Below are positions 1 to 32,413 of a DNA stretch of 32,413 nt, piece after piece (the stretch's first letter is position 1; every line of letters begins with the position of its first letter). The position numbers and the translations under genes were made by a program. Under the pieces are notes generated by a model that did not search any database, was not told where the DNA came from, and saw only the letters and a program-made list of their open reading frames with translations. The stretch covers positions 1 through 32,413 of the forward strand of contig PEAD01000032.1 of assembly GCA_002753335.1 (NCBI GenBank), written 5' to 3'. The DNA is from Nitrospirae bacterium MYbin3 (GTDB lineage Bacteria > Nitrospirota > Thermodesulfovibrionia > Thermodesulfovibrionales > Dissulfurispiraceae).

Positions 1-1
1 G

Positions 2-652
2 AATTCAGAAAACTTTGTTCTGCCTTTCTCCCACGACGAGGTGGTTTACGGAAAACGCTCTATGCTCAGCAAGATGCCTGGCGACATGTGGCGAAAGTTT
101 GCCAACCTGCGTGCTGTTTACGGGTTCATGTATGGACATCCGGGCAAGAAGCTCCTTTTTATGGGCTGTGAGTTTGGTCAATGGATTGAATGGTGCTTTT
201 TTAAAGGGCTTGACTGGCATCTTATCGAATATGACCAGCACAAACTGCTTAAGAAATTTGTATCAGACCTGAACCATCTTTATAAATCAGAACCGGCACT
301 TTACGAGGTTGACAATGACTGGAGCGGTTTTGAATGGATAGACCTTCATGACCATGACAGGAGCGTGATGTTCTTTATAAGAAGGGCAAAAGATCCAAAT
401 GACTTTCTGGTCTTTGCGTTTAATTTTACTCCTGTGCCGCGTTACCATTACAGGATTGGCATTCCTGCCCTGAGCTTCTACAAAGAGCTTCTTAACAGCG
501 ATTCAGGTGCTTATTGGGGCAGCAATATGGGCAATATGGGCGGTGTTTATTCAGATAAAATCGCCTCGCACGGAAGGCCTTATTCTATAAGCCTTACGCT
601 TCCTCCGTTGTCTGTGCTTATTCTAAAACCTCAGAAAAAAAGTATTGAGTGA
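2..652 (+). CDS. glgB: 1,4-alpha-glucan branching enzyme, C-terminal part (truncated by window edge)
   Basis: The frame is open from position 2 (SENFVLPFSHDEVVYGK). It carries the GlgB signatures HPGKKLLFMG.EFGQW.EW, GFEWID, FNFTPVPR..YRIG and LTLPPL. Confidence 0.95.
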   Translation, partial: NSENFVLPFSHDEVVYGKRSMLSKMPGDMWRKFANLRAVYGFMYGHPGKKLLFMGCEFGQWIEWCFFKGLDWHLIEYDQHKLLKKFVSDLNHLYKSEPALYEVDNDWSGFEWIDLHDHDRSVMFFIRRAKDPNDFLVFAFNFTPVPRYHYRIGIPALSFYKELLNSDSGAYWGSNMGNMGGVYSDKIASHGRPYSISLTLPPLSVLILKPQKKSIE

Positions 653-657
653 CAGGT

Positions 658-1065
658 TCAGTTTTTGTTTTCTGAATTCTTAATATTTTTGCATACGCTT
701 TCGTGGGATGTTTCTATTATTGAGTCGGGCAAGACATATCTCGGATAAGAAGCCGGCTTATCATTGACTATTATTCGTCCATCCAGAAACTTTGTCTTAA
801 TTTCAATTGTACGGAACTTTTTTTCGCTGCAGTAATGCTCTCCTAAAATTATTATTTCACTCATCTCGGGGTTGGACTTATATGTTATTTTCATCTTGAG
901 GCGAACATTTGTTCTGGTTGGATAGGTGATGGTGTTTTCGTCATGGAACATCAGGTCGCCGTTGTTGGTTTTGTCTATATATGACCATTGTTCATCCATG
1001 TCGGCTGAACTAAAAGTTGTGGACAATACAAACAGTGCAGCAAGCATGGCCGGAATGAATCGCAT
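658..1065 (-). CDS. Secreted surface-adhesin E-like protein
   Basis: The ORF runs from 1101, but ATG 1065 gives a signal peptide (MRFIPAMLAALFVLSTTFSSA). Pattern W-x-Y..., a central Cys, and C-terminal P-D-S...VC resembles the adhesin E-like family. Confidence 0.55.
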   Translation of the reverse strand: MRFIPAMLAALFVLSTTFSSADMDEQWSYIDKTNNGDLMFHDENTITYPTRTNVRLKMKITYKSNPEMSEIIILGEHYCSEKKFRTIEIKTKFLDGRIIVNDKPASYPRYVLPDSIIETSHESVCKNIKNSENKN

Positions 1066-1139
1066 ATTGATAAGATACATAAAATCAGCATGATTTTTCA
1101 TCTGAGAGCATTTGGCTCTGTATGCTATAATTCAAAACT

Positions 1140-1448
1140 ATGTTTGATATTGGCCTTCAGGAACTTATCGTAATATTTGTTGTTGCGCTGATAGTTTTCG
1201 GGCCTAAAAGGCTTCCCGAAATCGGCAAGACTTTAGGCAAGAGCTTTTGGGAGTTGAAGAAGGCTATGGACGGCGTAAAGGCGCAGGTTCAAAGCGAGAT
1301 ACATGATATTAAAGACCCAATTGATCTTAAAAACCATCTGTACGGCAATGATGAAAAACAGTCTTCAGAAAAACTTAATGCTCAGCCATCAGATAAGAAG
1401 GACGAGGCAGCAGGCGTGAATTCCCTTAAAAAAGAGGAGAAAGGGTAA
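1140..1448 (+). CDS. tatB: Twin-arginine translocase subunit TatB (TatA/B family)
   Basis: N-terminus MFDIGLQELIVIFVVALIVFGPKRLPEIG; lies directly upstream of tatC. Confidence 0.85.
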   Translation: MFDIGLQELIVIFVVALIVFGPKRLPEIGKTLGKSFWELKKAMDGVKAQVQSEIHDIKDPIDLKNHLYGNDEKQSSEKLNAQPSDKKDEAAGVNSLKKEEKG

Positions 1449-1452
1449 AGGC

Positions 1453-2238
1453 ATGGAAGATGAAAAGATGCCGCTTACCGAGCACTTAACCGAACTCCGT
1501 AAAAGAGTTCTAATAGCACTTGGCGGGTTGATGGCCGCTTTTATAATTTCTTTTAACTATTCCGAAGACATTTTCAAGCTTATAATGTTTCCGTTGAGAT
1601 ATGAGCTCGATTTTTCGGTCAGGGATATGTATGTTAATTTTATTCAGAAGGACAAGCTGCAAACTACAAAGCTAGTTTTTTTAGCGCCTGCAGAGGCTTT
1701 TTGGATGAACCTTAAAGTATCTTTTGTCGCAGGATTGATGCTGGCGCTTCCGCTTGTATTTCATCAGCTGTGGAAGTTTATATCTCCAGGGCTGAATAAG
1801 AATGAGAAGAAGTATGTGGCTCCTTTTGTTTTTTCTTCGACCGTCTTATTTTTAATAGGAGCAGCCTTCTGTTTTTTTATAGTGCTTCCATATGCAATGG
1901 GCTTTTTGCTTAACTACAAGCTTGGCGATGTTTTGATGCCGATGCTTTCTGTAGGCCACTATGTGGATTTTTGCCTTAAGTTCATACTTGCCTTCGGCGC
2001 TATTTTTGAACTCCCGATAATAATAATTTTTCTTGTGAGGCTAGGCATAGTTACGCCAAAAACATTGGCAAGCCACAGGAGATACGCTGTTATTATATCT
2101 TTTATACTAGCTGCGGCTTTGACGCCTACGCCGGATGCTTTTAATCAGACGTTAATGGCTGTTCCTATGATAGTGCTATATGAGCTTGGGATATGGGTTT
2201 CGCCATTATTTACAAAGAAGCAGGAAAGTGATGGCTGA
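1453..2238 (+). CDS. tatC: Twin-arginine translocase subunit TatC
   Basis: Motifs MPLTEHLTELRKR, QLWKFISPGL..EK, FELP and AALTPTPD; multiple TM helices. Confidence 0.95.
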   Translation: MEDEKMPLTEHLTELRKRVLIALGGLMAAFIISFNYSEDIFKLIMFPLRYELDFSVRDMYVNFIQKDKLQTTKLVFLAPAEAFWMNLKVSFVAGLMLALPLVFHQLWKFISPGLNKNEKKYVAPFVFSSTVLFLIGAAFCFFIVLPYAMGFLLNYKLGDVLMPMLSVGHYVDFCLKFILAFGAIFELPIIIIFLVRLGIVTPKTLASHRRYAVIISFILAAALTPTPDAFNQTLMAVPMIVLYELGIWVSPLFTKKQESDG

Positions 2239-2548
2239 GCGTCCAACAAGAAACTATAAGGCAATAGTCGCCGATATATCTGAAGGGTTTGTGGTGTTGA
2301 ATCCCCTGTATCTTAAGGGGTTTGATGAAGACGCGCTTAAGCGTTTAAATGAGTTTATCGAGCGCAGACAGACCGATATAAGAAAGGAGCCGTTGCCTGC
2401 AAACGACGTGGCTGCTATAAGAAAAAGGAACATCAAGCTTCAGAGGCTTTATACCGCAACAACAATCCTGAAGAATTATGCAAGAGAAAAGAGGTTTACT
2501 CTTGCAGAAAAGAAGCAGCCGCTTAAAAAGAAAATAGCATACTTCTAA
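2231..2548 (+). CDS. Hypothetical protein (105 aa, basic, helical)
   Basis: ATG 2231 overlaps the tatC stop and the ORF fills the gap to ychF, consistent with an operon. The longer ORF start at 2180 lies inside tatC. Confidence 0.7.
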   Translation: MAERPTRNYKAIVADISEGFVVLNPLYLKGFDEDALKRLNEFIERRQTDIRKEPLPANDVAAIRKRNIKLQRLYTATTILKNYAREKRFTLAEKKQPLKKKIAYF

Positions 2549-2563
2549 ACATCCGGAGGAAAT

Positions 2564-3661
2564 TTGAAATTAGCGATAATAGGACTTTCCAATTCAGGCA
2601 AGACAACGGTTTTTAATGCGCTTACAGGCCAAAACCTTGATACAACAATCTACCCGACATTGAGCGGCGAGCCGAACTACGGGGTTGTGAAGGTCCCGGA
2701 TTTGAGAATTAACAGTCTTGCCGAAATCTATAAACCTAAAAAAATAACCTATGCGACTGTTGAGTATGTGGATTATATAGGTCTTACCAAAGGTGATATG
2801 GTTCAGAACAGAAAGGTTTTTGACCTGATAAAGGATGCAGACGCGATAGTGCATGTGGTGAGGGCTTTTCATGATGATTCTGTATCACATCCAATGAATG
2901 AAATAAATCCTATGCGTGATGTTGAGACTCTAGAACTTGAGCTTATTTTCGGCGATCTCGAATTTGTCGAAAAGAGGCTCTCTCGTATGGATGAGGCTGC
3001 CAAGAAAGGCAAGAAACAGAGTGAGACCGAAAGAAAACTTTTGACTAAATGCAAAGACGCGCTAGAAAAAGAGATACCGCTTAGGAATGTGGAGTTTAAC
3101 GATGAGGAGCAGAAGTTGATGAAACCACTTCAGTTTGTTTCTACAAAGCCTGAGGTTATTGTTCTGAATGCTGAAGAGGGCGATCTTCAAAGCGGTAAAC
3201 TGAAAGACTTGCATGCTCAGGTCGAAAAATATGTGCAGGATAAAGGAATAGGTGAAACGACTAAAGTGGTGGCTCTCTGCGGAAAAATAGAGATGGAGAT
3301 AGCCCAGCTTTCTGCTGAAGAGGCTAAGGTTTTTCTTGAGGACCTCGGCATAGAGGAGCCTGCGCTTAACAGGCTTATTCATTTAAGCTACGATCTGCTC
3401 GGCCTCATCTCGTTCCTTACTTCGGGCGAAGATGAGGTGAGGGCTTGGACGATAAGAAAAGGATTAAACGCCCAGAACGCGGCAGGCAAGATACATTCTG
3501 ATATCGAACGAGGATTTATTCGTGCTGAGTTGGTTGGCTACGAAGATTTTATCGCCTGCGGTTCTATGTCAGGCGCACGGGATAAAGGTTTGCTGAGGCT
3601 TGAGGGAAAGACTTACGAAGTCAAAGACGGAGATATTATAAACTTCAGATTCAATGTCTGA
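2564..3661 (+). CDS. ychF: Ribosome-binding/redox-regulated ATPase YchF
   Basis: GLSNSGKTT P-loop, AGKIHSDIERGFIRAE and EGKTYEVKDGDIINFRFNV; TTG start preceded by GGAGGA. Confidence 0.95.
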   Translation: MKLAIIGLSNSGKTTVFNALTGQNLDTTIYPTLSGEPNYGVVKVPDLRINSLAEIYKPKKITYATVEYVDYIGLTKGDMVQNRKVFDLIKDADAIVHVVRAFHDDSVSHPMNEINPMRDVETLELELIFGDLEFVEKRLSRMDEAAKKGKKQSETERKLLTKCKDALEKEIPLRNVEFNDEEQKLMKPLQFVSTKPEVIVLNAEEGDLQSGKLKDLHAQVEKYVQDKGIGETTKVVALCGKIEMEIAQLSAEEAKVFLEDLGIEEPALNRLIHLSYDLLGLISFLTSGEDEVRAWTIRKGLNAQNAAGKIHSDIERGFIRAELVGYEDFIACGSMSGARDKGLLRLEGKTYEVKDGDIINFRFNV

Positions 3662-3682
3662 TTTCCTTCAGAAATCAGTTTA
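3658..3682. terminator. Hairpin between convergent genes (likely terminator)
   Basis: CTGATTTC-cttca-GAAATCAG 8-bp stem followed by TTTA, located between the ychF stop and the stop of the convergent gene. Confidence 0.5.
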
Positions 3683-4075
3683 TGCTGAGCCGTTTTTCCC
3701 TCTGCGGTACTGAATAACAGCTTCATATTCAATATGTGCATGGTTTGAGGCTATTGAATCGATCTTGCCTTTGCAGACGAAATTTCCCTTTTTTAACTTC
3801 TTATGTTCCTTTACCATGTTGGCAACAACTGAAGACAGATCAAAGCCTCCGCCTTCACAGCCTTTTATCATACAATCCATTTTGAAAAAAGCATAGGATG
3901 TAGGGAATATATTTACGGTCCTCTTCATCAGCACCGGATTTGCTGTCTGCCTGTAGTAAGTCATATTGATAACAATACCCGAAACTGAAGGAAAGCGTTC
4001 AGATACCAATCCGGCAGCCACATTGTTCTGCCTCTTTAATTCCATCTTCACCGCATGATTCTGTCTGTTTACCAT
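3680..4075 (-). CDS. Conserved-looking hypothetical protein with C-x4-C-xGGxFDL and a distal Cys/His (possible metal binding)
   Basis: ATG 4075 preceded by GAAGGGAG; sequence CMIKGCEGGGFDL...VCKG...HAH. Confidence 0.7.
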   Translation of the reverse strand: MVNRQNHAVKMELKRQNNVAAGLVSERFPSVSGIVINMTYYRQTANPVLMKRTVNIFPTSYAFFKMDCMIKGCEGGGFDLSSVVANMVKEHKKLKKGNFVCKGKIDSIASNHAHIEYEAVIQYRRGKNGSA

Positions 4076-4091
4076 TAGTCTCCCTTCAAAT

Positions 4092-4126
4092 AAAAAAGGC
4101 CACAAAGTCGAAAAGTCTTTGTGCCC
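4092..4126 (-). terminator. Terminator-like hairpin plus U-tract in the 5' leader of the 4075 gene
   Basis: Minus strand reads GGGCACAAAG-acttttcga-CTTTGTGGCC-TTTTTT (one mismatch in the stem), immediately before the RBS. Confidence 0.6.
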
Positions 4127-4160
4127 TCATAACTGCAAAAACTTCTGAAATTCTGTATTT

Positions 4161-4190
4161 ACAATAGCATGAAAGTATTGAATTAGTCAA
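4161..4190 (-). promoter_or_regulatory. sigma70-type promoter for the 4075 gene
   Basis: Minus strand TTGACT-N18-TATTGT with an extended -10 TG. Confidence 0.5.
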
Positions 4191-4224
4191 TTTTTTGCTG
4201 GAAACTCAAAAAATTATTGCAAGG

Positions 4225-5388
4225 TTATACATATTGTCCGGCAACAAAACCGGAGGCCCATGCCCAGTGAAGATTATACCCTCCCAGCTGTCCTATCACA
4301 TCAACTACCTCTCCAGCGAAATACAATCCATGTGCTTTTTTTGCCTCCATTGTTTGTGATGACAACTCATCAGTATCAACACCTCCACGCGTAACTTCTG
4401 CTGCCTTATAGCCATCAACGCCCTCAGGTGCTATCTCCCAATTGTTCAACTTGTATGCTGCTTGCCTTAGTTCTTTTTCATTATATTGGCAAAGGGGTTT
4501 TGACTTCATATTCATTTCGCACCATTTTTCTGCAAACCTGGACGGCAGATGTCCTGAGAGCAGGTTTTTCATTTCGGTTCTGCTTTTACGTTTTGAAATA
4601 AGGAATTCATATGCATCCATGCCGGGCAGCAGATTGATAGAAATGGTATCTCCCTTGTTCCAGTAAGAGGATGACTGAAGTATTGCAGGGCCGCTCAATC
4701 CGCGGTGAGTGAACAATATATCTCCTCTGAAATGAACGTCATTGCAGCTGACTATCGCGGTAATAGAGATGCCGCTGAGTTCTCCGAACGCCTTCCTGTC
4801 AGGCTTGCTGAATTTAATGGGGGTAAGGGCCGGTCTCAATGGGGTGACATTGAGACCAAACTGACGGGCTAATCTGTGTCCTATGTCTGTGGCGCCAAGA
4901 TTAGGGTAAGAAAGCCCTCCTGTAGCGATTACCAGAGATTCTGATTCGAAGATGCCTTTATCCGTCGTGATAGCAAACTGCTTTTTCTTTTTTGCGCTTT
5001 CAATTCTGCAATTTAGAATCATTTTAACCCCGTACTCTTTGCATTCGCTCTTAAGCATTACCAGAATTTCTTTGGAACTTTTTTTGCAGAACATCTGACC
5101 TGCTTCTTTTTCATAATATTCGATGCCATGTTTATCAAGCATTTCTATAAAATCATGCGGACTAAAACGCGCAAGCGCTGATTTGCAGAAATGAGGATTG
5201 TTCGAAAGATAATGGGTGTGATCCATGTTGATGTTTGTAAAATTACATCTGCCCCCTCCGGATACTCTTATTTTTGTCCCTGCAGTCCCTGAATGGTCAA
5301 GAACAAGAATTGACCGGTTGCGTTTTCCTGCCTCTATAGCGCATATAAGCCCTGCTGCTCCAGCGCCGATAATAATGACATCTGCCAT
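4225..5388 (-). CDS. HI0933/YhiN/BaiN-family NAD(P)/FAD-dependent oxidoreductase
   Basis: IIGAGAAG, KIRVSGGGRCNFTN, ATGGLSYP, LFTHRGLSGPAIL and GEVVDV.G.LGGYN..WAWASG; likely start is ATG 5388. Confidence 0.92.
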   Translation of the reverse strand: MADVIIIGAGAAGLICAIEAGKRNRSILVLDHSGTAGTKIRVSGGGRCNFTNINMDHTHYLSNNPHFCKSALARFSPHDFIEMLDKHGIEYYEKEAGQMFCKKSSKEILVMLKSECKEYGVKMILNCRIESAKKKKQFAITTDKGIFESESLVIATGGLSYPNLGATDIGHRLARQFGLNVTPLRPALTPIKFSKPDRKAFGELSGISITAIVSCNDVHFRGDILFTHRGLSGPAILQSSSYWNKGDTISINLLPGMDAYEFLISKRKSRTEMKNLLSGHLPSRFAEKWCEMNMKSKPLCQYNEKELRQAAYKLNNWEIAPEGVDGYKAAEVTRGGVDTDELSSQTMEAKKAHGLYFAGEVVDVIGQLGGYNLHWAWASGFVAGQYV

Positions 5389-5392
5389 GATG

Positions 5393-7306
5393 CTATCTTC
5401 CGGCATCAATTACGTCTAGGGCTTTTAGTTCAATGTCCTGATTGTGCAGCGCAGCGCCTTTAATTTCTTTAAAGCGCTTTTTTGTTTTTTTGTCCGAATT
5501 TTTGATGAAGTGTTCCATTTTCTCAATTTTGGAGTCAACCTTTTTTGAGATTGCAAGATATTTTGCATATTTCCCCTTTTCTGAGGGTATCGAAAAATCT
5601 CCGGGCGCATGCCATTTATCTTTAAACGACAGCCATGAAGCGAAGTCATCAATCTTGTAGCCTTTAAGAGGTTTTATCAGTGTGGTGTTTTTTATGTCCG
5701 CTATTCGTAATCCTTCTTTGTCAGCGATGATTTTGTGGCCGCCTTTAAATGGCTCTGCTCCTTGGTCGTCCATGAATTCCCAGCTGGAAACCGTAATCTG
5801 TTTCTCTTTGTGGCAGCTGTCGCAGTTGCGCGCTTTTCCGTAAGGATGCGCTGCCTGTTCTATTTCGAGCCAGAGCAGATGGTTATTGTTTGTGCCGGAT
5901 TTTTGAGTTCCTATTACGTAGTATGCATCTCTCGTCTCTCCGTTTGGCCACCTGAACATAATTTTTTCGGAGGGCTTAACCTCAGGCTTTATATTCCCTG
6001 CTGCGTGAGGCCATACCTTCACAGGCATCCAGATTTCTTTTTGGTCTTTCATTATTATGGGAGGAGACTGAATGCCGTAGTAAAGCGAATACTTTTTAAA
6101 CGGGTTTTCCTCTCCAGCAATCTTTCCGGGCCCCCATACGGTAATCTGATATCCTCTCAACTCGCTTATATGGCATGAAGCACAATCCAGTTTTTTATGT
6201 ATGCTTTTCGCATGAGCTTCCTCTATCTCAATATGGCAGTCCTGGCAGTTAGCCTTTCTCTGCATGTCTCCCATTCCTTTCGGACCTGTAGTGTGGCAGT
6301 CAACGCAATGTATTTTCTTTGTATAATGAACGTCCGGCTTCATACCTGTTGGAATAGAATAGTCTTCACCCATGTATGTTTCGCCACGTCTGCTCTGCAT
6401 TGCACCGGGATGGCAGATGCTGGTGCCCCGGCCATATCCGCCGCAGCTTTCGGAGGAAGGTTTTGCTGTAAAATTATGCACACCTTTTTCTCTGTTCGGC
6501 TCGTAGTGGCAATCCAGGCATCCGGCATGACATGCATTACAGAACCTTTGTTTATGTGATGCCTGTTTTTTTGAAAAAGGAACATTGAGGTCCCGTGCTA
6601 TGTCCTCTGTGTTTTTGAACGAGAAATTCGAATTGTGCAAAATTTCTGGAGGAGCAATATCGGCAAAGGATGGGCCGCAGTTGTGTGGACCGTATGGTTC
6701 AAGCCATGTCCTCATGGTGCGCTGCCTGAAGTTTGTAGCCATTATAGTGGTTTTGAACTGCTTGAGCTGCTCCGGATGGCAGTTTGCTTTTCCGCAGGTC
6801 TTTGCCGCAATTTCTGGATCAAAATTGAAGGTATCACGGTTTCTGTCATGCCATAGAACTGTCCTTACTTCCGGAGATGGTTCAAGTTCGCCTCCATTCT
6901 CTGTCTTAGGCAGCATCATTCTTATTCTGTCGATGCCTGATGGCAAGAGCGCATGCGGATAAACTTTTTTTCTGTCTAGTATATTTCCGTTTTCACCAAG
7001 CATAAGAGCCGAAAGCATTCCTTTGTGAGCTTTTGCAGCATCCTTTGCCCGGCCGTCTCCCAAATGGCATTCATGGCATTTAACATTCGGATGCCTGCTT
7101 TCTTTTTCGGCCGCTTGAGGATTCACATAAAGATCTGGAAATCCCAACTCTGTTAGTTTGCCTTTGTCTGAGTGGCATTTTATGCACTCTACACTCGAAT
7201 TCTGCCATGACTGATATCCAAGAAGGGCTATAACAAGAATGAACTGAAGAAAAAATAGAACAACTGTTTTAGGATTTATGTAATCGCTTAAGGTGCCGAC
7301 TTTCAT
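5393..7306 (-). CDS. Membrane-anchored multiheme cytochrome c
   Basis: N-terminal hydrophobic helix; 8 CxxCH motifs (CIKCH, CHECH, CNACH, CLDCH, CVDCH, CQDCH, CASCH, CDSCH) plus one CX4CH and one CX9CH. Confidence 0.9.
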   Translation of the reverse strand: MKVGTLSDYINPKTVVLFFLQFILVIALLGYQSWQNSSVECIKCHSDKGKLTELGFPDLYVNPQAAEKESRHPNVKCHECHLGDGRAKDAAKAHKGMLSALMLGENGNILDRKKVYPHALLPSGIDRIRMMLPKTENGGELEPSPEVRTVLWHDRNRDTFNFDPEIAAKTCGKANCHPEQLKQFKTTIMATNFRQRTMRTWLEPYGPHNCGPSFADIAPPEILHNSNFSFKNTEDIARDLNVPFSKKQASHKQRFCNACHAGCLDCHYEPNREKGVHNFTAKPSSESCGGYGRGTSICHPGAMQSRRGETYMGEDYSIPTGMKPDVHYTKKIHCVDCHTTGPKGMGDMQRKANCQDCHIEIEEAHAKSIHKKLDCASCHISELRGYQITVWGPGKIAGEENPFKKYSLYYGIQSPPIIMKDQKEIWMPVKVWPHAAGNIKPEVKPSEKIMFRWPNGETRDAYYVIGTQKSGTNNNHLLWLEIEQAAHPYGKARNCDSCHKEKQITVSSWEFMDDQGAEPFKGGHKIIADKEGLRIADIKNTTLIKPLKGYKIDDFASWLSFKDKWHAPGDFSIPSEKGKYAKYLAISKKVDSKIEKMEHFIKNSDKKTKKRFKEIKGAALHNQDIELKALDVIDAGR

Positions 7307-7327
7307 GGGGATAGTAATTCCCCCGGT

Positions 7328-8275
7328 TTAATTGACAGGAATTGTGGCTGCCGATGATGTTGATGAGCCGCCTTGATTTGCGGGTTGAGGAAGAATGAGG
7401 CTTACTACCTGTCCGCTGCTGCCTAAGTTATCCAAAGCCTTTCCATTGTATATCAACTTAACTCCGGCAGCATTTCCTATTTTAAGGAAAAAAGATTTAT
7501 CGGCTGAATAACTCTGTTTTTCTCCAGGCTTCATCATCATTGAGTCTTTTTCAGCTCCGTCGCGTATTACAAGGATCCATACGTCATTGGTAGCGGTTAT
7601 CTCAATAGTATGTTTTTTTTGGGTTGCAGCAGCAGGCTTATCTTTTTTTGTGTTGTTGTCGGTGAGAGTTTGTGCTTTTTGTATGGGATTCGATGTTTGA
7701 GTAACAACAGCAGGAGCTGAATTGACGTTAGCCGAATTCTGTTCGGACGAAGCTGGAGCTTCCTGCTGTTGAGCTATAACCGGAGCTTGTACAGCAGTAG
7801 TTTGATTTTTATTAAGAGGCATCTCAGGCTCTTTTTCATCGAAAAGATAGAAATAAGATATGACTACGCTGAATAAAAATGGAACTATTAATATAGAGCG
7901 ATAGGCTGTGTTTTTAGGCTGTTTGGATGTATAAACTGGTATTCCTGTGGTGTGGTAAGTTTCTTTGTTTTGATCTTGTTTGGGGACCGGAGGTGCAGTA
8001 TTTTTTAAATCACTCTTTGGCTCAATTTCTTTTTTCTTGCCCCCTCGCTTTATCTCTAGATAATCGTCGTATTTTGATATCACCGTATCAGCCGGAATAT
8101 CGAGAAATTTTGCGTATTCTCGGATGTATCCCTTTGAGTAAACCTCAACAGGCAGTTTATCAAAGTCAGCCGCTTCTATAGAAGCAAGGTAGCTTGTCTT
8201 AATCCTGGTTAGTTTCGAGACTTCTGCAATGCTTAATCCGAGCGTCTCTCTTTTATCTTTAAATTCCTTGTTCAT
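7328..8275 (-). CDS. rodZ: Cytoskeleton protein RodZ family (HTH - TM - DUF4115)
   Basis: N-terminal HTH (YLASIE..F..LP..VY.KGYIREYAKFL), one TM helix, a low-complexity linker, and C-terminal IGNAAGVKL.YNGK. Confidence 0.88.
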   Translation of the reverse strand: MNKEFKDKRETLGLSIAEVSKLTRIKTSYLASIEAADFDKLPVEVYSKGYIREYAKFLDIPADTVISKYDDYLEIKRGGKKKEIEPKSDLKNTAPPVPKQDQNKETYHTTGIPVYTSKQPKNTAYRSILIVPFLFSVVISYFYLFDEKEPEMPLNKNQTTAVQAPVIAQQQEAPASSEQNSANVNSAPAVVTQTSNPIQKAQTLTDNNTKKDKPAAATQKKHTIEITATNDVWILVIRDGAEKDSMMMKPGEKQSYSADKSFFLKIGNAAGVKLIYNGKALDNLGSSGQVVSLILPQPANQGGSSTSSAATIPVN

Positions 8276-8368
8276 AACCTATCTATTCTAATATAAGTGC
8301 ATTCTATTTACAACGAAAAACGATATTTTTTTTGCATTGAATCTTCTTGTGTTAGTATATTAAAAGTT

Positions 8369-9592
8369 ATGAATAGGGTTGCGATTACAGGAATAGGGGC
8401 TGTTACACCGCTAGGCAATGATTTTAGAACATCATGGACCGGTGTAAAACAAGGGTTCCAAGGCGTAGGCCGTCTGAACAGGTTGGATACGTCCGGACTA
8501 CCTTGGACCCTTGCGGGAGAGATAAAGGGGTTTATCCCAGAGCTTTTTTTAAATCCAAAAGAGATTATTCGTTTAGACCCTTTTATTCAGTATGCAGCTG
8601 CTGCTGCATCTATGGCGATTGCAGATGCCGGATTAATAGAAACTATGCTTTCAAATGCAGGAGTAATTGTTGGTTCAAGCCGCGGAGGGATAACCGCCCT
8701 TGAAAAAGAGATGCGAAAAATGCTTTTTAAAAATGCCAAACCTTCAGTTTCTCCCTATTTGATGCCTTCATCAACAATAAGCATGGCAGCCTCATTTATA
8801 GCCCAAAAAAATAGTATTAAAGGTGAATGCATAGGAATCTCTAATGCCTGTGCGTCAGGCGCAAATGCTATAGGTGAAGCCTTCAGGCGTATTAAACATG
8901 GCTATTCCAAGATTGTTCTGGCAGGAGGAACAGAAGCTCCGTTATGCAGGCTTTGCTTTGAGGGGTACGGTGTATCAGGCGCTTTATCCAAAGGCAGTGA
9001 TAATTTAGCAAGTAAGCCATTCGACAAAAACAGGGACGGCTTTGTTTTGGCTGAAGGGGCATGCATAGTAGTACTTGAAGAATACGAAGCCGCAAGGCAG
9101 AGAGGTGCACGGATTTATGCAGAGGTATCAGGTTATTCGGCCATAAACGACGCTTTTCATATAACTAAACCTGATGTTGATGGAGAAGCATCAGCGATAA
9201 AGCAGGCACTCTCGGATGCAGGAATTCACAAAGAATACATTGGCCATGTAAATGCCCACGGTACCTCAACGGTGTTAGGCGACCTGTCCGAATCTAAGGC
9301 AATTAACGCTGTATTCGGCCCCAAAATCCCGGTTACTGCGCTGAAGTCTATGACCGGTCATATGTTGGCTGCCTCTGGCGCATTTGAATCAGCATGTACA
9401 GCCATGAGTCTTTATGAAGGTGTAATTCCTGCTACTGTTAATGTTAAAGGACAGGACGCTCTGTGTTCTATAAATCTTACAACTCGATTGGCTAAAAGCG
9501 ATTCTGAATTTGCTGTGTCGAATTCATTTGGGTTTGGAGGGGTGAACGCTGTGCTGGTGTTTAAGAAAACTATAGGGTCGTATATCTTATAA
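8369..9592 (+). CDS. fabF: Beta-ketoacyl-ACP synthase II (FabF-like)
   Basis: MNRVAITGIGAVTPLG, catalytic NACASG, AHGTST, KSMTGH and SNSFGFGG; ATG 8369. Confidence 0.88.
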   Translation: MNRVAITGIGAVTPLGNDFRTSWTGVKQGFQGVGRLNRLDTSGLPWTLAGEIKGFIPELFLNPKEIIRLDPFIQYAAAAASMAIADAGLIETMLSNAGVIVGSSRGGITALEKEMRKMLFKNAKPSVSPYLMPSSTISMAASFIAQKNSIKGECIGISNACASGANAIGEAFRRIKHGYSKIVLAGGTEAPLCRLCFEGYGVSGALSKGSDNLASKPFDKNRDGFVLAEGACIVVLEEYEAARQRGARIYAEVSGYSAINDAFHITKPDVDGEASAIKQALSDAGIHKEYIGHVNAHGTSTVLGDLSESKAINAVFGPKIPVTALKSMTGHMLAASGAFESACTAMSLYEGVIPATVNVKGQDALCSINLTTRLAKSDSEFAVSNSFGFGGVNAVLVFKKTIGSYIL

Positions 9593-9807
9593 ATAAAGAC
9601 ATCATAGAGATGGTAGCGTAATGAGCATTTAGAAATGTCAAAACGCAGCCCTGAACGGAAGAGAGACAGCCTTATCTTGGGTGTGTTTAAAAAAAGATCA
9701 ACTCACTTTTTATTGGCCTGTTCCTGTATCACAAACCATATCAAATTTTGTATTATTAAAATTCTGTCTAATTTAAAATCAATTTGTATTGTATAGGAGG
9801 AATCACT

Positions 9808-10758
9808 ATGTTTCGACCACAGATAAAGGTTTTGGACTGCACTGTCCGCGACGGGGGACTGATAAATAAATGGCAGTTCAGTGATGATTTTGTGGGCAAG
9901 GTTTTTCAGGCGCTTACGCTTGCCGGCATAGATTATATGGAGATTGGCTATAAATCATCCGAGAAATATTTTTGCCGTATTGAGCATGGTGCATGGAAGT
10001 TCTGCACAGAAGACGATATTAAGCGGGTTATAGGGGACAATAAAGGCGAAATGAAGCTTTCTGCAATGGCTGATATCGGAAGGATTGACTCTTGCGATAT
10101 CTCTCCGAAAAGTGACAGTGTGCTTGATATGATCAGGGTTGCTTGCTATGCGCACGAGACGGATAAGGCTGTCAGCTTGGCGCATCTCTGTCAGGATAAG
10201 GGATATGAAGTGACTATAAATCTTATGGCTGTGTCGAAGGTTATCGAGAGGGATCTGGATGAGGCGCTAAATGATCTTTCAAAAAGCAGCGTGCCTGTCA
10301 TATATCTTGTTGACAGCTTCGGAGCCATGTATTCTGAGCAGATCCATTTTCTTGCAAAAAAATATTTTGAGGCGATGCCCGGAAAAGAACTCGGCATTCA
10401 TGCACACAATAACCAGCAGCTTGCTTTTGCCAATACGATTGAGGCGATCATAGCAGGCATTAACCGCATTGATGCCACTATCTATGGAATGGGAAGGGGC
10501 GCAGGCAATTGCCCTCTCGAACTGCTTATGAGTTTTCTGAGAAATCCTAAATTTGACATGAGGCCTATTTTGGAGGTCATTCAGGAGTTATTCATTTCTT
10601 TAAAAGCCGAAGTCGAATGGGGATACCACATCCCATACATGATCACCGGAATTCTGAATGAGCATCCGAGAAGCGGCATGAAGGCGATGGCTGCTAAAGA
10701 GATGCCTAATCTGAGGAAGCTTTACGAGGACCTGAGGGATGGAACTTCCCTAGATTAA
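9808..10758 (+). CDS. DRE-TIM metallolyase (HMGL-like / 4-hydroxy-2-oxovalerate aldolase-like catalytic domain)
   Basis: LDCTVRDGG, YLVDSFG, GIHAHNN and GMGRGAGNCPLE; RBS AGGAGG before ATG 9808. Confidence 0.85.
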   Translation: MFRPQIKVLDCTVRDGGLINKWQFSDDFVGKVFQALTLAGIDYMEIGYKSSEKYFCRIEHGAWKFCTEDDIKRVIGDNKGEMKLSAMADIGRIDSCDISPKSDSVLDMIRVACYAHETDKAVSLAHLCQDKGYEVTINLMAVSKVIERDLDEALNDLSKSSVPVIYLVDSFGAMYSEQIHFLAKKYFEAMPGKELGIHAHNNQQLAFANTIEAIIAGINRIDATIYGMGRGAGNCPLELLMSFLRNPKFDMRPILEVIQELFISLKAEVEWGYHIPYMITGILNEHPRSGMKAMAAKEMPNLRKLYEDLRDGTSLD

Positions 10759-10759
10759 A

Positions 10760-11281
10760 CTACATCTCTTTTTTAAATACCGCTATATACGGCAGGTTTC
10801 TGAAGTTGCTGTTGTAGTCGAGCCCGTAGCCGACCACAAATTCGTTCGGGATGTCGAAGCCCACATAGTCAATCGGCACATCCACAAGCCGCCGCTCTTT
10901 TTTGTCCAAGAAAACGCATATCTTAAGGCTTTCGGGGCTTTGTGACAGAACTCTTTCGCGTATGTGGTTTAGCGATATGCCAGTGTCTGCAATGTCATCT
11001 ATTAAAAGGATATGTTTTCCCGCAATGTCTTCCTTGATATCATAATGCACCTTGACATCCCCTGTGGAGCTGCTCTTCAGGTAGCTTGAAGACACGATAA
11101 AATCAACTTTCACCGAGACTGAGAGAGCCCTGATTAAGTCAGCGTAAAACATGAAGGCGCCTTTTAGAATCCCGACCGCCACAATTTCTTTGCCTCTGTA
11201 GTCGCTCGAAATATTATTGGCAAGCTCAGCAACCCTTTTATTTATCTGCTCCACGCTCAAAAGTGTTTTTCCTGTTATCAT
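10760..11281 (-). CDS. hpt: Hypoxanthine phosphoribosyltransferase
   Basis: ILKGAFMFYADL, PRPP-binding LLIDDIADTG and FVVGYGLDY...RNLPYI; GGAGG before ATG 11281. Confidence 0.93.
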   Translation of the reverse strand: MITGKTLLSVEQINKRVAELANNISSDYRGKEIVAVGILKGAFMFYADLIRALSVSVKVDFIVSSSYLKSSSTGDVKVHYDIKEDIAGKHILLIDDIADTGISLNHIRERVLSQSPESLKICVFLDKKERRLVDVPIDYVGFDIPNEFVVGYGLDYNSNFRNLPYIAVFKKEM

Positions 11282-11365
11282 GTAGCCCCTCCGTCTAAAG
11301 TTCAACTATTTTAAATCATTCTAAACCTTTTTGCATAAACGCATTTTTAGACCGTATAATTTCAG

Positions 11366-14098
11366 ATGGTCAAGATATTTTTTGTTCCGCCTTCGTTCAG
11401 GGGGGGGACCGAGATGTTGTTAAGGAAAGCTGTTAAGGATATAAAAAATCCTAAAGATTATTCCGGAATGCTTTACCTTGCTGCTGAGTCTGCATTGCTC
11501 AACACAGCGAGAAAGACTTTTCATATAATCATAAATGAACTGTATGCCGAATCCTGCTATGCCCCTCCGCGCATGAACACTATTATCCAGTATGCCAAGG
11601 GACTGTTCGATTTTGAGGGAGACAAGAGGGTTGTGGGAAGGGAGTTAGTGCCTGTAATTCTTTCTGCAGTAAGTTCACAAAGCCTCGGGTTTTCATGTCT
11701 TACCGCAGATTTTATTTCTGACATAAGACATGTTTTTTTGTGCGAAAAACCGGTGACCGTAAAAGCTATGCTTTTTGAACAGATGCATTCGCTGGATATT
11801 GCGGATCCGGTTTTGAAGGGGGTTGGGGACGCTTTAGACCTTTGGGCGAGGTATTCTGATTTTCTGAGTTATAACGGATTGATAGATGACGACGACCTGA
11901 TAATAAGACACGAGGAACTTCTGCCCAAAATAGAAAACTCAAATAATAAAACCCTTATCCTTGATGGCTTCTTTGACCTCAGAAATTCAGAGAAATCATT
12001 CCTTAAGAAAATCATTTCAAGCTTCAATACAACGCTTGTCCTGATTCCTTATCATACTGAGCACCGACAGTTGACTGCAGATTTTGAAACCTTTCTCGAT
12101 GCGGATTTTGAGACCGAGAAGATTTTTCTGGAGGACGAAGACAGTCAGGACAAGCTCGCCTACCACTCTTATTCTGACATGGAGGAGGAGATTGAAGAAA
12201 TAGCCAAGGCGATAAAATCGCTTTTTGTGTCTGGCCAATCGAGAGAGCTCGAAAAAATCGCGGTCACATTTCCTGATCTGCAAAAATACGGAAGCATGCT
12301 GAACCGCGTATTCAGGCGTTATGGAATACCTCTTGATATGCCTGATGCGCCGTCTTTTCTGTGGTTGCGGGCATTTTCGGACCTCCTAAGTCTTGTTGAT
12401 TCTATCGCAGACAACTATTCACGCAATCTTTTTACATCATTCATGGCATCGCCGTATTTTGGAAGAACTCCCGAAACCCTGAGAAGATGGATGCCGTCCT
12501 TGTCTGTTATGTCGGGCGTTGTTTCCGGAAAGGATTCATGGCTCGATTTTGCGGTTCAAGGCGGAGAGACGGTTGATATCTTGGCCATTCAAGATGCAAG
12601 CTCTTTTGAGAAAGACCTGAACTTTGTTTTTGACCTGCTGGCGCCGCTCGAAATCTTGAAAAACGGAGCAAGGTTGACAGAGTTTGCTATGGCCTTAAAA
12701 AAATGTCTCTCTTTGCTTGGGTTCCCTTCAGTGGAGGATTTTGAAAAGAGAGGCAAGATTGTAGAGATTATCGAAGGTGTTTTTGAAAAACTTATTTTTA
12801 TAGGAGAGATGTCTCCCATAAAAATTGATATTGCAGGATTCAGCGAGGTGTTGCGCCATCTTCTTATGAATCAGGAAATTCATAAGGAATCTTCGGGAGT
12901 AAAAATATGCGGAATGGCCGAGGCGCTTGCGCTGTCGCCCGAATATCTTTTTGTCGGAGGGCTTACCGAATCGGACATGCCTGCCCATGGCGCTGCCGAA
13001 TACATTCTTCCAGACAGTGCCAGAAAAAAGGCTGGCTTGCTCTATATGGACAAGCATATTGAGTTGCAGCAGTTCATGTTTCAAAGGATTTTGAAATGCT
13101 CACCTCATGTCAGCCTGTCGTATCCTGCAATGGAGGGCGATGATATGTTTTTGCCGTCGCCGTTTTTATTCGGGGGTGAACATGTTCCAAGGCGTCTGCC
13201 CGGAATATATTCCCCTTCGGAACTTATGATGTCATCCGAAAAAAAATCACTAACAGGACATTACAGGGAAATAAATTCTCAGGCTTATGCCTCATCTGCA
13301 AAAAATGCGATTCTGCGGGTTACGGATATTGATGCGTACAGAAACTGTCCCCGGCTATTCTTTGTGCGAAAGGCAATCGGGGCAGAGCCTTTGAGCGTAA
13401 AGGAATATGGGCTTGAGGCCTTAACTTTGGGTTTGCTCGCGCACAGGATAATGGAGCGTCTGATAAAAGAGCCGCTTCCTGACCTCAACACATTTATCGA
13501 AAAAGCACGGGGCATTATTGATGAGGAATTGAGAGACAAAAAGGTCCAGCCCTACTGGAGAGATATTGTCGCGGATACTTTTATGGAAACCATTCCGGTC
13601 ATTTACGATAAGGAGCTTGAAATCAGGAACAGCGGATATTCTACTAGTGAAGTAGAGAGAACCATAACGGGTGAGCCGATGAAAGGCATAAGGCTGAAAG
13701 GAAAGATAGACCGTTTTGACCGGATTGGCGATAGTGTTCAGATTATAGATTATAAGACCGGCGTTGCTGATATTACCTGTTCGCAGGTTGAAAAGGGTAC
13801 GCAAAATTTGCAGCTCTTTCTTTATGCCGCCATAATGAAAAGTCAGGGATACAAGGTAAACAGAGTAGGTATTTATTCGCTCAAGGATATAAGCATCAAA
13901 TGGTGTCCATCAGGGAGGAGAAAAAAGAGTGATGGGGCATCCGGCAATCCTATGGATAATCTCATAATTGCATCGCTCGGATTTCTTGAAGAGACGATTG
14001 AACTTATGAGGGCAGGAGATTTTGCCGCAAACCCTATCAATGAATACAACTGCAGACGGTGCCCAGAAAATCCGTTCTGCCCCTATATACAGCAATAA
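11366..14098 (+). CDS. addB: AddB/RexB-like nuclease subunit (inactive helicase fold + PD-(D/E)XK nuclease with Fe-S staple cysteines)
   Basis: YRNCPRLFF, GKIDRFD...IIDYKTG, QLFLY and C-terminal CRRCPENPFC. Confidence 0.75.
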   Translation: MVKIFFVPPSFRGGTEMLLRKAVKDIKNPKDYSGMLYLAAESALLNTARKTFHIIINELYAESCYAPPRMNTIIQYAKGLFDFEGDKRVVGRELVPVILSAVSSQSLGFSCLTADFISDIRHVFLCEKPVTVKAMLFEQMHSLDIADPVLKGVGDALDLWARYSDFLSYNGLIDDDDLIIRHEELLPKIENSNNKTLILDGFFDLRNSEKSFLKKIISSFNTTLVLIPYHTEHRQLTADFETFLDADFETEKIFLEDEDSQDKLAYHSYSDMEEEIEEIAKAIKSLFVSGQSRELEKIAVTFPDLQKYGSMLNRVFRRYGIPLDMPDAPSFLWLRAFSDLLSLVDSIADNYSRNLFTSFMASPYFGRTPETLRRWMPSLSVMSGVVSGKDSWLDFAVQGGETVDILAIQDASSFEKDLNFVFDLLAPLEILKNGARLTEFAMALKKCLSLLGFPSVEDFEKRGKIVEIIEGVFEKLIFIGEMSPIKIDIAGFSEVLRHLLMNQEIHKESSGVKICGMAEALALSPEYLFVGGLTESDMPAHGAAEYILPDSARKKAGLLYMDKHIELQQFMFQRILKCSPHVSLSYPAMEGDDMFLPSPFLFGGEHVPRRLPGIYSPSELMMSSEKKSLTGHYREINSQAYASSAKNAILRVTDIDAYRNCPRLFFVRKAIGAEPLSVKEYGLEALTLGLLAHRIMERLIKEPLPDLNTFIEKARGIIDEELRDKKVQPYWRDIVADTFMETIPVIYDKELEIRNSGYSTSEVERTITGEPMKGIRLKGKIDRFDRIGDSVQIIDYKTGVADITCSQVEKGTQNLQLFLYAAIMKSQGYKVNRVGIYSLKDISIKWCPSGRRKKSDGASGNPMDNLIIASLGFLEETIELMRAGDFAANPINEYNCRRCPENPFCPYIQQ

Positions 14099-14110
14099 AT
14101 GGAGGATATG

Positions 14111-14986
14111 ATGAGAAGAAAAACTTTTTTGCTTTTGGTTTTAGTTGTTATGTTCGCGATGTCCTGCGTGCAGAAGGAGTCTGTGCAGCCTCAGCAGCAG
14201 CCCGCCAAGATTGCGGTGGTGCTCGGCGCAGGCGCTTCAAAGGGTTTCGCGCATATAGGGGTTTTTAAGATTCTTGAGATGAACAAGGTTCCTGTGCATA
14301 TGGTCGTAGGAACCAGCGCAGGAAGTTTTGTAGGCAGCCTGTACGCTTACGGCTTTAATGCTTTTCAGCTGCAGAAAATAGCGTTATCTTTAGAGAAAAG
14401 TGATGTTGCGGATTTAACAATTCCGGACAACGGCTTTATAAAAGGCGAAAAGCTTGAGGAGTACATAAACAGAATGGTTAAAAATACGCCTATGGAAAAG
14501 TTCAGAACGCCGTTTTATGCGGTTGCCACCAATATTCAGAACGGACAGGAGACTATCTTTGGTCAGGGCAACGCAGGCATTGCTGTGCGCTCTAGCTGCT
14601 CTATTCCGGGCGTTTTCAGGCCTGTTAAATCAGGGGGCAAGATGTATGTTGACGGAGGGGTTGTAAGTCCTGTTGCGGTTGATGCAGCGCGAAAATACGG
14701 GGCTGATTTTGTTATTGCGGTTGACATATCAGGAGATGTTGACAGTTCCCAGCCGCAGGGTACGCTCGAAAATATTCTTCAATCCATAAATATTATGTAT
14801 TCGAAGATTGCTGCGGTTCAGCTCGCCAAGGCAGATATTGTTATAAAGCCCAAAGTCGGTTATATAGGATCTGCTGATTTCGACAAGCGGCATGAAGCGA
14901 TTTTAGAGGGAGAAAAGGCGGCGTCAGAGGCGATGCCTAAGATAAACGCTTTAATCAAGAGACTCAAACAGGAAGGAAGACTATAA
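14111..14986 (+). CDS. Patatin-like phospholipase, lipoprotein
   Basis: Lipobox FAMS-C; GAGASKG oxyanion loop, GTSAG nucleophile and DGG motif. GGAGG spacing favours ATG 14111 (14108 is possible). Confidence 0.9.
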   Translation: MRRKTFLLLVLVVMFAMSCVQKESVQPQQQPAKIAVVLGAGASKGFAHIGVFKILEMNKVPVHMVVGTSAGSFVGSLYAYGFNAFQLQKIALSLEKSDVADLTIPDNGFIKGEKLEEYINRMVKNTPMEKFRTPFYAVATNIQNGQETIFGQGNAGIAVRSSCSIPGVFRPVKSGGKMYVDGGVVSPVAVDAARKYGADFVIAVDISGDVDSSQPQGTLENILQSINIMYSKIAAVQLAKADIVIKPKVGYIGSADFDKRHEAILEGEKAASEAMPKINALIKRLKQEGRL

Positions 14987-15007
14987 ATCAAATTCGGAGG
15001 TGAAAAT

Positions 15008-15232
15008 ATGAAAAGAGCGTTGATTATGTTATGCACAGTTTTTATATTGTGCTTGTTTGGCTGCGGGGACAATGCTGCACAGCTTTTTGAAACAGCAAAG
15101 TTTGAGGAGCTTCAGAACAATAAGGAGCATGCGGTCAAACTTTACGAAGAGATTTTGAAGAAGCATCCTGACAGTGATTATGCGCGGAGGGCAAAAGAGA
15201 GGCTTTCTCAGATTAAGCCTGCGCAAAAATAG
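15008..15232 (+). CDS. Small TPR-like lipoprotein
   Basis: GGAGGTG RBS; lipobox LFG-C; single TPR-like unit A..LYEEILKKHPDS.YA..A..RL. Confidence 0.8.
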   Translation: MKRALIMLCTVFILCLFGCGDNAAQLFETAKFEELQNNKEHAVKLYEEILKKHPDSDYARRAKERLSQIKPAQK

Positions 15233-15234
15233 AA

Positions 15235-18200
15235 ATGGTCGAGAATTACCTCGATATATCTAAGAGCGTTATGATCTCTTCGCCTGCTGGTTCGGGCAAG
15301 ACCGAGAAGCTGGCGAGAAGGTATATAGCTTTGCTTAAACACGGTTCTGGTGTTGAGCGCATTCTGGCGATAACTTTTACCGAAAAGGCGGCTGCAGAGA
15401 TGAAGGAGAGAATCCTTAATATCCTGCAAAAAGATGATCCAGCAATGTTCGATGCGGTGCGGGCCAAGATGCCCAAGATGAGGATATCTACTATACATGC
15501 CTTTTGTCTTAAACTGCTTAAACGTTTTTGTCTGGAACTCGGTATGGACCCTGCCGTCAAGGTCATGGACAGTTTTGACTCAGACAACCTTTGGAATGAT
15601 TCTGTCTATGAAACCCTTATCGAGGACGGCAGGTCCGAAGAACGGCTCTTTTTGCAGGCGCTCAGAGATAAGGGAATCAAGGGCTGGGGCAGACTTTACA
15701 AACAGCTCGAAGAGCTTCATTCTCAAAGACCGCTTATAGAGCTTGGATTAAGAAAACAGAGCACAAGTGGGCCAAACAGTGATTGCAGCGGGATCGAAAT
15801 GCTGTTGAAGCTTTACAGGGGATGCCTTGAAAACTATACAAAGAAAAAGCGGCAGCGGCACCTGCTAGATTACAACGACCTTGAACTTGCGGCCTATGAT
15901 GCCATATCTCAAAATCCGGAGTGGCTTAATGTCCTCTATTCATTTGACGAGCATACCGACCATATTCTTGTCGATGAATTTCAGGACACCAGCTCTCTTC
16001 AATGGAAAATTGTATATAAGCTTACAGAGGAGTGGCGGGCAGGGCAGGGGGCAAAGAGGGAATCTGGCATCAAACCCACCATATTTCTGGTCGGAGACGA
16101 CAAGCAGTCTATATATTCATTCAGGGGGGCTGATGTCAGTATTTTCAGGAATGCACGGAACAGCCTGTCAGAGTGGCTCGGCGCTGAATATCATTTTGTG
16201 GAGGTTAAAGAGAATTACCGCAGTCTTCCTGCAGTCGTAAATTTTATAAATACTTTTTTTGAGAAACTTATGCCCAAGGGCTTATATGACGGAATGAGAG
16301 TTGAGTATTCCCCTTTTGATGCTGTAAGAACAGGATTGGGTGATGTAAGTTTGAGCGTAATTGAAGGCAGCGGGGTTTCGAGGGATGACAGGCGTTCAGA
16401 AGCGTTTCATGTAGCCTTAAAGATAAAAGATATGGTACGGAAAAAACTTGTTTATGACAGGGACAAACTAAGGGAATGTTCATTCGGTGATATGACGATA
16501 CTTCTCAGAAGCAGGACTCATCTAGGGCTTTTTGAAGATGCTCTAAGCCAAAACCAGATCCCGCTGCAATCACTGTTTGGCCCACTTGTGCTCTGTTTTC
16601 TTAATCCAAGCTCTATAAGCCAAAACCAGATCCCGTTTGTAGTTGTCAAAGGAATCGGTTTTTACAATACTCCTGAAGTGGCTCTTCTTAAGGATCTTTT
16701 ATTTTCGATAATAGACCCTCTTGACGATTACAGTCTTTTCAGTGTCCTGCGTTCACCTCTTTTTTCGATTAGATATGACTCAATTCTTGCGCTTGTCAGG
16801 AGTGTGGGAGCGAATAATTCTGGAGTAGGGGTTATTTATTCTGCGCTTCAAGCTCTTGCAGGCAGTTACAGCCCATCAAATCCAAGACAGAAGACTCTAT
16901 GGGCAGCCACCGAGGATAACAGGCTTGTTGAAGCTGCTGTGACGGTTAAGAGATGGATTGACGGTTCCAGAACCAAGGGCTACTCTCTTCTAATTGAGGA
17001 TATATTGGTAGAATCAAGATTATGGGGCTATCTGCATGAGAAGCAGCGGTATCTGAATGTAAAGAAATTTTTGAGACTTGTCGAAGGCTTTGAAGATGCG
17101 GGCTGCTCCGGGACAGAGATAAAAGAGAAGCTGATGAAGGCTTCTGATTATTCTGATGAGGGCAAAGCCAATGTTAACACAGAAGGCATGGACGCTGTAA
17201 AAATAATGACAATACATGCCTCGAAAGGTCTTCAGTTTCCGATAGTGTTTTTTACCTGTCTTGATGAAAAGCAGAAAGGATTCTCTAATACCGTTGCTAT
17301 GGAAGAAAGAGAAGACGGCTACTGGTTTGAGCATGAAGAAGATTCGGCTGCCAGAAAAGAGATGACTCTTTTTCAAAAGCAGAGAGAGAAAACAGAGGAT
17401 GAGGACAAAAGGCTTTTCTATGTTGCAGCTACAAGGGCCATGGACTGTCTTTGCATGTCAGGGGTTTTGAATAAAAAACCTTCCGGCAGACTTGCATATC
17501 TTTTTGATGTATTCGAACTTGGCATAGGAAAAGAAAGATTGAGTGATGAAGAGCTGCCTTTTGCGTTCAACTACATTAGTCCTGACAGTGCTGTCGAAAC
17601 GCAGGTTGAACAGCCATCAGAGTTTCACAAAAGCGCTCCCTCAAGATACGCAAAGATTGGTGCGGGACAGCGGAGAATAATTCATATTGAGCCTTTAGAT
17701 TACAAACCAAGACTCAGCTTTATGGATGTTACCGAAGAGGTTGACAGAATGCATAAGAAGCACGGTGATGACTGGATAACTCTCGGAAAGGTTTTGCACA
17801 AAGTTTTCGAAGGTGCTTCAAAAGGAATGATAAATCCTAAATATTTCTCAAAAAAGGCGCTGCTGATTTTGAGAAGAGAGGTGCGCTCTGATTTTTTATT
17901 TGCTAGACTGAGCGGTGTTTTGAATGTAGAAATCGAGAAAATTAAAGCATCTCCTTATTTCTCTGAAATAGTGCTGCCAAAAGAGAATTCCTACTCAGAG
18001 CTTCCATTTGTTCTCGAAAAAGGCAAGGCTGTGTATAACGGCAGAATAGACAGGATTATAATAAGGGATGGAAAGGCGTTTATTTACGACTATAAAACGT
18101 ATCCTGTGTCTGACAAAGAAATACCGGAGCTGAAAAAACATTATTCGTTCCAGATGACACTATACAAAGAAGCTGTCGAAAAACTATTCGGTATGAGCGC

Positions 18201-18252
18201 AGAATCTTATATCTTATTCTCTTATCAGCCATCACTGTTTTTTGTTGCCTGA
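15235..18252 (+). CDS. addA: AddA/RecB-like UvrD-family helicase-nuclease
   Basis: AGSGKT, AITFTEKAA.EMK.RI, VDEFQDTS, VGDDKQSIYSFRGA, MTIHASKGLQF, LFYVAATRA, and C-terminal GRIDR..YDYKT nuclease. Confidence 0.85.
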   Translation: MVENYLDISKSVMISSPAGSGKTEKLARRYIALLKHGSGVERILAITFTEKAAAEMKERILNILQKDDPAMFDAVRAKMPKMRISTIHAFCLKLLKRFCLELGMDPAVKVMDSFDSDNLWNDSVYETLIEDGRSEERLFLQALRDKGIKGWGRLYKQLEELHSQRPLIELGLRKQSTSGPNSDCSGIEMLLKLYRGCLENYTKKKRQRHLLDYNDLELAAYDAISQNPEWLNVLYSFDEHTDHILVDEFQDTSSLQWKIVYKLTEEWRAGQGAKRESGIKPTIFLVGDDKQSIYSFRGADVSIFRNARNSLSEWLGAEYHFVEVKENYRSLPAVVNFINTFFEKLMPKGLYDGMRVEYSPFDAVRTGLGDVSLSVIEGSGVSRDDRRSEAFHVALKIKDMVRKKLVYDRDKLRECSFGDMTILLRSRTHLGLFEDALSQNQIPLQSLFGPLVLCFLNPSSISQNQIPFVVVKGIGFYNTPEVALLKDLLFSIIDPLDDYSLFSVLRSPLFSIRYDSILALVRSVGANNSGVGVIYSALQALAGSYSPSNPRQKTLWAATEDNRLVEAAVTVKRWIDGSRTKGYSLLIEDILVESRLWGYLHEKQRYLNVKKFLRLVEGFEDAGCSGTEIKEKLMKASDYSDEGKANVNTEGMDAVKIMTIHASKGLQFPIVFFTCLDEKQKGFSNTVAMEEREDGYWFEHEEDSAARKEMTLFQKQREKTEDEDKRLFYVAATRAMDCLCMSGVLNKKPSGRLAYLFDVFELGIGKERLSDEELPFAFNYISPDSAVETQVEQPSEFHKSAPSRYAKIGAGQRRIIHIEPLDYKPRLSFMDVTEEVDRMHKKHGDDWITLGKVLHKVFEGASKGMINPKYFSKKALLILRREVRSDFLFARLSGVLNVEIEKIKASPYFSEIVLPKENSYSELPFVLEKGKAVYNGRIDRIIIRDGKAFIYDYKTYPVSDKEIPELKKHYSFQMTLYKEAVEKLFGMSAESYILFSYQPSLFFVA
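15732..15795. repeat. 64-bp perfect inverted repeat, donor copy
   Basis: GCTTATAGAGCTTGG...GATTGCAGCGGGATC is the exact reverse complement of 16557-16620. Confidence 0.95.
16544..16635. repeat. Inverted 64-bp copy (16557-16620) bracketed by a 20-bp direct repeat (16544-16563 and 16616-16635)
   Basis: TAAGCCAAAACCAGATCCCG occurs twice, 72 bp apart; the protein shows SQNQIP twice. Confidence 0.95.
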
Positions 18253-18257
18253 GGATT

Positions 18258-18731
18258 TTAAGAGAAAACAGAAAGCGCTTCTGAATCGCTGACCCGGGTT
18301 TCAAGAAACTCTTTTATGGCCTGTTGGGACTTCTCGTAATTCGCAATGGCGATTGCCCGTCCTGCTACAACGAAATCCTGAAACGAGGGGGTTGCAGGGG
18401 AAAGAGCCGCTCTTTTAACTTTTTCCATGTCGTCGATTACTTTTTCTGGAGGACCTGATGAGCCCATATCTATCGATACTCCACCCGCAATTACAAAGTT
18501 TGTACCGTCGGGGCCCTTCATATATTCGTAACTGGCGGTTGCATTGTGAGCTGATCCGGGTGCCATATGGGCAAGTTCATGGCTTATGACAGTACGCTGT
18601 ATTTTTTCAAGAGATTCTATGCGTGCATTTTGGGCAGATTTCAACTCAGACTTGCCGGATGGGAGCAGTCCTTTTCCAGCCGCAAGGTTTGCCAAAAACA
18701 CCTGAGAATGCATCTCTGCCGTAACTTTCAT
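18258..18731 (-). CDS. SprA-related family protein (putative metalloprotease, HExxH)
   Basis: V.SHELAH, SYEYMKGPDG..F.IAGGVSID and RAALSPA.PS.QD..VA. Confidence 0.8.
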   Translation of the reverse strand: MKVTAEMHSQVFLANLAAGKGLLPSGKSELKSAQNARIESLEKIQRTVISHELAHMAPGSAHNATASYEYMKGPDGTNFVIAGGVSIDMGSSGPPEKVIDDMEKVKRAALSPATPSFQDFVVAGRAIAIANYEKSQQAIKEFLETRVSDSEALSVFS

Positions 18732-18740
18732 ATATGTATC

Positions 18741-18767
18741 TTATCGGGGATTGTCACTTTTGCTTTA
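18741..18767 (-). promoter_or_regulatory. sigma28 (FliA)-type promoter
   Basis: Minus strand TAAA-N15-CCCGATAA versus the consensus TAAA-N15-GCCGATAA, 9 nt before the ATG. Confidence 0.7.
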
Positions 18768-18846
18768 TAAAATTTAATGGATATCGTATTTTTTTGTCAA
18801 TCATTGTGTATAATTTAAGACATTCTAGTTAAGAGGGGGTATAGTT

Positions 18847-19611
18847 ATGCTTGGATCAGCCTCAATGAGCCTTTTGTTTGTTGTTTTTATGGTGTTTTAT
18901 ATTCTTTCGAGCGCGATAAAGATTCTGAAGGAATACGAGCGAGGTGTTGTCTTCAGGCTCGGCAGAGTAATTCCTATAAGGGGGCCGGGCCTTGTGCTAA
19001 TATGGCCGATTATAGATAAGCTGGTAAAGGTTAGCTTGCGTACGGTTACTATGGACGTGCCGCCGCAGGACATTATCACAAAGGACAACATAACGGTTAA
19101 GGTAAATGCTGTAATCTACTTTAGGCCAATTGACCCCATAAAGGCTATTACCGAGGTCGAGGACTTTTACTATGCTACGTCGCAGATAGCACAGACCACG
19201 CTGCGCAGCATTCTTGGTCAGAGCCAGCTTGATGACCTGCTCGCAAAGAGGGATGAGCTTAACGCGGAACTGCAGAAAGTGATCGATATTCAGACCGAGC
19301 CTTGGGGAGTAAAGGTCTCTGCGGTTGAGGTGAAGAATGTGGATCTGCCGCCGGAGATGCTGCGTGCAATAGCCAAGCAGGCCGAAGCAGAGCGTGAACG
19401 GCGTGCCAAGATTATACATGCAGAAGGAGAGTTTCAGGCCTCGCAAAAGCTTGCTGACGCTGCAAAGATAATCTCCTCAGAGCCTGCTACTCTTCAGCTC
19501 CGATTCCTGCAGACGCTTACCGAAATTGCTACAGAGAAGAATTCGACCATTATTTTTCCGGTGCCTATCGACATCATAAAGCATTTTATGGAACGTGTAG
19601 AGAAAAAATAG
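18847..19611 (+). CDS. SPFH/band 7 stomatin-like (slipin) protein
   Basis: [43 protein letters not shown] and QLRFLQTL. Confidence 0.93.
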
Positions 19612-19642
19612 AAGGGCATTAACTTGAGAGGGGTAAAGGAAG

Positions 19643-20416
19643 ATTAAATTCTCAGAAGATAAGAAAGAGTGTAAAAGCTGTGTATGGCTTAAGCCGGTCA
19701 TTTTAATTCTGCTGCTCTGTCTTGCCTCGTTTATTTTTTATAAGACCGGCCTGATTCAGTTCTTTCTGAGCAAAGAAAGAATGTTGAATTTCATTGATTC
19801 ACTCGGCCCTATAGGATTTGTAGGGTTTATTTTGCTTCAGATTACGCAGGTTGTGGCGGCGCCGATTCCTGGGGAGGCGACGGGACTTCTTGGTGGTTTT
19901 CTGTACGGTCCTGTTTTGGGAGTAATACTCTCTACCATCGGTCTGACTATAGGCTCATATATAGCTTTTGCGCTTTCACGCGCTTTTGGCCGCCCTTTTG
20001 TTGACAGGTTTGTTGATAAGTCTGTAATGAAGCGATTTGATTATCTGCTGCATCACAAAGGTGCTTTTCTTGTTTTCCTGCTGTTTTTGATTCCGGGCAT
20101 TCCAAAGGATTACTTGTGCTATATACTCGGACTAGGTCATTTATCAACTGCTCAATTTCTTGTTATAGGGGGAACAGGCAGGCTTTTCGGCACAATCCTG
20201 TTGACTCTTGGAGGCTCTTATATCCGCCACCAGCAGTACCAGCGATTTTTTATACTCGTGGGCGTGGCACTTGTAGTTATTTTTATTGCCATGGCGTACA
20301 AGGACAAACTAGACAGATTGTTCAGGGTATGGCATGTTCTGGATTACAGAAAGAAGAAAAAAAACAGAATAATTGTCAAGAAAACTATCTCGAAACATTC
20401 AGGCCGAGCTCATTGA
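19643..20416 (+). CDS. TVP38/TMEM64 (DedA-superfamily, SNARE-associated) membrane protein
   Basis: QVVAAPIPGE..G..GG..YG and FLIPGIPKD..CY..GL. The first ATG is at 19781, but the frame is open from 19637 and encodes an extra TM helix; start tentatively placed at ATT 19643. Confidence 0.8.
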   Translation: MKFSEDKKECKSCVWLKPVILILLLCLASFIFYKTGLIQFFLSKERMLNFIDSLGPIGFVGFILLQITQVVAAPIPGEATGLLGGFLYGPVLGVILSTIGLTIGSYIAFALSRAFGRPFVDRFVDKSVMKRFDYLLHHKGAFLVFLLFLIPGIPKDYLCYILGLGHLSTAQFLVIGGTGRLFGTILLTLGGSYIRHQQYQRFFILVGVALVVIFIAMAYKDKLDRLFRVWHVLDYRKKKKNRIIVKKTISKHSGRAH

Positions 20417-21350
20417 TGAGCTTAAGGTCATCATCAAATGTTCTTCCTGTTGTGGTCAGATAATTCCCGGTAAGAACAGAATCTGCTCCGGCCTTGAATA
20501 TTAAATTATGCATATCTTTTAGGGTTTGAATTCTTCCGCCGCATACCCTTATTTCTTTATTAGGCATGAGGAACCTGTAGAGGCTTATTATTTTCAGCGC
20601 CTCAAACGGCTCTAATGCTGCGTTTGCCTCAAGTGTAGTTCCCTTGACCGGCATTAAATAGTTAATAGGAACTGAATTGACTTCAAGGTTTTTTATCTCA
20701 AAGGCCATTTCTATTCTGTCGTTCCAAGTTTCTCCGAGCCCGAATATCCCCCCTGAACAGACCGAGAGTCCGGCTGATTTAGCTGCCTCTACGGTTTTAA
20801 GTTTATCGCGGTATGTATGTGTTGTGCAGATTGAAGGGAAAAATCTTTCTGATGTTTCGAGGTTGTGATGATACCTTTCCAGTCCGTTTCCCTTATAACA
20901 TTGAAGCTCATCTCTGTCTAGCAGCCCTAATGTGGAGCAGGGCAAAAGTCCGATCTCCCTTATTGAAGCGACCATCTCTGCTATCTGTTTAAGCTCTGAT
21001 TTGTTAACTTTACGGCCGCTTGTGACGATGCAGAATCTCTTCACTTGGTTGTCTTTTGCTTCACGCGCTTTTTCGAGCACGGCTGTTTTGCTCAAAAGCG
21101 GATAAACAGCGGAGGATGTTTTAAAACGAGAGGACTGGGCGCAGTATGAGCAGTCTTCGCTGCAGGCTCCCGATTTCGCGTTGATTATGGCGCATAGATC
21201 GATGATATTATTTTTAAAGGAAGTACGTATTATTTCGGCAGCCGCAAAAAGTGAAGATGCATTTGCCCCCCCCAGCTCGCTAATAAAAACAGCTTCATCT
21301 TTGGTAATTGCGCGTAGTGACAATGTTTTTTCTAGGAGGTTGTTTAGCAT
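20385..21350 (-). CDS. bioB: Biotin synthase
   Basis: NAKSGACSEDCSYCAQS, YHHNLETS, CSGGIFGLGE, SVPIN and GNYLTT.G. Confidence 0.95.
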   Translation of the reverse strand: MLNNLLEKTLSLRAITKDEAVFISELGGANASSLFAAAEIIRTSFKNNIIDLCAIINAKSGACSEDCSYCAQSSRFKTSSAVYPLLSKTAVLEKAREAKDNQVKRFCIVTSGRKVNKSELKQIAEMVASIREIGLLPCSTLGLLDRDELQCYKGNGLERYHHNLETSERFFPSICTTHTYRDKLKTVEAAKSAGLSVCSGGIFGLGETWNDRIEMAFEIKNLEVNSVPINYLMPVKGTTLEANAALEPFEALKIISLYRFLMPNKEIRVCGGRIQTLKDMHNLIFKAGADSVLTGNYLTTTGRTFDDDLKLINELGLNVSR

Positions 21351-21374
21351 GTTTTTACTATTTGATTTTAAAAG

Positions 21375-21446
<72 letters not shown>

Positions 21447-21504
21447 ATATCAATAAGTTACGAGTTAGTATAACATGGACTGCGACTAAATTGTGACCAA
21501 TGAG

Positions 21505-24330
21505 TTACACCAGAACTCTTTTGGCAGCAAGATATCTTTCTATTTCTGTCTTAGCAAAACCAAACTGGGCATCCAGTTCCGGAAGGCGTGCAACAACAGT
21601 TTCAAGGTTGCCAGAAATTGAAGCCTGTTCCATTTCAAAGGCTAATGAGCGCATAGCCTCGCAGAATACAACGGCCGATGCGCCCTTTATGGAGTGGGTC
21701 ATTCTGATGATATTTTTAATGTCCCCGGTAGCAATATGAGCTCTTAATTTTTCGATATGCTTGGGAATCTCTTCCAGAAAGACTTTGACTATGTTAAGTG
21801 CCAAATCCTCATCGTTCATTTGATTTTCTAAGAGCTTATCAATATCAAAAACCGATGTCTTTGTTACAGCAGCTACAGCAGCTGTTTTTACTATGGTATC
21901 TTCTCTCTTTTCAATTGAATGCTCTGTTGCTTCATCTGGATCCTTCGGCAGCCATTTTTCGAGCGCATCAGCTAATGCCTTAGGAGAAACAGGCTTGGAT
22001 ACATAATCGTTCATCCCTGCTTCAAGACACTTTTCACGATCACCTTGCATGGCATTTGCTGTCATCGCAATAATCGGAATATTATGATTCATGACAGTTG
22101 ATGCAGGATTGCGTATTTTCCGCGTGGCTTCATAGCCATCCATCTCAGGCATATGACAATCCATCAGCACTAAATCGTAAGGCAGATCTTCAAGCGCGCT
22201 TACAGCCTCAGCGCCGTCTGCAACAAGATCCACCCTCAAGAAGCCCAGTTTCTTCAGTATGCCCTTTGCCACCTGTTGGTTTGTAATGTTGTCTTCTGCC
22301 AAGAGAATGCGAACCGCACCTCGACGCATCTCGCGGATTATATGGCGAGTAATTATGGGTTGTGTTGAATTATCAACAGGAGTACCTGAAAGAACAACGG
22401 CCAAAGTGTTAAAAAGATCTGACTGTCTGACTGGTTTGCTTAGGTACGCGGCAAAACCTACATCCTTCATGCGTTTTGCATCTCCTCGTTGTCCTCCTAA
22501 AGAGGTCATGAGCATAAGCCGAGTATTGTTAAGCGTTCCATCAGATTTAATGGCCCGGGCCAATGCAACTCCGTCCATGCCCGGCATCTGCATGTCTAAA
22601 ATAGCTACCTGAAAGGTATCTTTTGAGTCTCGTGCATTGTAAAGTGCAGCGAGAGCAGCAGGACCACTTGAACACTCTTCAACTCTGACACCTCGGCTTT
22701 TGAGTTGGGTCCTAAATATTTCGCGGTTTGTGGCATTGTCATCAACTACAAGTACGTGCGCCCCGCTGATATCCGATTGGAACGAAACAGGATGCTGATC
22801 GATTTGTTTGCCAAGACGTGCAGTGAACCAGAATTCTGAACCATGTCCATCTTCACTATTAATCCCAACCTCTCCGCCCATGATCTCGGCAAGCTGCTTT
22901 GAAATAGCCAGCCCCAATCCTGTGCCGCCATATTTGCGTGTGGTTGAGGCATCTGCCTGGCTGAACTTTTGGAATAATTTGGACTGTTTATCCGCAGGAA
23001 TTCCTATTCCTGTATCCTTAACCGAAAAACGCACCAGCACCTCAGATTCGTTCTCTGATACCAGGCTTGCAGTCACAGAAATTTCTCCCTTAGATGTGAA
23101 CTTGACCGCATTGCCTGCTAGATTAGTTAGTATTTGCCGCAGGCGGCCAGGGTCGCCGCAAAGATAGGTTGGCAAATCAGGTGCAGTAGCGCATATAAAC
23201 TCGAGCCCCTTTTCATGAGCACGCAGAGCCAATGCTGCAGCGAAATCATCCAGCATAGAGCGCAAATCAAAATCCAGATTCTCAAGTTCTAGCTTGCCAG
23301 CTTCTATCTTGGAAAAATCCAGTATGTCATTTATAAGAGCAAGAAGTGTTTCTCCGCTGCTGCGTATAGTATCCGCATAACGCCGCTGTTCTTCATTAAG
23401 CTCTGTATCCAGCAAAAGGCCGGTCATGCCTATTACCCCATTCATGGGCGTACGTATTTCGTGGCTCATATTTGCCAAAAATTCGCTTTTGGCAACGCTC
23501 GCAGCTTCGGCAGAGTCCCTTGCCTCGACAAGCTCCTTTTCCATTTGTTTGCGTTTGGTTATGTCATCCTTGACCGCAACGTAATGAGTGGCTTTGCCCT
23601 GTTCATTAAGCACAGGAGCTATGGATGCGCGCTCCCAGTACAATTCACCATTTTTCTTCCGGTTGCAGACATCGCCAATCCATTCTTGTCCTGAATTGAG
23701 TGTGGTCCACATATTGCTGTAAAACTCAGGAGTATGAACGCCTGATTTTAAAATCTTTGGATTTTGCCCCAACGCCTCGTCTGCTGAGTAACCGGTAATC
23801 TTCTCGAACTGCGGGTTTACGTATTCTATTTTGCCATCTGCATCAGTTATCACAACGGTTGAAGAGCTTTGGCGGATAGCCTGTGAAAGCTTATGAAGAT
23901 CGTTCATGGTATTTTTCTGTTCGGTAATATCGAAAACAATCGAATACAACAGCGGATTATCAGAATCTCCTATTGCCGTTGAATGCAGCTCTACCGTTTT
24001 TACCGAACCATCTGAAAGGCGATGCAGAAACACAGAAGAGTTTTTATCTCGGGCTGAAGAATATTCAATTGCCGGGGAATCTGCACCCACAAGTTGATTT
24101 ATGCTTGATATATTAAGATTCCGAAGCTGATCAATAGAATACCCATAGAATTTGGATGCGGCTTGGTTAGCGTCAATAATTCGGCCTGAGCGCTGCTCTA
24201 TTACCATCATTATTGCGCTGTGCTTCTCAAACATCTGTCTAAAAAGATTTCCGCTTTCCTCCACTGCCTGTTTATTATGAACACTCAGGCAGGATGCATC
24301 ATCAGGCGGAGAATTTTTCAGGTCGGTCAC
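21505..24330 (-). CDS. Cytoplasmic hybrid sensor histidine kinase (PAS-PAS-HisKA-HATPase-REC-REC-HPt)
   Basis: [37 protein letters not shown], two receivers (VDDN...LDMQMP; AEDN...MDCHMP) and HPt HSIKGAS; no TM segment. Confidence 0.93.
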
Positions 24331-24333
24331 GCC

Positions 24334-25995
24334 TTACACCTTCATTACTCCGCCGGTTCCTGCAGATGTAACGAGCTTTGCATACCTTGAAAGATAGCCG
24401 TGTTTGATTTTTGGGGAGGGCTGTTTCCATTTAGAAAGCCTGTTTTTTATTTCGTCATCCGAAAGTTTCAGGTCTATTTTTCTTTTGGCGATGTCAATCA
24501 AAATTTTGTCACCGTCTTTGATGATCGCTATAGGTCCGCCTTCCATGGCTTCGGGGGATATGTGGCCTATGCATGGGCCTCTTGTTCCGCCAGAGAATCT
24601 GCCGTCAGTAATGAGGGCTACCGATTCGCTCAAACCCATGCCGGCAATTGCTGCAGTTGGCGAAAGCATTTCACGCATTCCAGGTCCACCTTTTGGTCCC
24701 TCATATCTTATAACAACTACGTCGCCCGATTTTATTTTTCCGTTGATTATAGCCTTCATGCCTTCTTCTTCGGAGTCAAAAACTCTTGCTTTCCCTTCAA
24801 AGCTCATCATGCTTTTGCTTACCGCAGTCTGCTTGACAACTGCGCCGTCAGGCGCTATGTTGCCTTTTAAAATAGCTATGCCACCTTGTTTGTGATAGGC
24901 CTTCTCTACTGGCCTTATAATATCTTCATCAGCAATATATGCCTTGTCAGCTATATCAAGGATGTCTCGGCCAGAAACTGTTTTTGATTTGCCGAGCAGT
25001 TTTCTCAGTCGCCTCAACACTGCTGGAATTCCTCCTGCATAGTCAAGGTCTTCCATGTAATGCTCGCCGCCCGGGATCATATTGGCTATGTGAGGAGTTT
25101 TCTTGCTCAACTCGTCAAATGTTTCTATCGGCAATTTTACCCCAGCTTCGTGAGCGATGGCCGGGATGTGAAGCACAGTATTGGTCGAGCCTCCTAGGGC
25201 AAGGTCAACGGTGATTGCATTTTTAAAGGCTGCAGCGGTCATAATCTTTCTCGGAGTGATATCTTTCTTTACCAAACCTGTGATAAGCCTTCCGCTTTCG
25301 AAAGCGATGCGTCTTTTTTGTCCCATAACAGCGGGAGAGGTTGCGCATCCGGGTATGCTCATGCCAAGTGCCTCGGTTATACAAGCCATAGTGTTTGCTG
25401 TGTACATGCCCTGACATGAACCTGCACCGGGGCATGCGCACATTTCTAGGTCAGAAAGTTCATCTTTAGTTATAAGGCCTTTTTTAAACTTTCCAACCGC
25501 TTCAAATGTATCGCTTGTAAGGTTGCGTCTTTTCCCTTTGTAGTGGCCGGCAAGCATTGGGCCTGCGGTCACAACTATAGATGGGATATTAACGCGTGCA
25601 GCTGCCATAAGCATCCCAGGGGTTATTTTATCGCAGTTGGTCAGAAGCACAAGTCCATCGAGCCTGTGTGCTTCTGCAATGGTTTCTATCATGTCAGCTA
25701 TCAGTTCCCTTGATGCCAGAGAGTAGTGCATCCCTTTGTGCCCCATGGCTATCCCGTCGCATATTCCGGGCACGCCGAAAAAGAATGGATATCCTCCGCC
25801 TGTATGAACGCCTTTTTCGATAAACCTCTCAAGGTCTTTCATCCCAATATGGCCTGGGATGATGTCTGTGAAACTGGTGGCTACCCCAATAAAAGGTTTG
25901 TCCATCTCGGTTTTAGGAATGCCTGTCGCATAAAGCAGGGCGCGATGAGGAACACGCTCAATACCGCATTTAATTGTATTGCTTCGCATGGTCAT
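24334..25995 (-). CDS. ilvD: Dihydroxy-acid dehydratase
   Basis: [37 protein letters not shown] and TDGRFSGG. Confidence 0.97.
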
Positions 25996-26047
25996 AGTTC
26001 TCCCGTGGTTTTAATGGGTTATAACTGATAGGGAATGATGCAGCCGT

Positions 26048-26272
26048 CTAAGGGTGTTGTTTTTTGTAGTCCCTTACGAACTCGGCCATCTTGTCTTTCT
26101 TCTGAAGCTTCTCTTTTTGCATCTTTTTTCTTTCCATCTCTTCATCTGTCGAAAGGTAATGTTTTTTGTCTAGTTCTGCAAGCTGGCTGTCTAGTTCTCT
26201 GTGCTCAAGGTAGATCTTCTTGAAGTGCTCGTTTTCTTTTTTCAGGATTTCGATGATATCTTCGTCCTTCAT
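26048..26272 (-). CDS. DUF465/YdcH-family small coiled-coil protein
   Basis: F...EH.ELD..L.......LS..EE..RK..QKEKL..KD pattern; AGGGGG RBS. Confidence 0.8.
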   Translation of the reverse strand: MKDEDIIEILKKENEHFKKIYLEHRELDSQLAELDKKHYLSTDEEMERKKMQKEKLQKKDKMAEFVRDYKKQHP

Positions 26273-26425
26273 TGCTACCCCCTATTTGTATTTATCTTCA
26301 GCGGCAAACACATTTTTGGAATAATTATAACGATTATCAGACTATATTGCAAATGCCTGCTTATAATGCCTTTTAGTGCTATAATTATACCGTCAGGAAA
26401 TAAAATAATATGACGAGGTGAAGGG

Positions 26426-27700
26426 ATGAAAAAGGTTTTTGTTCTTGATACTAATGTTTTGATTCATGATCCTGAATCCATTCTCAGGTTTGAAGATAAT
26501 GATATTGTTATTCCTATAAGCGTTATCGAGGAACTGGACGAGATGAAAAAGGGGCATGGAGAGATTCCATATTCTGCGCGCCATGCACTTAAATTGATAG
26601 ACTCTTTGAGGGAGGGCGAGAACGGAGAGCATGTCAACATTTCTAAAGGGGTTCCGGTTCCCAACGGCAAAGGCGGTAAATTAAGGATAGAGATGGATGA
26701 GAAATTGTCTGTGCTGCAGAAGCACTCGCCGGACAACAGGATAGTTTCTGTAGCATTAAATCTTTTCAAGAGTGACCGCAATGTGCCTGTAGTTATGGTT
26801 TCTAAAGATACGGCGGTAAGAATAAAGGCAGAGTCTCTTGGGATACCTTCTCAAGATTACAAGAACGACAAGACCTCCATATTTAAAGAATACGGCAGAG
26901 TGCTTGAAAACACAGATTATCCCAATGGCATTCATTCTGTAAGGTACATGAGGAACGGCAGCGATATTTTCAGGATTCAAGGCGAGGACAAACAGACAAA
27001 GATAAAGCCTGGCAAAACTCTGGATAACATAGCGCCTAAAAACATAGAGCAGGAATGCGCCATTGACGCCCTAACTAATCCGGATATAGAGATTGTCGCA
27101 CTTACAGGCACCGCAGGCACAGGCAAAACACTGCTTGCGCTTGCAGCAGCCATACACCAAACCACCAAGAAATCTCCCCTTTATGAACAGGTGCTTGTTG
27201 CAAGGCCTACCATCCCGCTCGGAGGCGTTGATATTGGTTTTTTGCCGGGCGATATAAAAGAAAAGCTGTCTCCGTGGATGCAGCCGATATTTGACAACCT
27301 TGAGGTTATAGTAAATACTCCTCGTGGCCTGATGAAGGATAATGCTGCAGTATCTTCAAAATATAAGAACTACCAGTATTTAATCGATGCAGGTATCTTG
27401 CAGGTTGAAGCCTTAACATATATCAGAGGGCGTTCATTGCCGGCTCGTTATTTCATAGTGGATGAGGCTCAGCAATTGAGGCCTATAGACATTAAAACTA
27501 TTATAACAAGGTGCGGTTCGGGCACCAAAATAGTATTCACCGGCGATCTTGAACAGGTGGATCATCCGTTTCTTGATTCGCATTCCAACGGGCTTGCTTA
27601 TTTGATAAGCAGATTCATTAATGAAGAGGCTTTTTGCTATCTGAACCTTACCAAAACAGCCCGCTCAAAGCTGGCAGAGAGAGCCGCAAAGCTGCTTTGA
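26426..27700 (+). CDS. PhoH-family protein with N-terminal PIN domain (PhoH2/YlaK type)
   Basis: VLDTNVLIHDP PIN start, GTAGTGKT, GFLPGD..EKL.PW, YIRGRS and IVDEAQ. Confidence 0.92.
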   Translation: MKKVFVLDTNVLIHDPESILRFEDNDIVIPISVIEELDEMKKGHGEIPYSARHALKLIDSLREGENGEHVNISKGVPVPNGKGGKLRIEMDEKLSVLQKHSPDNRIVSVALNLFKSDRNVPVVMVSKDTAVRIKAESLGIPSQDYKNDKTSIFKEYGRVLENTDYPNGIHSVRYMRNGSDIFRIQGEDKQTKIKPGKTLDNIAPKNIEQECAIDALTNPDIEIVALTGTAGTGKTLLALAAAIHQTTKKSPLYEQVLVARPTIPLGGVDIGFLPGDIKEKLSPWMQPIFDNLEVIVNTPRGLMKDNAAVSSKYKNYQYLIDAGILQVEALTYIRGRSLPARYFIVDEAQQLRPIDIKTIITRCGSGTKIVFTGDLEQVDHPFLDSHSNGLAYLISRFINEEAFCYLNLTKTARSKLAERAAKLL

Positions 27701-27738
27701 TTTGCTTCATGCCTTAACATGTGATATAAATTTAGACG

Positions 27739-28215
27739 ATGCAAAAATACGCAGCATTTTTCTATAGGTTTCCTGTTCTAGGGCTATCGTTAATTTTAAC
27801 GCTGGCCTTTCTTGCGGCTTATTCCGATCTTGAAGCAAACGACTGGAGACGCTACGATGAAAGTGAATACCTTTATTTTTTATACAATAAAAAAAGCATC
27901 CAATGGGTTGACAGTGATACGGCAAGAGTTAGATGCAAAAGTTCGCTCAAAGGTGAGAAGGGAAAAAACTGGCTTTCAGAAAAGATGAAACAAGGCATTG
28001 TGCCTGCGCGTGATGTCGAAAATATCAGCCTGGCCACTTTTCTTATAGATATAAAATGCTCTAATCGTATGATGAGGGAACTCTCATACAATTACTTCGA
28101 TAAAAGCGTAACCGTTCTTTCACCATTTGATACGTTTTCTGCGAACTGGAAATTTATCACACCGGGGAGTGTCGGCGACAAACTGCATAGTGTGGTATGT
28201 CAGCCACGCAACTAA
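27739..28215 (+). CDS. Secreted surface-adhesin E-like protein
   Basis: N-terminal hydrophobic signal; W..Y...YNKKSI, IDIKC and W..ITPGS..D.L...VC; resembles 658-1065. Confidence 0.6.
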   Translation: MQKYAAFFYRFPVLGLSLILTLAFLAAYSDLEANDWRRYDESEYLYFLYNKKSIQWVDSDTARVRCKSSLKGEKGKNWLSEKMKQGIVPARDVENISLATFLIDIKCSNRMMRELSYNYFDKSVTVLSPFDTFSANWKFITPGSVGDKLHSVVCQPRN

Positions 28216-29066
28216 ATTGTTATGTCTGAAGTATGTTCTAAGTAGCTTTTTTCTATCTCTTGCTTGATGTCCTGTATGCTGCTTTCTGCAATGCCTATAT
28301 CGGTCAAATCAAGAGTGGCTGAAGTATTCGGATTTTTCAACCCTATGCCTATATCAAGGCAAAGCTCATCTGCAGCCTTGACTATTCTGCATATGTTTAA
28401 GTCCAGTTCGTCTCTATTTTTAGGCAAGCTATCAATAGTTTCTTTGTGATGATATGCCATAACCAACTCCATGGTGATAGGCAAGCGCCATTTTTTTGCT
28501 ATAAGACTGCCAGCCTCGCAATGATTGAATCTTAAGAATTCTTCTTCAGCCTTTATTATCGAAATACCGTCTCTATATGCCTTGTCTGTTATAGCTTTGT
28601 AATCGTTTGGGATGCAGTTCAATAGAACACTGCTTCCCAGATCATGTACCAAGCCAGCTATATGAGCTTCTTCAGCCGGAGCTAGATGCGTTTTGTAAGC
28701 TAAAATAGATGCTGCGATCGAAACGCCCAGGCTATGCTCCCACAGAGCCTTTTCATAAACAGTATTCTTTTTATAAAGGTCTTTCAAGGCGGAGGCAACG
28801 ACTAGCGAATGCATATTATTAAAACCAATGAGCATCATCGCTGTTGATATGGAGCATATATCCCTGCTCCTGCCGAAGTAAGGGGAATTCGCCACTTTCA
28901 AAATTCTTGCCGCAAAAGCCTCATCCCTGCTGATGATTTTTTCGAGCTCATCTATTGATGATTTGTCATTATTGGTTATAGCAAGCACTTTAGCTGCTAT
29001 TGCAGGTATGCTTGGAATATCAACAGTTTTTAGAATGATATCTTCTAATTTTTCATTATTGCCCAT
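28212..29066 (-). CDS. HDOD domain protein
   Basis: IPSIP.IA, ILKVANSPYFG, LWEHS, AGLVHDLG, H.E.G..IAKKWRLP and YHH; likely start is ATG 29066. Confidence 0.9.
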   Translation of the reverse strand: MGNNEKLEDIILKTVDIPSIPAIAAKVLAITNNDKSSIDELEKIISRDEAFAARILKVANSPYFGRSRDICSISTAMMLIGFNNMHSLVVASALKDLYKKNTVYEKALWEHSLGVSIAASILAYKTHLAPAEEAHIAGLVHDLGSSVLLNCIPNDYKAITDKAYRDGISIIKAEEEFLRFNHCEAGSLIAKKWRLPITMELVMAYHHKETIDSLPKNRDELDLNICRIVKAADELCLDIGIGLKNPNTSATLDLTDIGIAESSIQDIKQEIEKSYLEHTSDITI

Positions 29067-29172
29067 ACTATGAATAATATCAGAACTAGGCTTGAGTCGT
29101 CCATTTTGAGGCATCAACAGAATAAACGTTATCTTGATTAGCAGACGTTTTTTTCTGTAACATTCGTGTAAT

Positions 29173-30327
29173 ATGATGCCTTTGTATCTTTCGGAAAACT
29201 GTTCTCTAAAATGGCTTGAAACCCCATCCGTCTATAATTCAAAAACTGACGAGCTTTATGAACTTGACGAGAAAGGTTTTGAGTTTCTTCGTTCATGTGC
29301 GCATCAGTCTGGCTGCAAAAGCTGCAACCCTGATGCCCAATTTGTTGATTACTGCGTATCTGAGGGAATTCTTCAAACAGAGCATGTCTCTATTGTCAGA
29401 GCGCCTGCGATTAAAGCTCCTGTGCCTTCTTTAAGGTACCTTGAGCTGCAGATTACGGATAAATGCAATCTCAGATGCAGGCATTGCTACTTGGGGGAAC
29501 CGCAAAAGAATGAGCTGTCTCTTGAAGATATAAAGCTTGTGCTTGATGAATTTGAGGTCATGCAGGGACTGCGTCTCTTAATTACCGGCGGAGAGCCTCT
29601 TATGCACAGCAGGTTTTCGGCAATAAATGAAATGTTGGCAGAATATAGTTTCAGGAAGGTGCTCTTTACTAACGGTCTTATGCTTGATAAGGGCGCTATA
29701 AAAGGCCTTAATATTGATGAGGTTCAGTTCAGTATTGACGGCATCGAAAAAGGACATGACGCATTGAGAGGAAAAGGCACACATAAAAAAACGATTGCAA
29801 GCTTGAACGAGGCACTAAAACTGGGGATGCAAACCTCTGTAGCCACTATGGTTCACAATAAAAACCTCGACGAGTTTGAAATCATGTCCCAAGTCTTTGC
29901 AGATATGGGGATAAGAGACTGGACGGTTGATGTACCCTGTCTTTCCGGAAACCTTATGCTTAATCCTGAAATGCATGTTCCTCCGGAAATAGCCGGACGA
30001 TTAATGCGATATGGGTTTGGAGGAGGCTTGCACGGAGGCGGTGAGGGGTACGGCTGTGGACTTCATCTTGCCGCAGTTACTCCGACAGGAGATATATGCA
30101 AGTGCGCTTTTTATGCAGATTTTTCTGCAGGGAAAATCAAAGATGGATTGAGAAAAGCATGGGCTTCAATAAAGCCGATAAATATAAATGATATGGAATG
30201 CGCCAAACCGGTCTGCGCTTATATTGACGCTTGCCGCGGCGGCTGCAGGTTCAGGGCAGAGGCGGCAGGTGGTGCAGGAAGAAGAGACCTTTACAAATGC
30301 CATGAGTTTGGTATAATAAATACATAA
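29173..30327 (+). CDS. Radical SAM/SPASM enzyme with N-terminal RRE(PqqD)-like domain, candidate peptide maturase
   Basis: CNLRCRHC, TGGEP, SIDG...HD.LRG; SPASM C-X10-G-X4-C ... CX4CX5CX3C-X17-C; about 80-aa N-terminal extension. Confidence 0.9.
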   Translation: MMPLYLSENCSLKWLETPSVYNSKTDELYELDEKGFEFLRSCAHQSGCKSCNPDAQFVDYCVSEGILQTEHVSIVRAPAIKAPVPSLRYLELQITDKCNLRCRHCYLGEPQKNELSLEDIKLVLDEFEVMQGLRLLITGGEPLMHSRFSAINEMLAEYSFRKVLFTNGLMLDKGAIKGLNIDEVQFSIDGIEKGHDALRGKGTHKKTIASLNEALKLGMQTSVATMVHNKNLDEFEIMSQVFADMGIRDWTVDVPCLSGNLMLNPEMHVPPEIAGRLMRYGFGGGLHGGGEGYGCGLHLAAVTPTGDICKCAFYADFSAGKIKDGLRKAWASIKPININDMECAKPVCAYIDACRGGCRFRAEAAGGAGRRDLYKCHEFGIINT

Positions 30328-30333
30328 TCAGGC

Positions 30334-30349
30334 TGGCATGAAGCTAGCT
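30334..30349 (+). promoter_or_regulatory. sigma54 (RpoN)-type -24/-12 promoter
   Basis: TGGCATG-AAGC-TAGCT versus the consensus TGGCACG-N4-TTGCW; exact GG-N10-GC spacing. Confidence 0.55.
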
Positions 30350-30376
30350 AAACCCTAAGAAAGGGAGGTGTTTAAA

Positions 30377-30439
30377 ATGACAATTAAAAAGGTATCGAAG
30401 AAAGGCTCCACAACCTGCAAGTGCAAAGGTTCATGCTAA
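30377..30439 (+). CDS. 20-aa Cys/Lys-rich peptide MTIKKVSKKGSTTCKCKGSC, candidate RiPP precursor
   Basis: RBS AAGGGAGGTG (30361-30370) 6 nt before the ATG; TAA at 30437-30439; lies between the rSAM/SPASM gene and a strong terminator. Confidence 0.8.
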   Translation: MTIKKVSKKGSTTCKCKGSC

Positions 30440-30462
30440 TTTTTTTCTTCAACTAAAGAATC

Positions 30463-30498
30463 AATATAAAGGGGTCTTTCATGACCCCTTTATATTTT
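30463..30498 (+). terminator. Intrinsic terminator
   Basis: Perfect 14-bp stem AATATAAAGGGGTC-tttcat-GACCCCTTTATATT with a T-rich 3' side. Confidence 0.85.
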
Positions 30499-30538
30499 CA
30501 GCCTTTATATTGAGTTCTGGTTTGTGCAATAATACACG

Positions 30539-32269
30539 ATGTTTTTCCTAAAGACACTCATTCTGCTTTTGCTTTCTTTGTCCCTTGCTTCGTGTTCGTC
30601 ATTTTCAAAGTGGCGTACTAGCGAAAATGACTCTAAGGTTTCGATTGCGGAGACTGAGAACGAAGCTTCGTACTACGAATATCTGCGCGGCTACGAATCA
30701 GAAATGAAAGGCAAATGGGGCGAAGCTCTTATTCATTACTCTGAAGCTGCCAAGCATGATGAAAAGTCCGCCTACCTTAAAACACAGATGGCCCGTATGC
30801 TTGTTAAAACGGGAAAGGTTCCTGATGCTGTTGCTATGCTTGAAGATGTTGTAAAAACAAACGCTAATGCAGTTGATGCACTGATATTATTAGGTGAACT
30901 TTATAATACTCAGCGCCGTGTGGACGATGCCATTGGTATTTATGAAAGAGTTATTAAACTCGCTCCTGCAAAGGATGAGGCGATGCTTATGCTCGGCGTT
31001 CTTTATGCAACGAAAGGTGATATCAAAAAAGCACAGTCTTTTCTAAATGTTCTGATAGAAAAAGATCCTGAAAGTGTACTGCCTATATATTATATGGGAA
31101 CAATACACCTTGAGACCAAAAATTACGAAAAGGCCGAAGAGTTTTTCAGTAAAGCGATAACGATACAGCCTAATTTTGACTCAGCCCATATGAGTTTAGG
31201 TTTATTGAAAGAGATAAAAGGCGATCTTGAAGAAGCTGAAAAAAACTATAAAAAAGCTCTGGATATTAATCCTTACAATTTATATGCGAGAGAAAGGCTT
31301 ACACAGCTTTATCTGTCAGAAAAATCATTCGGCAAGGCCATAGCCGAACTTGAACAAATACTAAAATCGATGCCCAAAAACCTTGAAGTGCATCAACGTC
31401 TGGGGCTGCTTTACCTGCAGGAGAAGCAGTATGACAAAGCTATTTTAGAGTTCAAGATGGTGATTGAGGCAAGGCCTAATGATATTGCATCTAGGTACTA
31501 CCTGTCGCTTGTGCTTAGCGAACTGAAAAGATATGAGGAAGCCGAAGCTGAACTTAAACATATAATTTCTATAGACCCCAAAAATACCAACGCATTTTTA
31601 AATCTTGCACTAATTTATACAGGACAGAAGCGCTATGATGACGCTGCAAAAGTTTACGAAGAAATAATCAGCTATGAAAAACAAAAAAACGAGATCTATG
31701 CTTATTTAGGAAACATCTATATCCAGGCAAAGAATTACAAAAAAGCAGAAGAGGTGCTAACAGACGCGCTAAAACGGTTTGGAGATACCGATGAACTGCT
31801 GTTTAATCTGTCGGTAGTCTGCGAAAAAACGTCAAGGTTTGACCAAATGGTTGCGTATCTAAAGAAAACCATAGAGATAAACCCTAAGCATGCGGACGCA
31901 CTTAATTATTTGGGATACAGTTATGCAGACAAAGGCATACTTTTGGATGAAGCCCTGTCTCTTATTCAACGGGCGCTCGAGCTGAAACCTGACAGCGGTT
32001 ATATAATTGACAGTCTAGGGTGGACGTATTTCAAGCTTGGCAAGAATGAGGAGGCTCTCAAGTTATTGTTAAGGGCTCTTGAATTTGTTAAGGACGACCC
32101 TGTTCTGCATGAGCATGTAGGAGATGTTTACGAAGCTTCAGGCAAGCATAAAGAGGCTATTGAGCAATGGAATGAGTCATTGAAATACCATGAAAAAGAA
32201 GAAGGTCTCAAAGATAGGGTTGAAAAGAAAATAGAATCCGCGAGGCGTACAATAGAGCAGGTAAAATGA
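30539..32269 (+). CDS. Multi-TPR lipoprotein
   Basis: Lipobox LAS-C; many TPR units; ALNYLGYSYAD and YIIDSLGW.YFK motifs typical of the TPR protein found upstream of ispE. Confidence 0.9.
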   Translation: MFFLKTLILLLLSLSLASCSSFSKWRTSENDSKVSIAETENEASYYEYLRGYESEMKGKWGEALIHYSEAAKHDEKSAYLKTQMARMLVKTGKVPDAVAMLEDVVKTNANAVDALILLGELYNTQRRVDDAIGIYERVIKLAPAKDEAMLMLGVLYATKGDIKKAQSFLNVLIEKDPESVLPIYYMGTIHLETKNYEKAEEFFSKAITIQPNFDSAHMSLGLLKEIKGDLEEAEKNYKKALDINPYNLYARERLTQLYLSEKSFGKAIAELEQILKSMPKNLEVHQRLGLLYLQEKQYDKAILEFKMVIEARPNDIASRYYLSLVLSELKRYEEAEAELKHIISIDPKNTNAFLNLALIYTGQKRYDDAAKVYEEIISYEKQKNEIYAYLGNIYIQAKNYKKAEEVLTDALKRFGDTDELLFNLSVVCEKTSRFDQMVAYLKKTIEINPKHADALNYLGYSYADKGILLDEALSLIQRALELKPDSGYIIDSLGWTYFKLGKNEEALKLLLRALEFVKDDPVLHEHVGDVYEASGKHKEAIEQWNESLKYHEKEEGLKDRVEKKIESARRTIEQVK

Positions 32270-32270
32270 T

Positions 32271-32413
32271 ATGTGCTCTTCGGCTCACTGCTGCTTTGAA
32301 GTATCTGTTCATGACGCTGTCTTAAAAATCAGAACCCCTGCCAAGATTAACTGGTCTCTATATGTTTTGGACAAACGGCCGGATCGCTTTCATAATATTT
32401 CTTCTCTGATGCA
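32271..32413 (+). CDS. ispE: 4-(cytidine 5'-diphospho)-2-C-methyl-D-erythritol kinase, N-terminal fragment (window edge)
   Basis: Frame reads ...LKIRTPAKINWSLYVLDKRPDRFHNISSLM, matching the IspE PAKIN..L.V...R.D..H motif; the only in-frame ATG before the motif is 32271. Confidence 0.85.
   Translation, partial: MCSSAHCCFEVSVHDAVLKIRTPAKINWSLYVLDKRPDRFHNISSLM

Follow-up and report, generated by a model that had tools for sequence, protein, structure and literature searches.

The window analyzed here, i.e., the whole 32,413-nucleotide stretch of contig PEAD01000032.1 of Nitrospirae bacterium MYbin3, carries on its plus strand a gene for a 384-residue radical SAM/SPASM enzyme (29173..30327; Pfam Radical_SAM, PF04055) and, 49 nt after it, a candidate precursor peptide gene of 20 codons (30377..30439). 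The latter runs from the ATG at 30377 to the TAA at 30439, and its product, MTIKKVSKKGSTTCKCKGSC, comprises a K/R-rich leader (residues 1-13) and a C-K-C-K-G-S-C core (residues 14-20). A previous sequence-only reading had proposed this pair as a minimal RiPP system, and it described a Shine-Dalgarno sequence before the peptide and a perfect 14-bp inverted repeat after it. Both elements were found again: the former, AAGGGAGGTG, lies at 30361-30370, 5' of the peptide ATG, and the latter, an intrinsic-terminator-like repeat with a 6-nt loop, was detected by a repeat scan at 30463..30496 (minus strand in the scanner listing; the plus-strand arm ends T-rich). The locus is flanked by an HDOD gene on the opposite strand and a TPR gene downstream, and, as had been claimed, neither a peptidase nor an exporter was present among the adjacent genes scanned. 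A pattern search of this genome found a single copy of the peptide gene, with Lys at position 17 (the Lys17 form). The 20-residue sequence has no hydrophobic stretch when read by eye, and the peptide matched no Pfam or NCBIfam model. Elsewhere in the window, a 637-residue protein with many CxxCH motifs, likely a multiheme cytochrome, is encoded on the minus strand at 5393-7306, and in an AddA-like helicase ORF (15235-18252), SQNQIP is present in two copies 25 residues apart, suggestive of either a short duplicating insertion or a slip in the assembly.

The predicted structure of the enzyme (pLDDT 91) begins with three strands followed by two helices and places an RRE/PqqD-like domain at about residues 1-80. 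The CxxxCxxC motif (C98, C102, and C105) is 100% conserved in 110 aligned family members, both bacterial and archaeal, and the ten cysteines formed by this motif and the seven SPASM cysteines (C295, C311, C343, C348, C354, C358, and C376) are conserved at 97-100% in the same alignment. The best-matching folds were SkfB (Z 26.2, rmsd 5.0, 327 aligned residues), SuiB (25.8), and CteB (24.1), with anSME at 23.7; the alignments to SuiB and SkfB begin at residue 4-8, and those to SkfB, SuiB, and CteB extend to residues 369-381. Residues 1-82 gave a TM score of 0.71 against a PqqD cluster, which is below the Atlas bar for family naming, and Pfam returned no match on residues 1-86 and no SPASM match on the enzyme. 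The conserved cysteines, the best folds, and the PqqD-like N-terminus agree with the RRE, radical SAM, and SPASM architecture proposed earlier, the RRE being assigned by predicted structure. The fold does not name the reaction, since the top folds differ little and span distinct chemistries (e.g., C-C bond formation by SuiB and thiol oxidation by anSME).

Comparison with NCBIfam radical SAM models, which the sequence-only reading had suggested, yielded no named family. For the window enzyme, none of the best 25 of 79 families reached its cut-off (best score 81.8 versus 650), and the same held for three archaeal members among the best 25 families for each. The closest named proteins belong to Nitrospirota, including one from Dissulfurispira thermophila with 60% identity. 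The enzyme is present as a single copy in 162 of 401 Nitrospirota genomes. In a midpoint-rooted tree of 44 members, a hand-picked subset of the 110 aligned, the bacterial, Archaeoglobus-type, and Asgard clades are well supported; no donor is claimed. The RRE-like domain is kept in all of these clades.

The 20-codon ORF had been taken for a gene even though it was too short for the ORF track, and its conservation beside enzyme orthologues and at the protein level establishes that it is one. When loci were anchored on the enzyme only, a start-codon ORF of the same type adjoined 28 of 30 Nitrospirota orthologues, so that the expected K-rich/CxCxxxC micro-ORF was indeed found there; one of the two misses is a contig end, and that genome has the peptide on a different contig. 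The peptide also adjoins 10 of 11 orthologues in the phylum of Archaeoglobus sp. JdFR-22 and 4 of 7 in Asgard archaea. All 42 of these enzyme-anchored peptides, a set free of pattern selection, carry C-K-C-x3-C. Among the 28 Nitrospirota peptides, pairwise differences at codon positions 1, 2, and 3 numbered 944, 1161, and 3943, and the differing codon pairs were synonymous in 2833 cases versus 1694 that were not, i.e., variation has the synonymous bias that had been predicted for a translated gene.

A strict core-plus-stop pattern occurred in 144 of the 401 Nitrospirota genomes, once in each, and a reversed control pattern gave 0 matches among those listed for the same scan. Scanning named genomes (19 of 64 collection parts) yielded at least 118 loci, of which 90 were judged by reading to encode family peptides and 28 to be chance matches. 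Most came from Nitrospirota records, and the other record titles were Archaeoglobaceae, Promethearchaeota, Thermoleophilia, Actinomycetes, Rokuibacteriota, Deltaproteobacteria, and Thermodesulfobacteriota. A family peptide also occurs in a 627-nt record titled Candidatus Wolfebacteria (L151), which is possibly misbinned. The consensus, M-x-I-[KR]-K-V-x-K-K-x-x-x-T-C-K-C-x-x-S-C, was derived from 143 distinct peptides at 167 de-duplicated single-core loci, a partly pattern-selected set in which four entries were read from ATC/ATT and probably have 19 residues. Lys15 is the only invariant non-Cys residue; G or S occupies position 18 and C position 20, and two peptides end in C-A. No UGA was found at a Cys position in the 42 enzyme-anchored peptides.

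Several loci have individual neighborhoods. At L086:230-1700, downstream of the enzyme, a methyltransferase gene and a cupin-like gene lie between two identical copies of the peptide. In two delta-type bacteria, an ATP-grasp-like gene, which could encode a tailoring enzyme, lies directly 3' of the peptide (L113:3215-4126 and L123:216-1127); a 2-thiouracil desulfurase/DUF1722 gene is located near the peptide in the former, and a similar gene in the latter. Two c-type cytochrome genes come after an unlinked Lys17 peptide at L122:3080-4276.

The peptide and the enzyme are inherited together. Across the 401 genomes, 142 have both, 2 only the peptide, 20 only the enzyme, and 237 neither; when five of the 20 enzyme-only genomes were rechecked with a looser pattern, a family peptide was found in all five, and in one of them (G070) only a copy with His at position 17 (His17) was found. 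In addition, a third small protein with seven invariant cysteines occurs in 156 of the 401 genomes, as counted with a double-unit profile that misses single-unit forms (e.g., those beside G079, G120, and G125), and 150 of these 156 also have the enzyme. Archaea and some bacteria have it as a single unit of 55-80 residues; in most Nitrospirota, two units are fused. In the JdFR-22 phylum, where 11 of 251 genomes have the enzyme, the order peptide, cysteine protein, enzyme is found at 10 of 11 loci, and the eleventh stops at a contig edge; in archaeal operons, the third protein gene overlaps the enzyme start. The genome of the window encodes the duplicated unit on another contig (C35, L179:5465-6114), where it begins at the stop of cutA (CutA1). 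Because the third protein co-occurs with the pair and is operonic in archaea, the supposed minimal two-gene unit is in fact a three-part system of peptide, enzyme, and third cysteine protein. This protein matched neither Pfam nor NCBIfam; no known fold matched its model (pLDDT 72) above Z 3.5, and the Atlas returned only unnamed clusters, null results that do not show a new fold.

Asgard archaea provide a natural dissection of the peptide. The enzyme is present in 7 of 151 Asgard genomes, with the cysteine protein behind it in all seven. In five of these (G415, G443, G454, G559, and G568), the precursors are 39-42 residues long and consist of one leader followed by three C-K-C-G-x-x-C cores; of the remaining two, one has a single core, and none was found in the other. 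Since only residues 14-20 are repeated, the leader/core boundary is fixed, in line with the bipartite peptide that had been described at the window locus. Multi-core precursors are a known RiPP design, and of all the indirect evidence the triple cores point most strongly to the peptide being processed as a substrate. One Asgard locus is flanked by two genes in which a P-loop motif was read by eye (L091:456-989 and L091:3141-3668) and which we take to be small-GTPase-like. Collectively, these data make it very probable that the peptide is the substrate of the enzyme, with the RRE binding the leader and the enzyme modifying the core.

The RRE/radical SAM/SPASM layout is common to SkfB (6EFN), CteB (5WGG/5WHY), SCIFF maturation, and PapB, and the first two are among the best-matching folds. 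Sactipeptide and ranthipeptide maturases further share with the present system a Cys-containing leader/core precursor and seven SPASM cysteines. Identity to SkfB and CteB is, however, ~20%, and the enzyme scored 52.1 bits against the PapB model (NF047865; cut-off 340) and 70 bits against the StsB model (cut-off 625). Unlike those systems, the one studied here includes a third conserved protein, extends to archaea, and has neither an exporter nor a peptidase next to it; its precursor is 20 residues long, with a seven-residue C-K-C-x3-C core that lacks a conserved Asp/Glu acceptor. A SCIFF precursor has six cysteines in about 45 residues, whereas this peptide has three in 20 and no NCBIfam match. 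Similarly, the PapA acceptor motif is C-x3-D/E, whereas the family has G/S at position 18 and C at position 20.

SbtM (TIGR04082) is also a SPASM radical SAM enzyme that acts on Cys of a short peptide, where it forms a -4 Da thiooxazole that keeps the thiol (PMC9204691). Such a product would suit metal binding. The present enzyme scored 54.4 bits against TIGR04082 (cut-off 350), and neither the GGUG motif given for SbtA (PMC9204691) nor a selenocysteine codon occurs in the 42 enzyme-anchored peptides. Bufferins and methanobactins are Cys-derived copper chelators as well; they are made by MNIO (DUF692) enzymes, whereas the present enzyme is a radical SAM protein, and no MNIO maturase was found among the neighbors scanned. 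Thiooxazoles are the copper ligands of bufferins, which also require a partner protein (PMC11626156); the present peptide is far shorter and lacks a hydrophobic N-terminal Sec signal sequence. Its K/R-rich leader resembles the K/R-rich leaders of methanobactins (PMC3621798), without a model match.

Enteropeptins, which are sactipeptides, contain a thioether ring from Cys to the adjacent N-methylornithine (PMC12395415), and this thiomorpholine is, by analogy only, a precedent for a Lys15-Cys link; no enteropeptin-type arginase or methyltransferase recurs at the loci studied here. The CrpA/CrpC system of the archaeon Methanococcus voltae (TIGR04463) has an RRE, thioethers on repeated Cys motifs, and a suspected metal role, and the seven SPASM cysteines of CrpC are read as leaving one iron free for a substrate thiol (PMC13692751). 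CrpA is a 29-kDa protein with C-x-x-Q/D motifs, whereas the present precursor has 20 residues and C-K-C-x3-C; the screen for CrpA could not see this family because only proteins of at least 100 residues were kept (PMC13692751). In summary, the system works like an RRE-dependent radical-SAM RiPP, and it differs in specific features from SCIFF, PapB, SbtM, bufferin, and CrpA/CrpC.

Literature searches, with subscription papers outside their scope, did not find the exact core strings, and topical queries, judged from titles and the beginnings of abstracts, gave no description of the system. The family is likewise absent from the supplements, possibly incomplete, of PMC10288494, PMC9062424, and PMC7470986; the first of these contains two CKCK precursors, which are unrelated. 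The earlier failure to recognize a named precursor thus holds, given that the peptide has no family match and that no paper was found in the searchable literature. We conclude that this is a real, cross-domain radical-SAM peptide system, undescribed in that literature.

Clues to function come from a His17 subfamily, for which a start-codon family ORF was found at 36 of 44 metagenome loci. Copper-marker matches lie within 2.6 kb of 35 of 42 His/Tyr17 loci versus 0 of 125 other loci, a comparison in which positives are favored because the queries (P1B ATPase, YHS, multicopper oxidase, SHOCT, and DUF4396) were drawn from His17 loci. Counted by clusters of related loci, in which kin are not independent, 19 of 25 are positive. 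By Pfam alone, a marker is present at 19 of 36 metagenome His17 loci, with 93 of 130 neighboring ORFs submitted and many contigs shorter than 3 kb. We take YHS, SHOCT, and DUF4396 to be copper-associated, not proven copper proteins. The three neighboring ATPases tested all scored above the TIGR01511 copper cut-off. At one archaeal locus (L215), a P-type ATPase fragment, a CopZ-like gene (below the cut-off of its model), a His17 peptide, the cysteine protein, and the enzyme follow one another in one direction. All five His/Tyr17 genomes checked also have a Lys17 copy, and four of the five have the enzyme. Only 1 of 42 His/Tyr17 loci adjoins an enzyme gene, so these peptides could act unmodified.

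Because histidine-containing relatives of the peptide are encoded in copper-export operons, we consider the product likely to bind metal. Of the options that the sequence-only reading had left side by side, i.e., a signal, metal, or redox role, the evidence from this gene context favors metal. Counting against a copper role, the window copy is a Lys17 form, the sole family peptide found in its genome, and has no copper neighbor, and none of the 125 non-His loci has a copper marker; copper-type ATPases are encoded elsewhere in the genome of the window. We regard a metal-handling role, in the sense of soft-metal buffering, as an evenly balanced proposition.

The Lys17 and His17 genes also differ in how they appear to be expressed. 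Upstream of the window peptide, a promoter-like site (TTTACA, a 16-nt spacer, and an extended -10, TG.TATAAT; 11 of 12 sigma-70 bases) lies at 30290..30317 on the plus strand, within the final codons of the enzyme gene; it is the best of 12 matches in 27000-32413, where 11.8 lowest-grade matches are expected by chance. The motif TGnTAYAAT occurs 45-110 nt upstream of the peptide at 52 of 75 enzyme-linked bacterial loci and at 5 of 10 clearly unlinked ones versus 0 of 41 His17 loci, the genome background being 0.003 per such interval. A perfect stem of at least 7 bp follows the peptide at 61 of 109 bacterial non-His loci and at 4 of 42 His17 loci. His17 genes mostly lack the promoter, leader hairpins, and terminator, as expected of operon-internal genes. 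Judging from these signals, the peptide gene is likely transcribed as a unit of its own, and not merely as the tail of the enzyme operon.

Folding predicts two hairpins in the leader of this putative transcript, both on the plus strand: hairpin 1, with a 7-bp stem and an AUGAA loop (30331..30349), and hairpin 2, CCCU-AAGAA-AGGG (30353-30365; 30353..30370 with the rest of the Shine-Dalgarno sequence), in which the 3' arm belongs to the Shine-Dalgarno sequence, AAGGGAGGUG. Of the cells at 50 loci selected by the loop motif, 89.9% pair versus 70.2% after shuffling, with 100 double-sided changes, and slid controls gave 32-61%. Over 49 distinct loci chosen in the same way, 87.7% of cells pair in hairpin 1, where both partners have changed in 6 of 7 pairs; the corresponding values for hairpin 2 are 93.8% and 1 of 4 pairs. 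Under a strict rule, hairpin 1 is present at 43 of 122 non-His loci, at 0 of 41 His17 loci, and at no archaeal peptide locus. As hairpin 2 covers part of the Shine-Dalgarno sequence, we propose that an RNA-binding factor likely controls translation.

Three candidates for a wider identity of these hairpins were set aside or kept in reserve. Rfam, searched at E up to 5, returned 12 matches that all fell short of the gathering score, and the best of them, CRISPR-DR47 (30 of 39 bits), was rejected, the match being hairpin 2 plus the Shine-Dalgarno sequence. A genome-wide AUGAA-hairpin regulon was likewise rejected: 7 of 759 sites have stems of at least 6 bp versus 0-8 for control loops, i.e., no enrichment. 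CsrA is retained as a lead for the hairpin reader and no further, given that CsrA loops reportedly carry GGA, whereas those seen here mostly carry GAA. Five loci (L101, L120, L125, L141, and L165), three of them titled Thermodesulfovibrio, have three tandem AUGAA-loop hairpins; the peptide there probably has 19 residues, and the three with long flanks have no enzyme gene.

Taking these lines together, the reading we prefer, with a probability of roughly 0.5, is that a co-inherited trio operates in which the enzyme oxidizes the C-K-C-x3-C core into a cytoplasmic peptide that binds a soft metal, e.g., Cu(I). The predicted RRE domain would grip the lysine-rich leader, and Cys-directed chemistry would proceed via a substrate thiol bound at an open auxiliary-cluster site, as suggested by the seven SPASM cysteines and by what has been read for CrpC. 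The third protein would be a required partner. The Lys17 copy, as in the window, would serve housekeeping and be expressed from a separately regulated transcript, and the single enzyme would act in trans to mature the His17 copies encoded in copper operons. As no signal sequence, exporter, or peptidase is in view, the product probably remains cytoplasmic.

As to the reaction, our tentative first choice, by analogy, is a thioether from one Cys to a neighboring carbon, favored over a thiooxazole because Lys15 is the only invariant non-Cys residue and because the enteropeptin ring sets a precedent for Cys-to-neighbor linkage. An SbtM-type thiooxazole would be a serious rival close behind, in that it keeps the thiol and is the copper ligand of bufferins; we would rate it as somewhat less probable than the thioether, and on a par with a reaction of some other kind. 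C-terminal decarboxylation as the family reaction is weakened by the internal Asgard cores and by the two peptides that end in C-A.

A different and less probable account is that this radical-SAM RiPP system makes a signaling, redox, or cofactor-like molecule, comparable to SCIFF ranthipeptides or mycofactocin, and that copper operons merely recruited a His paralogue. The absence of copper markers from all 125 non-His loci would fit such a role, as would the setting of the main copy, which is single, lies among housekeeping genes, and has its own promoter-like site and structured leader. Among the loci listed, however, no sensor, exporter, or redox-enzyme cluster recurs beside the peptide, and His17 goes with copper genes in bacteria and in one archaeon alike.

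It is unlikely that the third protein is the enzyme's substrate, acquiring protein thioethers as in CrpA/CrpC or QhpD, with the peptide traveling along as an unmodified, metallothionein-like binder or regulator. This protein co-occurs as tightly as the peptide, has seven invariant cysteines, and overlaps the archaeal enzyme start, and protein substrates are on record for such enzymes (PMC13692751); yet the peptide leader is conserved across domains, its core is triplicated in Asgard archaea, and the RRE-like domain is kept in all enzyme clades. Least of all do we credit the notion that the ORF encodes a regulatory leader peptide, or exists only because an RNA element is conserved there, and lies beside the enzyme by accident: a covarying 5' RNA and a terminator do flank it and some lineages have it unlinked from the enzyme, but it is conserved as protein, archaeal copies without hairpins keep both peptide and enzyme, co-occurrence holds when the two are unlinked, and the downstream gene varies.

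A large orphan radical SAM family, found in 162 of 401 sampled genomes of its phylum and in two archaeal groups including Asgard, gains a defined, tiny, and testable candidate substrate. Copper is toxic to Fe-S enzymes. Bufferins and methanobactins, the RiPP copper chelators considered here, are made by MNIO enzymes, which use oxygen. It is conceivable, although we consider it doubtful as a whole, that the present system is their O2-independent counterpart, combining new Cys/Lys chemistry, an intracellular copper buffer, a new partner family, Asgard multi-cores, His-tuned copies, and a new AUGAA-loop leader RNA that would control translation in bacteria. If true, a copper chelator made by a radical SAM enzyme would show how anaerobes could buffer copper. 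Cultured hosts exist, with an orthologue in Dissulfurispira thermophila and the peptide in records titled Thermodesulfovibrio. Even if the metal role fails, the invariant C-K-C core, the family-less partner, the natural triple cores, and the covarying leader RNA remain as targets.
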